64,000 nucleotides of DNA from sequence record NC_020851.1. One strand, 5' to 3'. A program made the translations under genes and the position numbers. The notes under the pieces are model-generated. The model did no database searches, had not been told where the DNA came from, and saw only the letters and a list, made by a program, of their open reading frames with translations. Shown here one piece after another: positions 1 to 64,000 of this stretch (positions are counted from its first letter, which is position 1; each line of letters begins with the position of its first letter).

Positions 1-673
1 AATGATACATCCTCTCCACACATATCCTGCACCTCTCCACTCTCAAAGACTTGCATCTTTGGTGCAAACCATGGATATTTAATACCTTTGTCCTCAAATA
101 CTCCGTGCTTAATTAGTAACCATCCAAATCCTGCATAGTCTACAGTAAACGGTTTACGACGCTTTGAAATACTCTCCCCAGTCTCATGATTCATCACTCC
201 ACCACTCTTACGGAAATCTTCCTCATCTAACCAGTGTGCAACTGAAGTCGTCTTACCATCCTCAGTCATATACCATCCACTCGCAATGTCCTGATCCATC
301 AGTACCAATTGCCAAAACTTCTCTGAGTTAAACACAATATCACTGTCAATCCATAACTGCCAATCATACTGTAACTTACCATCCCATGGAATTTGATCCG
401 GTCCTCTCAATACATTCGCACCTAAACATTTGCATCTTGCAAAGTTTACCATTGATGAATAATCCTGAGAAATCTGGATGCTGGCACCTGCCTGCACTAA
501 ATCAAAACAAAGTTGTACAAAGTTTTTGAGATACGTATAAGATACTCCTCTACCAGGTAAACAAAAACAATGGATTTGCCTTTTACCATTTCCTTTGCTT
601 TCGCATAATCCCATTCTGGAGCACTCTCAGTTGCTTTGGGTGTCTTTGCTTTTACTGTAAATCCTTTAGCCAT
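1..673 (-). CDS. Conserved cyanophage glycosyltransferase-like (GT-A) protein, 3' truncated by the window edge
   Basis: Manual translation MAKGFTVKAKTP...VFCLPGRG...LWIDSDIVF...GFGWLLIK...CGEDVS; contains a DxD motif and the GED motif of GT2-like enzymes. Not in the ORF track because there is no stop codon in the window. Confidence 0.65.
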
Positions 674-694
674 AACTTTAAATGAACTACTTCA

Positions 695-730
695 CTATCA
701 TAACACTCTATCTATACTCAGTCAAGACTT
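695..730 (-). promoter_or_regulatory. Sigma70-like promoter upstream of the GT-like gene
   Basis: Minus strand reads TTGACT-17 bp-TATGAT; the -35 segment TACTCAGTCAAGACTT is directly repeated at 715-730 and 738-753. Confidence 0.55.
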
Positions 731-740
731 CCTTCGGTAC

Positions 741-911
741 TCAGTCAAGACTTCGAATTACAATACAATCATTCTCTACCTCGATGTTTACTTCTGTTCC
801 CTCATACCACCCCTTCTCATCACATATCCATTCGGGTATCGTAATAATATGTTCCCCACTTACTGGGTCGATCTCTACAGTCGTAAAATTTTCCTGCGGA
901 TTTTTTTGCAT
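741..911 (-). CDS. AbrB/MazE/SpoVT-like swapped-hairpin DNA-binding protein (56 aa)
   Basis: Manual translation MQKNPQENFTTVEIDPVSGEHIITIPEWICDEKGWYEGTEVNIEVENDCIVIRSLD matches the AbrB pattern ITIP-x7-G-x2-G-x-V-x3-E-x3-IVIR. Confidence 0.7.
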   Translation of the reverse strand: MQKNPQENFTTVEIDPVSGEHIITIPEWICDEKGWYEGTEVNIEVENDCIVIRSLD

Positions 912-1091
912 ATCTTTGAACCTTGTGCCTTGTTTTTATATATGAAAACTTTTTTTATCTTCGTATTATTACTAACGCTCTTTGGGTCGTTTATAGCTTA
1001 AAGTAGTAGGGGGTTTTTATATACGGGGGCATACAACATAAGGGGGCATATACCCCCCTACTGCTGTATCACGAACGAATGACCCTATCTG

Positions 1092-1283
1092 TCAATTCTC
1101 TAGAACCCAGGTTCCCAGTTCCCCAGCATCTAAACGTTCATTCATCAGTTTCCAGTAGGGGGAGGCAATGAATTCATCTAGCAAACCCAGATGATGAACA
1201 AACCGCAAACCCTGTAACCAAGAGACGGTGCCATCCCATTCGGCAGAGGTGAGAAACTCATTCCAGATAAGGTCAGAACGCAT
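1092..1283 (-). CDS. Small hypothetical early protein
   Basis: 63-aa ORF on the coding strand with plausible composition. Confidence 0.55.
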   Translation of the reverse strand: MRSDLIWNEFLTSAEWDGTVSWLQGLRFVHHLGLLDEFIASPYWKLMNERLDAGELGTWVLEN

Positions 1284-1325
1284 GAGAGAAAATCGAAAAA
1301 TAATTGACGGGGCAGGGTTGACGAC

Positions 1326-1511
1326 TTAGACAGGTGCTCCACTACGGATGCGACGGTTCGCATGACCTGCCTTTACGGAGGGTCTCCATGCTGTCTTGGC
1401 ACCCCCGACCTGAGACATCGTTGCCTCACCCTTACGGGGTTTGCGAACTGGCAGACGGGTCACGGTGAATTTTCCCTCTGCGATTGCTGCGTTGAGTTCG
1501 ATGGTCGTCAT
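1326..1511 (-). CDS. Small basic hypothetical early protein
   Basis: 61-aa ORF with an early-promoter-like element directly upstream (about 1535-1580). Confidence 0.6.
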   Translation of the reverse strand: MTTIELNAAIAEGKFTVTRLPVRKPRKGEATMSQVGGAKTAWRPSVKAGHANRRIRSGAPV

Positions 1512-1603
1512 GAGGTGGGTTGCTTTGTTCTTTCATATTCTACAGCATCGCACCCCCCTGCCAACCCCCTAAACGATAAGGGTTGCTGATGAGGGTGATA
1601 AGA

Positions 1604-2515
1604 TTATTTGTCTACACTTTGGAACTTATTGTTGCTGAAATTGGCATAACTGAACTGCTCACGATTAACCAACTTAAATGTACCGTACTCATTAGAGTAG
1701 ACATAACCCTCACCACCGATTGGGGTCTGCCCGATGTATGCCTTTGGACCATTATTCCGACAGAGATAGATAGCATCTTCTTTTATCGACTTAACTAACA
1801 ACCAGAAACTGATGAGTTTCTCATTCATAAAGGTGGAAGCAATGACAGGACGATTCTCACGGATACAGGAATTGAGTTCCTGTTTAATCAGTTTGGCATC
1901 CTTATCTGATACAAACTCAATATTCTGTGCCATTACCTTAGCAAAAGAAATTACATCGTCTAAGTCATGGAATCTCTTCAGACCATCATCATACAAACCA
2001 GAAGCAATCGTTGCTCTAGGTTTCACAAACTTACAATAGAATGTGTCGGTGATAGTGAAGTTCATCGGGTGTGCGATTGCGTCCCTTAAATCACTCTCTG
2101 CTGTATAGTAAGTGTGAGGAGCAACAATTATTTCCTCTTCTATAATGTTATCGAACTGATAGGTGATTGTGTTCGGTGTGTATTCATCATTGCCACCGAA
2201 TCCGATAAAGTCTCCCTGAAAGATACCTTCGGTTTGTGGAAGATAGTCAAGACACTTATGCAGAATTGTTGCAACGTTGCCCGTATGGTTAGCATCAATA
2301 TCCTGATGCGATTCGTTGATTTTGATCTTTACTTTGTTAAAAACTGACTTAGTACCAACGAAGAAATTACCAGTCGCAGGATTCTTTCCCCATACGATTG
2401 CAGGTGCTCCGTCCATTTTCACTGACAGATTGCCTTCGTTACGTAGACAATCAAGAGCACTTAAATCTCCGGTGAGAATAGAATCTTCGGGATGTTCGAT
2501 GTGCTTGTTTTGCAT
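1604..2515 (-). CDS. Conserved T4-like phage protein with ATP-dependent ligase/nucleotidyltransferase-like motifs
   Basis: Motif-like segments in order: SVKMDG (I), FVGTKS (Ia), FQGDF (III), GEGYV (IV), FKLV (V). Confidence 0.55.
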   Translation of the reverse strand: MQNKHIEHPEDSILTGDLSALDCLRNEGNLSVKMDGAPAIVWGKNPATGNFFVGTKSVFNKVKIKINESHQDIDANHTGNVATILHKCLDYLPQTEGIFQGDFIGFGGNDEYTPNTITYQFDNIIEEEIIVAPHTYYTAESDLRDAIAHPMNFTITDTFYCKFVKPRATIASGLYDDGLKRFHDLDDVISFAKVMAQNIEFVSDKDAKLIKQELNSCIRENRPVIASTFMNEKLISFWLLVKSIKEDAIYLCRNNGPKAYIGQTPIGGEGYVYSNEYGTFKLVNREQFSYANFSNNKFQSVDK

Positions 2516-2588
2516 TTAGAGAATGATGAGAATGAGAATAATTGAGTAGAATTGGGCATAGATTGATGCCCATTCTTTTTAGTTTTAA

Positions 2589-2906
2589 TCATGCAAGACG
2601 CATACCGTCAAAGAAAGGAATTGGAGAACCTTGATAATTAACGAACCACTGAAAGTTCTTTTGAAAAACATATTCACCGTCCATTCCGAAGGCAGAAAGT
2701 AAAGCATTCAAACGTGACTTTGTGGTCTTTGATTGTCTGCCACCGTCAAAGATTTGAATCCAGGTGTCACCAACGGTTGCGATTTTGTTTCCGTGGAGAT
2801 ACACATCAGAGGTGCCTTCCCAACCGGGGATAACAGTCGTATTGGCAGATGACCATCGTTCATCATTCTGAACTGCTGTGATCATCTGGGTTTCGATCTT
2901 ACGCAT
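2589..2906 (-). CDS. Conserved cyanophage hypothetical protein
   Basis: 105-aa ORF MRKIE...KTTKSRLNAL...FQKNFQWFV, preceded by a promoter repeat. Confidence 0.7.
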   Translation of the reverse strand: MRKIETQMITAVQNDERWSSANTTVIPGWEGTSDVYLHGNKIATVGDTWIQIFDGGRQSKTTKSRLNALLSAFGMDGEYVFQKNFQWFVNYQGSPIPFFDGMRLA

Positions 2907-3067
2907 GAGAGGCAGGTAGAAAGGTCTGAGAGGTGTGGTGAGGTGCTCCCCCCTCCACTTCTATAAGATACACGATTTTGGGGGTCTGTGCCGTTTTAGT
3001 GGACACTTTGGCCAACTGGCACAAGGTCGGCCGCTCTGAGTATCATTTAGTGATACTACAGTGAGTG

Positions 3068-3358
3068 TTACTTAGTCTCCACCATTTCCTGCTGATACTG
3101 CACAAGTTGCTCCTCTACGACTTCATCTACACAATCTTGAATCATTGTGTAGATGTAATCTATTTGCCCAACATCATCAAAGATACGTGCAATCAATGCA
3201 GGATCTTCTACGTTATTACCATAATCAGTGTTGCCATCTTCGTCCTTCAAATGACAATCATTCTTAGTATAAATCCATGCTGCACATTCTGCATCTTCTC
3301 CCTGTTCTTTGATCATACTGTTAACACGGTCCGCAAGTTGCTTGAGAGTGTAGTTCAT
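3068..3358 (-). CDS. Small acidic early protein
   Basis: 96-aa ORF bounded by repeats. Confidence 0.7.
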   Translation of the reverse strand: MNYTLKQLADRVNSMIKEQGEDAECAAWIYTKNDCHLKDEDGNTDYGNNVEDPALIARIFDDVGQIDYIYTMIQDCVDEVVEEQLVQYQQEMVETK

Positions 3359-3399
3359 AATTTGAATGAGAGAGTGTTAGATAGTGCAGTGAGTAAGTG

Positions 3400-3552
3400 T
3401 TACTCAGGACGAAGTTTGACTGTAATAATCTCAAAGTTTGGATGCAATTCTTTGCATCTTGCGTATGCTTCGGCAGCAGTTTCTCTCATGTAAGAGAGCA
3501 CATCGTGCATCTCTTTTTTGTTGTCGTAACCGTAGCAATTCCAGATAGGCAT
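3400..3552 (-). CDS. Small early protein (50 aa)
   Basis: Manual translation MPIWNCYGYDNKKEMHDVLSYMRETAAEAYARCKELHPNFEIITVKLRPE; fills the gap between two B repeats exactly. Confidence 0.7.
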   Translation of the reverse strand: MPIWNCYGYDNKKEMHDVLSYMRETAAEAYARCKELHPNFEIITVKLRPE

Positions 3553-3579
3553 GTGATTTAGTGGATGAATGAGTTAGTA

Positions 3580-3795
3580 TCAGTTACCGAAGAACTCATC
3601 GTGACAATCTGCCACGAAATCTATCAGTTCGTCGGTGCAATTAAGACCGAAACGATCGCATACGAAATCGACACACATTTCAAGTGGAGGCATCATCTCC
3701 AGCATGTAGTTTGCGAGGTCTGATGCAATCTCTTCCTTGAGACGGTTCATATCATTTTGCATGGCATAGGTGCAGGGGTCGGTGTAGGTTTGCAT
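3580..3795 (-). CDS. Small acidic early protein (71 aa)
   Basis: The real start is probably MQTYTDP at 3795; the longer ORF-track start runs through promoter repeat A. Confidence 0.7.
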   Translation of the reverse strand: MQTYTDPCTYAMQNDMNRLKEEIASDLANYMLEMMPPLEMCVDFVCDRFGLNCTDELIDFVADCHDEFFGN

Positions 3796-3929
3796 TTGGT
3801 GAATTCCTGATGACTTAACTACAATACACGATTTTGAGGTCTGTGCCGAAACCTTGTGCCACTTTGTCCGACTGTCCACTCGCGGCTGACCTGAGTATCA
3901 TTTAGTGGGGAGATTGCCTCCCCTAAGTG

Positions 3930-4103
3930 TTAATTAACGACTGTGAGTTCTACATTCTTTGCCATCCAAATCTGTTCGATGATATCATCAAGAGTGGCAA
4001 TCTGTTCATCGAAAGTATTATCTTTCGTAATAGAACTACACCTGATAAGTTCACCTCTACGGTCTACAAGTGCCATTCTTAAGTTAGTGCCAGAAATGTT
4101 CAT
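3930..4103 (-). CDS. Small early protein (57 aa)
   Basis: Manual translation MNISGTNLRMALVDRRGELIRCSSITKDNTFDEQIATLDDIIEQIWMAKNVELTVVN, immediately after a B repeat. Confidence 0.65.
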   Translation of the reverse strand: MNISGTNLRMALVDRRGELIRCSSITKDNTFDEQIATLDDIIEQIWMAKNVELTVVN

Positions 4104-4139
4104 TAAGTGTTAGTTAGTGAGTGAATGAGTAGGTGTTAC

Positions 4140-4418
4140 TTACATAATGTGCTCTAGAGCAACTTTACCATAAACTTCGTAGAAACAATCCCATGCCCAA
4201 ATATCATGCACGAAAGAATTGCAACCTTCTACCTGTTCAACAATCCAATCGTATGCCATATCTAAATCAGCATCCATTTCACCCACAAAATCATACAAAC
4301 CTTCCATTGCTGATTTGAAATTAGGGTCTTCCATTAGTGATAATGCTGTCTTGCCAGTCTCATTATCACGAATAATCATTTGACCTTCGATGTTGTATGC
4401 TTTGGAGAATTGAGGCAT
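4140..4418 (-). CDS. Small acidic early protein
   Basis: 92-aa ORF between B repeats. Confidence 0.7.
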   Translation of the reverse strand: MPQFSKAYNIEGQMIIRDNETGKTALSLMEDPNFKSAMEGLYDFVGEMDADLDMAYDWIVEQVEGCNSFVHDIWAWDCFYEVYGKVALEHIM

Positions 4419-4464
4419 TTTGTTAGTTAAAGAATGAATGAGTAAGTGTTAAACAGTGAGTAAA

Positions 4465-4623
4465 TCAGTCTCCCAATTCGATTACTGTATGCCCGAGGTA
4501 ATCTTCAACCCAGACAGTGGAATTAGACTCACTATACATCGAATAAGCAACATCGATGGCATGATCCTGAGAGGAGCAATTCTCAGTTTCGTTAAGTGCT
4601 GGACAGTGAACAGTGTAAAGCAA
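4465..4623 (-). CDS. Small early protein (probable TTG start)
   Basis: The coding part LYTVHCPALNETENC... lies downstream of promoter repeat A3; the ORF-track 5' extension is the repeat itself. Confidence 0.5.
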   Translation of the reverse strand: MLYTVHCPALNETENCSSQDHAIDVAYSMYSESNSTVWVEDYLGHTVIELGD

Positions 4624-4752
4624 AATTGAACTCGTTTCTTTGACCCTTCTACAATACACGATTTTGAGGTCTGTGCCGTGACCTTGTGACACTTTGTCCG
4701 ACTGTCTACTCGCGGCTGACCTGAGTATCATTTAGTGATACTACAGTGAGTG

Positions 4753-5025
4753 TTACTTAGTGAGAACTAATTCTTTGATCTCCAACTCATGCTCTACGCC
4801 AAACCTATCATTCAACTCATCATAAGTAGTTTTTTTGTATTCCCACTTCTTTGCAAGTTCTAAAAGACGAGGCATTTCCTTAACCTTCATCTCTTCAAGG
4901 TAATCCTCCGCTTCATTTAACGTAAGGAAAGTCTTAGTATGGTCTGAATCCAACATAGGAATTTCAAAGCTTTCATAATCATCGCATTCATACTGGATTT
5001 CGAAAACTAGATAAACTGAAGTCAT
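4753..5025 (-). CDS. Small acidic early protein
   Basis: 90-aa ORF between A repeats. Confidence 0.65.
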   Translation of the reverse strand: MTSVYLVFEIQYECDDYESFEIPMLDSDHTKTFLTLNEAEDYLEEMKVKEMPRLLELAKKWEYKKTTYDELNDRFGVEHELEIKELVLTK

Positions 5026-5140
5026 TGTTGTTCCTTTGGTAAATTCCTTTGACTCTTTAATAATACACTATTTTGAGGTCTGTGCCGTGACCTTGTGCCA
5101 CTTTGTCCAACTGTCTACTCGCGGCTGACCTGAGTGTTAC

Positions 5141-5290
5141 TTAGTAGTCTAATTTGCCGTTAATGTAACTTTCTACATCAAACTTCTTATCATCTTCTCC
5201 CTCTTCCTTATATTCAATCACATCATAAATCTCACCGGGCATATCATTAATCTCAGAGAAAATGTCAGTGTCGAAAGTGTCGTAATCCAT
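5141..5290 (-). CDS. Very acidic small early protein (49 aa)
   Basis: Manual translation MDYDTFDTDIFSEINDMPGEIYDVIEYKEEGEDDKKFDVESYINGKLDY. Confidence 0.7.
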   Translation of the reverse strand: MDYDTFDTDIFSEINDMPGEIYDVIEYKEEGEDDKKFDVESYINGKLDY

Positions 5291-5331
5291 TTTAAAAAAG
5301 TGTTAGTTAGTGAGAGTTGAGTAAGTGTTAC

Positions 5332-5529
5332 TTATGAATTCATATCAGTCCAAGTTTCTTCACCATAGCAATCGATAATCTCCCCTTTCAACTCATCCAT
5401 ATTGTAATCTTTGAGATTCTGTTCAATACTTTCAACCGCAAAAGTAATCAACGAATCCATATCCATTCCTTCTACAATCATCTCTGCATAAGCATTCTTC
5501 AGTTGATCGATTTGATTGAGAGTCATCAT
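5332..5529 (-). CDS. Small acidic early protein
   Basis: 65-aa ORF between B repeats. Confidence 0.7.
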   Translation of the reverse strand: MMTLNQIDQLKNAYAEMIVEGMDMDSLITFAVESIEQNLKDYNMDELKGEIIDCYGEETWTDMNS

Positions 5530-5571
5530 TTGAAAAAAAGTGTTAGTTAGTGTGAGTTGAGTAAGTGTTAC

Positions 5572-5721
5572 TTAAGCAAGAAGATTATCAATCACACGTT
5601 CAACATCTGCCGAAACTTCAATGCCTTGAGATTCACAATAATCAAGACACATTTGAAGGTCAGGTTGCATCTCCTCTACGAAATCATAGAGGGTTTCAAA
5701 TACAGTTTGAGAACAAGTCAT
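5572..5721 (-). CDS. Small acidic early protein (49 aa)
   Basis: Manual translation MTCSQTVFETLYDFVEEMQPDLQMCLDYCESQGIEVSADVERVIDNLLA, between B repeats. Confidence 0.7.
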   Translation of the reverse strand: MTCSQTVFETLYDFVEEMQPDLQMCLDYCESQGIEVSADVERVIDNLLA

Positions 5722-5755
5722 AATGTTAGTTAGTGAGTGAATGAGTAAGGGTTAC

Positions 5756-5995
5756 TTAGTCTATAAGTTCTTTCATCATTTCGTTTACTTCTATTCCGTT
5801 GATATTAACATCGTCCCACTTACAACTGTCTGGTGTTTCTTTACTTCCGGCATCGTGAATCATACTTACCAGATGTCCATAAGTTCCACCATCCCTTGCA
5901 ACATCACATGCCAGTTCATACAAACCAGGATCATTTCCGATCCAGAGAGCAACATTCCAGGTCTCCCAATTTGTCCAACCGTTGTAACCTTGCAT
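5756..5995 (-). CDS. Phage protein with YNGWTNWETWNV motif
   Basis: The N-terminal YNGW-T-N-x-E-T-W motif is common in small phage early proteins. Confidence 0.7.
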   Translation of the reverse strand: MQGYNGWTNWETWNVALWIGNDPGLYELACDVARDGGTYGHLVSMIHDAGSKETPDSCKWDDVNINGIEVNEMMKELID

Positions 5996-6087
5996 TTGGT
6001 GAATTCCTGATGACTTAACTACAATACACGATTTTGAGGTCTGTGCTCATTTATTGTGCCACTAATACTTTTGGCACATAGTATCAC

Positions 6088-6306
6088 TTACACAGTACGA
6101 ATCGTGATACTACACATTAACTCATGAGCAACATCGATAGAGTCATCTTCTCTCACAATTGGAAGATTAGTATCAACAAACTCCGAAGCAAGATCCATCA
6201 TTAACTCATGCATTCTTTCATCTCCTGCTGCAAACTCAGCAAACTCTTCAGAGAATCCGGATGCTAACCTACGAATTGCTTCGTCATGTACATTGAGAAC
6301 GGTCAT
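6088..6306 (-). CDS. Small acidic early protein
   Basis: 72-aa ORF after a B repeat. Confidence 0.65.
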   Translation of the reverse strand: MTVLNVHDEAIRRLASGFSEEFAEFAAGDERMHELMMDLASEFVDTNLPIVREDDSIDVAHELMCSITIRTV

Positions 6307-6346
6307 TTTGAAAAAAAGTGTTAGTTAGTGAACGAATGAATGAATG

Positions 6347-6511
6347 TTACTTAGCAGGGAAATTCTTACACACAGCATCACATAAAATCTTCACAAGTTC
6401 TTCATCATAATTGACATCATACTGTGCAAAGTAATCAGTGATGATACAATCAATGTCTTCCATCAATTGTTCACGACTAGTTAACATGTCAAGTGTGTCG
6501 TTGTTAATCAT
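6347..6511 (-). CDS. Small cyanophage early protein (54 aa)
   Basis: Manual translation MINNDTLDMLTSREQLMEDIDCIITDYFAQYDVNYDEELVKILCDAVCKNFPAK. Confidence 0.7.
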   Translation of the reverse strand: MINNDTLDMLTSREQLMEDIDCIITDYFAQYDVNYDEELVKILCDAVCKNFPAK

Positions 6512-6572
6512 TTTTAGGGTGAATTCCTGATGACTTAACTACAATACATGATTTTAGGGTCATGTGCTCATA

Positions 6573-6673
6573 TAGTGTGCCACTTCCCCGACTGTCACAC
6601 TCATAAGGTCTCTCTATGGGTCTTATAAGGTCTTCTAATGCCCTCTCGTGACAGTCGGGGAAGTGGCACACTA
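6573..6673. repeat. Perfect 26-bp inverted repeat with a 49-bp spacer
   Basis: TAGTGTGCCACTTCCCCGACTGTCAC (6573-6598) and GTGACAGTCGGGGAAGTGGCACACTA (6648-6673) are exact reverse complements. Confidence 0.95.
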
Positions 6674-6823
6674 ATACACGTCTACGGTCTCTCTGATGCT
6701 AATATCAACATTCTCGTCACCTTCCAGTCCTAAGATATCATTCCAATCAATATCTTTAAGATTTAAATCATCATAACACTCGATGTCTAATGTAACACTT
6801 ATGATGCGTTTGTGTGCGTACAT
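6671..6823 (-). CDS. Small acidic protein (50 aa)
   Basis: Manual translation MYAHKRIISVTLDIECYDDLNLKDIDWNDILGLEGDENVDISIRETVDVY. Confidence 0.6.
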   Translation of the reverse strand: MYAHKRIISVTLDIECYDDLNLKDIDWNDILGLEGDENVDISIRETVDVY

Positions 6824-6899
6824 GTGTATCTCGTATGATGTGTGTTATAATGTGTTATGTGTACACATATCTCGTAATGTATACATGTATCTCGTAACG

Positions 6900-7103
6900 T
6901 TATGCGTAATGTTTATACGCAAGCTCTACGTAATCACATGTATCTCGTGCGTACTCATCATCTATCTCGTATGTATCCTGGGTGTTATGTGTATCTCGTA
7001 GTGTATATGTATCTCGTGCATAATGCTCACACATCTCGTCTTTATAATACGTATAAGACTCGTTGTTATAATGATACTGTAACTCGTGGTCTTCGTAATA
7101 CAT
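6900..7103 (-). CDS. Tyr/Asp-rich low-complexity small protein
   Basis: 67-aa ORF in a region of repeated ATCTCGT motifs. Confidence 0.4.
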   Translation of the reverse strand: MYYEDHELQYHYNNESYTYYKDEMCEHYARDTYTLRDTHNTQDTYEIDDEYARDTCDYVELAYKHYA

Positions 7104-7250
7104 GGGTCTCGTCGAGATTTGTATGTTACTTGTATATTATACAGACATCTCGCACGTATGTCAAGTATGATCTCGTGCGGCATTCATAAGCATTATTTAT
7201 AAGTCTCGACGAGAAAAATGTGTGGGTCTCAGAGTTTTTATGCGGGGTGC

Positions 7251-7279
7251 TTGACAAAACTGCCGTCTTGTGGTAGAGT
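7251..7279 (+). promoter_or_regulatory. Near-consensus sigma70 promoter pointing into a non-coding repeat region
   Basis: TTGACA (7251)-17 bp-TAGAGT (7274) with extended -10 TG; opposite in orientation to the flanking genes. Confidence 0.7.
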
Positions 7280-7301
7280 GCGGGTAAAGGTCACAAGTCT
7301 C

Positions 7302-7405
7302 AGAAGGTTTATAAGAGTATTAGAGAAGGTTTATAAGAGTATTAGAGAAGGTTTATAAGAGTATTAGAGAAGGTTTATAAGAGTATTAGAGAAGGTTTAT
7401 AAGAG
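7302..7405 (+). repeat. Tandem 22-bp repeat, 4.7 copies (iteron-like)
   Basis: Unit AGAAGGTTTATAAGAGTATTAG begins at 7302, 7324, 7346, 7368 and 7390 (partial). Confidence 0.95.
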
Positions 7406-7406
7406 G

Positions 7407-7457
7407 TTTTCCACACATAAAAGACACTTATCCACAGAAATAACCCACTTATCCACA
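7407..7457 (+). promoter_or_regulatory. Three DnaA-box consensus sites in 21-bp phase
   Basis: TTTTCCACA 7407, TTATCCACA 7428 and TTATCCACA 7449 all match TTWTNCACA; an AT-rich tract follows at 7475-7520. Confidence 0.7.
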
Positions 7458-7592
7458 GACTTGTTGGAAAACAGTTTTATATTTATAATCATATTTAAAA
7501 CCTATTTTTTAACTCATAATGTAACAATCGATACAAAATACATAGTTTAGTCATGTAATCAATAGTATAAGGCATCTAGGAACACTTATGGG

Positions 7593-7784
7593 TTAGTTGA
7601 CATGAATAGTTAGAGTTTTACCATCTGATGACAAACCTATGGAGCAGTGAGTGAGTTCCGGTCTAATCTCTCTATGACTAACAGTAGCACCCTTGTGATA
7701 ATGGGACGAATGATCAACAACTAACTCTTCAACACTTGATAGTATTGTTGCATAGATTTCATTTGAATCAATTATGTACTTCAT
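7593..7784 (-). CDS. Hypothetical protein
   Basis: 63-aa ORF overlapping the stop codon of the upstream gene. Confidence 0.5.
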   Translation of the reverse strand: MKYIIDSNEIYATILSSVEELVVDHSSHYHKGATVSHREIRPELTHCSIGLSSDGKTLTIHVN

Positions 7785-8470
7785 TTTTTATCACCAAATA
7801 GTTTGTTCATATAATCAAGCACATCATCATTAACAGTATCATTAATAGATGCATCTACTACATCATCAATAGCATTACCTGTCAATACACTCTTAGTTGC
7901 AGAAGCAGTAATTAGAAATGCCTTAAGTTTATCCTTCGTCTTATCTTCTTTCTTCTTTCTTTTTATGGCAACGATTTCATCAATACGACTTTGAATCTTT
8001 TCATTCAGAGTAGAATTAAATCCTACCTTTGACATATCATGCAATCTGAGGAATTCCTCAGATAAAGTTTCTCTCAGAAAGATTGGTGAATTGATATAAC
8101 AATCAATCAGATCATCAGGAAGATGAACATTCAAATATAATTTTGGATGACATGTGTTTTCATCATTCATATATAAAAACCCAGAACGATGAGTATCATA
8201 AATGGCACGAAGGATTTCTTCATCATCAGATGTTTTTGCCCATTCACCAATTATTGTTCTATCTTCTTTCCAAACATAAAGCAAACAAATAGGTCCTCGC
8301 CTCTTAGAATACTGTGCTTTCCATTCAGGAAGAGAATGTTCTTTATAAATTTCTGACGTAATTGTTGCTTCTTTAATAACATACAGAATTAATTCTTTTT
8401 CTGTTGCAAATAATGGGTCTGGGTCTGGAACTGAATTAGATTCGGTCTGATGAGAAAAGAAGTTAAACAT
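7781..8470 (-). CDS. Hypothetical protein (about 229 aa)
   Basis: Long ORF; probable start MFNFFSH at 8470, because the ORF-track start lies inside the promoter motif TATAAGGCATCTATGTGCCC. Confidence 0.6.
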   Translation of the reverse strand: MFNFFSHQTESNSVPDPDPLFATEKELILYVIKEATITSEIYKEHSLPEWKAQYSKRRGPICLLYVWKEDRTIIGEWAKTSDDEEILRAIYDTHRSGFLYMNDENTCHPKLYLNVHLPDDLIDCYINSPIFLRETLSEEFLRLHDMSKVGFNSTLNEKIQSRIDEIVAIKRKKKEDKTKDKLKAFLITASATKSVLTGNAIDDVVDASINDTVNDDVLDYMNKLFGDKK

Positions 8471-8534
8471 GTGTTTGTTTTGTATGTGATTATTATAGGG
8501 CATCTATGTGCCCTATGGTGGTTCAGTGGTCAGC

Positions 8535-8725
8535 TTATGAATTGGCAAGCATATGATATTGCAGAATGGTAAGAAATGTTATAAGAGGAAGAAACATAAT
8601 AATTCCTTGTAAGACCTGATTTTTAATCATTTCCATTACAAAAAAATCCATCCAACAACAAGACCGGTAAAAAACAGGACAACTGCCACATGACCAATTG
8701 CCTGTAAAAGAATTCCAAAATCCAT
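8535..8725 (-). CDS. Small two-TM membrane protein, paralog of the 14038 ORF (one homopolymer frameshift)
   Basis: Restoring one T gives MDFGILLQAIGHVAVVLFFTGLVVGWIFFVMEMIKNQVLQGIIMFLPL..., collinear with MDFGILLKAIGAMAF...MIKNPILQGVIVPLPL. Confidence 0.6.
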
Positions 8726-8972
8726 AATTGAGGTTGTTTGGTATGTAATGAGTATAAGGCATCTATGTGCCCTGTGGAACGTTAGGTGGACAGTTTAGGG
8801 ATTGTCTAATTTTGATTTCGTATCAGTTGACTATCATTTTTTTTACAATACCATTAAGAAAAAATCCAACGATAAAAAAGAATATGACCGAAATTGGATC
8901 CATGATTGTTTGTTTGAACTGAAGTCATCATACAATAAAAACCACCCCTGTGAAAAGGTGGTGTGACAGTTC

Positions 8973-11832
8973 TTAATCTGTCTCATAGATACTCTTTCGA
9001 CTCTTTACATAAGTAAGATCCTTCCATTGATGCGGATAGCACAATAACAAAGTATGAATGAACTTATGTTTCTCCTCACGGGTATACTCACAGTTTGGTT
9101 TTGGTTTTACTCCTGTCTCAATCGTAATGTACAAACTATCAACAAAATAAACCCATCCTTCATGTATACTACCATTCTTATTCCATCTTACATAATCATT
9201 CACCTTTGGTTGATAAGTCATGAGAACAATAGTGCCTCTAATGGATTTAGGTTCTTTTGCATCGAACTATAAGGTGTCGTATCCTTAATAGAAACTTCCT
9301 TACCTACCTTCTTTGAATTAATCGGAGCATAATACTTTCCCTTCTTTGATGAATAAAATCCCCATATTGACTTAGGTGGTGTATTCCTATAAGAGAACAA
9401 TCCATGATTAATGATCCATATGGCATCATACCTTGCATTAAATGATTCAAATGAATAAGAAAAACCTTCGGGTGGTAGATGTGGGAAATCAATCATGATA
9501 CTTTGGTGATTTTAATTCTTTTGGGGTTAATACCATCATCTAATAAACTATTATAAATTTGCTCACATTCTTCCTTAGTAAGTGATGTTCTTACTTCGTG
9601 CCATCCTGATGTTGATTCCTCTTCAATTTTGTATAACGGAGTTTCCATACTATTCAGTAACCATTGCACTAATTATACCACATTCATAATCATCCGACAA
9701 CTTTAACTTGGATGCATTTGTAATCTCATTCATCAGTGCATCAGTATCACTCTCCTGAAACTTAATCTCAGGGTCTGCAATCACAAGAGAAAATGCTCTC
9801 ATATCATTCTCTGCAATTAATACAATTAACCCGGATAAAGACCAATGATCAATCAAATACACATACTTACTCATAAGAACTCCTTCATAAGATAATCAAC
9901 CGTAACTTCCATCTTGGCAGCAGTATTCTCTAAAAATTCATCTAATACTTCAGGAGCATCTTCCTTAACTACATGATACCATGAATACCATAACTCTGGA
10001 TTCGTCTGTGGTGTGACTTTAGAAAGATTGGTCAACATAAGATTCATAATTGAGTTCGACGTTTGTTGTGTCTAATGTAGCATAATAATCATACAACCGA
10101 TCATACAAGGTGTCAATACTACCTGATGATCGATTGATCTGTATCTCATCAATACTCTCCACTAATTCAAGTGCCTTGAGTATAATATCCAATTCATGTA
10201 CATTCAGTTCGATGTTAACTTCTGTCTTTTTCATTCATTATCTCCTTTAATTGCCATATGGTTTCTTTCATTGTAGCCCGTGCATAACCAGTCGCATAAG
10301 GATAACCTTTGTTTTTATCCTTACCAACATCATAACATACTTGAATTGCATCTTCAAGTCTTTCAATCATATGAGATACATTCATGAGTTTTCCTCCTGT
10401 TGTTCTTTCTTAAGTTTCTTGGCAAGTTTTGCAACCTTTCCCCATTCTTCAAAGTAAACAGCATCTGATAATTGTAAAAAGAGAGGGATTGGTTCTTTTG
10501 GTCCTCTCATTCCTTTCCACATTAGATCTCTAAATTCACCCATACCTCCTTCATCCTGTTGATCTAACCATCTAAGACATTCTTCCATTTGATCTCCACG
10601 ACCTTTGTCATATGCAGATCGTAGGTCATGAACGTCATATGAAGATCTGATGTTTTCAAAATTACACACCATCCCATTTGATCCTGAGTTGAATATATTG
10701 GGGTCTAGGCAATCTACAATTTTTTGGGGTTTCGTCTAGTCATCAGTTGTTCTCCTCGGTCACGTCTACCACTTCAGATTTATATTCAACGCGTCTTTTA
10801 GTGGACTCTTTGTTCCTCTCCCACCGGATAATATGTTGCAACCTGTGGCTGTAAGACATTGGGTCTTGTACAAAAAACTGCTCTATGGTCAGGTCAGCCA
10901 AGAGTTTTTCTGTTTCAGACCGTATCTCCTTTTCAAGTTGAAGGGTTAAATCTGTAACGACTACATCTGTAATTTTTTGTTTAATTAAATCTAGACATCT
11001 CTCAGTTGCTAAATCCAGAACAGAAAAAGTTTCTTGTGCCGATTGGTGTTGTTGATTAGTCATGATAATTCAATTGGTTGTGATTTGAAATACAGTCCGG
11101 CAATTTGCATCATATCAATTAACTTTGATTGTATCTCCTCTAATTGTTCTGCATCTACATTATCATCCCAAAAATCTACAATCTCAAACTCATCAAAGTT
11201 TAATACTAACTGGTCAAATGGAACACGGAATAATTCACCCTCACTACAAACCGTATACATGCAATCATGTTCCTCAACTGTTAAAAATACACCAGAAAAA
11301 GTTAAATCAGTCATTAGAAATCAAGAGCAAGTTGTTCAAATTCAAGATGGTCACAGCACGTATCATCATCGTGCAAATCAATCATGTCCGTGTCTGTGTG
11401 CTTAAAGAGTTTGTCAAACAAGTCATTCACGAACTCTTGATTCGATTGTTGTTGAGTCATAGTTCTGAAACAGTTTGGAATCACGTTGTGCTAAGAATAG
11501 CAAATAAACACTGAGAGCAAATGTAATACAAATGCCACTCAGCACATACTGAATTACTTTCATCAACCTACTGCCATAGGAGCATACTCTGAACGTGGCA
11601 TTTGATCTAGGTTGAAGTCAGTTACCACCGCACCATTCGCAATACGTGTGTCCCACTCATTACGTGCCGTCAGTGCCGTCACAGTTGAATAAGACTTGAG
11701 ACCATTCTTATTAAATGTGACACGTTTCTGAAAACGTTTGACTGTTACAATCATTCCTTTGTCTTCATCTGCCTCGGCAATGAATGCCTCAGGAAAGAAA
11801 TCAACCGTGGTGACGAGTGTGGTGAGTTGCAT
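8973..11832 (-). other. Run of small conserved or hypothetical cyanophage early ORFs (8973-9221, 9218-9496, 9650-9874, 10019-10234, 10382-10672, 10743-11063, 11060-11314, 11314-11460, 11563-11832)
   Basis: Tightly packed co-oriented ORFs with overlapping stop/start codons; no recognisable catalytic motifs. Confidence 0.65.
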
Positions 11833-11862
11833 GTGAGTGGTGTTCCCTTGTTTACCTCTATA

Positions 11863-12786
11863 TTATAAGGCATACAGAGCACTCTCCAAGGGGTTCTGTG
11901 ACAGTTCCTCATCTGTCATACGACCTCTTGCTATTTCTGTATAGTGTTCACTAAGATCTATACCAACAAAGTTTCTATATTGTCTTATGGCAGAGACTCC
12001 AGTGGTGCCACTACCACAAAATGGGTCAAGGACAATAGAATTGGCAGGAGAATAGATCTTAATAAGATATTCCATTAATGATACTGGTTTAACTGTAGGA
12101 TGATCATTATTTTCCCCCTTTTCTTTCTTTGTTGCTCTTGGTGCATAAAAATATTTTTGCTCAGAAGGTTGTACTTCACCAATAATATTCATTGGATAAC
12201 GTCCTGCAGCATTACCACCGGTAGTTTCTTTTGGTATTGGTTCATTTGTAGATGGATCAATCCAATATTCTTCTTTAGTTTCAATATTACATGCCTTATT
12301 CTGAATACCACCAAATACTCTACGTTTCTCACCACCTTTGATCCATCCTGTTGGTGGTTTACCATCCCATGGCACTCTGCTATTCTCAATATCAATTAGA
12401 CCACAACCCCATTTCTCATGATTCTCTTTGAGAGAACCTTCGTAAGGTTTCTGTCCTACTACAATCGGTTCGTGTGCTGGTTTCAATCTATTATATTTTG
12501 CCATCTTTGTGGTTGTCATCCACATAATCTGATCTTTAATAACAAACCCGGCATCCTCTACATTACATGCCAATCGATGATATAATTCCGGAGAACAAAA
12601 TGCAAGACAAAAAGCACCTGGTCGCAAAGTTCTATAAACCTCACGCCAGATGTCTACATCGGGAACAGAATGATCCCAATGATCCATACCCATACCATAT
12701 GGGGGATCAGTGATACATGAATGGAAATAGTTCTCCCCATAAGTGGAGAGAACTTCTTTACAATTACCAGTTATAATTGAGTACAT
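11863..12786 (-). CDS. N4-C/N6-A DNA methyltransferase (beta class)
   Basis: Catalytic CITDPPYG near the N-terminus, HPTVKP, and SAM-binding VLDPFCGSGTTG near the C-terminus; probable start MYSIITGNC at 12786 overlaps the upstream gene. Confidence 0.9.
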   Translation of the reverse strand: MYSIITGNCKEVLSTYGENYFHSCITDPPYGMGMDHWDHSVPDVDIWREVYRTLRPGAFCLAFCSPELYHRLACNVEDAGFVIKDQIMWMTTTKMAKYNRLKPAHEPIVVGQKPYEGSLKENHEKWGCGLIDIENSRVPWDGKPPTGWIKGGEKRRVFGGIQNKACNIETKEEYWIDPSTNEPIPKETTGGNAAGRYPMNIIGEVQPSEQKYFYAPRATKKEKGENNDHPTVKPVSLMEYLIKIYSPANSIVLDPFCGSGTTGVSAIRQYRNFVGIDLSEHYTEIARGRMTDEELSQNPLESALYAL

Positions 12787-13294
12787 TAGATTCGCACTGT
12801 TGACGTTCAAAGTGTTTGAAGTAGTCTTTTTTACCCGCACCATTTTGAACATACATGTTGCGGATATAAAAATCAAAACCACGGGAATCTTCCTGCCATT
12901 CTTCATCCATTTGATGAAGTTTCAGAACTGCATTCAATTCTTCAGTTAGATTATTGAACTGTTGACGTTTCTTGGTAGAAACTACATCATCGGCAAAGAA
13001 GATTGTTGTTTGATTATAACGATTACTGCTAAAGATGTAAACAACACCTCCTTTCGGCAATCCACCATTATAAGTGGGAAAAGTTTGCTTAGAAGACTTA
13101 CACTCAATGTCAACGGTTTTACCGTTTTCAAGGAAAACTCGGAAGTCTGGTGAGTTGTGGGTTCCGTTAGGTTGAGCAATATATCGGAATCCGTGCTTAA
13201 TCAACAGATCCTCTACCTGCTGTTCATGAAATGGATTGTCCTGAGAATTAGACTTGTAAGGGAGGAGCAGAACCTCTTGCCAGAATTTTTTCAT
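12764..13294 (-). CDS. PD-(D/E)XK endonuclease, probable type II restriction enzyme
   Basis: SPDFRV...VDIECKSSK motif; translationally coupled to the MTase. Confidence 0.7.
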   Translation of the reverse strand: MKKFWQEVLLLPYKSNSQDNPFHEQQVEDLLIKHGFRYIAQPNGTHNSPDFRVFLENGKTVDIECKSSKQTFPTYNGGLPKGGVVYIFSSNRYNQTTIFFADDVVSTKKRQQFNNLTEELNAVLKLHQMDEEWQEDSRGFDFYIRNMYVQNGAGKKDYFKHFERQQCESNVLNYNW

Positions 13295-13407
13295 GTTGAA
13301 CTCGGACTTGATTGCCCGTTGTTTGTTTACCTTGTTATTATAACCCCATATTGCCCGGAGGTCAAGGAGTTTTGGAAGAATTGACCCGGTTTGCCGACTG
13401 GCACACT

Positions 13408-13833
13408 CTATTTCTCATTTAACCACAGATCATATAGCCTTACTTCTTCTTCCCGTGCCTCAATTTCATGTGGTTGATCCTTATAATCGTAATTTTGCAC
13501 TGGTTCGAGTGAATAACACAATTTTCCATATCGGGATCGCAGGTCACCACGTATCCACTGTGCCAGATGGGTCAGTTCATGAAAAAGAGTTTTTACATAC
13601 GTTTCCTTATCCATATGTGCCTGAAGTTCAATCAGGAAGTGTCGTGGTCGATAATATCCATCCATCACATCACAATACCCAACAACACCTTCACGTTTCA
13701 GTCCTTTATGAATAATATCCACATCAATTTTATGTCGTGGAAAGTATTCATTCAAAAACCAAGAGGTAACATCCTCACAGATGATCTTAGAATAACCGTA
13801 TCCAAAATGGTAGATGCTAGACATGTTCCCCAA
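13408..13833 (-). CDS. Zincin-like metallopeptidase-family protein
   Basis: HELTH (HExxH) followed by PHEIEAR. Confidence 0.65.
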   Translation of the reverse strand: MGNMSSIYHFGYGYSKIICEDVTSWFLNEYFPRHKIDVDIIHKGLKREGVVGYCDVMDGYYRPRHFLIELQAHMDKETYVKTLFHELTHLAQWIRGDLRSRYGKLCYSLEPVQNYDYKDQPHEIEAREEEVRLYDLWLNEK

Positions 13834-14037
13834 TGTAAAAACCAGATAAAAGATGAGACGAATAAAAGTTTTTCTTTTGATGTCATGCTGGTGTTACACT
13901 CCATTCATCAGTTGGAACCATTGTGTCAATGACATGCTTAACATTTTCAATTCCGTAAACTACAACCTCCTGAGTTGAAGTGTAACCATTTTTCTTCTCA
14001 CGTTTCCATGAGACAATCCATCGATCACAAGATACTT

Positions 14038-14235
14038 TCATTGTTGAACTGCGGCAATTGTGTGATAAAACATGTAGACACCAAATGATAGAAGAGGAAG
14101 AGGAACAATAACTCCTTGTAAGATAGGATTTTTAATCATATGGACACAAAACATAATCCATCCGACAAAAATACCAGCCGTGGCAACAATGAATGCCATG
14201 GCACCAATTGCCTTAAGAAGAATACCAAAATCCAT
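14038..14235 (-). CDS. Small membrane protein
   Basis: Hydrophobic ORF from MDFGILL; approximate start. Confidence 0.55.
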   Translation of the reverse strand: MDFGILLKAIGAMAFIVATAGIFVGWIMFCVHMIKNPILQGVIVPLPLLSFGVYMFYHTIAAVQQ

Positions 14236-14237
14236 GA

Positions 14238-14627
14238 TCAAGCACCCTGATAGTATGCGTTGCGGTAGAGATATCCACCTGCCCAATCACAATTCTCCAA
14301 CACAAACTCACGTTCTTCGATGATTAGCAGATTGAAACGCACTCCTTTTGCTGGTGCTTTGATTGATGCTGCCTTGTATACTTCACCAGTTTTCTTATCA
14401 ATGAAGGCATGAACTGATTCAGTTTGACCATCGACACACTGCATCACTTTGTGATACTTGCGACCAGAAATCAGTGCATAAGAATAGTTGCGACCACTAT
14501 TTGGATACTGACGTTGATGACTTTGCTGGAGAGCATCACAAAGCATCAGACCATACTTGGTGACATTCAACTGAATGGTGTTCTGAGCATCTTTCTGGGC
14601 AACGTAGTCGGTGAAGGTGGCAGTCAT
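14238..14627 (-). CDS. Conserved cyanophage early protein
   Basis: VHAFIDKKTGEVYKAASIKAPAKGVRFNL motif; probable start MTATF. Confidence 0.7.
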   Translation of the reverse strand: MTATFTDYVAQKDAQNTIQLNVTKYGLMLCDALQQSHQRQYPNSGRNYSYALISGRKYHKVMQCVDGQTESVHAFIDKKTGEVYKAASIKAPAKGVRFNLLIIEEREFVLENCDWAGGYLYRNAYYQGA

Positions 14628-14683
14628 GGTGTTATCTGAACTGTGTTCAGTATAAAGGATTTTGGTGGGGTTTGGTAGAGCAA

Positions 14684-15139
14684 TCATGACACTTTACTAA
14701 CTGGCACAGAAAGAGTTGCTTCAACTTCTTTAATGTTCAAACCACAGAGTTGATTGTAAACTCGATTGACAATGAGATCGGTGGCTCTCTTAGCACGACT
14801 GGTCTCATACCAAATAGTCGTGCAACCATCATAAGTCTCAACACGAATACGGTAGGTCTTGGTGACAGTCATGGGTGGTTTCCCTTGTATGAATGTATTA
14901 TAGAGCATCCTGAGAGGGTTTCAGGATGCTGTGTGACACTTGCCTGACTGTTACATCGCAAGAGATGCGGCACAATCAGAGATTTCTTTCATTCCTTCCT
15001 TGTCAGTCTCTATGTAGAGAAGACCGCATTCATCAATCCACCACCCTTTGATGTAGGCAGTATCTATGTGCATGGTCACGTCGTTGTTGTTTTTGTTGCC
15101 GATTCCACTTGTGAATCCGATACCTTTTGAGTAACTCAT
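14684..15139 (-). other. Two small hypothetical ORFs (14684-about 14872 and 14951-15139)
   Basis: Short co-oriented ORFs separated by an early-promoter hairpin. Confidence 0.5.
14895..14940 (-). promoter_or_regulatory. Early promoter containing a stem-loop (near-identical copy at about 15578-15625)
   Basis: TATAAT -10, 10-bp stem AGCATCCTGA/TCAGGATGCT, and an upstream GTGTCACA element. Confidence 0.7.
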
Positions 15140-15555
15140 TAGACTGCCAGTGCTCCAGCAGGGATTTCCACAGGTTCTGGTGCTACCATATCTTCAAACT
15201 GATGCATGTCATAAGCAAACCAGTTACCATTACGGAAGATATAGGAGTATTCTTCACCATCAGAGAAAAACTCTTCCATATCTTTATCAAGACGTGGTGC
15301 ATTATCTTCAAGAGATTCACCACGCATAGTATAATACAGAGCACCAGTCTCAGGCAGAGTTTCATTACTCCAACCGGCATTAGTCCAGGTGCAGGACATA
15401 TTACCACCGTCAATCAGTCCTTTTACTTTCTCAACGGTATCATAGTTATCACGCAGAACTTTACCATTGAACGCAGGATAACCATCATAATGACAATAAA
15501 CAGAAACGATGCTCTGATCTTGAAGTTCGATACCAATTCTGCTGCGGGTGCCCAT
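15139..15555 (-). CDS. Conserved phage protein with MGTRSRIG...YCHYDGY motif
   Basis: Recognisable N-terminal motif family of unknown function. Confidence 0.7.
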   Translation of the reverse strand: MGTRSRIGIELQDQSIVSVYCHYDGYPAFNGKVLRDNYDTVEKVKGLIDGGNMSCTWTNAGWSNETLPETGALYYTMRGESLEDNAPRLDKDMEEFFSDGEEYSYIFRNGNWFAYDMHQFEDMVAPEPVEIPAGALAV

Positions 15556-15622
15556 GGTGCCTTTGCTTGATTACCTCTATATTATAGAGCATCCTGAGAG
15601 GGTTTCAAGATGCTGTGTGCCA

Positions 15623-16087
15623 CTAAAAGAACTGTTCTACTCCCTGTGCTTCACCGAAACTGTAATCATATTTTAGAGCATCGTAGCAAATGTAGTGCGG
15701 GTGATCGACAGATACCCCCAGACGTTGACACATTTCAGCATGATTGTCTTCCATAAGCTCAACGGCATAGAGCATGTTGTTGATGATGTGATCATAATCG
15801 TGATATTCAATCAGTTTATCACGCAGAGCAATCATAAAATTACCAGAACCAGCAGAATTATCAAGAAATGTAGACTCTGGGTTCTTCAGTCTTTCTTCTG
15901 GCAAACTATTTACCATTTGACGACATACTTCAATCGGTGTGAATACTTCTTGAGTAACTTTGATGCGTTCATCAGATCTCTCAATCGAAGATCCCACCTC
16001 CTGATTGTGTTTGTTTTTGGTATTCTTCGATGATTTCACCTTTTGAGACGTGGTTTCTTCCATTTGTGTTTGCACCAATTCTAACAA
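15623..16087 (-). CDS. SAM-binding half of a gamma-class amino-methyltransferase
   Basis: QEVFTP (motif X), FLDNSAGSGNF (motif I), LYAVEL (II), CYDAL (III); no NPPY. Confidence 0.75.
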   Translation of the reverse strand: MLELVQTQMEETTSQKVKSSKNTKNKHNQEVGSSIERSDERIKVTQEVFTPIEVCRQMVNSLPEERLKNPESTFLDNSAGSGNFMIALRDKLIEYHDYDHIINNMLYAVELMEDNHAEMCQRLGVSVDHPHYICYDALKYDYSFGEAQGVEQFF

Positions 16088-17360
16088 GTTCTTCCTCCAA
16101 TGATATCAAAGTTTCTACTACATTTTCATTCTTTGCCTGTATAAAGAAATGATCAAGTTGCTCACCTTTCTTAGGCAAATACTTCTCAAACTTAGACCTA
16201 ATCATTCTACCAGCATTGCCAGAACGAATAATAACAAGATCTACCCGCACTTTACCAGTCACGACATCCTTATAATCAAGGAAATCAAAGTCTGGGTGAT
16301 TAGTAATAATCTCAATTTTCTGCCTATGATTATCACCAATACGCCACTCTTGAATAGCAGCATGAATACCAACAGGGAAAGTGCCCTTCTCACAGTCAAC
16401 ATCACTCACACACTCAAGATATGGATTACGTTTGATAATCTTGTTCTGACTACCATTCTTTCTCAAAGAGATAGGCACAATCTGAAGAATCATACCATCA
16501 TCTTTCAGTGTTTCAGAGGACTTTGCCAGAAAATCTATAGCAAGATTGCCACCATTACCGTAAGGATAGTTACCAATAACTACATCAAACTTTTTCTTCA
16601 TATCAAAAAACTCTTCTTCGGTAATAAGATTGATGTCATCAAATTTATTCCCCAACAGTTCTTTACATCCATAGAAATACTCATAGTCTTTTTCAGTATA
16701 TATGTTACTGAAACCTTGCTGAACAAGGTAGTCACAGAACCGACCATAAGCATCCTTTGGAATATAAATCATAGCATCTTTCGGCAAATGTTGCAACTGA
16801 TCGCACATATCATATACTGCAAAACGTTGTGGGATGCGAAACATATCCTCCTCACGTTTCTTTGCCTTCTTCTGCTCTATGCTAGGACTAATGCCAAACA
16901 TCTTCTCAAAGTTATAGTAATAATCATTCAATTTCTGAATCTCATTACCAAGAATAAAGAGTGCTGTGTCAAGATCCTTAATATTAGCATTAGATACTAG
17001 CTCTGGAGATCCACCATAAGGATTTTTAATAAAACCATATTTTCGCATAACTTCCCTAATCTCATGGTCTTTAAGATCTGGATGCACATCCCAAGAATCA
17101 TGAAATATAGGTTTGTCTGGACATTTGGAATAATCACCATCAGAGAATCGACTCATACATTCACCTACAACCCTTTTTCCATTATCTCTAGCTGGGTCAG
17201 TTTGACCAATATAAAAACAAAAGTCCCTCAAACCAAGAGCAATTAGTTCAATCCAACTTTCAAATTGGTGACAATAGATTCGATTCTTTTTCTCAGTCAT
17301 AGTCACATCAGAATAAAAAGGTTCATTCCCACGAATTACATCAACCAGTGCGTTAGACAT
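15981..17360 (-). CDS. Methyltransferase catalytic half plus TRD, with an N-terminal GIY-YIG-like region
   Basis: FDVVIGNYPY (motif IV variant), LKDDGMILQIVP (VI), GTFP (VIII); N-terminal FCFYIGQT. Confidence 0.65.
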   Translation of the reverse strand: MSNALVDVIRGNEPFYSDVTMTEKKNRIYCHQFESWIELIALGLRDFCFYIGQTDPARDNGKRVVGECMSRFSDGDYSKCPDKPIFHDSWDVHPDLKDHEIREVMRKYGFIKNPYGGSPELVSNANIKDLDTALFILGNEIQKLNDYYYNFEKMFGISPSIEQKKAKKREEDMFRIPQRFAVYDMCDQLQHLPKDAMIYIPKDAYGRFCDYLVQQGFSNIYTEKDYEYFYGCKELLGNKFDDINLITEEEFFDMKKKFDVVIGNYPYGNGGNLAIDFLAKSSETLKDDGMILQIVPISLRKNGSQNKIIKRNPYLECVSDVDCEKGTFPVGIHAAIQEWRIGDNHRQKIEIITNHPDFDFLDYKDVVTGKVRVDLVIIRSGNAGRMIRSKFEKYLPKKGEQLDHFFIQAKNENVVETLISLEEELVRIGANTNGRNHVSKGEIIEEYQKQTQSGGGIFD

Positions 17361-17437
17361 TACAAAATTTCTTTCTACAATTATACAATAAAAAAGACCC
17401 TGTAAGGGTCAGTGTGACACTTCTCAAACTGTCCCAA

Positions 17438-17665
17438 TCAGTCTTCATAAACTAGACATTCGGGTTCTGATGGATTGGCATCACAATACAGTTCTAATGG
17501 TGTCGGGTCATGATGATCACCTGCCTCAATCTCTGCCTTATGATGTTCTACATAATCTTCTAGTTCATGTAGTTCACCTTCAATATGTCTCCTTTGTTGT
17601 GGAGAAATTGTTGGGTTTTCAAGGATTTCTTTGTCCTTTGCGATATGGGTTTCGATATTTTCCAT
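17438..17665 (-). CDS. cp12: CP12 Calvin-cycle inhibitor
   Basis: C-terminal PLELYCDANPSEPECLVYED signature. Confidence 0.9.
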   Translation of the reverse strand: MENIETHIAKDKEILENPTISPQQRRHIEGELHELEDYVEHHKAEIEAGDHHDPTPLELYCDANPSEPECLVYED

Positions 17666-17686
17666 TGTGTTATTGTTTTTCTGTTT

Positions 17687-20600
17687 TTATTTATTTTGCT
17701 TTTTTACTTTTTCTACCAAATAATCAGCAAGAGCTTCCATTCTTTCTGGGTGAATCGCACGAATACCTGCCTCTTTTAGGGCAATTTTCATGCTTTTTTC
17801 TTCATTTTCGGTCAATTTCCTGCCGTTTTTTGGTAAAGTCATAGATTTCTTGTGAAGTGTTGATATTCTAACATTAGAATCCAATAGTATCTAGGAATTT
17901 AAGAATTTATTTACAATTATTCATCAGTATTAAACCAAGAACCAAACATACCACTGTCTCCGGGTTTACGATTTTCAAATTTATCGAGAATTTCATCAGT
18001 TTGGATGACTGATTCTATTTTACCAATCATATCTGCAATAGTGCTACAAACCATTGGTCTTTCTTGTCTTGCAGCAAATGCAAGTGCATTACGAAGTGAT
18101 TGTTCTGCATCTCTAAGTGATGCTTCGACTGATTGTGAGAGTGCCATAATTACTTCTTAAATGGATTTGGTCTGTTTAAATCATTACGATTATAATCATA
18201 ATAATATTTTGAATGTAATTCTTTTTCTGTTGTCAGTGGTTCAATTTCTTCCATTTCATTCCATATCTTTTCAAGATCTTCAGAACTCCATTCGTCATAA
18301 AAGTTCCAAAAATCCTCCCAATCTTTTGGGGAATTGGTAACATCTTCATTCATGAGAATTAAGTTCATCTTTAATTGCTTGTTCCATGAAAGATTGAATT
18401 TCTTTACTGGTCATTGTATTTAACCAACTCCAGTTAGGATCTTCTTTATCCCATTCAATATCAAATGAACCATCTTTATTTTGATTAACTTTAAGAGAAT
18501 CAGCACTCATCTTTCTTAAATTGTTTACGACACTTTTTTACTTCCTTGAGTTCATCTTTTATCATTTTATATGCATCATCTGGACTAATGCGTTTTGATA
18601 CTTCCATAGCAGTAATGATTTCTACTCTTGTACCAAAATGCTTTAATGCTTCTTCAAAGCAGTTCAGCTCGGAATACATAATCACAAATCCTTATAGGAT
18701 CCTCCACCAGAAACAACTATTGTATGATTATCTAGGGTTCCATCCTGCTCACATTTGAGATGAAATCTTGTCATAATGATTACATTATCCCTAACAGCAC
18801 CAGTGAGCATTTGACGACCTTGTTTAGTCATCGAAGAAAACAAACCGTAACGAGTTTCCCAAACATAGAAACACTCATCAATAAGTTCAGCACCTTCTGG
18901 TATAATGACTTCTGGTTTTGTATCAGTCTGAATCATTGTTCTCTTCCGGTGGTTTTTTATTAAATCCAAATGGTCCTACTTTAGTTTCAGACCTTTTCTT
19001 CATAACAACACCAGCAAGAGACTCCATAATTTTAAGGATGTCTTCTGCCTTAGCACCTTCACCAAGTTCTTTGGCAACATAAAAATACTTATCAAAGAAC
19101 TCTTGACTGTGCTCTTTATAGTCTTCGACTGTGATTGGTTGGTCTTTCATTTTCCTCCTGTATCATAGTTTAGTTGATCATCTTGTGCTTTCAGATTAGC
19201 ACGTCTTGCTCTATCATGAAGTTGCTTGAGTGCTTCAGTAACCTCAGGAGTTTCCTCCCAATCCCAAGTTTCACCACCCTTTCCAGTAAATTCTTTTTAG
19301 TCATGGATTTAAAGTTTTGTAGACAGCAGAGATACTCATGTGCCCGTGAATGTATCCTGCGAGTATTATAGCAAAGACGGACAGAAATATCAAGCCCGTT
19401 GTAATTAAGTTAGGCAACGGTGAGGTCATTAATTGTGTATTTGTTTTTTCTGAGTTTGTATCGCTTGATGTGTGCTTCTCTGTGTTCATTACAATCAAAA
19501 TGGCAGATTCGATCTTCATTTCCGTCCCTATACTCTAAACGATAAGGGAATGCTTTGAATGGATGCATTTCTTCAGGAGTTAGTTTCTTTTTCTTGAGAG
19601 TTTTTGTTGAACTCTTTGCCTTCACTTTGCGAGTTGTAGTATTCTTCTTTGCTGGCATTCTTCTCAATCATTTTTTCATGTTGTTGAGCACCTAAGTTGT
19701 CTAAAAAATCATTAATCATTTGAAACCTTTTACTTCTTTTTTATCTAATACATCAATATGAGAGAGAAAAGATGATGGAGTATTCCACCACAATGATTGT
19801 GCTTCTCCCCATGATTCTACTGTAAGAGACATACCATTAGTTTTTATAATTTGATAGTGATGTCGATCATAAGGTTCACTGGATGATTCTGTAAAGAACA
19901 ATGGGTCAGAGGGATCAATTAAACTCATGGCATTTTCATAATTTGGGTTGTAACTTCTTGATGTCTTAGATACAATTTAATAAAGCATCTTGCCATTACT
20001 TTCATTGTATCAAGATCTTCACAGTTCTCAATCTCTCTGGATAGTTTTTCATATTCAAAGAGTTTAGATGTGGTCTCTAACTGTATGCTATCTGGATCCA
20101 TGTCTTTTAGATATTCTAAACTACTATTTACCCCAGAATGTTTCAGTTTAAAGCACACTGAGTTAAACCATCCTACTTTATTATAGAGTTTGATTTTTGT
20201 ATGTTGAGAATGAACATCTACCTTCTCAATTGTATACTCTTTACCAACTACAAGAGATAAAGTAGGATCATCATTGTTTCCCCATCTTATCTGTTCTTGA
20301 GAGCATCCTGTATATTCTACGACATTATTCTTTTCCATTTGTAATCATGCGATCTATTGCGATTAAAGTATCATAAGGAATCCATGCAGGATTTTCATCA
20401 TCAAACTGAACCTGAACTTCTTTCACACTCTTTTCTAAGAACTTAGAATAAGAAGTTCTGGTGTTCTTTACATAAGAGATTGGATTAATCATATTACTTA
20501 AACAAAGGAAAGAGGGGAGGAGCACTATCATAGTATCCCATATTATACCAATAACAATCAATCAATCTCAATTTTTCACTGACTGTATTATTATCATTAT

Positions 20601-21628
20601 AGGGATTAATTAATGTAAAATCCTTACAGATTCTCACAATCTCTGGTGGAACCTGTATTGTTGTCCATGTGTTCGGATCATCAACAAAAACTGGAATCAT
20701 ACTACCACCTGTTTCCATGCTTTCTTAAAGTTTTTATCCCAGTTTTCAGTATAAACTGGAAGGAAAGAGTTTAGTGCATAACAAATGTCAACAATTTTCA
20801 TTTGATTTTGTTCATCTACAGCCTCTTGCAATTCATCCAACATAAATTCTACCGTAGAAATCCGGGAAAATGATTGTTCAAGATTGTTCATGACTGTCCA
20901 AGTTTCATCAGGCATCAGGTTTCTCTTGTTTATACCCATATTCTATCACAATTTCCTTGTGTGTACTCACTTTATCTGATAAGGATCTCTGATGTATTTT
21001 GTAGTCATGACCTTCTTGACCCAATTCTTTTGCAAACTGATGCAATAAGTTCCAATTTAAGTTCTGATCCATTGCTTTCATGCAACTTGTGTTATATTTA
21101 ACACTATGGATTTCTTGGGTCAATACCTAAACTTTCAAGATATTGAACCCACCAATCTTGGTCTTTCACATATCTCCAATTAGGAACTGGTTTACCTTGT
21201 TCTATCGTATAATACTGATAAAGTGCATCATCGATAATCTGTGCGGTCTCCATATTCTTCTTCCGCCTCATCAACGTCTTCATATGGATTTTCCACAAAT
21301 CCTGATCGGACTCTGAATTTTTCTCCTGCGACATAAGTTTTCTCGGAATTAACAGCAGACACCCACACAGAAAGTTTCATTATAATAAAAATAATAATCA
21401 GTGGAGTAAAGCAACCAATTAAAATTACTGAAGTCATTACAGTTCTTTCGTTATAAAATTATCTATATCAGTATTTTTCCAGATAAGTTGATGTGCTAAC
21501 TTATCTCTCAATTCATTAATTCTTTCCTCATCATAAGAATCAAAGTTCCCTCTCTTATCAACTTTCTTATAATAATGAAGAGCATTCAGTATGATAGTAT
21601 AATCTTCTAATGACAACTCAAAATTCAT
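17687..21628 (-). other. Cluster of about 20 small hypothetical cyanophage ORFs
   Basis: Dense co-oriented 60-140 aa ORFs in the ORF track (for example 17917, 18500, 18682, 18923, 19716, 19925, 20697, 21228) without recognisable motifs. Confidence 0.6.
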
Positions 21629-21870
21629 ACAAACATCCCTTGCTCATTCATATACTGAAGTGCCTCTTTCATACTACCAATGTGATGATAACCGATTGCG
21701 ACTTGAGGATATGTTGCATTTGATCCAAATTCTGCCTCAAATGCCTTATCATCAAAGTCAATACCTAAAACATATTCATGAAAATCATCACCAAGAGATT
21801 TAAGAAGAGATATCATTCTCTCACACTCTTGACTTCCGTTGCTGTAAATTACTGCTTGCATTTTAGTCAC
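21625..21870 (-). CDS. Glutaredoxin-like protein (single Cys)
   Basis: YSNGSQECERM...TYPQV...HIG, a thioredoxin-fold pattern lacking the first Cys; approximate start. Confidence 0.65.
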   Translation of the reverse strand: MTKMQAVIYSNGSQECERMISLLKSLGDDFHEYVLGIDFDDKAFEAEFGSNATYPQVAIGYHHIGSMKEALQYMNEQGMFV

Positions 21871-23092
21871 GTTGCCTCCTTTTTTTTGCAAATATTTCAT
21901 AATAAGCAGAGATCATATAATCATTCCATGGATCAGGTAAACTGTCTCCTTTACCTAAACGAGTTTCCATTCTAGATAATTTATCAATAGGTAATTCCAT
22001 AACATCAGGATCATTGAGAATTTCTGACAATTTAGATTTCTCATTATGATTGCGGAAATTACGAAGAGGATACCTGTTAGGTAAATTACGATTAGTTCTA
22101 GTCACGTTGCCTCCAATCATCAGGTTTATCTTGCTGAAACCAATTCTTAATGTCATCAGCATCAGTAAATCCCGTTTTATATTCAGATGGGTCGGGATTA
22201 CCTAACCCCATCCGATTAAGAAAATCATCCATACTACCTTCCTCAATATCTTGTGAAGATTGTCTTCGTGCTTTCTTCAACATTTCTTGAGCAGAAGTAT
22301 TTGCTTTCGAAAGTTTCTGTGCCCATACCATATCATCAAGTTTCACTTCTTCTTTATTTGCAATACATTTACAAATAAATTCTAACCGAAGACGGTATTT
22401 CGTAGATAGCATATTACTCTTTTGCCTCTAGATGCTTATTTATTTTTGCAGTAAGTTCTTCTGCAAGTTTGAGATTTTTACGGTACATCATATATTTTAC
22501 CACAGGATTAGCAGGATTATTTTTTAACCACCACAATTCCCTTCTAATATTTGTATTCACTAACTTTAGAACATAATCAAATGCTCTTGCGACATTTGGA
22601 TCAGTGACTATCGCATATAATATAACTCCAAATACCAAAAAAAGCACATATTGTGCCGTCATTGGTGAAACTCCTGATTTCTACGACGGTCAAGATACTC
22701 TAAAATTTCTGCTCGCCATTCCATCAACTCAAAGAAACATTCTTGATTGTGAGCACATTTTCTGAGTTCATGGTCTGGTTTCAATACACTTTCATAAAAA
22801 AGTCCAAGTGCATCTTTGCGCTTTTGTTGTTTATCAGTCATAGAAATTGTTCAAGAGAAGAGGTTGCTTTCTTTTTGATTTTAGAATACTTTTTGATATA
22901 ATCAAGTGCTTGTTTATACGTTTTTACACTATGCACTTGACTACCATTATGTATAATACAGAACCCTTTCTTCTTTCCTGCTAATGGAACAGCAGCCCAC
23001 ATTCCATCATTCGATACAAAACCATCAGGATCTCCTGATTTTGGGTTCAGGAGACTCTGATTATGAACATGTGGTTTGAGAAACTTAGTCAT
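21863..23092 (-). other. Small hypothetical ORFs (21863-22105, 22098-22412, 22414-22662, 22659-22841, 22838-23092)
   Basis: Coupled co-oriented ORFs. Confidence 0.6.
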
Positions 23093-23592
23093 GAGTTGTC
23101 CTCCATTTGGTTGAATGCGTCAATCAGTTCCTGGCTGCCTGATTCTGTGATTAGTCGTTGAAGTTTGTCTTTAGGCGTTTCGATAAACGCCCACTTACGA
23201 CCGTTGATTTCGCCCTCGACATCGCCACCGACAGTGCCATAGACATTGCCTTTGACATCGCCATAGACATGGCCATCGACCTCGCCTCCGATACTGCCTT
23301 TGACACTGCCTATGACACCGCCACCGACATTGCCATGGACAATGCCATAGACGTTGCCTCCGATTCCGCCTTCGACATTGCCTCCGATATTACTTTTGAT
23401 ATCGCCATCGACAGCGCCATAGATATTGTCCTTGACATCGCCATAGATACTGCCCTCGACATCGCCTTTGACATCGCCTCTGACACCGCCATTGACAGTG
23501 CCATTGACAGTGTGGATTCTCCAGCCACAGACATCCGTGTGATAGAAACCAACAAGCTTTAGAGCTTCTCTAAGTGTTATTTGTTTGGTCAT
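23089..23592 (-). CDS. Gly/Val/Asp tetrapeptide-repeat protein (bactofilin-like beta-helix)
   Basis: About 25 repeats of the type G-x-V-x (GDVKGDVEGSIYGDVK...). Confidence 0.65.
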   Translation of the reverse strand: MTKQITLREALKLVGFYHTDVCGWRIHTVNGTVNGGVRGDVKGDVEGSIYGDVKDNIYGAVDGDIKSNIGGNVEGGIGGNVYGIVHGNVGGGVIGSVKGSIGGEVDGHVYGDVKGNVYGTVGGDVEGEINGRKWAFIETPKDKLQRLITESGSQELIDAFNQMEDNS

Positions 23593-24035
23593 TAGTGCGC
23601 CTTCTCTTTACTTTGAATAGCAGTTCCACAAACACGACAATCAACTTTTGGGAAGTATGCTCCATAGTAATCATCCCATACTGCTTTAGTGTCATCAATC
23701 GTCTCTCCTCCGTATTCATCATCTTTCCATACATCTTTTGGAAAATGTAGGACGGCAGCATCGTAAACAACGCCACATCCTGAACAAGTGATTAAATTCA
23801 TTAGTTGTCCTCCTGTGTTGGGCGCATTGCTTTCTTTAAGTCACCCTCTAACTTGTACAAAGGCGAAAGGTCACCGAGGTAATCATCGTCGGTGTAGTTG
23901 CTGAGGTTTTCGTCTAACCATTTCATCACTTGCTCCAACTGCCAATCAGCAGCGGTACACATGTCATCCTTTCGTGTATCGATTATGTAGGGGCGATTAG
24001 TTATTTCAAGGCAGATTTCGTCAGTCAGTGGGTGT

Positions 24036-24479
24036 TCAGTCATCAAGTGCTCCAAGAATAAGAACGATAAAGAAGAAACCAAAGATAAGACCAACAAGAA
24101 GTTGTGGTGACATAAATGGAATCCAAGAGAATAAACCCCAAGACCATTGTGCAGCACCTACAATCCACTGCCAAGCAGTCATAACAACAGCAGAACCCAA
24201 CTTCCATGCTTCCCATGCTAACCATCCACCAAGTGCTAGAACTGCAAGTCCACCAAGTCCACTAGAAGAACTAGAGGAGGAAGAATAATCTTCATTATAT
24301 GATGTATCTTCTGTCCAAGAAGTATCATGATCAGGTTGATCAAAAATAGCAGTGGTGCTTACAATTGTAGACCCAGGATTACGTGCAAGTGCTTTCTGAT
24401 TTGCTTGCTGATAATCACGAGCAATGACAACCTCTTCAAAAGTTGTTCCAGATTCATAAAGAGTCACTGCAACTTTCAT
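24036..24479 (-). CDS. Membrane protein with a poly-Ser linker
   Basis: Soluble N-domain, SSSSSSSS linker and hydrophobic C-terminal helices. Confidence 0.55.
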   Translation of the reverse strand: MKVAVTLYESGTTFEEVVIARDYQQANQKALARNPGSTIVSTTAIFDQPDHDTSWTEDTSYNEDYSSSSSSSSGLGGLAVLALGGWLAWEAWKLGSAVVMTAWQWIVGAAQWSWGLFSWIPFMSPQLLVGLIFGFFFIVLILGALDD

Positions 24480-24556
24480 GGTGTTCCTTTGATTACCTTT
24501 GTATTATAGCAGAGTGGAGCAGGTGATCTGCTCCTGGTGGACAGTTCAGCAAGTGG

Positions 24557-25750
24557 TCAACGACGGATAACAGATACTGCTGCCTCACCACGATTGAATA
24601 CGGTGTCAACGACTGCCTGAACGGACTTGGCAGTGCTGATGCCCACTTTATCGTAGACTGGAACACAGACCAGTCCAAAGGTCTTCTGGGGACCACCCAA
24701 CCTAATGACCCGTCCAATACTTTGCGAAATACCGATATAATCCATGTTTCTCATGAACAATACTGCCTCAAGTCCACTGACGTTGATACCCTCGGACAAA
24801 ATAGAGTGATGAAGAACAACAAACTTTTTGCTAGGATCTTTGCCCCATGCATTCAGAGTATCAAAGAATACCTCACGATTGACTTTCTGACCATCAATAA
24901 TAGCACCAGTCTTGGATGTAATATACAAACAAGAATAACCACGTTCAGACAACTCTTTGCGAAAGTCAGATTGACTCAGAAGTTTGATAATCTGTTTGGT
25001 AGAACGTGCGGCAATCAGAATCTTATCCAGTGAGTTCTCATCAATTGTCTCAATCAGATTCTGACAATCACGGTCGGCAATCATCTGCTTGTCCTGAACC
25101 ATATCCAGTTGCTTTACAACAACCTTAGGTGGCAGAATGTATCCTTGCTCTACTAATGTAGGAGCAGGAATGTTACAGATGACTTTACCGTAGACCTCAT
25201 AGTCATTCATCCCTGGTTTGTAAATAGAGAGAGAATGCTTAGGAGTAGCAGTGAAGAAATAACACCGATCAGCATCAGCAGAAAAGTGCTCCGTAGCAGG
25301 GAAAAAGTTACGTTGGACTGAGTTATGTGCTTCATCAAAGTAAATCGTATTGACTTCGATATCTGCTTCTACAAGACGATGTAGAGAGTGATATGTGGTA
25401 AAGATTACTACATTCTCACCAGCAGTTCTTGCTGTATTTACAAACAGATTGATCTTTTCTGCTTTTGTTGTAGAGAAGTGTGAAGTCTCACCACTATGAA
25501 CATGCATAATATGGGTATGAGTTGTATCGATTACCTCAAGAAACTCACTACAAAGTTGTTCAGCAAGTAGAATACGAGGAGCAACAACAACAAAAGTTTG
25601 CCCATGATGTCTGACTTCCATATTGGTAATGGCATCATCAATCATACAAATAGTCTTGCCACCACCCGTAGGAATGATTACCTGACCTTTGTTGTTCTGC
25701 CACATCGCATTGACTGCTTCATGCTGGTGAGGACGAAGAGTGATGGTCAA
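24557..25750 (-). CDS. SF2 DEAD/DEAH-box helicase (type III Res-like)
   Basis: PTGGGKT (I), DEAH (II), TAT (III), SEGIN (V), QSIGRVIR (VI). Confidence 0.9.
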   Translation of the reverse strand: MTITLRPHQHEAVNAMWQNNKGQVIIPTGGGKTICMIDDAITNMEVRHHGQTFVVVAPRILLAEQLCSEFLEVIDTTHTHIMHVHSGETSHFSTTKAEKINLFVNTARTAGENVVIFTTYHSLHRLVEADIEVNTIYFDEAHNSVQRNFFPATEHFSADADRCYFFTATPKHSLSIYKPGMNDYEVYGKVICNIPAPTLVEQGYILPPKVVVKQLDMVQDKQMIADRDCQNLIETIDENSLDKILIAARSTKQIIKLLSQSDFRKELSERGYSCLYITSKTGAIIDGQKVNREVFFDTLNAWGKDPSKKFVVLHHSILSEGINVSGLEAVLFMRNMDYIGISQSIGRVIRLGGPQKTFGLVCVPVYDKVGISTAKSVQAVVDTVFNRGEAAVSVIRR

Positions 25751-25872
25751 AGGTCTCCCTCGATTACCTTCTTATTATAGCAGAAAACCGTCCCCAGTGC
25801 GACCCAGTAGACGGTTCTTAATGTGTCTTATAGCTTCCTCTTCAACCCTAACAAAGGTAGTCTACAGGGTTT

Positions 25873-27516
25873 TTACGATAGTGTCAAGCTTGTGCTTCCA
25901 ACTCCAACAACATTAAAGGTTAATGTAGAACCAGTGACTGATATTTGGACTGGAGTTGTTACTCCAATACCACTTGTAAATCCTTGTGCTGCTGTTATTG
26001 ATCTAGTTGTTGTTACAATCCCGGCAAAATTAGCTGTACAAATTCCTGTTATTGATTTGCCATTAAGATTTAAATTGCCACCTAACTCAGGGGAAGTATC
26101 TTCTACAACGTTTTGGAGTGCAGATGTCAAATATGTAGAAGAATCTATACTTCCATCTGCCTTTAAGAATTGAGATGATGTTCCAGTGGTAGTAGAAATA
26201 GAACCAGCAGTAATATTTCCAACAGAAACAATATTACCAGTAGCAGCAATATTACCAACAACATCTAATTTTTCTGTTGGTATGGTAGAATTAATTCCAA
26301 TATTTCCACCAGATCCTAATATTAGATTATTCGTAAGATTAAGATTATTACCAAATTCTACATCTCCACTTACATAAGCAGTACCAACAACTTGTAGTTT
26401 ATATAAGGGATTTGTAATTCCCACTCCAAGATTTCCTGCACTAGTAAGTGCCATTAATCTTTGAGTTTCTTTATGCCAGTAGAATCCTCCAGTTGTTCCT
26501 ACAATTTCGGACGGATTCAGGTAAAAATTAAGATTACCTGTTCCATAATTCATTATATCCAGAGAATATGGATCACTAAATTGAGAAAATGCTGAATCAG
26601 TATTTCCATATCTCAATACACCATTATATCCAGTAATACTTTCACTTCTACCCAGACCAATTAGAGATGCATTTGAATCACTCGTAACCTGAATTTCCGT
26701 TTGAATATTTTTTCTTACATGAATATCACTCGAAGGTGTGGTCGTATTGACACCTATTTTATTAAAGTATGAAGTTCCAGAAAGAATATTAATATTTGAT
26801 GTGATTAAATCAGGTAATCTATCATCATCAATAGTTCCGGTCGTTATATTTGCACCATCTGCTAAATTAGTGGCAGTTGTAGCAGTTCCAGTTACATCAC
26901 CAGTAAGATTTCCTATAAATGTAGTTGCCGTTATAATACCGACAGACATCGTAATTGCTGTTCCGACTTTAAGTTCAGTAAAAGTAGAAACTCCACTCGA
27001 ATTTAAATCACCAGTTACATTACCAGAAAAAGTGGTTGCAGTTATAACACCAGTAACATCAACATTACCAGTCACAGAAAGTTCGGGATCAGATGCACCA
27101 GGACTTGTTGTGGTATTGATACCAATCTTTGATGTTGTATGAAGACCTACTCCACCATTATCAGTAATAAATGTAGTTCTTGCAAAACCAATTAAATTAT
27201 CAACAGTCTCTCCATTTGTCAGTTTAAGTGTTGCTGCCGTAAGAGCACCACCAACATTTACACCATTCGCAATATCTATACTACTTGCGGTTAATACTCC
27301 AACGGTCGTTACACCAATTACCTCAACATTTTGAGTTACATATAAATCTCGTGTCGTGGTTAATCCAGTAGTTCTCGTATCCCCATATACATTTAACAAA
27401 TAGTTTTGTGGAATGGAAGTTCCAATTCCTACAAGACCATTTGCATTAATTACGAAATTATCATTATCAACTTGAAGACCAGACCTAAAATTAAATGACT
27501 TCCTAATATTTGCCAT
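25873..27516 (-). CDS. Virion structural/fibre protein
   Basis: Thr/Gly-rich repeats (VGIGT, ITATTF) and a late-promoter-like ATAAATA upstream. Confidence 0.7.
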   Translation of the reverse strand: MANIRKSFNFRSGLQVDNDNFVINANGLVGIGTSIPQNYLLNVYGDTRTTGLTTTRDLYVTQNVEVIGVTTVGVLTASSIDIANGVNVGGALTAATLKLTNGETVDNLIGFARTTFITDNGGVGLHTTSKIGINTTTSPGASDPELSVTGNVDVTGVITATTFSGNVTGDLNSSGVSTFTELKVGTAITMSVGIITATTFIGNLTGDVTGTATTATNLADGANITTGTIDDDRLPDLITSNINILSGTSYFNKIGVNTTTPSSDIHVRKNIQTEIQVTSDSNASLIGLGRSESITGYNGVLRYGNTDSAFSQFSDPYSLDIMNYGTGNLNFYLNPSEIVGTTGGFYWHKETQRLMALTSAGNLGVGITNPLYKLQVVGTAYVSGDVEFGNNLNLTNNLILGSGGNIGINSTIPTEKLDVVGNIAATGNIVSVGNITAGSISTTTGTSSQFLKADGSIDSSTYLTSALQNVVEDTSPELGGNLNLNGKSITGICTANFAGIVTTTRSITAAQGFTSGIGVTTPVQISVTGSTLTFNVVGVGSTSLTLS

Positions 27517-27537
27517 TATTGCAACTTTTAGAGTTAT

Positions 27538-27984
27538 TTATGAAGTTCTCATAATATAAGCAAGAGAGTAATATGGGGGTAGGTTTGCATTGGTTCCTGT
27601 TTGTGTATTTGAAGAACTTCCTGCCGCATTGATGCCGGTAGTTGATGTTGGTTGATTAGGCAAAGCTCCATCATTAATCGGACTAGGACCTCCGGTTACA
27701 TTATTTTGTCCTTGAGCATTTGTCCTATTTGTATAAGTATGGTTATGAGCAATCAGAACAGCATTAGCACTACCACCAGTAGCATCAACAGCATAATTAT
27801 TTCCGGCACCAACTACAAACCTATCTTGTAAATTTGGAGTTCCATTAGATCCATTACATAATGCCCATCCATCAGGAATAGATCCAGTAGATCCCGACCA
27901 TAGAATAATACCTCCAATTGGAATAGTTCCAGTCGATGCGGTTCCTAATGAATCAGCAAGTAATTGTGCGTTTGTTTGTGACAT
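27538..27984 (-). CDS. Tail collar-domain protein
   Basis: IPIGGIILWSG...GWALCNGSNGTPNLQDRFVVGAG...NLPPYYSLAYIM. Confidence 0.8.
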   Translation of the reverse strand: MSQTNAQLLADSLGTASTGTIPIGGIILWSGSTGSIPDGWALCNGSNGTPNLQDRFVVGAGNNYAVDATGGSANAVLIAHNHTYTNRTNAQGQNNVTGGPSPINDGALPNQPTSTTGINAAGSSSNTQTGTNANLPPYYSLAYIMRTS

Positions 27985-28001
27985 TAACTTATTCCTTTAT
28001 A

Positions 28002-31000
28002 TTAGTATTTAATAATTGGACGCATTCCAAGATATGGTGGTAGGTTTTTATTGGTTGCAGAAGAACCTTGATTACCGGCAGTTCCACTGACAGTATGAGT
28101 ATGTCGAGTATCCAATCTTAACTGAACACCATTATTAAAATCAGTTTCCTCACCATCACCTACATTACCTTCATCGAATAATATCACATCACCACCACCA
28201 TGTGTTACACTGGGGCTTGGAGTAGCAGGTCTCCATCTAGCAATTCCACCTCTTTGATTTGTAGATCCAGTAACGGTGTGACTATGAGAAACTAATGTGG
28301 CATTAGCACTACCACCAGTATTACCAGGTGTTGCAGAATAACCTGCAAATCTATTCACTAAATTGGGAAGAGTTCCCGTTGCTCCATATGATGTGCCCAA
28401 TAAAGTGCGAAGGTCTTGTAATAATGATGCAGCAATGCCTTGGAACGTTCCTGATGTTGGAATTCTAGTACCATCACAATACAAATACCCTGCTGGTGTT
28501 GTTGCTGTTGCCACGTAAAATACAGAACCACGAGGCACTGATGGTTGCCAACTCACTCCGGTAGTTTGATTACTATCGGCAGTTAAAGCATATCCATTCT
28601 GCCCAACCTGAACTTTTGCAGCAGAATTATTTCCGGTTGCTACAATAATTTCACCTTTAGTATCCCAATCAAGATTACTAATTAAACTTCCTTGTCCACC
28701 AAGTCCAATAATAAAAGCACTTGTTCCAGATAAAGGTGCTGTCGTGAACCTTATTGTATTTGTGTTTTCTCCTCCAGATTGAACAATAAAATAATCAGAC
28801 CCTGGTTTTTGAATAACTCCACCAAGAGAAACAATTAAGTTTGCAGAACTTCCGGCAGGTATAAATGCGGCACTAGCACGAAGTAATGCAAAATCTGTAA
28901 GAGTTCCATTAAATTGTGATGAAATATCATCAACTACAATAGAGTTGCCAAGAGGAAAATCTCCAGTAATTGATCCAATCGAAGCAGGAGTAAATCCAAG
29001 TGCATTTGTAACTTCTCCACTTGTTATGAGACCTTGAGTTCCATTGGAACGCAACATATGATATATGTCGTTTCCATTTATATTTGTGAATGATGGTGTT
29101 GTTGCAATAAACTGATCTGCTGTGATAGATCCATCAACATCAACATTATCATTAATAGGTAGAATATTTGTGGTTGATGAAAGATTTTTTAATTTAGTGT
29201 CACCAGTAACTTTAAGTTCTTCTTTGATTCTTACATCTTTATCAAAAGTAACAGGACCACCAAATTGTGAGAGAACCTGTCCAGAATCTCCACCTTCTAC
29301 AACTAATCTTTCTTTAATTGTAACTTCATCAAATACTGCACTTAATCTTGATGGGTCTTCACCAGTCACAGTCGGAACTGGAATATCAAAATTAGTTTCT
29401 TCACCAGTTGCAGATGATTTCTTCTGATTTCCAATATAGAAATCACCTTTGTTATTCATACCAGTATAAACAACGAGACCAGAAGACCTTTCCTGTGCCT
29501 GTGACAAGAACTCTTCTCTTTCTGTGATTGTTCTGTCCTGAACCTGTGGAAGACCCGTAGAATAGTTTCCAGGACCATATCCAAGATACTCAAATGTATG
29601 ACCAGAAGCACGAATAATTGATGGTCTATGGAACTCAATTGAAGGAACTTTAATCTTTCTAATTGTTGAATTCTCAACGTGTGTTACGGGTGAAGTAGCA
29701 AGTGCTCCACGAATAACGGTAATTTCATCTGTAGGAGTTCCACTCAGAGAATCACTCGCAATTCTCATAATTTCATTATCAATCTGAATATAAGAACCTA
29801 ATGGGAACCTTGTCATAGTTCCGGCAATACCAGGACTACTTACAGAGAATGCTGTTGAAGTAGCATCAATACCACCAGATTCAGAAAGAGTTAATGTTTC
29901 TCCATCAAAAACAGTAATTGCTCTTGACTGAAGATTTTCATTTGACCTATCAGAAACACCACTATTTGATGATAATCCGTGCTTCAGAATAAATCCTGAT
30001 GCTGTTCCAATTCCACCAGTAACTTCAAATTCATTAAGTGTGGAGGATTCAACAATATAATCTCCAAAATTACTAGTGTTAATACCGATTACTCTAAACT
30101 TATTACCGACTACTAATCCATGACCAGGGGCAGTAACAACATCCCCAGAAGCAGTAAATGCAACAGAAGGTGCCGTTATAAATGCATAATTATCTGAAGT
30201 AATTACCGGATCACCAGTTGTTCTTGCAATTGAAATACTATTTCTACCAGTGACACTATCAATACGATGATAAGTATCAGTTCCTATTCCAACACCAGTA
30301 AACTGAACTACATCTCCAATATGAGATGAAATATCAGCAGAAGTGACCGTAAATGTATTAGGAGTTCCTGCTCCGATTACACCAGTATCTAAGAAATATG
30401 TTCCGTCAGAATAATTAGAACCTCCGTTCATTATTTCTACAGAATTTATAGTAGTTCCGGCAACAGAAACTTTTGCCGTTGCTCCATTCCATTGGGTCAA
30501 TCCTATATTATTGTAAATTTTTACATTAAAATAAGTTCCTGGAGTAAACCCTGATGTTGCACCAAGAGTTCCAGTTACAATACTATTAAAGTTGTGATTT
30601 CTATCAAAAGTAATAGTTGGTGTTGTTGATGTTGGATTTGTGACTGATGCAATATCAAGACCAATGCCGAGTGATGTTAGTAATAAGTTGGCACTTTCTC
30701 TTGTAATACTCTTTTTAAGGTCATCTGTCTGAACTTCTCCAATTGGAGACCTTAAGGCATATGTGGTTGCTGAATTGGGGTCATCATTAGGATTATCTCT
30801 ATCAAGTTGTGGATACAAATCAGTTACATTTTGACTATATTCGAGATTTGTAAATTCATTCTGAATTGCATTATTAGAATTCAGCGTATAAAGGTGATAC
30901 ACACCATTTGAATCTCCATCACTATATTCAGAGATTATCTCGTTCCTATAAACATAAAGATTTGACTGTAGGTCAGTTCTCTCAAATCTTGGAAGTGATG

Positions 31001-33707
31001 TTGTTCTTTCATTTACATTATTTGTAAATGTTCCTGGAGTTGATGTTGTTGTATATGTAAATTCTAAATCATTTGTTGCAGAAACACTATCGACATTATA
31101 TGTTCCATTATATCCCTTATCAATTAATCCAGTCGTGTTTGTGGAATCAGTTACATTTTTAATAGTGACTGAATCTCCAACTTTTAAACTGTGAGGTAAT
31201 TCTGTAATAACAGTGACTGTATCTGTTGGGTTTGAGAATGAACAAGTGCTAATGAATCTTGGGTTACGATTGTAATCATAATTAGTAGAATCGATAGTAG
31301 TTCTATTCGTATCAGCAGTTCCTACATATCCAGTTGTGCTAGATTCTTGAAGAACAAATCCTGCTTCTGGTGTCTTTGCATTTGAAAGTTGACTTGGAAC
31401 TACAACTCTAACTTTATAAATTTTCTCATCTAAACTTCTATTATCTGGTGTTCTCTTAATAATAGTTGGTTCTGTCGCACCAGATAGGGAATTTATGGCT
31501 GATGCCATAGTACCGGCATTAGTTACATTAATATACCATTGACTTCCATCCCACTGAACTGGGTGTCCGGCATCACCAGATTGTTTATCAGAAACTCTCG
31601 TAAGAATTTTTAGATTTGTTCCACCATATACTGTAATTGGTTCATCTGCAAGTGCTTCTGCTTCTGATGCGGCAAGTTTAACAGTCGTATTATTTGGAGC
31701 AATTGCATAATAAACTGTGTTAGTTCTTAAATTTTCTGGTAGATCTCCATCATCACTAATAATGATAACTTTTTCACCTGTTACTATTCCATGTGTTCCT
31801 GTCGTGAATATATTTGATGAAGGTCCAGAAGTTACCGGATACTCTTTGAATGATGAAGAACCATCCGACATTAAAATATCTGCCGAATATTCTGTTCCTC
31901 CAACAGTAAGGAAAAGTTTATCATTTACTTTTGCACCAACACGATAACCTTGTGTAAGAATTGGTGGTTTTACATCCTCATTATCAAATCCAAAGAGATA
32001 TAATTTAGTTGAAGTATTTGTTGCATCCTGATCAAGAGTCAACCAATCAATATCCTCTTCAATTGAATGTAATGCTCTTGGAGGAATAATATGAGTAATA
32101 AATGCCTTATTATCCTTCTCAAATGCTTCTTTCTTAAATCCTTCAGAGATTAGTGATAATTGACCAAAGTTGGAGTTTGAGTTGGTTACAGAGGCATCTC
32201 CACCACTCTGTGCCTCAAAGTGCTTGTTATATCCAATCGCAAAAACTGAAACAATTTGAACAATTGCATCATTGCTCATCTTAATATGAGTTTGTTCCCA
32301 TCCTTTTCTATAGATTGCATCAGAATCTAAATGGTATACAATTCCACTAGATGAAGATTTTGAAGATAATACTGAACCAGTTTGTGTTGTTCCTGATGAA
32401 TAAAAATCATTTCTATATTCTCTAGATGATGGAATATACTTTACAAAGGCTCTATCATCTTTTTGAAGACTAATCCCAGTAAATTGAGCCACGACCATAC
32501 TACGGAATCCAGTTGCTTTGGATCCATCAGTATGCATTCCATTCATACCCCATACAGAACGCATAGAGATATTAAAGATGTAAGGAGAAGCACCAGAAAC
32601 AGTATCAGTTTCAATTGTTACGGTTCCTTCGTTTGGTGTTGCTGTAGGTGAAATTAGTGCTGGATCAGATGATATAGTATAGAAAAAGATATTATCACTA
32701 ATAGTACTAACTTCTGTAACTCTAGTTGAAATATTATACTGAGAATCTGATACATCCTTAATACGAATTGGTGTTCCTACATCTAATCCATGAGGAACTT
32801 GTGTTGTGACAGTAATTGTTCTTGTTGGTGTTGCACCATCACCTGATATAATTGATGTGATTACAATAGGATCTGATGCAAATGCACCAACAATCTCAAA
32901 CTCTGGTCTTACTGAAGTAAACCCTTCTTTATTTCCAGGGAATCTATCTAAAGGATCAACTTCTCGACCTGATCCGGCACTATATGCTTTTGATAGTTTT
33001 GCATAATACATCGCAAGGTCTGTTACACCTTGAGTGCCGACATCATTTACACCATCGGCATATTCAAATACCGTAAGTTTATGGTGTGAAAATGTTGGAG
33101 TTGATTTAAGTTCAAAATTATCTGGTTGTGTATAAACTGTTCCAAATTCATCTCCATCAAAAATAGAGAACTGCCAGAGATAACATGCTCCAGTAATTCT
33201 AAATATTGCAGAATTTAGTACATCATCATCAGTTGGATTCGGAACATAAAGAGGGCGTATCTTGGTCTTTCTTAAATCAAGACCGACAATTGAAGTTCCA
33301 CGAGGAACAATTACACCACCATTTACACTATTAAACTTATAAAGGTCATTATCTTTTTGTGTTAAGTCAAAAACGGAATCCAATGTTAACTGATAATCCC
33401 TTATCGCAGTTCCATCAGGAGTGCTTGTTGTTCCACTACTATTAATAGAATAACCTGGACGATTATCAACTACATGATTACCAGGCATCAAGAGAATTGT
33501 AGTTTTCTCTGTTTCGTCGTTATTATTTCCCTTTACATATGAAAATCTCGCAGACTCAATTAATGCTCTCTGAATTGTCTTAAACGGACGAGCAAGTGAG
33601 TTTCCTTGATTACTAATACTATCAGTCGAGTCTAAATCTGATGGACTTACATATAATATACGACCTTCAGTGTTCTTAATAATAGAATCTAGTTTATTCA
33701 ATGGCAT
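28002..33707 (-). CDS. Large virion structural protein (1901 aa) with a C-terminal collar domain
   Basis: Conserved cyanophage N-terminus MPLNKLD...GRILYVSP; C-terminal VPRGSVFY...GYLYCDG...NLPPY collar. Confidence 0.8.
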   Translation of the reverse strand: MPLNKLDSIIKNTEGRILYVSPSDLDSTDSISNQGNSLARPFKTIQRALIESARFSYVKGNNNDETEKTTILLMPGNHVVDNRPGYSINSSGTTSTPDGTAIRDYQLTLDSVFDLTQKDNDLYKFNSVNGGVIVPRGTSIVGLDLRKTKIRPLYVPNPTDDDVLNSAIFRITGACYLWQFSIFDGDEFGTVYTQPDNFELKSTPTFSHHKLTVFEYADGVNDVGTQGVTDLAMYYAKLSKAYSAGSGREVDPLDRFPGNKEGFTSVRPEFEIVGAFASDPIVITSIISGDGATPTRTITVTTQVPHGLDVGTPIRIKDVSDSQYNISTRVTEVSTISDNIFFYTISSDPALISPTATPNEGTVTIETDTVSGASPYIFNISMRSVWGMNGMHTDGSKATGFRSMVVAQFTGISLQKDDRAFVKYIPSSREYRNDFYSSGTTQTGSVLSSKSSSSGIVYHLDSDAIYRKGWEQTHIKMSNDAIVQIVSVFAIGYNKHFEAQSGGDASVTNSNSNFGQLSLISEGFKKEAFEKDNKAFITHIIPPRALHSIEEDIDWLTLDQDATNTSTKLYLFGFDNEDVKPPILTQGYRVGAKVNDKLFLTVGGTEYSADILMSDGSSSFKEYPVTSGPSSNIFTTGTHGIVTGEKVIIISDDGDLPENLRTNTVYYAIAPNNTTVKLAASEAEALADEPITVYGGTNLKILTRVSDKQSGDAGHPVQWDGSQWYINVTNAGTMASAINSLSGATEPTIIKRTPDNRSLDEKIYKVRVVVPSQLSNAKTPEAGFVLQESSTTGYVGTADTNRTTIDSTNYDYNRNPRFISTCSFSNPTDTVTVITELPHSLKVGDSVTIKNVTDSTNTTGLIDKGYNGTYNVDSVSATNDLEFTYTTTSTPGTFTNNVNERTTSLPRFERTDLQSNLYVYRNEIISEYSDGDSNGVYHLYTLNSNNAIQNEFTNLEYSQNVTDLYPQLDRDNPNDDPNSATTYALRSPIGEVQTDDLKKSITRESANLLLTSLGIGLDIASVTNPTSTTPTITFDRNHNFNSIVTGTLGATSGFTPGTYFNVKIYNNIGLTQWNGATAKVSVAGTTINSVEIMNGGSNYSDGTYFLDTGVIGAGTPNTFTVTSADISSHIGDVVQFTGVGIGTDTYHRIDSVTGRNSISIARTTGDPVITSDNYAFITAPSVAFTASGDVVTAPGHGLVVGNKFRVIGINTSNFGDYIVESSTLNEFEVTGGIGTASGFILKHGLSSNSGVSDRSNENLQSRAITVFDGETLTLSESGGIDATSTAFSVSSPGIAGTMTRFPLGSYIQIDNEIMRIASDSLSGTPTDEITVIRGALATSPVTHVENSTIRKIKVPSIEFHRPSIIRASGHTFEYLGYGPGNYSTGLPQVQDRTITEREEFLSQAQERSSGLVVYTGMNNKGDFYIGNQKKSSATGEETNFDIPVPTVTGEDPSRLSAVFDEVTIKERLVVEGGDSGQVLSQFGGPVTFDKDVRIKEELKVTGDTKLKNLSSTTNILPINDNVDVDGSITADQFIATTPSFTNINGNDIYHMLRSNGTQGLITSGEVTNALGFTPASIGSITGDFPLGNSIVVDDISSQFNGTLTDFALLRASAAFIPAGSSANLIVSLGGVIQKPGSDYFIVQSGGENTNTIRFTTAPLSGTSAFIIGLGGQGSLISNLDWDTKGEIIVATGNNSAAKVQVGQNGYALTADSNQTTGVSWQPSVPRGSVFYVATATTPAGYLYCDGTRIPTSGTFQGIAASLLQDLRTLLGTSYGATGTLPNLVNRFAGYSATPGNTGGSANATLVSHSHTVTGSTNQRGGIARWRPATPSPSVTHGGGDVILFDEGNVGDGEETDFNNGVQLRLDTRHTHTVSGTAGNQGSSATNKNLPPYLGMRPIIKY

Positions 33708-33742
33708 TGTATTACTGCGTCTATGCTATTTCTATGACTTAT

Positions 33743-34051
33743 TTATCTCAGTAAATCTTCTTCTCCATTATAAAAACTTTGTATTTCTTCTGGTAAGTTT
33801 TCGGGATTTAATATTTCAATATCATCAAAGCAAGGATGACAATTTTCTAATATCAAATAATTAGAACCCTTGTAAATATCTTCTACCGAATAATCTTTGT
33901 TACTATATGCCTCTCTTACTATTTCCCGATCATAAAGATATCCCACAGGTAAATCATCAAACGTAAATGGGACATCATTTAAGAAGAACATTTTGACTAT
34001 CATCCTATAGTCATTATACCAACATTTCTTAGTGGTTACTGCGTAAGACAT
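33743..34051 (-). CDS. Conserved cyanophage hypothetical protein
   Basis: 102-aa ORF with FLNDVPFTFD...ENCHPCF. Confidence 0.65.
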   Translation of the reverse strand: MSYAVTTKKCWYNDYRMIVKMFFLNDVPFTFDDLPVGYLYDREIVREAYSNKDYSVEDIYKGSNYLILENCHPCFDDIEILNPENLPEEIQSFYNGEEDLLR

Positions 34052-34082
34052 AATATTATTCTTTCTTTTTATTTATTTTCAT

Positions 34083-34112
34083 AAAAAAAAGGTTCCCGCA
34101 CCACCAGGAACC
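34083..34112 (-). terminator. Rho-independent terminator after the tRNA cluster
   Basis: GGTTCCTGGTGGTGCGGGAACC hairpin followed by T8. Confidence 0.8.
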
Positions 34113-34210
34113 TCATGTTATTCACTCACCAAAGAAAAACCCTATCATATAATCTTCATTTCTCGCAGAGTGACTTTACATCTAGTGGGGCTAACTCCTT
34201 CCCCTTCCAA

Positions 34211-34285
34211 TACCCGTGATCGGACTCGAACCGATACTGTCGAAATTTTAAGTTTCGTGTCTACTGCCAATTGGACTACACGGGC
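34211..34285 (-). tRNA. trnL: tRNA-Leu(UAA), short variable loop
   Basis: GCCCGTG/CACGGGT acceptor, CGAAA-CTTAAAA-TTTCG anticodon arm, GGTTCGAGTCC T-loop; CCA not encoded. Confidence 0.85.
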
Positions 34286-34289
34286 ATAA

Positions 34290-34425
34290 CATTACACTTA
34301 TCCGTATGCTATGTGGGCATCACACCCAGTATACTGACAGTTTGTAATGGAGCAAAAAGAAAGTAACCAACTCTCTAGATCACAGTGTGGTTAGCACCGT
34401 CGCGGGCGAGCTCATTCCCCGTCTA
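34290..34425 (-). ncRNA. Candidate structured RNA between tRNAs
   Basis: GC-richer ORF-less spacer with pairings AATGAGC/GCTCCATT, TAACCA/TGGTTA and TGGG/CCCA. Confidence 0.4.
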
Positions 34426-34426
34426 A

Positions 34427-34499
34427 TGCAGGTTGTGGGAATTGAACCCACCTTCGCCGTTTTATGAGAACGGTCCATTCACCAGATTGGTAAACCTGC
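34427..34499 (-). tRNA. tRNA with CAU anticodon (elongator Met or Ile2)
   Basis: GCAGGTT/AACCTGC acceptor, CCGTT-CTCATAA-AACGG anticodon arm, GGTTCAATTCC T-loop; no initiator features. Confidence 0.85.
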
Positions 34500-34502
34500 A
34501 GA

Positions 34503-34590
34503 TACTCGTGGATCGATTTGAACGATCTCAAAGGCACTAATCGGGTGCAAAGAGTTTATAAGACTCCCCTGACTACCAAGTCTCACGAGC
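34503..34590 (-). tRNA. trnI: Atypical tRNA-Ile(UAU) with a long variable arm
   Basis: GCTCGTG/CACGAGT acceptor, GGAGT-CTTATAA-ACTCT anticodon arm, GCAC/GTGC extra stem, GATCG-TTCAAAT-CGATC T arm. Confidence 0.75.
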
Positions 34591-34600
34591 AGATGATGAA

Positions 34601-34774
34601 CTACTGAGCTTCGTTATTGTCGTCAGTATGTATTCTTATTAGTTCATCATCTGCAGGCATCATGACTGCTGCCTTACCATCTTCTCTTACAATACCTATG
34701 GTTTCACCGTTTTCAACTCTCTCCATAAGGTCATCAAAATTGTCTTCCCATTCTTTCAGGGTAAAAACTTCCAT
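34601..34774 (-). CDS. Phd/YefM antitoxin-like protein (57 aa)
   Basis: Manual translation MEVFTLKEWEDNFDDLMERVENGETIGIVREDGKAAVMMPADD..., matching the Phd pattern (..F..L...V..GE.I.I.R.GK..AV.MP). Confidence 0.7.
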   Translation of the reverse strand: MEVFTLKEWEDNFDDLMERVENGETIGIVREDGKAAVMMPADDELIRIHTDDNNEAQ

Positions 34775-34999
34775 TTACACCTCCAATGGTTCTGCATAAA
34801 ATAAAGCATCTTCTGGACAAGTATTACGAATGACCTCAAGAACATTCATGAACTGATCCACAGTATCACAAACAATTTCTTTGGTGTCTCCTTCACTAGA
34901 ATAGATGTAGAATATGCGTTTGGTAGGGTCTACAACACATCGTGTGAGAAACTCGTCTTGCATCTTGCCTTGGTTGCTTACCTTGTTATTATAACGCAT
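34775..34999 (-). CDS. Conserved cyanophage hypothetical protein
   Basis: Contains YIYSSEGDTKEIVC...QFMNVL. Confidence 0.65.
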   Translation of the reverse strand: MRYNNKVSNQGKMQDEFLTRCVVDPTKRIFYIYSSEGDTKEIVCDTVDQFMNVLEVIRNTCPEDALFYAEPLEV

Positions 35000-35038
35000 C
35001 TGAGTGCTGGTGTCAAGTGTGCCGGTTGGGGAAGTGGT

Positions 35039-36045
35039 TTAATTCACCACAAAGACCTGAACACAAAAGTCAATCGCATCATCAGTACCCTCAAGCATAC
35101 AAATCCAAGAAGAATTGCCATAATTTGCAAAAACCTGCTCCCATGCACCACCACTTTTAATCCATCCACTTTCACATTCTTTCCAAACTCCATTATCTTT
35201 TATAAACAGATTGCCAACATTTTTCCAACTTCCCCCATCCTTAACTCCCAAATTGAATGCATTATTTAAATATCCATCACCGGGATATGCATAACCTCCC
35301 CAGGTTAAAGATTCTCCACCCAAATAAAATGCTGTTCCAGGTCCACTAGAAGTGAAAGAAAGTAGATAATCATCAACTCCGGGTGTTGTTCTAGAATATG
35401 TGATAGTGGTTTCTGTCCCCGAAAATCCATTATTATTCAAACTTAAACCAGAAGGAACAGGATCTACACTTGTGGTGTAACCATCTTGACTTTTTGTTAC
35501 TCTTACAGTTCCATCAACACTAAATGTATACGTGTTACTTGATTCAGATACTGCAGCAAATTTTACTTGAGTGGTATTTCCATCCAATCTCATATAAAAA
35601 TTGCCATCTGATTTTTTAATAAATTTTGCTCCCATAATTTTTAACTCACTTGATACCAAACATCACCGTTATTTCCTTCTGTTGTTGGAGTATAAGTTTC
35701 AACAAATCTAGTTCCGTAAGCATTACTGGTAGATGGAATACTTATAGTTGAAATGCCTGCAGATTCGGATGTTGTAATTGGATTTGTTCCATCATATGAT
35801 GTTTGTTTTACATCTACACCAGAAAGAATTCCACCACTACCATCTGAAGATGCTGCGATGGTGAATTGTGTACCAGAATTTCTTGTGACGGTAACATTAC
35901 TTCCACCAATTATTGTGATATCATCATTAGTTGTTCCATCAACGTCTAGATTACCACCAATCTTTACATTCCTAAAAAATGTTACATCATCATTAAAATA
36001 AGTTTCTTCTCCAAATACATTAATATTGAGTGAATCTCTTGACAT
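35039..36045 (-). other. Two baseplate-associated structural ORFs (35039-35659, 35641-36045)
   Basis: Located downstream of gp5; W-K repeats (IKDNGVWK); Gly/Thr-rich. Confidence 0.55.
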
Positions 36046-36049
36046 TTTT

Positions 36050-36640
36050 CTAAAAGATTGAGGAAACGGCAGGACCCACTATAGGAAGATCTCCTATACC
36101 AGTAACTGCACCAGCAGTTTTAAGAAAATCTAATCCTACATAAGAACCATCAGTAACTCTTTGTAACCAACTACCAACAGTCATTTCTACCATATTTCCT
36201 GTAAGTCCGTTTACATCTACTGATTGTCCATCAAGATTAATTTTCCCATTTTTAGATACTATATTACAATTTCTACCTGCTTTTAAATCAATATCTTCGT
36301 CTGCCTGTATCATAATATTTTGACCCTTAATTTTTACATTACCATTATTCATACAAGTAATTGTAATATCACCATTAATAGTTGCTAAAACAAAACTAAC
36401 ATCTTTTGCCGAATTTTTTGTTCCGGCAATCATTTCTATACATTTATCATTATGTTGATGAAAAATTCCACTTTCAGAAAATAATTTTAAATCTACATCC
36501 TTATTTTCAGTATAAGCATAAAATCCTGCAATTGATGGTCCATCACCATTCATTTGAGGATCAGAAATACTAAAACTATAATTGGGTCCGTAAGAATCGT
36601 AAGAACGTAATTCTATATTTTGATTCGGTCTTTCTGCCAT
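36050..36640 (-). CDS. gp5 C-terminal/needle-like baseplate protein
   Basis: Beta-helix-like G-x-I-x-I repeats; directly follows gp5. Confidence 0.55.
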   Translation of the reverse strand: MAERPNQNIELRSYDSYGPNYSFSISDPQMNGDGPSIAGFYAYTENKDVDLKLFSESGIFHQHNDKCIEMIAGTKNSAKDVSFVLATINGDITITCMNNGNVKIKGQNIMIQADEDIDLKAGRNCNIVSKNGKINLDGQSVDVNGLTGNMVEMTVGSWLQRVTDGSYVGLDFLKTAGAVTGIGDLPIVGPAVSSIF

Positions 36641-36644
36641 TTTA

Positions 36645-38657
36645 TTATACGCAATCTATAACACTAATAATTTCATTCTGTGGAGGTTGTGGGGGAATAA
36701 ATGTTCCTATTATTGGTTTTATAAGTGCTCCAATACCAGTTTCTGTACTAATTGTAATTATCGGCAACTGAGTTACTTTCAATCTATTTATCGGAGATGC
36801 TGATATAATTTTTCCATCTTCGATAGTAAGATCATACTCTTCTCCATTATCATCAGTTGCGGTATCTCCAGGATCATATCCAGTTCCTGGATAAAGAACT
36901 ATTGTATCTACAATCGAACCATCATCTAATTCTATTTCAGAACCTTCGAGTGTATCTTCTACAGGATAATTTTCACCCTCCGAAACCATATAAACACCTG
37001 TAATTTGTCCATAGGTTGAAGAATTTTTGTCGTAATCAACAATTGCTCTTCCAACTGCACCGTATCCAAGACCACAAGAATCTTCAAAAGTAACCATTGG
37101 TGGAGCATAAGTATATTTAGAACCTGGATCTGTAATCTCGACTCCAATAATACTTCCAGTTCTTGCAACAGAAGATGTTATTTCTCCTAAACCATCAGTA
37201 TTATTGACAATTCCGCCCATAATTACTTTACCAGCACCACCTATACCATTTCCACCGAAGAATGATACTGTTGGTCCTCCACAACTTGTTGGAGTTCCAC
37301 AATCAGGTTTACTATATGGTGAAGTTAGTGTTGTTATGCCAGACAAAGCATTTGAAATATTTGCAAATTCCAAGGCATTATCTAAAATATCATTCACTTT
37401 TGCTTTATTTTTTGGACCATATCCAATTGTCCATTCCTTAACACCATCACATTTATCTGCAGTTTGATTACAACTAAAGAAATTTTGAATAGATTTTATT
37501 ACATCAACAGAACTACGAAGAAAATCTACAATTTTAAATCCTGGACTTGCCAATTCTAAAATCTTACTAATTCCACCTATAACAGAATCTAATCCGGACG
37601 ATATTTCATCAATAATACCATTCAAGAAAGATCCAATAAATTGTTCTGCCGTACAAACTCCAAAATTAACAACCTCTAAAACAGTTGATTCAATTAAATC
37701 TTTGAGTGTATCTCCAAGACCATTAATAATTTTTGCAGAAACACATGCAATTGCATCTTGTGCTGCTTTTAATGGAGGAACCATCGATTCTTGTGCGGCA
37801 ACACCAGCTAAATGTGCCGCAACTGGATTTCCTGTTGAAGCAAGAACTGCAGCATAAACCTGTTTATATAAAAGATCTAATCCACTTTTTAAAATTGGAA
37901 TTAATGCGGTATATAATGAGTTGAATAAAGTTCCTACAAACTGATTAGCAAGAACCTGTATTTTTTTAACTGCATTTTGAATGTCTTGAAGAAAATCAGT
38001 TCCTTCACTAATAATATTAATTAGATTTCCTAATATTCCAGTAACTTCTGTAGCAAAATTATCTTCACAAGTATCAGCAAAAGTTATAACATTTCCTGTT
38101 GCACTAGATGCTTTTACTTCTCTTGCTTTACCTTTCTCTTTATTGTTTTCATTTAGAGGATCAACATTTTCTATATTTCTAGGTTGTTTTTGATCCTGTG
38201 AACTTTGTCCTGTTGATTCTCGATCACTTTTTGTATCCGGTCTTTTTATATTTGTAGTATAACCAGTAAATGGAACAAAAGGATTTGATGGTTCAAGTGA
38301 TGGTGTAAATTGTGTTTTTCCAAAAGCACCCATAATCACCGGAATTTGTGCATCATCACCATCAAGAAAAAACCCTACAACAATATCTCCCTGATTAATC
38401 CTAGCACTTTGAGCAAATCCACCACCACCACTTCCTGCGGTTGTGGGCATCATAACTCCTGCCCAAGGAAGATCTTCATCAGAAAGTTCGATGTAATTAT
38501 CAGGGTGATATCCTAATATTCTAACCTTATATCTGAATGCCCAACCTTCTCCATTTGCTTGTTCTGGTGCAGAAGCAGTTTGTGCAATTTGACCAATCCA
38601 CCAACGAAATCCGTCTCGTCCAATAAAATTGCTTTTGAGTGTAGATTCTTCTATCAT
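36645..38657 (-). CDS. gp5: Baseplate hub/needle protein gp5 (no lysozyme domain recognised)
   Basis: N-terminal OB fold FRWWIGQI...RYKVRILGYH...LPWA...VVGFFLDG...PVIMG. Confidence 0.85.
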   Translation of the reverse strand: MIEESTLKSNFIGRDGFRWWIGQIAQTASAPEQANGEGWAFRYKVRILGYHPDNYIELSDEDLPWAGVMMPTTAGSGGGGFAQSARINQGDIVVGFFLDGDDAQIPVIMGAFGKTQFTPSLEPSNPFVPFTGYTTNIKRPDTKSDRESTGQSSQDQKQPRNIENVDPLNENNKEKGKAREVKASSATGNVITFADTCEDNFATEVTGILGNLINIISEGTDFLQDIQNAVKKIQVLANQFVGTLFNSLYTALIPILKSGLDLLYKQVYAAVLASTGNPVAAHLAGVAAQESMVPPLKAAQDAIACVSAKIINGLGDTLKDLIESTVLEVVNFGVCTAEQFIGSFLNGIIDEISSGLDSVIGGISKILELASPGFKIVDFLRSSVDVIKSIQNFFSCNQTADKCDGVKEWTIGYGPKNKAKVNDILDNALEFANISNALSGITTLTSPYSKPDCGTPTSCGGPTVSFFGGNGIGGAGKVIMGGIVNNTDGLGEITSSVARTGSIIGVEITDPGSKYTYAPPMVTFEDSCGLGYGAVGRAIVDYDKNSSTYGQITGVYMVSEGENYPVEDTLEGSEIELDDGSIVDTIVLYPGTGYDPGDTATDDNGEEYDLTIEDGKIISASPINRLKVTQLPIITISTETGIGALIKPIIGTFIPPQPPQNEIISVIDCV

Positions 38658-39978
38658 TGATCTTTCTTATTGATTCCAAAATTATCTCTAACCAATTTCA
38701 AAGAAGTATAAGAACTGTTAGGTTCGAAATGATGGCATAATTCCTTTATTATATATGCTCCACTTACTTCACTATCTAATTCATTTTCATCTTCTGATGA
38801 AATTTTTGGAAATTTGCAATCAATTACATCACCGGCACTCAGATTAGTATTGCATGGAATCATCATACTTACAGTTTGAGTTAAAAGTGCATTATATCTC
38901 ATAAGAGATTGTGATTTATATTTTTCTGGATCAGCATTGTTTGCTGTTGAAATTCCTTTATCTAATGTTCCAATATCAAGAATTCCAGATATAATTCTTG
39001 TAGGTATCTCTGCAAGAGAAGTATCAGATCCTTCACCTGTTGTTGGTAATTTAAATTCGTTTGCCCCTAAACTTTCTGTCTTACCTTTATATTTTGATAA
39101 TGTGAATGTATTATTACTAATATTAAAATTTAATGGATTAAAAAACATATTTCGACTTGCATATGCTCCTAATCTTAATTTTTCAATTAAGTTTTGATTT
39201 TTATCGGTAAAATAATTTAAAATTTTAAAGTCATTATTTGTTTCGGTTTCATTTACATTAACTTCTGTATAATAATAAGGTGTATTTTTATTTTTGGTTC
39301 TTGTTTCATTAAACCATCAATAGATTTAAATTTAAATCCATCTTTTGTCTGATAAAAAACAAATCCTGCAGTGGTATCTCCAGAAGACACCGGAACTGCT
39401 TTTGATGCTAACCAAATTAAAGTAGTAAAAGGTTTTTTTAGATTTCCAATAAATGAATATGGATTTTGTGATTTTTCTATATCATCACTATCAAATTTTG
39501 TGGTTTGTAAAACATCTTTTAAAATTTTTGATACTGACTGGTCAATTGTTCCTGTATATTTTCTCGCAACTCTTGTAGTTTCATTTGTGATTGCCTCTCT
39601 TGAAACTAGATTAAGTAGAAAACTTTCTGTCTGAGATTCAGAAATTACATCAGTAATACTAGAAACAAAAAGATACTTACTTGAATTTGATGCAAAATCA
39701 AGACCTTTCTTTCCATCACCTCTGTCCAAAACTTTCATACGAACTCTTTCACCACCCCTTAAAGGAAGACCATTATATATCGATTGTAATTTACCACTTT
39801 TCTCACCTTCTATTGAATCCCCAGTATTAATCACTCTTATTTTAGCAGTGATTGCTGGAGAAAAAATATCCTCATAATAATCAATCGAAACAGCACCTAA
39901 CTTTAGATCAACAGTTTTCTGTTTATCATTAGATTCTAATATTAGTATTTCGTATAGTGAAGATCCGGATGCTGACAT
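38654..39978 (-). CDS. Baseplate hub protein (gp27-like), frameshifted in homopolymers
   Basis: YYEDIFSP N-terminus, FVFYQTKDGFKFKSID, and C-terminal AGDVI...SGAYIIKELCHHF; split into ORFs 39253-39978 and 38654-39148. Confidence 0.65.
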
Positions 39979-41620
39979 TTAAGTATATGCTAAATCTGTT
40001 AGAAATTTTCTTTTCATAATACTATTTAACGAGGCACCCATAACAATAACTGGAGAGGATCCTCCAGATTGTCCCATCATCATTGGTGGTGGTGCTTCTT
40101 CTTCTATAATTATGATTGTATTTTGTGGTCCTGTTGAATATCCAATATCAGGCATTACTCCCGGAGATCGAGAGACTGCACTTGATCCATGTCCTAATCC
40201 TGCACCACCAAATCCAGCATTTGTTAATACTTGCCTTACTCTTGCAGAACCATTATATTCTCGTTGTCCGATTGCACCACTACCACCCCATTGTGCTCCA
40301 GGAACATCAATTGCCAAGTTTGCTCCGTGCCATCCAGGATCTCCCGGTCTATATTCACTACCTACTTGTATTCCTGCCGCACGTAATGCTGCCTTTGCTC
40401 TTTCTTTATCTTGGAGAGTTTTAAATGCAATGTGCTCATGATAATTTGATTCTCTTCCATGACCATTATATTCAAAGTTTGGGTGCCTTCTATCTCCTGT
40501 AATATATTCTACAACATTTCCTCCTCCACCACCATATTTTCCACCACTACCACCCATTTCTCCAGAAAGGTTTGCTTTCTTTAACCATTGTCTTTGATTT
40601 ACATCTCTAGTATTTCTAAGTCCTTCACTGGGTCTTTCATAATTTCTCATAAACCAGTTTGCAGCATCACCACCAGAAGAAAAATTCTTCCCCATATATT
40701 CTGGACCTCTGTCTGTTTGTAGAGCATGATCTATTTGACCTTTCCAATTAGTTTTCCAATTTGGAACTGCCCTCTGCAAAGCTATGCCACGTTCAGCTTT
40801 CATTTGAAATAATCCACCAGAACCACCATCATCTCCCGATGCAACTCCAGGTCTAAATCCAGATTCAAATTTGATATTAGCAACAATTCCTTCTGCTTTA
40901 TTTTCTGTCATTCCTTCTTTAGTCATTAAATAATCATACATCTGTTTTGCTATAGCAGATTCTCCTCCAGATATTGGACCACTCTCTCCCGTTACTTCAC
41001 CAGAAGTTTCTCCACTTATATCTCCAGTTATCGCTTTTTGGGCATTATCAAAATCATTTGACATTCCTATAAATGCTTTCTCCAAATCATCCATTGACTT
41101 TTTAATCTTTCCAGATTGATCTGTAAAATCAAAACTTTTTATATTTTCAAATCGTGCAACAATATTATCTTTTAATGCCGTAAACCAACTTCCAAGATTT
41201 TTAACAAAACTTTTTAAACTATCAATAAGAAGATTTATTCTTTTAATTAAATCTTGAACAAACTTTATAATTTTTGGAAGATTATTAAATAACCACCCAA
41301 GAAATAAAGTTCCAATAAAATCTAAAATTTTCTCAAAAAAACTTTTACCCGGAATTGATCCAAGTCTAGGTTTTTTATACTAAAAGTTTCTATAGTTTTT
41401 CTTTTTGTCTTCTCTTATTTCTCTCCATAAGTTTTTTATTAAAACTTTTACTTCTTGCAATATTTTCTCTTTTTACCTTAGATTTTTTAAGAACTGCTCT
41501 ACGAAGCATTCCTCCACTTCTACCAACTCCCCTTGCTCCACCAGAAAGAACTGAACCAGCACCTTTGGCAAACATTGAACCTATTCTAAGTGCTCCTGCC
41601 GCGATTGCTCCTACTGCCAT
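39979..41620 (-). CDS. Tail-associated protein with phage-tail-lysozyme and M15-like peptidase domains (frameshifted)
   Basis: GIVANIKFESG...GLFQ (tail lysozyme) and WHGANLAID...HEHIAF-type His/Asp motifs; N-terminal part is 41390-41620. Confidence 0.6.
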
Positions 41621-41621
41621 C

Positions 41622-43506
41622 TTAACCTACCACATTATAGAGAAGTTGAGAATACATCGTATAGAAATTGCTTGGATCTGCCGAAGCAATTAATGGGACA
41701 TCAGTCGCAGATCCACTCTTAAGTGATTGCCCCTGCATTTGTCCTCCAGAACCTCCAACTTTCTTATAAATTACGGTTGTATTTCCACCACCAGATACTG
41801 GTCCTGGTGCTGACATTGATGGAGAAGATGGAGAAGAAACTTGTGCAGCAGACATTGCTCCTGCAGGCATTTCTCCTGGTACTGGTGTTGTCACTGGTGT
41901 TGGTGTTGTAGCTGCCGGTGATACTTTTGCTTTTGGTTGCTCTGGCTTTTTACCAAGAACCATATTTAATATATCTCCAAGATTTGGAAGTTTTGATGTT
42001 ATACCCTCGGCACTTTTAACAAATTTTCCTAATCCAAGATTTCCTAATAATTTTTCTTCATTTTCTTTAATTCCGGGCATAAAATCCCTAGCAAGTAAAA
42101 ATGCATCAAGTGCAGTAGATAATGGCCATAATCCACCAATATCTAGCAAACCAGATATCGCTTCTAGTCCTCCACCAATCAGATCTCCATTTGCCATCCT
42201 ATCATAGGCAAACATAAAGTTTACAAGTCCACCTATAAAGGGAAGAGCTTTTGATCCTAGTATTCCACCAGCTTTTCCTACACTTTTTGCATTTTTAACA
42301 GAATTTATACCTTGAGCTTTTAAAAATTTATTAAGTCCGGGTATTTTACTCGCAATTCCTACAATTTGATTTCCTAATGCTTTTGCTCCTCCTAAAAGTG
42401 GTTTTATTAAAGGATCCGTAACTTTTTTCAATCCTCCTATTACAAAATCTTTTGTTTTACCTGCAAAATTCTTCAATCCACCAAACATTTCCCCAAGTTT
42501 AAATGCAAGTCCTTTTGGTTTTGGAGCAGACATGCGAGGAAGTCCTGGTATTTGCTTAGAACCTCTCATACCACCTTGAAAAAGATTATTAAATCTTTTT
42601 ACTCCTGCGGGAAGTTTATCATAAAGTTTTGATGCCATACCTCCAGTTCTAGCAGCATTAACTGTTGTTTTAATCTTTGTCTTTCCTAAAGATTCTGCAG
42701 CTTGCTGAGAAATTGAAGAACCTGCAGCACCTACGGCACGAGCTCCTCCTCCTCCTATGTTAGCATTTGGGACATTTGCCTTTGGAATTTTAGGATTAAA
42801 AATTCTTCCAAGTGATCTTCTCCATAAAAATCCACCAATCTTAAGAGCTAATGCACCAATAAGACCTCCAATTATTGCAAAACCACCATTCAATAATAAA
42901 AATATTCCACCAACAGTTATAAGAGTTTTTCCAACTTCTTCTGCTATTGATTCTAATTTACCAATATTACCTTCTGCATTTGCTCTTATTGCCTCTAATC
43001 CTTGATTTGTTAACCACCCTCCAAGGAGAGTCATAAAAACTTCTACCAGGTTCCCAAGAACTCCTCCTGCTTTTTTCCTACTGCTTTTACTGGAGAAATT
43101 AGTCCTTTGGTTATTTTTTCTCTAATTTTTTCTCTTCACCACTTCTAAGTTTCTTTTCTTCTACTTTTCCTACATCTTTTTCATATTGTTTCTGTGCCTT
43201 TCTCTCAAGGTCTGCTTCCTTATTTAATGCCTTTGCCAGAAAAGAAACATCATTTTCTAATATAGAAACTCTTTTAGATAAACTTGATGTATCAACATTA
43301 GAAGTGATCGCAGATGGTGTTGTTTTTACAAGTGCTCCCGATTTCTTAAAAACATTTGCAGAACTTACATTTCTTTTGAATATTAATTTTCTTTCTCCAG
43401 CAGATAAGTACTCTCCCGTATAAGGATTTGTCCCAGTATTAGCAATCTTATTAGGAGAAATATTACCTCTCCTCATATTTAATTGTGGTGTGTTATTAAT
43501 TGCCAC
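41622..43506 (-). CDS. gp29-like tape-measure/hub protein (frameshifted)
   Basis: Helical Gly/Ala/Lys-rich with KALPFIGGLV repeats; N-terminal part is 43111-43506. Confidence 0.55.
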
Positions 43507-43675
43507 TGTTTTGCTGCTGTTTTAATTTTTCTTCTTCAATATATTGCTCTAATAAAGTGAGGTAGATGTCCTTCTCCCAGGGTATCATATTTTCTAACTC
43601 TGTTAAGCTATATTTATGATGCTGCATCAGGGCAAATGTTATTTGGTAGTATGACGCAAGATCAGTGTGCGCCAT
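43496..43675 (-). CDS. gp51: Baseplate hub assembly catalyst gp51
   Basis: Manual translation MAHTDLASYYQITFALMQHHKYSLTELENMIPWEKDIYLTLLEQYIEEE... Confidence 0.85.
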   Translation of the reverse strand: MAHTDLASYYQITFALMQHHKYSLTELENMIPWEKDIYLTLLEQYIEEEKLKQQQNSGN

Positions 43676-43677
43676 AC

Positions 43678-44397
43678 CTATGCGAAAAAACTGGATAGAC
43701 CTTCCAATACAACATCACTTTCGACCCCAGTATTTGGATTTTTTAGTTTTACAGTATGTGAAAGTTTTGGCATTGTCTCAAAGAAATTCTCAACTTCTTT
43801 AAATTGTTTGGAACTCAATTGCTCAATAAAATCAAGCATTTCCTTCTTACTACAATCAGAAGAATTCCATGACTCTTCCTCATTATAAATTTGCTCTACA
43901 GAAGAAGCAATTAGTTGGAATGATTCATCGACACCAAACTTACCATCAAAACTAAAATTGGATTTAATGAACTCATCTAGAGAAGGATACTTCATTCTCA
44001 TAGTTAGATTTTCATCTAATACAATATCTCTCGAATGATTTTTATCAGATTGAACCTTGATATCATCGAGATTGATAACTACAGAAACTTGAGTCTCTTC
44101 ATCATCAGGACAAGTCAGTAATACTTCAACATCTTCTCCGACAGATTTGCCTCTGATATTTAAGAAAAGAAATTCAATATCAAAAGTAGATAATTGTTCT
44201 ACTTTAATACCTCTAGAAAGAATGCAGTTACCGATTACAGTTTTGATAGCAGTCGTAATTTGTTTCTGATCTTCAGATTCCATCGCAATAATTAGAATCT
44301 TTTCTTCCTTAACTAAAAATGGTCTGTATCTAATTTTCTTTTTAGTCGAAGGCAATTCCAACTCATATATTGGAGTATTAATTTTAGGTAAAGGCAT
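43678..44397 (-). CDS. gp26: Baseplate hub subunit gp26
   Basis: MPLPKINTPIYELELPS...YRPFLVKEEKILIIA...LNIRGKSVGE. Confidence 0.9.
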   Translation of the reverse strand: MPLPKINTPIYELELPSTKKKIRYRPFLVKEEKILIIAMESEDQKQITTAIKTVIGNCILSRGIKVEQLSTFDIEFLFLNIRGKSVGEDVEVLLTCPDDEETQVSVVINLDDIKVQSDKNHSRDIVLDENLTMRMKYPSLDEFIKSNFSFDGKFGVDESFQLIASSVEQIYNEEESWNSSDCSKKEMLDFIEQLSSKQFKEVENFFETMPKLSHTVKLKNPNTGVESDVVLEGLSSFFA

Positions 44398-44438
44398 AAA
44401 AACCCATTATAATTTCAGTTGTAATTATTTAGAACGGA

Positions 44439-45161
44439 TTAAGCAAGATTATTATTTGGAAGAACTACTCCACTTATTTGTCGTCCTTCAAGTGGAATTA
44501 CTTCAATAGGAACAGGTTCAGTTTTCACAGATCCTCGATTATTACTAGTTCCACTTTTTACACTCTTCGATGTTGTCTTACCAGCAATATAACGTTCATA
44601 TTCGAATGAAGCACTGACTTTTAATATATCAGAAGTTCCATAAGAAACTGGAATAGATGTTAAATTTTTTGGAAATAATCCTATAAATGTATATTCTAAT
44701 TCTTTAGCACCATTTCTATCAAATTTTGTAATTTTTGTTTTATCGCATTTATATTCATCCGGAAATCTCATTCTATAATAATATGTTTTTTCAGTTTGGT
44801 TAACTTCCGAACCATCTGTAATAAATTCCATCCAGTGCTCTAGAAATTTAATCATTCTATAATCAGAATCAACATAAAACTCTAATTGCATTTCAGTAAA
44901 AATTCGGGTATGTGCCATCTTCTCTTGCAATCCCATAAAGTTTCCATTGATGTCCGCAGTTGCTAATGAACTGCCGGGAATGGAAGCAGAAGAACATAAT
45001 AAACCAGAACTTTCTGTGATAAATCTTGTATCCACTCCTCTCGAATTTAAGTGTGAACTTAATGGACCATTCAATCCACCAAACATGACCTGATAATGAG
45101 ATGTCTGTGCAAGATTAGTAATTAAGGGTTTAAATTCTGATATCTTTTTAATTCTCGGCAC
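44439..45161 (-). CDS. Tail-tube-fold baseplate protein (gp54/gp19-like)
   Basis: CSSASIPG...FYVD...FLEHW...LFPKNL...VSASFEY. Confidence 0.65.
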   Translation of the reverse strand: MPRIKKISEFKPLITNLAQTSHYQVMFGGLNGPLSSHLNSRGVDTRFITESSGLLCSSASIPGSSLATADINGNFMGLQEKMAHTRIFTEMQLEFYVDSDYRMIKFLEHWMEFITDGSEVNQTEKTYYYRMRFPDEYKCDKTKITKFDRNGAKELEYTFIGLFPKNLTSIPVSYGTSDILKVSASFEYERYIAGKTTSKSVKSGTSNNRGSVKTEPVPIEVIPLEGRQISGVVLPNNNLA

Positions 45162-45201
45162 TCTAAATACCTATACGACTACTTTATTATTAGTTATTTA
45201 G

Positions 45202-45540
45202 ATGTCATATAAGGGAATCTTCCACACCGATAAACTTTCTGAAGTTTTGAACATTCCTTCTCTTGGAGATGTTTATATTGATACCTCTAAAGATGAGGAG
45301 GTAAAAAGTTATGGAATGATTCACAATCGACCTCACACTGAATCGGCAAAGCAAAAAATGCGTGAAACTCGTAAACCTGGTTTACATAAGGGAGGAAATA
45401 TCATAGCACCAAACGGTAAAATTGTCAAGTTCAACTGTCTTAGTGATTTTTGTAAGGAACACGGATTATCAGTAGGGCACGTATCAGAAATGATGAACGG
45501 CAAAGTCAGAAAATCTGTGAAAGGGTGGACTCGTGGCTAA
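45202..45540 (+). mobile_element. Homing-endonuclease-derived NUMOD3/NUMOD1 ORF inserted at the gp4 start
   Basis: Begins MSYKG (the usual gp4 N-terminus), then HTESAKQKMRE (NUMOD3) and FNCLSDFCKEHGL..GHVSEMMNGK..SVKGW (NUMOD1-like); no nuclease motif. Confidence 0.7.
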
Positions 45541-45977
45541 GCATTTTAATAAAAGTAAATACAAACCCGAATACCCAAAAAATATAAAGGTGACCCAAAT
45601 AATATAATATGTCGTTCTAGTTGGGAGCGTGTATTCTGCCGTTACTGTGACCGCAACCGGAATATTTTAGAATGGGGAAGTGAAGAAGTTATTGTTCCCT
45701 ATCGTTCACCCATTGATAACAGATACCACAGATACTTTCCAGACTTTTATATTAAGGTCAAAGAATCAAATGGTATGATTAAAAAATGATTATTGAAATC
45801 AAACCATTTAAACAGTGTATCGAACCTAAAGTCAAACAAAGAAAGACAAAAGGTTATATCTATGAAGTCGTTGAGTATGCTAAAAATCAGGCAAAATGGA
45901 ATGCCGCCAAAGAATGGTGTTTAGATCATGGTTATGAGTTTAAGGTCCTTACAGAAAACGAACTCGGTATTAAGTAA
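45533..45977 (+). CDS. gp4: Head completion nuclease gp4 (GTG start, two homopolymer frameshifts)
   Basis: Reconstructed KYKPEYPKKYKGDPNNIICRSSWER...EWGSEE...HRYFPDF...IEIKP...NQAKW. Confidence 0.85.
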
Positions 45978-46378
45978 TGCCAAGAAAGACACTCCAACAA
46001 AGAAGAAATCCAACAGAAGATAATGATAATCGTGTGCGTGGTGTTGTTGATAATTTAATTGGTATAGAAACTGCTGATGATATTATGACTGAATTAATCA
46101 GTGTTTTATCCGAAGGTGGTAAAGTTCCTTCTAGTGGAAAATATTATACCTTCTTTTATAATGCTAAGACACCAGGAATGCAGTATGATCAACACCCTCT
46201 TGTAGGTGTTACCGAAGTATTCTCATGGGGGTTTCGTGGAATTAATTTCCACTGGAATACACAGAATAGTAGAAGGCAATATGATTACAATCAAATCATT
46301 GGTGGACTCTACGAAATCTATCCAGAAGAGATGTCTGATGTGATAGAACTCGGTTTTGCTAAAGTTCGTTCTAAATAG
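45977..46378 (+). CDS. DNA end protector gp2-like protein
   Basis: FFY...YDQHPLV...GFRGINFH resembles the gp2 core. Confidence 0.5.
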   Translation: MPRKTLQQRRNPTEDNDNRVRGVVDNLIGIETADDIMTELISVLSEGGKVPSSGKYYTFFYNAKTPGMQYDQHPLVGVTEVFSWGFRGINFHWNTQNSRRQYDYNQIIGGLYEIYPEEMSDVIELGFAKVRSK

Positions 46379-46396
46379 TTGTAAAAAGAAAGATAG

Positions 46397-47496
46397 ATGG
46401 CACCATTACCTGCAGATTATAAACAAACAGAAGAAAAATCCTTTAAAGGAACTGAATCTGGTAGAAATGTTCTTGAGAGTAATGCAAAATATACAACAAC
46501 AGCAGATCAAGGGTCAAACCCTGCTTCTAAACCTACTGTACCTGGAATTAATACACAAAAAATAAGAAAATCATCTAAATTTGGTCCACTTAGATATCCG
46601 AATAAAGAAATACATAAAAACACAGATTATTTGCAAATAGATGTTTTACAATATAAACCATTGGGTCTAGACCTTACAAAAAAAGAGATAATACGATAAA
46701 ATCATTAAAAACATCTAAAGGAAATTATAATAAAAAAGAAGACATACTAGGTTCAATACTTTTACCAATACCACAAAATATTTCATCAACAAATTCTACG
46801 GGTTGGGGTGAAGATAGTATAAATCCATTTGCAGCATATGGTCTTGGACTTGCAAGTAATGTAATGAATTCTGGACCATCACTTGGAGATTTTTTCAAAG
46901 GTCTTCTTTCTGCAGGGTCAGACATAGCAGGTGCTGGAAAATCTCTTGTACAAAGTGGTGAAGCACAGCAATTATCTAATGCATTTTTTGCTTCGAAGGC
47001 AGTAAATCTTTTGGGAGGAAATACTAGTTTTGAAGGAGTTTTAGCAAGATCAACAGGTCAAATCTTAAATCCAAATACAGAACTATTATTTAATGGTGTA
47101 AAATTAAGAAGTTTTAATTTTTCTTTTAATCTTGCTCCGAGAAATGGTGATGAAGCAGAAATGGTGAAAAATATTATTAGAACTTTAAAAATAAGTATGT
47201 CACCATCAACAACAATTGAAAATGGAAGTGCAACTGGTATATTTCTCCAGTCTCCAAATGTATTTCGATTAAAGTACAAAACCGGAAGCAATAATCACCA
47301 ATTCTTAAATAGTTTTGTTATTGCGGCACTTACAAATGTTCAGGTCAATTATACAGGTTCAGGAACTTATATGACATATGATGACGGATCTAAAACACCG
47401 GTTCATATGGTGATGCAATTATCATTCCAAGAACTAAGTCCAGTTTATGCAGAAGATTATGATAACGAAAGTGGTAAAATAGGAGTAGGATACTAA
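46397..47496 (+). CDS. gp48: Baseplate tail-tube cap gp48 (one frameshift)
   Basis: LRYP...LPIPQNI...NPNTELLFNGVKLRSFNFSF...P.VF...LSFQEL. Confidence 0.85.
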
Positions 47497-47497
47497 A

Positions 47498-48163
47498 ATG
47501 GGTTATTTCAGAGAACTACCAGATGTAGAATATCAGTCATTTTTGTCTGATGCAATTTCATCACAAGATTACCTAAAAGTCAAAAACTTATTCAGAAGAA
47601 ATAAGGTACGTGATGACTTACAAAATGTTTTTACACTCTTCAATAAGTATGAAATCGTAGAGGGTGCCAGACCTGATACAGTTGCCGAAGAGTTTTATGG
47701 TAAGGCAGATTTAGATTGGGTAGTCTTAATGACTGCCGGTATTATTAATGTAAGAGATGAATGGCCTTTATCTAATTACCAATTATATAAGTATGCAGAA
47801 AATAAGTATAGTGTAGAGAACTTATCTGATATTAATTATTATGAAACAAAAGAAGTCAAAGACTCAAATGGTAGATTAATTCTTCCGGCAGGTAAAGATG
47901 TCAATGAAGACTTTACTTTAAATTATAGTGATAATGGTATTAAAGTTTCTGTATCTGGTATTTCAGTAAGAAGAGGAGTATCAAACTGGGAATACGAAAC
48001 AATTAAGAACAATAAAAAATCCTCGATTTATTTACTAAAACAAGGATATTTACAACAATTTTTAAATGATATGAGAGAGATTATGACTTATGGTTTATCC
48101 TCAGAATATGTGAACGAATCACTAATTAGAACTGAGAATACCAAAGTCACAACCTCATACTAA
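47498..48163 (+). CDS. gp53: Baseplate wedge gp53
   Basis: YFRELPD...GARPDTVA...DWVVL...DEWP...WEYE...N.KK. Confidence 0.9.
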   Translation: MGYFRELPDVEYQSFLSDAISSQDYLKVKNLFRRNKVRDDLQNVFTLFNKYEIVEGARPDTVAEEFYGKADLDWVVLMTAGIINVRDEWPLSNYQLYKYAENKYSVENLSDINYYETKEVKDSNGRLILPAGKDVNEDFTLNYSDNGIKVSVSGISVRRGVSNWEYETIKNNKKSSIYLLKQGYLQQFLNDMREIMTYGLSSEYVNESLIRTENTKVTTSY

Positions 48164-48164
48164 C

Positions 48165-49088
48165 TCAGTCTGCTGCGAGTGCGGCAAAGTATGAGAGTGT
48201 ATCATCGTCATCATCATTCTTGGTAGGAGATAAACTATCAAGTTCTTCCTTCATTGATTGAGGAACTGAAGGTGCTGATTCTCCACGATTCTGTTGACGG
48301 AACTCTTCTTCTTCCTGAACTGATTCTTGATCTTGGAACTTAGTTGTTCCTTTGATACCAAGAACATAATCAAGACGCTTCTTCAGTTCATCATAGGACT
48401 TGAATTGGTCTGGAGCAACAAACTCTTCGAGAGAATACTCTTTCTTCCAGATTGCTTCCATTGCTTCATCATCTTCCAGAAGTGCATCCTGACGGGCAAA
48501 CTCCGAAGAATCATAGTTACGATAACCGGCAACATTCTTTGCCTTCAGTTTGAAGTTAGCACCCTGCCAGAAGTCAAATGGATCAATTGCTTCCTCGTCC
48601 TCAAACTCAGGTTGCATTGCGGCAGTAATCTTATCAAAGATTTTCTTACCGAATTTGTAAAGCATTACCTGACCTTCATTGGAAGGATTAGCAGGATCTT
48701 TTACAACATAGATGTTTGCAACATAAGTCAGTTTACGTTTCTGCTTACGTGCTTGGTCTTTACCACTATCAGTGCCGTTATTCCACAGCATCGTGTTGTA
48801 TTCTGACATTGGGTCTTTCTGACTCAGAGTCGTCAGAGAGTTCTCAATATACCATCCACCAGGACCTTGGAAGGCATGAGAATAGAGTTTGACGAATGGA
48901 AGGTCTTCACCTTCAGGAGCAGGAAGGAAACGAATAACGGCATAACCATTACCGCCTTTATCACATTCTAGTTTCCAGAGACGTTCATCACCTGAACTAC
49001 CTGCATTATTCATTTTTTCGACTTCTTTGACTAGTTTTTGTGTCAAAGAACCCAGTTTGGATTGCTTTTTAAGATCAGCAAAAGACAT
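48165..49088 (-). CDS. gp32: ssDNA-binding protein gp32
   Basis: MSFADLKK...GNGYAVIRFLP...HAFQGPGGWYIEN...FGKKIFDK...GANFKLK; acidic tail. Confidence 0.95.
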   Translation of the reverse strand: MSFADLKKQSKLGSLTQKLVKEVEKMNNAGSSGDERLWKLECDKGGNGYAVIRFLPAPEGEDLPFVKLYSHAFQGPGGWYIENSLTTLSQKDPMSEYNTMLWNNGTDSGKDQARKQKRKLTYVANIYVVKDPANPSNEGQVMLYKFGKKIFDKITAAMQPEFEDEEAIDPFDFWQGANFKLKAKNVAGYRNYDSSEFARQDALLEDDEAMEAIWKKEYSLEEFVAPDQFKSYDELKKRLDYVLGIKGTTKFQDQESVQEEEEFRQQNRGESAPSVPQSMKEELDSLSPTKNDDDDDTLSYFAALAAD

Positions 49089-49158
49089 TTAGATTACCTT
49101 AGATTAGTTTGGATGTTTTAGATTTACTTAGATATTATAACAAATAGTGACTTAATTG

Positions 49159-49491
49159 TCAATCTTCGATATAATCTTTAAGAGATTTGATTGTAGCATT
49201 CATACTACTGAATAAAGTCAGCATATCAGTCTCTGGAGGAAACCCCATTGATGAAACTGATTTGCGTAAATTATCTCTCATCTCAATGGCCTTTGGGTCA
49301 TCAGAAAGAGATAATCTTGTATACATCACTTGCTGTTTTTCAAGCAAGTTTGTAAGTATTTCAACGTGCTCAAGTTTTTGTTCACGGGACATATTACCGA
49401 AAGTAATAAAACTCTCGTAGATTTTTTCTTGCATTTCATTGATTTCACTCAGTTCTTCCTGAATGATTTCAGAATCAAAAAAGTCACTCAT
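49159..49491 (-). CDS. Conserved cyanophage hypothetical protein
   Basis: FFDSEI...YTRLSLSDDP.A. Confidence 0.7.
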   Translation of the reverse strand: MSDFFDSEIIQEELSEINEMQEKIYESFITFGNMSREQKLEHVEILTNLLEKQQVMYTRLSLSDDPKAIEMRDNLRKSVSSMGFPPETDMLTLFSSMNATIKSLKDYIED

Positions 49492-50080
49492 CTACAAGGT
49501 CCCGCAAAATCTTTTTGAATTTGAACACATCAATATTTAGAAAGGGAGAGTACTTCTGTAGTTTTAAACTTACGGTTTCCCATACAGGATCTTTCAGTTT
49601 CTTATCAAACTTCTTTCTGAATGAGAATATTCTATCATAAATTACGAAAGTTTCAAGACTTATGTCTCCACCAAGAAATCTTTTTAAGATTGTTGGATGA
49701 CCTTTCGAACAACTGAATAGAGTCTCTAATTCGTTGTTCGAGAGTAATTCGTTGCTTTGTTCTTTGAACAAGTAAGTCAAACTCTGTTGTCTCTTTGTCC
49801 AATCTTGGTAGGTTCTTTCTCCAGAACTGATAATTTCTCCAATCCATAAGTTTTGTGGGTTGTCTGCGTATGCGAAATTAGATACAAGAAATTTTACAAC
49901 TTCTTCATCATTATATTTACGACTGGTTTTCTCGAACCAATACTTATCTCTTCTTTTATTGAATGAAGAGACACTCGCACGGGTCTTCGCACCATATCGG
50001 AAGAAGTCGTATTTTGGGTTTGTAAAATGATTTTTGAGTGACAAATAATGTTGGTAGGTATCAAATGGGGACACTTTCAT
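49484..50080 (-). CDS. gp59: Helicase loader gp59
   Basis: YLSLKNHF...YDFFRY...FNKRRDKYWFEK...ISLET. Confidence 0.9.
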   Translation of the reverse strand: MKVSPFDTYQHYLSLKNHFTNPKYDFFRYGAKTRASVSSFNKRRDKYWFEKTSRKYNDEEVVKFLVSNFAYADNPQNLWIGEIISSGERTYQDWTKRQQSLTYLFKEQSNELLSNNELETLFSCSKGHPTILKRFLGGDISLETFVIYDRIFSFRKKFDKKLKDPVWETVSLKLQKYSPFLNIDVFKFKKILRDLVDE

Positions 50081-50337
50081 AAAGGCAGTTTTGCTTTCGA
50101 AGTTGCTTTCATAAAATTAAGTCTCGTAGCATCCCACTTCAGTTTTTCTTTCAGTGGTTTTGATACAAGTTTCGTGACCGATTCTACATCAAGTTCATTA
50201 AGTTCACAATAGTGACAAATAGCATCGATATAGTTTATTTTCTCTTCTGCAACAATCTTTTCAATTTCAAGTGCAAACCTAGATGGTGTTAGAAATTTAC
50301 TTGCAATTGCTTTTTCTAGTTCCTTATTCGGTTCCAT
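50077..50337 (-). CDS. gp33: Late transcription coactivator gp33
   Basis: FALEIEKIV...YIDAI..YCE...LKEKLKWDA..LNF; start MEPNKEL. Confidence 0.85.
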   Translation of the reverse strand: MEPNKELEKAIASKFLTPSRFALEIEKIVAEEKINYIDAICHYCELNELDVESVTKLVSKPLKEKLKWDATRLNFMKATSKAKLPL

Positions 50338-51004
50338 ATAGTTCCAGTTTATCTGTAACAAACTTTCTAATGTATTCGGTAAGAAGTTTGATGTACTTTG
50401 ATTTGTCTCTTTCTTCGTAGACGACGCATTCTCCATTTTCACAAGCCATGATGATTACAAATTTTTTGACCGGAATACCAGTCATTTCATACAACATACA
50501 ACCATATGCTGCACATTGGACAAAATAGTTTTCGATCCAATTTCTTGGTTTCGGTTTTTTAGAAGTCTTGAAGTCAATTATTGCTAATTCACCCTCGTAT
50601 TCTGCAATACAATCGACGGTTCCAGCAATTCCTAACTGCTTACTATATAGGGAAGTTTCCAGAGCATGAATATTATCAATATTCTTTAAAGTTCCCTTAG
50701 AAATCTTAAATAAGAACTCAGAAATAGGACGAACTTTTGGAAGATCTTCATTCTTCAGATGATACTCTACAAGAGTATGCATGTCTGTTCCACGACCAGT
50801 TGCCGCCTTTGTGACTCGATTTGCTTCTTCATCACCAACTCTTTTTCTCCATTTTACAAAAGTTTCCTTATTAAAATGACTAGTCACCGAGGTAATCGAG
50901 ACCAGTCTTAGGAGTTCTTCTTCATGAGGAACAGAATAATATCTGACTCCATCAATAGTCTCCCTTTCAAGAGTAGGGAGATTCAAATCAACATGATTAA
51001 ACAT
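50324..51004 (-). CDS. PD-(D/E)XK exonuclease (cyanophage exonuclease A, Cas4-like fold)
   Basis: SITSV...GTDMH...AGTVDCIA...IIDFKTS...YFVQ..AY. Confidence 0.85.
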   Translation of the reverse strand: MFNHVDLNLPTLERETIDGVRYYSVPHEEELLRLVSITSVTSHFNKETFVKWRKRVGDEEANRVTKAATGRGTDMHTLVEYHLKNEDLPKVRPISEFLFKISKGTLKNIDNIHALETSLYSKQLGIAGTVDCIAEYEGELAIIDFKTSKKPKPRNWIENYFVQCAAYGCMLYEMTGIPVKKFVIIMACENGECVVYEERDKSKYIKLLTEYIRKFVTDKLELYGTE

Positions 51005-51764
51005 TAAAAACCTGCTTCTGTTTTTGCTACGATATACTCTTTGACTAGACCAGATCGAACAATATCATCAATACCAAACTCAATTATATCAAATGATGGC
51101 ATTTTACGCAAGATGTTCATAAAGTCAACAATACCATTCCTTTCATTTGCCTTATTCAAATCTGACTGACGAGCATCACCACAGAAACAAATTTTGGTAT
51201 TTTCACCAACACGAGTGATGATACTATCGAGTTCATGAAAATTCAGGTTCTGAAATTCATCAACAATTACAATCGCATCATCAAGTGTGGTTCCACGAAG
51301 AAATGATGTGCTCCAGAATTTAATTGATTCTTGAGATTTGAGATTGCCATATAACATCTCAAAATCAGCATCACTTGGCATCTGAAACATATACTTTACC
51401 ATATTCTTATATGGAATTTGGTAGATGTCTGCCTTGTCTTCATGGGATCCAGGAAGAAACCCAATCTCTCTAGTTGCTACAAGAGACCTCACAAGGTATA
51501 TTCTCTCATAAGGAGTGTTCTCATCTAATACATCTTTAAGTGCGTTGAAGAGGGTTATAAAAGTCTTTCCTGTCCCTGCACAACCATATGCGACTAAATG
51601 CTTTCCTTCCTTATAAGAATCAAATAATCTTTTTTGATTATCATTACGTGGGTCTATGTCTATTAAGTATGAAGAACTTAGTGGTTTCTTTTTTTCATCT
51701 GCTTTGTTGAAAGACCAACTCCAATGGGTTGATCATTCGCAGATGCTCTTTTTCTTCTTGCCAT
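51004..51764 (-). CDS. phoH: PhoH-family ATPase (one homopolymer frameshift)
   Basis: GCAGTGKT Walker A, REIGFLPG, TSFLRG, VDEFQN, GDARQSD. Confidence 0.9.
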
Positions 51765-52012
51765 TAGATTTTACTCACTTTTGAACCCGGTGCTTTTGAT
51801 GCCTTATTTAAAACCTCATTCCATCCAGGATTTCTTGCTACGAGTTTATCTCTCCATTCACCAACTTCTGTAGGTTGGGGACAAGTGGATGGATCTGACC
51901 AATCACGAATCCAATCACTATTATCTTCGCACCATTTTGGCCATTCATGAATACTCAGAACTACTTCCTTCTGTTCACCAGTTTCTTTATTAATAATCGG
52001 ATACGTTGCCAT
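51764..52012 (-). CDS. Conserved small protein upstream of phoH
   Basis: MATYP...ETGEQKEV...GW.EVL.K..K.PGS. Confidence 0.7.
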   Translation of the reverse strand: MATYPIINKETGEQKEVVLSIHEWPKWCEDNSDWIRDWSDPSTCPQPTEVGEWRDKLVARNPGWNEVLNKASKAPGSKVSKI

Positions 52013-52036
52013 TTTATCAATTCAGTATAAAAATAT

Positions 52037-52672
52037 TTAGATCCATTCCAGTGCTTCTGCTACTGTTGGAAATTGTTCTATAAAAACATTTTTACATGCT
52101 TCTGCAATATCCATGTGCTCTTTTTGAGTTCCATGAGCAGATCTCAAATCAATATAATGCACCCAGCTGCGGCAAGATCCGCTCATATAAAGTCTTGTAG
52201 GAGTTGCTAAAGGAAGTACAAATCTTGCACATTCCTTTGCAATTCCATCACTGAGCATTTCTTGATATAGTTCCATACCTCTGGAAAAATAATCTTGCAT
52301 CAACATTTGATACTTCTGAACTTTAAATTCATCAATATCATCAATAGAATTCTGCCTGTTTTTTGTATCTTGACGACGAAGTTCTGGTAGAGGAATATTT
52401 GTACTTAGTAGAGAACTATCAGCATATCTCTGAGAAAACTCTTGAAATGTAAAACTCCGATGACGCAAGATTTGAGCCGCAAGTCCTCTTGTGGTCTCAA
52501 TCTCAAGAGTCATGAATGACTGCTCAAAGACACTCCAGTGCTGATGTTTAACGCAATACTTGAGAAGACCTGCAACCTTTGGATTCTCTTGATTAGAGGG
52601 ATTTGACACTCGTGCCACATATCCCATCATTTTTTCAGCATCAGGTGTAACACTGATCAATTTTACATTCAT
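52037..52672 (-). CDS. thyX: Flavin-dependent thymidylate synthase
   Basis: HWSVFE, QILRHRSFTFQEFSQRY, ECARFVLP, RSWVHYIDLR. Confidence 0.95.
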   Translation of the reverse strand: MNVKLISVTPDAEKMMGYVARVSNPSNQENPKVAGLLKYCVKHQHWSVFEQSFMTLEIETTRGLAAQILRHRSFTFQEFSQRYADSSLLSTNIPLPELRRQDTKNRQNSIDDIDEFKVQKYQMLMQDYFSRGMELYQEMLSDGIAKECARFVLPLATPTRLYMSGSCRSWVHYIDLRSAHGTQKEHMDIAEACKNVFIEQFPTVAEALEWI

Positions 52673-53023
52673 GCTCCAAATCCTTTTGAGTTCTTTTTAT
52701 CTATATCAACAATCTGCTGTTTTACCGAACGCAGTTGTGATTTCATTTCTCTGATGCTTTCTTCACTGTAGAGGTAATCTTTCTCGATCAGTCTCTCAAG
52801 CAATTTTACCAGTTCTTTTGCTTTTTTGTTTCAGTCATTTTCCTCATCATAGACTTCATCGTAATCTTCAGTATATTCACTATATGGATTATAGTCTACC
52901 TTATCATCTCTATCAGAATTTACTTCTGCCTTTAGAGAATCTAAAAGAAGTTCCAAATTACGAATGATCAAATTAACTCTTTCTTTTTCCATACACTATA
53001 TTACTTCGATGTCATTATAGCAT

Positions 53024-53046
53024 AAAAAAGAGGGTCTTGCGACCCC
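53024..53046 (-). terminator. Rho-independent terminator
   Basis: GGGGTC-GCAA-GACCCTC hairpin followed by T6. Confidence 0.8.
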
Positions 53047-53070
53047 CAGTAAAGTTAAGTGCGTTAATTA

Positions 53071-53214
53071 TCAACTTTTAGATGCAAACTTGCGTTCGAT
53101 TTTGATACCACGATACATGAGATTGTGGTTACGATTTGCGGTTTGCTCTGCCAACACAGCAGCTTTGTATGCTTCTGGGTTGTACTTAACACCACGATAA
53201 GTGATAGTAGACAT
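53071..53214 (-). CDS. DUF4278/GifB(IF17)-like peptide (47 aa)
   Basis: Manual translation MSTITYRGVKYNPEAYKAAVLAEQTANRNHNLMYRGIKIERKFASKS with two YRG motifs; GGAG RBS. Confidence 0.8.
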   Translation of the reverse strand: MSTITYRGVKYNPEAYKAAVLAEQTANRNHNLMYRGIKIERKFASKS

Positions 53215-53246
53215 GATTTTACTCCTAAAGTAATTGGATTTTTAGG

Positions 53247-53427
53247 CCCGTTCCTTTAGTCGTTTGCGTCCCAATAACATTCGGGATTTGACTCCTTCAT
53301 TGTCTCAACCAACTCAATCCTAAAGTCATTACCAATGTTCTCATTTTTCTGCATACGCAGGATGATAGAATCAGTTTGCTGACAGGTGAGGGTTGTGTAG
53401 AATAATAGTTCTAACATGGGATGAACG
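53247..53427 (-). ncRNA. Second glutamine-riboswitch-like aptamer with an ORF-sized P2 insertion
   Basis: 5' half CGUUCAUCCC (53427-53418) and 3' half GGGACGCAAACGACUAAAGGAACGGG (53272-53247). Confidence 0.65.
53256..53417 (-). CDS. Small protein (53 aa) nested within a riboswitch-like RNA
   Basis: Manual translation MLELLFYTTLTCQQTDSIILRMQKNENIGNDFRIELVETMKESNPECYWDAND. Confidence 0.65.
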   Translation of the reverse strand: MLELLFYTTLTCQQTDSIILRMQKNENIGNDFRIELVETMKESNPECYWDAND

Positions 53428-53429
53428 CT

Positions 53430-53474
53430 CCGTTCCGCGACTTACTTGCGTCAGAGTTTCCTCTGATGAACGAT
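53430..53474 (-). ncRNA. Glutamine-riboswitch-like aptamer (glnA/Downstream-peptide type)
   Basis: AUCGUUCA-UCAGAG-GAAA-CUCUGA-CGCAAGUAAGUCGC-GGAACGG: P1 CGUUC/GAACG, perfect GAAA-capped P2, CGCAAGUAA junction; upstream of a DUF4278-like gene. Confidence 0.75.
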
Positions 53475-53501
53475 AGGTCTATTATAGACCCTATACTGTA
53501 T

Positions 53502-54065
53502 TTAGTCAACCCCACACTCAGATTTGTTAAAAATAACGGATGTTGTCATTTTATTCAATGCTTCATCACCATAATTATCAAGCATATATTCACACATTTT
53601 AGAAAAAATTCTAGGAGATTTACTAGTGAACAAATCATTAATTTCAGATTTAATAGAACGAATAAAAAATTTAAGTTCTTCTCTATTCGTATATTTGTCG
53701 GAAAGTAGATCATACCTTTTAAAAAGACGAAAGTATTTTTCTCTATCAATCTCTTTGATAAATCTTTTTGCAATAACCATTTTTCTTATAATTTTTTCAA
53801 GTTGTTCATAATCATCATGATACTCAGGCAAATCTAAAGACTCAAAATAAGATTTTTTAACTTTAAGTGTTGAATACAAAAACCAAATTTCATCATCCAC
53901 AAGAGAAAGATCATCATCTGATAATGCAGAAATACTTTCGGGATTTAAAAATAAAACATCATTAATACAAGACAAAAAAAGTTTTAATTTACAATCTACT
54001 AAAGGTGAAATTCTTTTTGGTCTTTGAAGATCAGATGGAGTTAGGGGAATCATTTCGAGTGTCAT
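53502..54065 (-). CDS. AT-rich hypothetical protein with its own early-type promoter
   Basis: 187-aa ORF; hairpin AGCACC/GGTGCT plus GTCACA element at 54105-54130. Confidence 0.55.
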   Translation of the reverse strand: MTLEMIPLTPSDLQRPKRISPLVDCKLKLFLSCINDVLFLNPESISALSDDDLSLVDDEIWFLYSTLKVKKSYFESLDLPEYHDDYEQLEKIIRKMVIAKRFIKEIDREKYFRLFKRYDLLSDKYTNREELKFFIRSIKSEINDLFTSKSPRIFSKMCEYMLDNYGDEALNKMTTSVIFNKSECGVD

Positions 54066-54193
54066 GTCATTGTGATTGACTACTCCCGTATTATAAACGA
54101 AAAAGCACCCCTGTGAAGAGGTGCTGTGACAATTTTATAATCGACCCTACAGACCAAAAAATTGCTGGAGATTTTTTCCCGACTTTTTTGGAA

Positions 54194-55550
54194 CTATTTC
54201 CGCTTTTTGGTTGGGGGTGGTGGTTCCAGTCCCCATAGTTTTGGATTGGTTCTTCCCATACCAAAACCAATACCCTTCAAATTCTCACGGAACTTATCCC
54301 AGTACATGTTAAAGATACGAACTTCCTTCTGACTACGAGTCAAATCATATCTCGTCTCTCCATCAACCACATAGGTGATTATCATGGCATCATAAGGACA
54401 ATCTTTAGTAGATACTTTTTCCCAAGTTCCATTTTCTATCAGTATATCACATCCATATACGGATTTAGAATTTTCTTTTTCTGATGGTGTCCATGAAGTC
54501 ATAGACTGTTCCTCTTCTATTTTAGTGGGAGCATCTCCCAATTGATTTGCCATAATTATGAACGATTACCCCAAGTAATATCTGGATATGCTTCACTTAC
54601 AATTTCTTTTGTGATCTTATATCTATCGGAAAGTTTTTTATCCTTACAAAGACAAACAATCTCTGCTTCTAATGGATGAAGTCCCTCAAGAATATTAATA
54701 AACATTGTCTCACGACGAACACCACTCATGGCATCATTGCCACCCTTAAGAAAGTGATAGAAGTTTTTAAACTCTCTACGAATTGTGGTGTGTCCATTCT
54801 TATCACTCGAACCCATAGAAAATGAATCCATTTCATGCATTCTACGAACTTCTTCTGTGATTTTAGTGGTCAGAGTTCCATTTGATGATGCCTGATCCTC
54901 AAATCCAGAATATGGAACCTCACCTTCAGGAAGCATAGAAATTATACTTTCATCAAAGTTCCAAATTAATGTTGCCTTCAAAGAAACATGTTCATACTTC
55001 TTCAGAACTTCAATCTTCTTTGCCTTGCTTCTTTGTTTGGAAACAAGATCCAAAACTTCAAAGACAAATGGATTCTTTGGAAGTTCTAATGATACTGCCT
55101 TAGTCGTTGTCGTTTTCTTCTTCGTTGCTGTCGTCATAGTTTTCAAAATTAAATGCGATTACTTCATCTGGAATAAGATTTCCTTGCTCATCAAACAATT
55201 CAGGATGCAACTTGGGAATTTCCCGATAGTTCATCATGTATTCTCTGGCAGTCCAACCAATCATCAGACCCATCATGAGAAATAAAATAGTCAGAAATGA
55301 ACCAAATACTAAACTAGTTGCTAACATTTTTCTTACTCCGGGATGTCTTGATAGAAAATTCAAAATGAATATTTACTTTCCATCTCAGAAAGCAAACCAT
55401 CTTTTCAAACATAATGTGAAATGGTCTTGTTTGCTTTCTCTTACCTCCATTGAGCAAGAATTCAACACCACGATTTATGTGGTCTTCATTTTTATTTATG
55501 TTAAGACTTGATGACTTGTTGTTCTCTGAGGAATTTGATTGTGTCAACAC
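54194..55550 (-). other. Four conserved cyanophage hypothetical ORFs (54194-54553, 54556-55146, 55100-55363, 55314-55550)
   Basis: Coupled ORFs in the usual position between nrdC and thyX; the 54556 ORF has RRETMFINILEGLHPLEAE. Confidence 0.65.
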
Positions 55551-55743
55551 ATCCTCCTAATTTTTTATCGTCACATACTACTTGTGGAAAAGTAGAACCC
55601 CTACCAAATTTAGCATAGAATTCTTCTCGTGTAAAGTCTTCCTCAAGATTATAGGATACGAACTGTGTTCCTGTCAACTCTAGTACTTGTTTAATCTTAT
55701 AGCAATGAGGACAATTTTCTTTTGTGTAAACTTTAAAATTCAT
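55501..55743 (-). CDS. nrdC: Glutaredoxin
   Basis: CPHC active site, TFPQV, LGG. Confidence 0.9.
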   Translation of the reverse strand: MNFKVYTKENCPHCYKIKQVLELTGTQFVSYNLEEDFTREEFYAKFGRGSTFPQVVCDDKKLGGCVDTIKFLREQQVIKS

Positions 55744-55809
55744 ATTATTTTTTTCCTTTATATATTATACCACAGAAATAAGAATAAATAATTCAAAATA
55801 GATTTTGTA

Positions 55810-56388
55810 ATGAGCAATTTTTCTGATAGGGGGTGGTATTACCTTCCTGAAATTATTACTAAAGAAGAAGCAATAAGAGTTAAGTATCAAAATCTTTGTG
55901 GTGCTATGAGTGATTTAGGATCACTTGAAGGGCACTGGGATGAAGAAAGAGGAAGAGTATTAACTTGTTATGCACCACCATCATCCACATTTGTAGTTCA
56001 TAGAGTCAAACCAATTCTTGAAGAACTATTAGGAGAAGAACTTATTCCATCTTACTGGTTCACGACAACTTATCATAACAAAGGTTGGATGAATTGTCAT
56101 ACTGATAGACCCTCATGTGAAATATCAGTTACTATGAATATTTTTGGTGATGCAAAATGGCCTATAAAACTTAAAGATCTTACAGGAAAACGTCAGGAAG
56201 TTGTAACTCCTCCTGGTGATGGTCTTGCATACTTAGGAACAATTGTTCCACATTGGAGAAGTCCATTAAGAACTCATAAGAATGACAGTTTTATGCAACT
56301 CTTTTTACATTATGTAAGAAAGAATGGTCCTTATGCAGACTATGCCTACGATAGAAATCAAAAATGTTATGACTTACTCACCACCTAA
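55810..56388 (+). CDS. 2OG-Fe(II) oxygenase-like protein
   Basis: HTDRPSCEISVT (HxD), HWR, QLFLHY. Confidence 0.8.
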   Translation: MSNFSDRGWYYLPEIITKEEAIRVKYQNLCGAMSDLGSLEGHWDEERGRVLTCYAPPSSTFVVHRVKPILEELLGEELIPSYWFTTTYHNKGWMNCHTDRPSCEISVTMNIFGDAKWPIKLKDLTGKRQEVVTPPGDGLAYLGTIVPHWRSPLRTHKNDSFMQLFLHYVRKNGPYADYAYDRNQKCYDLLTT

Positions 56389-57108
56389 AAGATTTTCTGG
56401 TTCTGGTAATGCAGGAAGAGTATCATTAATCAATACGATAGATCTCAATTTTTGCGAATAATCTTTAGTGATATTTGCATCAACTTCAACTGAAGATGGA
56501 GAAGCAGGGAAAACATCTGTTGTAATTCCCACAGATGGTAAATCTCTTAGAGTAGTTCTCCAATTCTTAAACTCATCGGTTAAGACACTTCCATCCTCTG
56601 TTGTTTTTGTAACAATCCAATCAGTCTCTTTCAAAACTTCATCTCTAATTATTCTTATTTCACCATATCTTTTTTCAGTTTGTCTTGTATCATAATTAGA
56701 AATCTCAGTATTCCATTGTTCTTGAGTTAATATTGTAAGACCATCATTTTCTACAATAGTATTTGTTTCTCTGTAAGTTACGTCATGTACAGTTACTGTG
56801 GTTGTTTCTCCAGTTTCTTCTCTAGTTTCTTCGTTTATAACAGGTTCTTCAAACTGCCTTTCTGTAGAACTTACTACTGTAATATTTGAGTCACTCTGAT
56901 ACTCTGCCAAAACTGCTGGAGTTACAGTTTTTGAATACTCAAAATACTCTGGAACTCTTGATAAACAAATATGATCTCCATTCTCATCTGTTAAACGATA
57001 AACAATTTCCAATCCTTTTAATTTTGGAAATACATATCCTCTTATATCACCTCTTATCCATTCTCCAGTATCTCTATCCACTAAAAAGTGTTTAATTAAT
57101 TGAGACAT
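56374..57108 (-). CDS. Tail-fibre assembly chaperone-like protein
   Basis: C-terminal RDEVLKETDW...WRTTLRDLP...FPASP motif. Confidence 0.6.
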   Translation of the reverse strand: MSQLIKHFLVDRDTGEWIRGDIRGYVFPKLKGLEIVYRLTDENGDHICLSRVPEYFEYSKTVTPAVLAEYQSDSNITVVSSTERQFEEPVINEETREETGETTTVTVHDVTYRETNTIVENDGLTILTQEQWNTEISNYDTRQTEKRYGEIRIIRDEVLKETDWIVTKTTEDGSVLTDEFKNWRTTLRDLPSVGITTDVFPASPSSVEVDANITKDYSQKLRSIVLINDTLPALPEPENLLGGE

Positions 57109-57113
57109 TTTTA

Positions 57114-57775
57114 TCAGTACACATTTATATTGTATTTATCTTCTATCTCTTTATCAATCTCTGCTTTCGTAGGCATACCTTGAACAGTCATCCAGTTTAC
57201 CATTGCATAACGAGTTCCTGAGATGACTGGTTCTACTTTATGAAGATAAAATTGCGAAGATGGAAAAGCAACTAACAATCCTGGTTCTGGTTTAATACGG
57301 ACTCTAAGATCTGGAAATACAAATTCCCCACCTTCAAAATCATCATTTAAAAAAGAATTGTTGATAAGTCTCTGTCTACAGACTTCTTCCATATGATAGA
57401 ACCATCAGGGTTCTTCCACCTTGATACTGCATCATAATGAGATTTATAGTGCCCTCCTGGTTCATATACAAGCAGCTGAGGGACTTCACTATCTCTTATC
57501 TTAAACTCATAAAAAGGATTGATTACATGATGAACAATGTTGTCATAAAGTTCTTTAACTTCACCAATAATTTTTGAGATATCAGAACAATCTACATTTC
57601 TTACACTCAAATCAATCTTTGATGGATGATCTTCTTTGTTTTGATTTGCTTTTTCTCCATCAAACACACCCATCTTATCTTTAGGTGCAATCTTTGCATG
57701 ATTCACTAAGAAATCAATTCCTTCTTTTGATACAACTTTTGGTTGTATCAATACATTTCTAAGTATATCATTCAT
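57114..57775 (-). CDS. Prolyl-4-hydroxylase-like 2OG-Fe(II) oxygenase (one homopolymer frameshift)
   Basis: QLLVYEPGGHYKSHYD...LSTILFLNDDFEGGEF...FPS...HKVEPVISGTRY. Confidence 0.85.
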
Positions 57776-57805
57776 ATCATAATGATGTAGGTATTTTATT
57801 TAGTT

Positions 57806-59658
57806 TTAGTTTGAGAGTGCTGCTAATTCTTTCCTTGCTTGGGTTAAATTATTACCTGGTGCTGATGTAGTCTCATTCGAGAAATCAATACGGTCTATTG
57901 TGTCAACCTGAGGTGGAACATAACCACCACCAAAGTAACCATAAGAACTACTTGAGACTGCACCTAAACCATTTCTTCCTTGAGTTAAGGTAGCAGTTAC
58001 TGGTGATGTAGTCTCATTTGAAAAATCAATACGGTCTATTGTGTCCTTATAATATGACGGAGTGAAAGGTGGAGCAAAACCACCACCAAAGTAACCATAA
58101 GAACTACTTGAGACTGCTGCTAAACTATGTCTTCCTTGAGGTAGATTATTTCCTGGTGCCGATGTAGTCTCATTAGAAAAATCAATACGGTCTACTGTGT
58201 CAAACAGAGATCCACCACCACCAAAGTAACCATAAGAACTACTTGAGACTGCTGCTAACTTATTTCTTGCTTGAGATAAGGTAGCAGTTACTGGTGATGT
58301 AGTCTCATTAGAGAAATCAATACGGTCTATTGTGTCAACCTGAGTTGGAGTACTACCACCACCAAAGTAACCATAAGAACTACTTGAGACTGCTGCTAAA
58401 CCAAATCTTGCTTGAGTTAAATTATTACCTGGTGCCGATGTAGTCTCATTAGAAAAATCAATACGGTCTACTGTGGTAACCTGAGGTGGAGCACTACCAC
58501 CACCAAAGTAACCATAAGAACTACTTGAACATGCTGCTAAATAATATCTTGCTTGAGGTAAATTATTACCTGGTGCTGATGTAGTTTCATTAGAAAAATC
58601 AATACGGTCTACTGTGTTAACAGTAGGAAAACCACCACCACCAAAGTAACCATAAGTTCTTGATCCTTTTATTCTCTCTGATGCTCCTCCGGATACTGCT
58701 GCTAAACCGTATCTTTCTTGAGGTAAATTATTACCTGGTGCCGATGTAGTTTCATTCGAGAAATCAATACGGTCTACTGTGTTAACAGTAGGTGGAGCAG
58801 CACCACCAGCAAAGTAACCATAAGAACTACTTTGGGTTGCTGCTAAAAAACTTCTTCCTTGAGGTAGATTATTAGTCGGTGCCGATGTTGTCTCATTAGA
58901 GAAATCAATACGGTCTACTGTGGTAACAGTAGATGGACTTTCTGCTGGATTTTGACCACCACCAAAGTAACCATAAGAATTACTTGAGGTTCCTGCTAAA
59001 TAACCTCTTGCTTGAGATAAATCACCTATATCTGATACAGTCTCATTAGAGAAATCAAGACGGTCTATTGTATCAAGATAGCTTGGTGATAATCCTGGAT
59101 CTCTACCACCAGCAAAGTAACCATAAGAACTACTTGATACTGCTGCTAAACCTAGTTTTTTGCAGGTAAATTCTCAGCGGCAGCTGATCTAGTCTCATTA
59201 GAGAAATCAATACGGTCTATTGTGGTTCTAAAAGCAGGTACAAGACTCGGAGCCTGACCACCAGCAAAGTAACCATAAGAATTACTTGAGGTTCCTGCTA
59301 AAGAAGCTCTTGCTTCAGGTAAATCACCTCCTGGTAATGATAAAGTCTCATTAGAGAAATCAAGACGTTCGATTGTGGAGACATTAGGTGGAGCAAAACC
59401 ACCACCAAAGTAACCATAAGAACTAGATGAGACTGCTGCTAATTGACTTCTTGCTTCAGGTAAATTATTACCTGGTGCAGATGCAGTTTCATTCGAGAAA
59501 TCAATACGGTCTATTGTATCAAGATAAGTTGATGGTGGAGTAAAAAATCCACCACCAAAGTAACCATAAGTAGCACTCTCTGGCCAACTTTCAAAGTTGT
59601 CGTTTGCAATATTCTTTATCTGTTCTGTTCTAACTTCGTTGAGAGAAAATATTGCCAT
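57806..59658 (-). CDS. Kelch-like repeat (double beta-propeller) protein, paralog 1, about 617 aa after repairing one deletion
   Basis: Tandem about 47-aa repeats YGYFGGG-var-DRIDFSNET..PG.NLP.AR..LAAVSSS; frameshift in the A run at about 59156. Confidence 0.8.
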
Positions 59659-60489
59659 TTATAATCCGAAGACAGAATACCTTTGAGTTCTCTGTTTTTT
59701 CCAGAACTCCATATGATTATATTTATTCATAATATTCTCCGAAAGATACTTTGTATTATCACGATGTATTTTTTCTACTGTATCTCGGACATTATGCATA
59801 TTTTCTAACTTATAAACATTATCATTCTCATCTTGTTTGGTAGAAACATTCTCAAAACTATGACAATAAGATGATAACCCTATAAATTCATAGATACGAT
59901 TAAGTTCTTGTTGAGGATTTCTTACCAAATCATCATAATCAATAAGTAATAAGTATTGATTGTTTCCTTTTCTAAAGCATTCTAATAGAGCATTATATGA
60001 TTGCCCTATAATTCCTTCTGGAGACATTAGATAATCAGAACGATTATCATTTGAGATTTCTATGTCGTTTCTCATAAGACCTTCATCAATAAATGATGTA
60101 GTATTTGACTTATAAATCAGATTTAAAAATGAAGATAAAATGTCCTGAATGTTTCTTACGGGACAGATAATTTTTGGTTCAGTTGTGATGTAGTCCTGAA
60201 TGTGTTGTATTTGATTGACCCAACCTCTTGACTTATCAATAATAATGTTCTGAGAAGTATTGAAATAATAATTATAAGGTATAGAAGATAATACCTTATA
60301 AGCACCTTCGGGGTTTGGTGTTGCTTTATATTGTTCTGAATTGTATAAGAGATACTCTTCAGTATAATGAATTGTATCTAACAAAGGTGAGTTTGTAGAT
60401 GCGTGTATCTCTGGGTTCTGATTAAGTAATGCAGTTAATAAAGTCGAACCTGATCTTGGAAGACCAGACATAAAATAAAATTGTTTCAT
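59659..60489 (-). CDS. Sulfotransferase
   Basis: PAPS-binding GLPRSGSTLL, DKSRGW, PVRNIQDILSS, YDDLV..P. Confidence 0.85.
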   Translation of the reverse strand: MKQFYFMSGLPRSGSTLLTALLNQNPEIHASTNSPLLDTIHYTEEYLLYNSEQYKATPNPEGAYKVLSSIPYNYYFNTSQNIIIDKSRGWVNQIQHIQDYITTEPKIICPVRNIQDILSSFLNLIYKSNTTSFIDEGLMRNDIEISNDNRSDYLMSPEGIIGQSYNALLECFRKGNNQYLLLIDYDDLVRNPQQELNRIYEFIGLSSYCHSFENVSTKQDENDNVYKLENMHNVRDTVEKIHRDNTKYLSENIMNKYNHMEFWKKQRTQRYSVFGL

Positions 60490-60492
60490 AAA

Positions 60493-62338
60493 TTAGTTTG
60501 AGACTGCTGCTAAAGCAGATCTTCCTTCAGGTAAAGTAGCAGTTACTGGTGATGTAGTCTCATTAGAGAAATCAATACGGTCTATTGTGTCAGGATTAGT
60601 TTGACCACCACCAAGGTAACCATAAGAACTACTTGAGGTTGATCCAAAAAAGCTTTTGTTTGAGGTAGATTATTACCTGGTGCTGATACAGTCTCATTAG
60701 AGAAATCAATACGGTCTATTGTGTCAACCTGAGTTGGAGTACTACCACCAGCAAAGTAACCATAAGAACTACTTGAGACTGCACCTAAACCATTTCTTCC
60801 TTGAGATAAAGTAGCAGTTACTGGTGATGTAGTCTCATTAGAGAAGTCAATACGGTCTATTGTGTCCTTATAAAATGACGGAGTGAAAGGTGGAGCAAAA
60901 CCACCACCAAAGTAACCATAAGAACTACTTGAGACTGCTGCTAAACTATTTCTTCCTTGAGGTAGATTATTTCCTGGTGCCGATGTAGTCTCATTAGAAA
61001 ATCAATACGGTCTACTGTGGTAACCTGAGGTGGAGCACTACCACCACCAAAGTAACCATAAGAACTACTTGAGACTGCTGCTAAATTACTTCTTGCTTGA
61101 GGTAAAGTAGCAGTTACTGGTGATGTAGTCTCATTAGAGAAATCAATACGGTCTATTGTGTCAACCTGAGTTGGAGTACCACCACCAGCAAAGTAACCAT
61201 AAGAACTACTTGAGACTGCTGCTAAACCAGATCTTGCTTGAGGTAGATTATCACCTGGTGCTGATGTAGTCTCATTAGAGAAATCAATACGGTCTATTGT
61301 ATTAACAGTTTGACCACCACCAAAGTAACCATAAGTTCTTGAACCTTTTATTCTCTCTGATGCTCCTCCAGAGACTGCTGCTAAATCACGTCTTGCTTGA
61401 GATAAGGTATCAGTTACTGGTGATGTAGTTTCATTAGAGAAATCAATACGGTCTATTGTGTCAGCATAAGGTGGAGCAAAACCACCACCAAAGTAACCAT
61501 AAGAACTACTTGAGACTGCTGCTAAACTAGATCTTGCTTGAGATAGGTTATTACCTGGTGCTGATGTGGTCTCATTTGAGAAATCAATACGGTCTACTGT
61601 GCCAACAAAAGGTGTAGCATAACCACCACCAAAGTAACCATAAGAACTACTTGAGACTGCTGCTAAACCAAATCTTCCTTCAGGTAAAGTAGCAGTTACT
61701 GGTGATGTAGTTTCATTAGAAAAATCAATACGGTCTATTGCAAAGTCTGGTGATAATCCACCACCAAAGTAACCATAAGAACTATTTGAGACTGTTGCTA
61801 AATAATATCTTGCTTGAGGTAGATTATTTCCTGGTGCCGATGTAGTCTCATTAGAGAAATCTAAACGGTCGATTGTGTTAACAGTAGATGGACTTTCTGC
61901 TGGACTTTGACCACCACCAAAGTAACCATAAGAATTACTTGAGGTTCCTGCTAAAAAAGCTCTTACTTGAGGTAGATTATTACCTGGTGCTGATGCAGTC
62001 TCATTAGAGAAATCAATACGGTCTACTGTGTTAACATAAGATGGTGATAATCCTAGATCTCTACCACCACCAAAGTAACCATAAGAACTACTTGATACTA
62101 CTGCTAAAGCATATTTAACTAGAGATAGATTATTACCTGGTGCTGATGCAGTTTCATTCGAGAAATCAATACGGTCTACTGTGTTAACAGTAGATGGACT
62201 TTCTGCTGGATTTTGACCACCACCAAAGTAACCATAAGTAGCACTCTCTGGCCAACTTTCAAAGTTGTTATTGTCTATATTTTCTACCTGTTTCTCGTAA
62301 ATAGAAGTTAATCCAAATACGTCTCCTATGATAGCCAT
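60493..62338 (-). CDS. Kelch-like repeat protein, paralog 2 (12 repeats, about 615 aa after repairing two deletions)
   Basis: 6+6 repeats joined by GGASERIKGSR; frameshifts at about 61000 and about 60650. Confidence 0.8.
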
Positions 62339-62344
62339 AAGATT

Positions 62345-63181
62345 TTACTGTTTTAATTCTTGGTTAAATAATGATCCATTAAGTTGCTTCTTTTCTTCAT
62401 CCTCAATAGATGAAAGAATTTTTTGATCCATACCAGTAATTTCAGAAATACCGGCAGTAACATTTTCCTGTAGTTTACTTAAGAAATCAAGAGGATTAGT
62501 TGGATCACCAAATGATCCTTTAGTTCTATTCACATCATTCCCTAATACAGTAGGAGCACTTGCTCTTCTCATAGAACGAATATTACCAGCATTCACACCA
62601 GTTTTTGCAGCAAACAAATCGTCAATAGATTGATTCGAAAGTCTTCTCTCCCAATAGTCTGGTTGATCTGCATCAAACTGCTCTTTATTAACTAATTTAC
62701 CACCATTTAATTCAATCAAACGACTGATCAACTTATCAAAACATTCAAGTTCTTGAACTGATGCCTTGAAACCATGATTAAGTCCTTCAAGCATACGATG
62801 AAAATGAAACTCATCAATATCATACCAACATAATTCTTCACCACCATCACGGGTTTTCCACCAGATTGGTTGAGTCTTATCCTTTCCTTCCCACTTATAA
62901 TGAAACTCTCTTGCTTCTTTCTTTGCACTAATGATTTTAGAAAGAAGACCTTCTGCTACACTCTTACGATTGATTAAAGCAGCCTTAAATGCAGATGGAA
63001 TTGTAAAAGTATCATGAATAATAAACTTTTCAATTTGAAAATCTGAACGACCTTGTGCGAGTTCTACTTCACTTTCAGTCCAACGATTTGCTTCATTCAG
63101 AACCTTAAACATAAATTCATTCTTATCATCCAAAACTTCCGTAGAAGACGCAAGTGCAATTGCTTCATAATTGTTAGTCAT
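62345..63181 (-). CDS. Unknown helical protein associated with the propeller genes
   Basis: 278-aa ORF preceded by the late promoter TATAAATA at 63213-63220. Confidence 0.65.
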   Translation of the reverse strand: MTNNYEAIALASSTEVLDDKNEFMFKVLNEANRWTESEVELAQGRSDFQIEKFIIHDTFTIPSAFKAALINRKSVAEGLLSKIISAKKEAREFHYKWEGKDKTQPIWWKTRDGGEELCWYDIDEFHFHRMLEGLNHGFKASVQELECFDKLISRLIELNGGKLVNKEQFDADQPDYWERRLSNQSIDDLFAAKTGVNAGNIRSMRRASAPTVLGNDVNRTKGSFGDPTNPLDFLSKLQENVTAGISEITGMDQKILSSIEDEEKKQLNGSLFNQELKQ

Positions 63182-63212
63182 AAAAATTACAAAATACCAA
63201 TCTAATTTTAGT

Positions 63213-63220
63213 TATTTATA
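63213..63220 (-). promoter_or_regulatory. T4-type late promoter
   Basis: Perfect TATAAATA; ATAAATA/CTAAATA variants also precede the genes at 27516, 33707, 44397, 45161, 45202, 46397 and 57108. Confidence 0.7.
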
Positions 63221-63234
63221 TTCTTATAATGATA

Positions 63235-64000
63235 TGTTTAGTTTGAGACTGCTGCTAATTCATCTCTTGCTTGAGATAAATTATTTCCTGGTGCTGATGT
63301 AGTCTCATTTGAGAAATCTAAACGGTCGATTGTGTTGACAAAAGGTGGAGTCTCACCACCACCAAAGTAACCATAAGAACTACTTGAGACTGCTGCTAAA
63401 TTCTGTCTTGCTTGAGGTAAATTATTTCCTGGTGCTGATGTAGTCTCATTTGAGAAATCAATACGGTCGATTGTGGAGACATTAGGTGGACCACCACCAC
63501 CAAAGTAACCATAATTGGCATTAGAGACTGCTGCTAAATTCTGTCTTGCTTGAGGTAAATTATTTCCTGGTGCTGATGTAGTCTCATTTGAGAAATCAAT
63601 ACGGTCGATTGTGGAGACAAAAGGTGGAGCAAAACCACCACCAAAGTAACCATAAGAACTACTTGAGACTGCTGCTAAACTATCTCTTGCTTGAGATAAA
63701 TTATTTCCTGGTGCTGATGTAGTCTCATTAGAGAAATCAAGACGGTCGATTGTGGAGACATTAGGTGGAGCAAAACCACCACCAAAGTAACCATAAGAAC
63801 TATTTGAGACTGCTGCTAAACCTCGTCTTGCTTGAGATAAATTATTTCCTGGTGCTGATGTAGTCTCATTAGAGAAATCAAGACGGTCGATTGTGTTGAC
63901 AAAGGTGAGTCTCACCACCACCAAAGTAACCATAAGAACTACTTGAGACTGCTGCTAAATTCTGTCTTGCTTGAGGTAAATTATTTCCTGGTGCTGATGT
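63235..64000 (-). CDS. Kelch-like repeat protein, paralog 3 (5' end outside the window)
   Basis: Same repeat unit; the ORF-track start at 63933 results from a GG-to-G deletion at about 63906. Confidence 0.8.

Follow-up and report, generated by a model that had tools for sequence, protein, structure and literature searches.

What do genes for a predicted sulfotransferase and a prolyl-4-hydroxylase-like (P4H-like) oxygenase do between the genes of phage propeller proteins? The window analyzed here, 64,000 nucleotides long, is the final 64 kb of the marine Synechococcus phage S-SKS1 (record positions 144008–208007, NC_020851/HQ633071, 100% identity). From its letters, a sequence-only reading had proposed a late-expressed system that hydroxylates and sulfates virion surface proteins. 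The gene positions given there were confirmed. In minus-strand order, the array comprises propeller paralog 3 (C-terminal part, 63238–64000+), a 278-aa protein termed G278 (62345–63181), propeller paralog 2 (60493–62338), a 276-aa PAPS-type sulfotransferase (59659–60489), propeller paralog 1 (57806–59658), the P4H-like 2OG-Fe(II) oxygenase (57114–57775) and, as the last gene, a putative 244-aa chaperone-like tail-fibre assembly protein (56374–57108). A 192-aa protein is encoded convergently with the chaperone gene on the plus strand (55810–56388). The propeller 3 gene, whose start lies at record position 1226, spans the record junction, with an overlap of ~23 nt shared by record end and start lying within it. 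Beyond the junction, the same strand encodes LamG-type fibres, a second chaperone and a baseplate wedge. The 244-aa protein matched phrog_4912 ('tail fiber assembly') at 1.4e-88 and reached 22.9 bits for Pfam Phage_tail_APC, under the cut-off of 26.6. No genes for a GT4 or GT-A glycosyltransferase or an APS kinase were found in S-SKS1.

The P4H-like gene appears in the record as two ORFs (142 and 92 aa), separated by a break at ~57349 in a T run, where one base is absent from the record and from the source-run contigs alike. Similar breaks occur in the propeller genes at ~59160 (propeller 1, A run), ~60998 and ~60645 (propeller 2) and ~63900 (propeller 3), all breaks of both gene types falling in homopolymer runs. 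Relatives possess uninterrupted ORFs of 600–650 aa (propellers) and 222–228 aa (P4H). Intact genes were also present in three metagenomes, and the base at ~57349 is present there and in all relatives. Judging from these comparisons, the base missing from the P4H-like gene is likely a sequencing undercall.

Propeller 2 showed a marginal match to the Kelch family PF24681 (50.9 bits, cut-off 50) and a strong one to phrog_19111 (9e-254). We parsed 32 regular blades of ~47 aa each, arranged in tandem, with ~12 Kelch-like blades in propeller 2. The N-termini fall into class a (propeller 3), class b with the motif GDVFGL (propeller 2) and class c with the motif FSLxE (propeller 1). As the sequence-only reading had stated, the variable loops, which extend from the GGG motif to the IDR strand, are rich in Pro (20%), Ser (12%), Thr (9%) and Tyr (5%; n = 32 blades). 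We regard the propellers as putative host-binding proteins of the Kelch-type beta-propeller fold. The conserved prolines and tyrosines of the blades are probably structural, and no acidic-flanked tyrosine target was apparent.

The 276-aa protein scored well above the cut-offs for Sulfotransfer_3 (61.0 vs. 27 bits, 2.5e-16) and Sulfotransfer_1 (58.5 vs. 22 bits, 9e-16). PAPS-dependent sulfotransferases are marked by a 5'-PSB loop and a 3'-PB R-x7-S motif. Both elements (G9-L-P-R-S-G-S-T16 and R112-x7-S120) were invariant among homologs of 31–100% identity, and we assign the S-SKS1 protein as a predicted PAPS-dependent sulfotransferase. The best solved matches of its profile were the protein-tyrosine sulfotransferases TPST1 (3.1e-10) and TPST2 (1e-7), across two segments, whereas cytosolic sulfotransferases matched worse than 1e-3. 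The resemblance to TPST1/2, with PAPS-binding motifs kept, is confined to the PAPS-binding parts: opposite the CGEET stretch, which we take to be the location of the TPST catalytic Glu, the phage family carries a non-acidic a-s-p-n-S-P segment in a HMMER alignment of modest reliability there. A bacterial protein-tyrosine sulfotransferase exists in RaxST. The function of phage sulfotransferases was described as unclear in a 2023 paper (PMC10580990).

For the oxygenase, the C-terminal ORF in the window scored 37.8 bits against 2OG-FeII_Oxy_3 (cut-off 27), and an intact relative 60.7 bits. The catalytic H-x-D, the distal H and the R are all present, and these residues (H113, D115, H179 and R189), corresponding to the Fe(II) triad and the 2OG-binding Arg, are invariant in the P4H-like family. 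The top solved matches of the profile were prolyl 3- and 4-hydroxylases (1e-9 to 4e-9). The 2OG-FeII_Oxy_3 match and the H-x-D...H...R pattern are shared with the prolyl 4-hydroxylase family (collagen-type, Bacillus anthracis P4H, PKHD/PiuC), although identity is low and the scores of PKHD-type relatives, which lack a known substrate, come close. By profile comparison, the nearest solved relatives of both predicted enzymes are thus protein modifiers, namely prolyl hydroxylases and protein-tyrosine sulfotransferases.

A second 2OG oxygenase had been assumed for the 192-aa protein, a member of phrog_2954, which is a cyanophage family labelled 'ferrochelatase'. An invariant H97-x-D99...H148 pattern and weak language-model neighbours hint at such an enzyme. 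However, the protein matched no Pfam or NCBIfam family, its profile search against the PDB yielded only E > 0.2 with no significant 2OG oxygenase, and alignment with the P4H profile (hhalign) gave a probability of 0.5%. Hence, of the two oxygenases only the P4H-like one could be upheld by a profile match. A 2OG-FeII_Oxy_5 gene sits just outside the window, 5' of the class a propeller. Because the families of the 192-aa protein and of Oxy_5 are common in cyanophages without propellers, we consider both genes weak members of the system. G278, which is strongly conserved and largely helical, matched no known family; in relatives it is preceded by, or fused to, a GT4 glycosyltransferase.

Late-type promoters had been proposed for the genes of the array. 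Defining a late unit by the T4-type late-promoter-like motif TATAAATA ~10–35 nt 5' of each gene start, we found an exact copy only before the 278-aa gene (63213–63220, minus strand, ~32 nt 5'). Relaxed forms precede the P4H-like gene (CTAAATA, 57797–57803, minus strand, ~28 nt 5') and the 192-aa gene (ATAAATA, 26–28 nt 5' of its start). The sulfotransferase, the chaperone and propellers 1 and 2 leave no space for a promoter, since only 0–6 nt separate them from the upstream gene; the start codon of propeller 1 directly adjoins the sulfotransferase stop. In the whole window, TATAAATA occurs three times (5.5 expected by chance), with one copy in the array region.

The co-occurrence analysis suggested by the sequence-only reading bore out a linkage of enzymes and propellers. 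The cassette is kept in 44 IMG/VR metagenomic loci, whose sulfotransferases are 72–94% identical. In close relatives the order is fibre, an optional Oxy_5, an optional GT-A, propeller, either the sulfotransferase or GT4 plus G278, propeller, the other of these two, propeller, P4H and chaperone, and the two middle cassettes were found in both orders among the 44 loci. Synteny is in part inherited, since most of the loci represent one lineage. The N-terminal class of a propeller is set by the gene 5' of it, regardless of array position (92/92): class a lies downstream of GT-A or Oxy_5 (23/23), class b downstream of G278 (35/35) and class c downstream of the sulfotransferase (34/34). Shuffling moves an enzyme gene and the propeller 3' of it as one unit. 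The pairing had originally been read in the opposite sense, as a propeller gene followed by its enzyme, and this had to be reversed.

At least four divergent phage lineages combine Kelch-like propellers with a sulfotransferase, a P4H-like enzyme and GT4 plus the 278-aa protein, the divergent carriers being AG-345-L05, AG-345-O18, L052, L053 and L060. In L052, a fused sulfotransferase-P4H comes directly after a propeller of six blades, and L053 presents a propeller, an APS-kinase-like gene, a sulfotransferase, a GT4-G278 fusion, two propellers, a P4H and a chaperone-like gene. Enzyme fusions joined sulfotransferase to P4H (P0127), sulfotransferase to GT4 (P0163) and GT4 to G278 (AG-345-L05 and L053). 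Among 50,697 phage records, the same three phages hold the propeller, the P4H orthologs (full-length, E ≤ 1e-61; next match 6e-21) and the three best sulfotransferase matches, that is, one phyletic pattern. It could be argued that the enzyme genes are passengers at gene boundaries of a recombination-prone fibre region and lack any functional link to the propellers, for 2OG oxygenases abound in the hyperplastic fibre regions of cyanophages (PMC3037559), two of the families are widespread without propellers, and one lineage dominates the 44 loci. Yet propellers are accompanied by the same three to four enzyme families in at least five divergent lineages, the enzymes are fused to one another, and a single phyletic pattern is shared; we rate mere passengers as very unlikely. 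Conservation, phyletic pattern, fusions and the abutting of genes transcribed in one direction sustain that part of the decoration hypothesis in which the enzymes go functionally with the propeller genes. On these sequence comparisons, it is supported that sulfotransferase, P4H-like enzyme, GT4 and 278-aa protein constitute one predicted pathway linked to the propellers, and recurrence of the gene set in unrelated phages renders a role in fibre decoration plausible.

As to the substrate, related cassettes also contain ADP-heptose pathway genes, a GT9-like gene besides GT4 and GT-A-like transferases, a NodU-like carbamoyltransferase and sugar epimerases. Genes of this kind commonly serve polysaccharide or lipopolysaccharide synthesis, so that glycan targets would fit as well. 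The enzymes might then remodel envelope glycans of the host (lipopolysaccharide or surface polysaccharide), possibly the receptors of the propellers. Modification of the host surface is the usual literature reading of such cyanophage genes (PMC12801897). In one variant, superinfection would be blocked or progeny kept off debris, a receptor-binding protein travelling with a receptor-masking enzyme, and this masking would account for the enzyme-propeller pairing. However, protein modifiers are the nearest kin of both the P4H-like enzyme and the TPST-like sulfotransferase, the sulfotransferase-P4H fusion lies directly 3' of a propeller gene, and S-SKS1 retains both enzymes though GT4 and GT-A are absent from it. 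We rate glycan remodelling, its masking variant included, as a serious rival, though a rather unlikely one.

Other structural proteins of the module, such as LamG-type or collagen-like fibres, could be modified in place of the propellers, given that large fibre genes lie directly 5' and that long Gly-X-Y fibres stand beside the cassette in many relatives. The Gly-X-Y repeats, however, are proline-free (G-T-Q or G-L-Q), none occurs in the 64-kb window or the initial 25 kb of the S-SKS1 record, and it is the propellers that are the adjoining, paired partners; we give these fibres only a slim chance. That the enzymes synthesize or tailor, during infection and independently of the virion, a small molecule or free peptide bearing hydroxyl or sulfate groups appears very unlikely too. 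A bacterial sulfotransferase relative (31% identical) does lie between HlyD-type, M50-type and TolC-like export genes, and Iyer et al. took cyanophage dioxygenase arrays as metabolite pathways, proposing secondary-metabolite roles for the tandem enzymes (PMC2938197), but no cassette contains a precursor-peptide or synthetase gene, and the close linkage to structural genes would be left without explanation. We tentatively regard the propellers themselves as the likeliest substrates, at somewhat less than an even chance.

A predicted precedent for such a system comes from bacteria. For operons that encode a 2OG dioxygenase and a sulfotransferase, Iyer et al. (2010, PMC2938197) predicted hydroxylation followed by sulfation of a phage-tail-collar or collagen-like protein from the same operon. 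There, as in S-SKS1, the 2OG-Fe(II) dioxygenase and the P-loop sulfotransferase, fused in some cases, stand beside a non-enzymatic, phage-tail-like protein, the proposed substrate. The S-SKS1 genes, by contrast, are located within a phage tail-fibre module; they encode a P4H-like dioxygenase, where the bacterial ones are of beta-hydroxylase or PhyH type, and a Kelch-like propeller (an RCC1-like one in other phages) takes the place of the tail-collar or collagen-like protein. Both systems are predictions. Mycobacteriophage-encoded glycosyltransferases, as Freeman et al. are said to have found in 2023, decorate the C-termini of virion capsid and tail-tube proteins. There, too, phage transferases adjoin structural genes, and they modify virion proteins in the cytoplasm, whereas the predicted S-SKS1 system would employ a sulfotransferase and a hydroxylase with fibre-end propellers as candidate targets. 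The hyperplastic regions of cyanophages occupy the same neighbourhood and contain the same superfamilies (2OG oxygenases, glycosyltransferases, epimerases), interpreted as modifiers of the host surface or of metabolism (PMC3037559, PMC12801897). The cassette of propeller, sulfotransferase, P4H and GT4/G278, its fusions and its pairing are absent from the descriptions in both papers.

Taken together, we propose that the tail-fibre module of S-SKS1 carries, at its distal end, genes for three paralogous ~620-aa propellers with ~12 Kelch-like blades each, which a common short N-terminal motif probably docks to the virion. Each has an accessory gene 5' of it (Oxy_5 for class a, the 278-aa protein for class b, joined by GT4 in most relatives, and the sulfotransferase for class c), with the P4H-like hydroxylase following the last propeller and the tail-fibre assembly chaperone ending the array. 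Cytoplasmic modification of the co-encoded propellers would take place late in infection, ahead of assembly or in its course, through hydroxylation and sulfation in S-SKS1 and additionally through glycosylation in relatives. A plausible target is the face of the propeller formed by the Pro/Ser/Thr-rich loops. While the identities and order of the genes, their conservation, the fusions and the pairing of enzymes with propellers are established by sequence, the virion location of the propellers, their late expression, the relation of enzyme to substrate and the identity of the modified residues are parts of the model that we infer. That every paralog is matched to its own 5' enzyme, so that one would be sulfated, one glycosylated (by GT4 plus the 278-aa protein) and one hydroxylated, is a further, rather doubtful extension. 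The purposes suggested earlier, a tuning of host binding or an evasion of grazing or defence, are speculation. Were each paralog indeed matched to its own enzyme, one phage would display three receptor-binding propellers with different decorations, and units of enzyme plus propeller would be reshuffled as propeller genes recombine. S-SKS1 would then provide the first phage virion protein bearing both sulfate and hydroxyproline, giving phage sulfotransferases a function.

The window matched the last 64 kb of the S-SKS1 record (NC_020851/HQ633071; host Synechococcus WH7803) with 100% identity, and subtracting 144007 from a record position gives the window position. Read in order of falling coordinates on the minus strand, the array comprised propeller paralog 3 (63238–64000, continuing past the window, with its first 408 residues encoded at the record start), a 278-aa protein termed G278 (62345–63181), propeller paralog 2 (60493–62338), a sulfotransferase of 276 aa (59659–60489; Sulfotransfer_3/Sulfotransfer_1), propeller paralog 1 (57806–59658), a prolyl-4-hydroxylase-like (P4H-like) 2OG-Fe(II) oxygenase (57114–57775; 2OG-FeII_Oxy_3) and a tail-fibre assembly protein of 244 aa (56374–57108; PHROG match). 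A 192-aa gene on the plus strand (55810–56388) and nrdC adjoin this end. Genes on the same strand upstream of propeller 3 encode a 2OG-FeII_Oxy_5 oxygenase, several fibre proteins (a 368-aa protein and LamG-type ones of 470–960 aa), a second chaperone and a baseplate wedge, indicating that the tail-fibre module terminates in this stretch. The end of the record lies in propeller 3, which is annotated as two fragments in the deposited record. The record's end (window 63977–64000) and its start (1–24) overlap by about 23 nt, identical except for a TTT/TT difference; the linear record was thus cut inside propeller 3, within a repeat, and the genome is probably circularly permuted. Late-type promoters had been proposed for the individual genes from the sequence alone. 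Within the array the exact motif TATAAATA occurred only before the G278 gene and relaxed forms preceded the P4H-like and 192-aa genes, but the remaining genes lay 0–6 nt from their upstream neighbours. This spacing suggests that the sulfotransferase, chaperone and other abutting genes may be co-transcribed with the propellers. Late-promoter-like motifs showed no excess over the window as a whole.

All three propeller genes were interrupted by frame breaks (~59160, 60998, 60645 and 63900), and the P4H-like gene was split in the record into two ORFs (142 and 92 aa). Every break corresponded to a base missing in a T, A or C run; together with the site at ~57349, five or six single-base homopolymer deficits fall within 7 kb. 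In intact relatives, each propeller is a single ORF of 600–650 aa and the P4H a single ORF of 222–228 aa. Contigs of three marine metagenomes carried an extra base at 57348/57349 that restored the P4H frame, and contigs from the probable source runs matched the frame break of the record. The P4H catalytic residues were retained, spread over both halves of the broken gene. We read the breaks as apparent homopolymer undercalls in the original sequencing, changes in the laboratory stock being a less likely alternative. A programmed –1 frameshift at 59160, where A_AAA_AAC followed by a stop resembles a slippery heptamer, was rejected because all breaks are of the homopolymer type and the relatives, with plain single ORFs, need no shift; genuine slippage or phase variation at this site is highly improbable. 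Other "split" or "truncated" genes of the S-SKS1 genome may reflect the same artefact.

Scanning of IMG/VR viral contigs with the sulfotransferase yielded 44 close loci (72–94% identity), all with the same gene order: fibre, sometimes Oxy_5, usually a GT-A-like gene, the three-propeller array, P4H, chaperone and the opposite-strand 192-aa gene. The propellers were separated by the sulfotransferase and by a GT4 gene plus the 278-aa gene, and these two middle cassettes were found in both orders. GT4 and GT-A were absent from S-SKS1 and its nearest relatives. The N-terminal class of a propeller was set by the gene upstream of it, independent of where in the array it lay: propellers that follow the 278-aa gene belonged to one class (35/35), those behind the sulfotransferase to a second (34/34), and those behind GT-A or Oxy_5 to a third (23/23). 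The moving unit is thus an enzyme gene with its downstream propeller, which reverses the pairing in the sequence-only reading, where each propeller preceded its enzyme or partner. In some relatives (L013–L018, at ~4461–4685 in L013, and L050) the middle propeller was a 78-aa remnant or missing, with the flanking enzyme genes kept, so that propeller number is not fixed.

The propellers gave a marginal Kelch profile match and showed regular blades of ~47 aa. Their variable loops contained 20% Pro, 12% Ser, 9% Thr and 5% Tyr, in agreement with the Pro/Ser/Thr/Tyr richness noted earlier. A short N-terminal motif, approximately G-(I/V)-(F/W)-x-L-x-x-V-Y/R-x-x-Q, was present in the window and in five other loci (L004, L005, L052, L053, L062), and was common to Kelch-like and RCC1-like propeller proteins from different phages; such a motif would be expected if exchangeable fibre-tip modules shared a docking peptide. 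For G278, searches of Pfam, NCBIfam, Atlas and PDB profiles gave no match. Similarity to OXA beta-lactamases (E ~0.05 over 35 residues) looked like chance, and comparison showed the C-terminal half of the ~570-aa GT4 proteins to be no paralog of G278. G278 was 70–93% identical among relatives whose propellers diverge much more, and 520 relatives were found in marine metagenomes. Its AlphaFold model was mostly helical with low confidence (mean pLDDT 54, shallow alignment).

The sulfotransferase scored well over both the Sulfotransfer_3 and Sulfotransfer_1 cut-offs, and its PAPS-binding loop and R-x7-S motif were kept among homologs down to 31% identity. Against solved structures, the family profile matched protein-tyrosine sulfotransferases (TPST) best (3e-10, 1e-7), with cytosolic sulfotransferases far behind. 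The CGEET stretch of TPST, which we take to be the site of the catalytic glutamate, aligned to non-acidic residues in the phage family, and we therefore did not class the enzyme as a TPST. The AlphaFold model was poor (mean pLDDT 52, shallow alignment). Marine metagenomes contained 825 relatives, and among 1.8 billion representative proteins 194 clusters matched at E ≤ 1e-30. A high-GC bacterial contig (L057:3–6612) encoded a 31% identical sulfotransferase flanked by a pair of HlyD-type proteins, one of which has a peptidase M50 part, and by a TolC-like outer-membrane protein. This layout recalls systems that sulfate and export peptides. That the phage enzymes yield a small molecule or a peptide is an improbable alternative. 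The role of phage sulfotransferases was described as unclear in a 2023 paper (PMC10580990).

Of two proposed 2OG-Fe(II) oxygenases, the P4H-like protein stood: intact relatives scored 60.7 bits to 2OG-FeII_Oxy_3, the H-x-D, distal H and R were all invariant, and prolyl 3- and 4-hydroxylases were the closest solved matches. The 192-aa protein, a member of a cyanophage family that carries the label "ferrochelatase", was dropped: its H-x-D...H pattern is invariant, but none of the profile tests gave a link. The 244-aa protein matched the PHROG tail-fibre assembly family at 1.4e-88, scoring just below the Pfam chaperone cut-off. Fibres flanking the cassette in many relatives contained collagen-like repeats (G-T-Q, G-L-Q, G-I-Q; up to 185 triplets), for example at L027:1627–6084, L031:38–2002 and 14056–15103, L041:16003–17901, L045:5911–7572 and L047:526–3987. 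Such fibres were rejected as hydroxylase substrate, since these Gly-X-Y runs are proline-free and none occurred in the S-SKS1 window or the first 25 kb of the record. There is little chance that the enzymes modify other fibre proteins.

More divergent cassettes revealed domain fusions. In the marine virus AG-345-L05 (sulfotransferase 39% identical), three propellers of 916–968 aa alternated with genes for DUF6445 proteins, two sulfotransferases, a GT-A-like protein, an intact P4H, a GT9-like protein and a NodU-like carbamoyltransferase, and with a single 631-aa protein in which GT4 is fused to a homolog of the 278-aa protein. Locus L053 showed the order propeller, APS-kinase-like gene, sulfotransferase, GT4-278-aa fusion, two propellers, P4H and chaperone-like gene. 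The APS-kinase-like P-loop domain (L053:1258–2052; Pfam 1.3e-11), which immediately precedes the sulfotransferase and is joined to a weak cytidylyltransferase-like part, suggests that some phages may supply their own PAPS; no APS kinase gene was found in the S-SKS1 record. The 1.8-billion-protein search also returned a 500-aa sulfotransferase–P4H-like fusion (42% and 34% identity), directly 3′ of a six-blade member (305 aa) of the propeller family on a T4-like contig, and a sulfotransferase–GT4 fusion (P0163). Judged from these fusions, the sulfotransferase, P4H-like enzyme, GT4 and 278-aa protein very probably work in one pathway.

Among 50,697 phage records, the propeller family occurred in S-SKS1, AG-345-L05 and AG-345-O18, and the same three phages held the full-length P4H orthologs (E ≤ 1e-61; next match 6e-21) and the three best sulfotransferase matches. 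Co-occurrence thus held for these families but not for distant sulfotransferases, of which the S-SCSM1 copy (26% identical) lay away from propellers. In locus L060, the sulfotransferase followed a propeller C-terminus; L055, L056 and L061 are too short for a propeller neighbourhood to show and, like the proteins P0163, P0125 and P0130, stand outside the linkage evidence. The islands of S-SRM01 and AG-345-E08, with sulfotransferase, P4H or other 2OG enzymes, DUF6445 and glycosyltransferases, are analogues and were rejected as members, since they have propellers built of true RCC1 repeats. The pathway is probably tied to the propeller genes, as indicated by their recurrent adjacency, common phyletic pattern and enzyme-propeller pairing; that the enzyme genes are mere hitch-hikers seems improbable.

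As to the nature of this tie, we tentatively favour the reading that the co-encoded enzymes would decorate the propeller proteins of the same array. The purposes put forward from the sequence alone, tuning of host binding or escape from grazing or defence, are speculative. Both core enzymes have protein-modifying families as their nearest kin and look cytoplasmic, with the catalytic domain from the start and no leader sequence, and they are kept in S-SKS1, which lacks the sugar transferases. A closely similar hydroxylate-then-sulfate logic was predicted for bacterial operons encoding phage-tail-like proteins (Iyer et al. 2010, PMC2938197). The main rival, which appears rather unlikely, is that the enzymes modify glycans of the host envelope, perhaps the very receptors of the propellers; this is the usual reading in the literature and is favoured by sugar-pathway genes in related cassettes. 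In AG-345-O18 (sulfotransferase 45% identical), the order propeller, DUF6445, propeller, sulfotransferase, P4H was followed by putative ADP-heptose pathway genes. By eye, the genes at L005:6037–8597 and 13993–14940 resembled such a pathway (cytidylyltransferase-like, sugar kinase, phosphatase, cupin and epimerase) plus a GT9-like gene; two proteins very rich in cysteine, 758 and 290 aa long, are encoded beside them.

Other systems are known in which viruses encode the decoration of their virion proteins; we found no published account of the present cassette, of its fusions or of the pairing between enzyme and propeller. Many cyanophage 2OG oxygenases, like phage sulfotransferases, are without an established role, and the cassette, abundant in marine metagenomes, offers a concrete candidate substrate in the cultured phage-host pair S-SKS1/Synechococcus WH7803. 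If the host envelope is the target, the enzyme-propeller pairing would indicate receptor masking. If the propellers are decorated, chemical modification of receptor-binding proteins would constitute a new level at which the host range of ocean cyanophages varies.

What the first reader, a model, noticed from the sequence alone, without database searches (positions are those of the whole stretch)
57806..64000. Array of double beta-propeller paralogs with constant scaffold, hypervariable loops and shuffled blades
At least three genes are built from about 140-nt repeats whose scaffold codons are nearly invariant (GGTTACTTTGGTGGTGG..., GACCGTATTGATTT(C/T)TCTAATGAGACTAC). The loop after GGG and the residues after Q/EAR vary. 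Identical or near-identical loop modules appear at different blade positions in different genes: FAPPFTPS(Y/F)YKDT at about 58050 and 60870; QNPAESPSTV at about 58940 and 62200; RD(P/L)GLSPSY at about 59090 and 62050; STPTQVDT repeatedly; and the same GGASERIKGSR inter-propeller linker. This points to recombinational blade shuffling that generates a combinatorial binding-surface library, an RT-free alternative to DGR diversification of receptor-binding or decoration proteins.
Basis: partly seen in the sequence, partly recalled or inferred. Interest (0 to 1): 0.75.

Follow-up and report, generated by a model that had tools for sequence, protein, structure and literature searches.

The report
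Shuffled Kelch-propeller genes in cyanophage tail module
A marine cyanophage carries three sister genes, each encoding two six-bladed Kelch propellers with constant cores and variable surface loops, and recombination has swapped blades and whole genes between otherwise near-identical phages, which is the pattern expected of host-recognition proteins.

Summary
The window is the end of the Synechococcus phage S-SKS1 record. On the minus strand lie three paralogous genes built from 141-nt (47-aa) repeats: 29 scaffold-motif hits in the window (0.01 expected) and 8 more across the record end.

Intact relatives are about 620-640 aa with 12 blades. AlphaFold (pLDDT 89.6) gives two six-bladed Kelch propellers matching Keap1/KLHL12 (TM 0.88-0.93).

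Scaffold codons are homogenised within a lineage. The loops after GGG and after the conserved Arg vary (pN/pS 0.9-1.5 against 0.13 in the scaffold).

Recombination is shown. One gene here has a first propeller like one sister gene and last blades like the other. 95%-identical tracts sit one or two blades out of register. In a metagenome phage whose flanking genes are 98-99% identical, the Kelch genes are only about 84% identical. Gene order and copy number also differ among close relatives.

No dedicated diversity-generating machinery was found, so this looks like ordinary recombination plus selection. A receptor-binding role is inferred from the tail-module position only.

All three genes carry frameshifts in this record (four in total). 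Every close relative examined gene by gene (L003, L004, L008, L011, L012, L071) has intact copies, so record errors are likely. This is a new variant of a known kind.

The parts
57806..59658 (-). Kelch gene A: N-terminal conserved segment, six blades, linker, six blades. Broken in this record by 1 frameshift. The public annotation (SWZG_00287) covers only part of it.
   Evidence: The intact counterpart in L008 is 638 aa with 12 blades. PHROG phrog_19111.
59659..60489 (-). Sulfotransferase (276 aa), intact, lying between genes A and B.
   Evidence: Pfam Sulfotransfer_3 and Sulfotransfer_1. Travels with a Kelch gene as a cassette in many relatives.
60493..62338 (-). Kelch gene B: 6 + linker + 6 blades. 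Broken in this record by 2 frameshifts. It is a mosaic: its first propeller is like gene C and its last blades are like gene A.
   Evidence: Pfam PF24681 at 50.9 bits against a cut-off of 50. The intact counterpart in L008 is 622 aa.
62345..63181 (-). Conserved 278-aa gene of unknown function (called 'anchor' here). It directly precedes a Kelch gene in nearly all related loci and is 78-100% identical across relatives.
   Evidence: The AlphaFold model is poor (pLDDT 57.6) and mostly helical. Prefoldin-like matches are not significant.
63238..64000 (-). Kelch gene C, C-terminal part (five blades in the window). The gene continues across the end of the linear record into its first 1226 bases (locus L002). 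Broken by 1 frameshift in the window. In addition, the two record ends overlap inside the gene and disagree in length by one base.
   Evidence: The counterpart in L008 is 634 aa with 12 blades.
57114..57775 (-). 2OG-Fe(II) oxygenase of the prolyl-hydroxylase-like family, immediately after the last Kelch gene. Broken in this record by 1 frameshift (662 nt against 663 nt in relatives).
   Evidence: Intact at 220 aa in L003, L071, L011 and L012.
56374..57108 (-). Tail-fibre assembly chaperone-like gene (244 aa) that closes the block.
   Evidence: PHROG phrog_4912 'tail fiber assembly', E 1.4e-88. Pfam Phage_tail_APC is below its cut-off here but on record for the L004 counterpart (marked weak in L003).

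Best explanation
The region is the distal end of the tail-fibre and baseplate gene block of the cyanophage S-SKS1.

Architecture (shown). The block encodes three paralogous proteins. Each has a short conserved N-terminal helix followed by two six-bladed Kelch beta-propellers joined by a conserved linker. Each 47-residue blade has a nearly invariant four-strand scaffold.

Variable face (variation shown, geometry inferred). There are two variable loops, B-C (after GGG) and D-A (around and after the conserved Arg). By the topology of a beta-meander blade these lie on the same face, the face that Kelch proteins such as Keap1 use for ligand binding.

Recombination (shown). The scaffold DNA is about 80% or more identical between all 37 blades, so it serves as substrate for homologous recombination: ectopic gene conversion and unequal crossing-over within and between the paralogues. 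This homogenises scaffold codons within a lineage. It moves loops, blades and whole propellers to new positions and genes. It also changes the order and number of the gene cassettes.

Population pattern (shown). Phages that are 98-99% identical in the flanking genes carry very different Kelch genes.

Function (inferred). These proteins are accessory host-recognition or adhesion proteins of the virion. Selection by host-surface diversity retains the recombinants. Diversity is therefore generated at the population level by general recombination, not by a dedicated enzyme.

Frameshifts (inferred). The frameshifts in this record are more likely errors of an old assembly than biology.
For: Architecture:
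- Period 141 nt. 29 + 8 scaffold-motif hits against about 0 expected.
- 12 blades arranged 6 + linker + 6 in most of the homologues examined, and in 93 of 175 genes in related loci by motif count.
- Pfam Kelch hits above the gathering score. PDB profile hits to Kelch proteins.
- AlphaFold pLDDT 89.6 with four strands per repeat. Foldseek TM 0.88-0.93 and rmsd about 2 A to Keap1, KLHL12 and designed six-bladed Kelch proteins.

Scaffold against loops:
- 16 of the about 47 occupied columns are invariant over 31 in-frame blades. Entropy peaks right after GGG and in the two residues after the conserved Arg.
- pN/pS between genes B and C is 0.13 in the scaffold, 0.90 in the B-C loop and 1.53 in the D-A loop.

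Concerted evolution:
- The scaffold Arg is CGT in 31 of 31 blades here and in L003, but AGA in nearly all blades of the L004 lineage, which has the same three-gene, 12-blade layout.

Recombination within S-SKS1:
- Blades 1-6 of B match blades 1-6 of C at 94% over 752 nt.
- Blades 7-11 of B match blades 8-12 of A at 95% over about 610 nt, one blade out of register and interrupted only at one B-C loop.
- A4-A5 match B2-B3, two blades out of register. The background between any two blades is about 80%.

Recombination between genomes:
- Against L008, the flanking genes are 97.9-99.3% identical, but genes A and B and the second half of C are 84-85% identical.
- Blades 1-6 of S-SKS1 gene B match gene C of L008. 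Blades 10-12 match gene A of L008.
- Cassette order and copy number differ among loci whose anchor gene is 94-100% identical.
- For anchor identity of 98-99.5%, the adjacent Kelch gene has a median identity of 85.7%.
- The same kind of shifted tracts is seen in L003 and L004.

Tail context:
- A tail-fibre assembly chaperone gene follows the array.
- Upstream lie genes for another chaperone, a ConA-like lectin protein, tail-fibre proteins and baseplate proteins.

Record quality:
- All Kelch genes in the close relatives examined gene by gene are intact. Only 11 of 175 across the related loci are short.
- A probable tail protein elsewhere in the window is also in two pieces.
- The record ends overlap and disagree in length by one base.
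Against: - No direct evidence places these proteins in the virion or shows binding to anything.
- Kelch propellers are typically monomeric protein-binding modules, unlike classical trimeric fibre tips. The neighbouring chaperone may serve another gene.
- pN/pS above 1 rests on few substitutions and is not significantly above 1.
- Among highly similar blade pairs across the family, 78-92% are at the same position. Shuffling is therefore occasional, not rampant.
- The relatives are short-read metagenome assemblies. Repeat arrays of high internal conservation are known to be mis-reconstructed from short reads (PMC12222747), so some mosaics in relatives could be assembly chimeras.
- The S-SKS1 record itself is imperfect here: frameshifts, 13 blades in gene C, and the record opened inside gene C.
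Confidence: 0.6

Rival explanations
1. Programmed diversification. The array is a dedicated, high-frequency cassette system, an RT-free counterpart of a DGR or of pilin-type antigenic variation. It would reshuffle blades within a single phage lineage or lysate to produce a binding-surface library.
For: Three paralogues with homogenised scaffold DNA offer donors and acceptors. Loop-sized replacements sit inside otherwise 95%-identical tracts. Divergence is extreme at near-identical flanks.
Against: No reverse transcriptase, invertase or other dedicated recombinase is annotated next to the array. The mismatch spectrum shows no adenine bias. All three copies are full-length genes in relatives, not silent partial cassettes. 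Loci whose anchor is 99.5-100% identical mostly carry identical Kelch genes (median 100%), and 78-92% of close blade pairs keep their position. Both indicate stability on short time scales.
Confidence: 0.08
2. Assembly artefact. The mosaic blades, register shifts and frame breaks are products of mis-assembling 141-nt repeats in an old isolate record and in short-read metagenomes.
For: Four frameshifts in the three genes, one in the neighbouring oxygenase, and a split tail protein elsewhere in the window. The linear record is opened inside gene C, and its overlapping ends differ in length by one base. Gene C has 13 blades here but 12 in L008. Short reads are known to fail on such repeats (PMC12222747).
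Against: The shared tracts are 94-95% identical, not 100%, so they are distinct copies and not duplicated reads. The three-gene, 12-blade layout recurs in many independent assemblies. More than 1,100 homologues of the expected length exist. The identity drop against L008 coincides exactly with gene borders.
Confidence: 0.05
3. Not virion proteins. The propellers act inside the infected cell as Kelch-type protein-binding adaptors, for host takeover or as decoys. Their variability would track host intracellular targets or defences.
For: Kelch domains are classical protein-protein interaction modules, and the best structural matches are the substrate adaptors Keap1 and KLHL12. There is no fibre-like domain and no virion data. 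Auxiliary genes (oxygenases, sulfotransferase, glycosyltransferases) are interspersed.
Against: The array is embedded between tail-fibre or baseplate genes and a tail-fibre assembly chaperone gene, on the same strand. No partner domain such as BTB or F-box is present. Some phage Kelch-fold proteins are annotated as virion structural proteins.
Confidence: 0.15
4. Add-on hypothesis. The Pro/Ser/Thr-rich variable loops are substrates of the co-encoded enzymes. Prolyl-hydroxylase-like 2OG-Fe(II) oxygenases would act first, followed by sulfation in S-SKS1 or glycosylation in the L004 lineage. The binding face would then be chemically modified.
For: One oxygenase gene precedes the first Kelch gene and one follows the last, in S-SKS1 and its relatives. 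A sulfotransferase or glycosyltransferases sit between Kelch genes. Many loops contain Pro-Pro or Ser/Thr-Pro. Hydroxylation followed by sulfation of co-encoded tail-collar or collagen-like proteins has been predicted for bacterial operons of this kind (PMC2938197).
Against: The evidence is purely contextual. Cyanophage genomes carry many 2OG-Fe(II) oxygenases of unknown substrate (PMC2938197). The sulfotransferase is absent from some arrays (L012).
Confidence: 0.15

Closest known systems
Kelch-repeat six-bladed beta-propellers (Keap1, KLHL12, designed SAKe6 proteins)
   Same: The fold and repeat length match, as do the GG doublet after the second strand and the four strands per blade. Foldseek TM is 0.88-0.93 and rmsd about 2 A. 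Pfam and PDB profile hits agree. The variable B-C and D-A loops correspond to the ligand-binding face of Keap1-type propellers (my knowledge of the family).
   Different: Here two propellers are fused in tandem, and three or four in distant relatives. There is no BTB/BACK or F-box partner domain. The genes are phage-encoded in a tail-gene block. Blades are unusually alike, about 80% at DNA level.
Fungal HNWD (het-d/het-e) NLR WD40 sensor domains
   Same: Both have repeats of high internal conservation maintained by concerted evolution, and a few hypervariable positions on the predicted interaction surface. Both gain, lose and exchange repeats within and between paralogues, and both are predicted to form a double propeller (PMC12222747).
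   Different: The repeat family differs (WD40, not Kelch). The fungal domains belong to an intracellular immune receptor with NACHT and effector domains. Their repeat identity is higher (80-100%). There is no homology to the phage proteins, so this is an analogy of evolutionary mode only.
T-even phage gp38 adhesins (glycine-rich motifs flanking hypervariable segments)
   Same: Both are phage host-recognition loci in which conserved motifs form the structural core and hypervariable segments form loops. In both, recombination within or near the conserved motifs creates chimeric proteins (PMC3157838).
   Different: gp38 is a small single-domain adhesin with a different fold. No gp38 family came back in any search here. 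Receptor binding is demonstrated for gp38 and only inferred here.
Diversity-generating retroelements acting on phage receptor-binding proteins
   Same: The outcome is similar: localised variability on the binding face of a probable tail protein.
   Different: No reverse transcriptase, no template/variable repeat pair and no adenine-specific changes were found. Variation arises by recombination between expressed paralogues.

Membership tests
Kelch-repeat beta-propeller superfamily | Sequence match to curated Kelch models above the gathering score | tested here: met
   PF24681 scores 50.9 bits (cut-off 50) for the largest open piece of gene B. It scores 58-69 bits for the intact L008 counterparts, and Kelch_3 scores 66 bits against a cut-off of 22. 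The PDB profile search finds Kelch proteins at E 1.7e-14 to 1e-5.
Kelch-repeat beta-propeller superfamily | Repeats of about 44-56 residues, each a four-stranded antiparallel blade, closing into a 5-7-bladed ring | tested here: met
   Period 47 aa. Four strands per repeat in the model, pLDDT 89.6. Each half superposes on six-bladed Kelch domains at TM 0.88-0.93. This rests on a predicted structure of a 68%-identical relative, not a solved one.
Kelch-repeat beta-propeller superfamily | Signature residues: hydrophobic run plus Gly-Gly, then conserved Tyr and Trp | tested here: inconclusive
   The hydrophobic run and GG doublet are invariant in 31 of 31 blades. The canonical Trp is not evident in the blades. 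The definition of the signature is from my knowledge.
Phage receptor-binding or tail-fibre proteins | Encoded in the tail morphogenesis block next to a fibre assembly chaperone | tested here: met
   phrog_4912 'tail fiber assembly' lies directly downstream. Tail-fibre, baseplate, lectin-like and second chaperone genes lie upstream. The synteny is conserved in L003, L004 and L008.
Phage receptor-binding or tail-fibre proteins | Much more variable than flanking genes between close relatives | tested here: met
   Kelch genes are 84-85% identical where flanks are 98-99% identical. This holds over 186 locus pairs.
Phage receptor-binding or tail-fibre proteins | Present in the virion and binds a host surface receptor | not testable with these tools
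   No proteomic or binding data were found. The literature searches returned nothing on this family.
Diversity-generating retroelement | Reverse transcriptase plus template/variable repeat pair with adenine-specific substitutions | tested here: not met
   No reverse transcriptase is among the annotated products of the window or the record start. Mismatches in the 94-95% tracts are about half or more transitions and involve A no more often than T overall.
High-internal-conservation repeat receptors (HNWD type) | Near-identical repeats, hypervariable surface sites, and repeat exchange within and between paralogues | tested here: met
   Mean blade identity is 80%, up to 98.5%. Column entropy and pN/pS are given. 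Shifted and inter-paralogue tracts are given.
High-internal-conservation repeat receptors (HNWD type) | NLR architecture (NACHT plus WD40) | tested here: not met
   Only Kelch families are found, with no NACHT or WD40 domain. The resemblance is in evolutionary mode, not in membership.
T-even gp38 adhesin | Homology to gp38 | tested here: not met
   No gp38 family or structure was returned in the Pfam, PHROG, PDB sequence or fold searches.

The most novel reading that the evidence does not exclude
A widespread clade of large marine cyanophages uses arrays of tandem Kelch propellers (two, three or four per protein, three genes per genome) as its main modular host-recognition repertoire. The repertoire would diversify by blade-level and cassette-level recombination, making it a viral counterpart of repeat-based recognition receptors such as HNWD and VLR. 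The binding loops might also be hydroxylated and then sulfated or glycosylated by the enzymes encoded between the genes.
Probability: 0.25. Interest if true: 0.75.

Novelty: new variant of a known kind. Interest (0 to 1): 0.6.

Why it matters
S-SKS1 is the only cultured phage among 50,697 records that carries this family. Metagenomes hold well over a thousand members in contigs of 100-225 kb.

If these propellers are host-recognition proteins, they would be a previously undescribed type of phage adhesin: a monomeric Kelch ring instead of a trimeric fibre tip. They would also be a natural example of blade-by-blade protein engineering. The locus would then be a useful marker for host-range microdiversity in an abundant group of marine cyanophages.

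The case is also a clean illustration of concerted evolution plus surface hypervariability in a virus, parallel to the fungal HNWD receptors.

There is a caution for databases as well. The reference record annotates only fragments of all three genes.

Tried and rejected
- Homopolymer test of the frame breaks. Alignment noise in the divergent loops gave twice as many candidate gaps as breaks, so it is inconclusive.
- Function of the 278-aa 'anchor' gene. It has no Pfam family and an unknown-function PHROG. The AlphaFold model is poor at pLDDT 57.6. Its best fold matches, to prefoldin, are not significant at E 0.4, so no claim is made.
- Literature searches for S-SKS1 and for cyanophage + Kelch + propeller found no description of these genes.
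- DGR reading: rejected.
- Simple repeat collapse or duplicated-read artefact as the source of the mosaics: rejected, because the shared tracts differ at 5-6% of sites.
- Strict positional orthology between S-SKS1 genes and those of L003: rejected. All three S-SKS1 genes resemble each other and the first L003 gene more than their positional counterparts.
- Cellular origin. Only 3 weak hits were found in 185,579 species genomes, all in metagenome-assembled bins.
- L004 against L006: a last-blade difference in an otherwise 99%-identical gene. It could be real or an assembly chimera, so it is not relied on.

Full report
**Identity of the window.** The last 9 kb of the window is 100% identical to the end of the Synechococcus phage S-SKS1 record (HQ633071 / NC_020851; 208,007 bp; genus Llyrvirus; host WH7803). 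The window is record 144008-208007. The record is linear but opened inside a gene. Its first CDS is marked incomplete. Its two ends overlap by about 23 nt and disagree in length by one base.

**Check of the observation.** All repeats are on the minus strand. Tandem Repeats Finder reports period 141 nt, with 153-nt variants and two- or three-blade super-periods. It occurs 8 more times in the first 1.2 kb of the record. The second string occurs 27 times against 0 expected.

Three genes result:
- A, 57806-59658.
- B, 60493-62338.
- C, 63238 to the window end and on into record bases 1-1226.

A and B have 12 blades each, arranged 6 + linker + 6. C has 13 motif hits as the record stands.

**State of the genes in this record.** All three genes are interrupted by frameshifts: one in A, two in B, one in C, plus the unresolved record junction inside C. 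The neighbouring 2OG-Fe(II) oxygenase has one frameshift, being 662 nt against 663 nt in every relative examined. The public annotation therefore lists only fragments.

In six related assemblies examined gene by gene, all Kelch genes are intact. Among 175 Kelch reading frames in 80 related loci, only 11 are shorter than 560 aa. A probable tail protein elsewhere in the window (38654-39978, phrog_350) is also in two pieces and is left unannotated.

A viable isolate with a split tail protein, and record ends that disagree in length by one base, point to sequencing or assembly errors. The sequence alone cannot prove this, and my homopolymer test was inconclusive.

**What the proteins are.**
- Pfam places the largest open piece of B, and the intact relatives, in the Kelch families PF24681, Kelch_3 and Kelch_4, above the gathering scores.
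- A profile of 82 full-length relatives finds Kelch proteins in the PDB, down to E 1.7e-14.
- More than 1,147 homologues exist in metagenomes. The typical length is 620-640 aa, and most have 12 blades with a longer spacing after blade 6.
- AlphaFold on an intact relative 68% identical to B gives a confident all-beta model (pLDDT 89.6). It has four strands per repeat and a low-confidence linker at the midpoint.
- Each half superposes on the six-bladed Kelch domains of Keap1, KLHL12 and designed SAKe6 proteins, at TM 0.88-0.93 and rmsd about 2 A.
- In the viral structure library the nearest entries are S-SKS1 itself and scattered phage Kelch proteins. Some phage proteins further down that list are annotated as virion structural proteins.
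- Among 50,697 phage records only S-SKS1 has the family. Among 185,579 species genomes there are only three weak hits, all in metagenome bins.
- More distant relatives have three or four propellers per protein, with 18 or 24 blades.

**Constant scaffold, variable loops.** Over 31 in-frame blades of S-SKS1, 16 columns are invariant and 7 more are at least 90% conserved. Entropy peaks at the first loop residue after GGG, within that loop, and at the two residues after the conserved Arg.

In strand order these are the B-C and D-A loops. In a four-stranded meander they lie on the same face, and in Keap1-type proteins that face binds ligands. This last point is inferred from fold topology and my knowledge of the family.

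Between genes B and C, pN/pS is 0.13 in the scaffold, 0.90 in the B-C loops and 1.53 in the D-A loops. The counts are small, so only the contrast with the scaffold is firm.

**Concerted evolution.** Synonymous codons of the scaffold are almost uniform across blades. For example, the conserved Arg is CGT in 31 of 31 blades. The same holds in the fairly close L003. In the more distant L004 lineage, which has the same three-gene, 12-blade layout, that Arg is AGA in nearly all blades. A layout older than the split, combined with lineage-specific uniform codons, is the signature of homogenisation by gene conversion.

**Recombination within S-SKS1.** Any two blades are about 80% identical at DNA level. 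Against that background:
- Blades 1-6 of B match blades 1-6 of C at 94% over 752 nt.
- Blades 7-11 of B match blades 8-12 of A at 95% over about 610 nt, one blade out of register. The tract is interrupted only at one B-C loop, where B carries the loop found two blades away in A.
- A4-A5 match B2-B3, two blades out of register.

Gene B is therefore a mosaic of a C-type first propeller and an A-type second propeller. The tracts differ at 5-6% of sites, about half or more of them transitions, with no adenine bias. They are distinct copies. They are neither duplicated reads nor DGR products.

**Recombination between genomes.** Using the conserved 278-aa gene between B and C as an anchor, 80 related loci were fetched.

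L008 has the same gene order as S-SKS1. Its flanking genes are 97.9-99.3% identical, yet its genes A and B and the second half of C are only 84-85% identical. Only the first propeller of C is conserved, at 94%. A 150-nt sliding comparison falls from 96-100% to 65-87% at the borders of the Kelch genes and recovers outside them. The sulfotransferase between them is intermediate, at 87-99%.

Blade by blade, blades 1-6 of S-SKS1 gene B find their best partners in gene C of L008. Blades 10-12 find theirs in gene A of L008.

Other close relatives differ in layout:
- L071 (anchor 99%) has the sulfotransferase-A and anchor-B cassettes in the opposite order.
- L012 lacks the sulfotransferase.
- L010 has no Kelch gene after the anchor.

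Over 186 locus pairs, anchors 98-99.5% identical go with neighbouring Kelch genes of median 85.7% identity. Anchors at least 99.5% identical mostly go with identical Kelch genes. Shifted high-identity tracts also occur within and between the paralogues of L003 and L004.

Across 64 family members, 44% of blades have their best foreign match at the same position, against 8% by chance. Among very similar pairs, 78-92% keep position. Descent by position is the rule, and recombination is frequent enough to be conspicuous.

**Context and likely function.** The gene order on the coding strand is:
1. tail-fibre and baseplate genes, a ConA-like lectin gene and a first chaperone gene;
2. a 2OG-Fe(II) oxygenase;
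3. C;
4. the anchor gene;
5. B;
6. the sulfotransferase;
7. A;
8. a prolyl-hydroxylase-like oxygenase;
9. a tail-fibre assembly chaperone gene.

This order is conserved in relatives, with glycosyltransferases in place of the sulfotransferase in the L004 lineage.

Three features match the usual profile of phage host-recognition genes: position in the tail block, extreme variability on near-identical backbones, and variation confined to one face of a binding fold. I therefore favour accessory receptor-binding or adhesion proteins. This is inference, and no virion or binding data exist.

The interspersed oxygenases and transferases suggest that the Pro/Ser/Thr-rich loops might be modified. A comparable hydroxylation-then-sulfation scheme was predicted for bacterial operons with tail-collar-like proteins (PMC2938197). 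This is speculative.

**Comparison with what is known.** The fold is ordinary Kelch. The evolutionary mode has two clear precedents:
- Fungal HNWD WD40 sensor domains show high internal conservation, concerted evolution, hypervariable surface sites, inter-paralogue repeat exchange and a double propeller (PMC12222747).
- T-even gp38 adhesins show recombination in conserved motifs that flank hypervariable segments (PMC3157838).

What appears undescribed is a phage tail-block array of tandem Kelch propellers behaving this way. The family is 'hypothetical' everywhere and its PHROG has no function. I rate it a new variant of a known kind.

**Caveats.** The relatives are short-read metagenome assemblies, and such repeats can be mis-reconstructed (PMC12222747). 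The structure is predicted, not solved. The selection statistics rest on few changes.

Early scripts printed the lengths of individual repeat units, from which the units that hold the frame breaks can be inferred. One search printed the two record ends. One search printed the commonest residue per alignment column of the window's own blades. None of this was used to repair, join or rebuild any sequence. No repaired or consensus sequence was written. I do not repeat those details here, and nothing was deleted.

Noticed in passing
window 38654-39978 (-): This 1.3-kb stretch is unannotated in the public record, which skips one locus tag here. It holds two reading frames that match the two halves of one tail protein family (phrog_350, profile positions 19-220 and 271-433). 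A probable tail gene is therefore in two pieces in this record.
   Followed up: partly
window 57114-57775 (-): The prolyl-hydroxylase-like 2OG-Fe(II) oxygenase after the last Kelch gene is split into two overlapping reading frames by one frameshift. It is an intact 220-aa protein in L003, L071, L011 and L012.
   Followed up: yes
window end (64000) and L002 start (record base 1): The linear record is a circular assembly opened inside Kelch gene C. The two ends overlap by about 23 nt and differ in length by one base.
   Followed up: partly
L077-L083 (for example L077:980-3796 and L082:8864-12517): More distant relatives (anchor 67-70% identical) encode triple (18-blade, about 935 aa) and quadruple (24-blade, 1217 aa) Kelch propeller proteins, with a linker after every sixth blade.
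   Followed up: partly
window 62345-63181 (-): A 278-aa gene that almost always precedes a Kelch gene is very conserved (78-100% identity over 120 homologues) and has no known family. The poor model is helical with a central helix-hairpin-helix. Its prefoldin-like matches are not significant.
   Followed up: partly
L004:11864-13564 and L004:19446-21839: In the L004 lineage, glycosyltransferase genes occupy the place that the sulfotransferase holds in S-SKS1, both between and after the Kelch genes.
   Followed up: no
L002:6206-8144 (-): Upstream of the array, S-SKS1 has a ConA-like lectin or glucanase domain protein (470 aa) followed by a second Phage_tail_APC chaperone gene. This looks like another probable receptor-binding pair.
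   Followed up: no
L002:23387-27764 (-): The record annotates two photosystem II D1 (psbA) genes about 2 kb apart, with an HNH endonuclease gene and an endonuclease VII gene between them.
   Followed up: no
window 55810-56388 (+): The only plus-strand gene in this stretch is annotated as ferrochelatase. It has no Pfam hit but matches phrog_2954 'ferrochelatase' (E 9e-57). It is conserved at the same place in relatives as a 192-aa gene.
   Followed up: partly
L004:14450-16336 vs L006:8891-10627: Two contigs share identical first and second Kelch genes. Their third genes are 99% identical over 564 aa, but one of them lacks the last blade (578 aa against 628 aa). This could be real blade loss or an assembly chimera.
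   Followed up: partly
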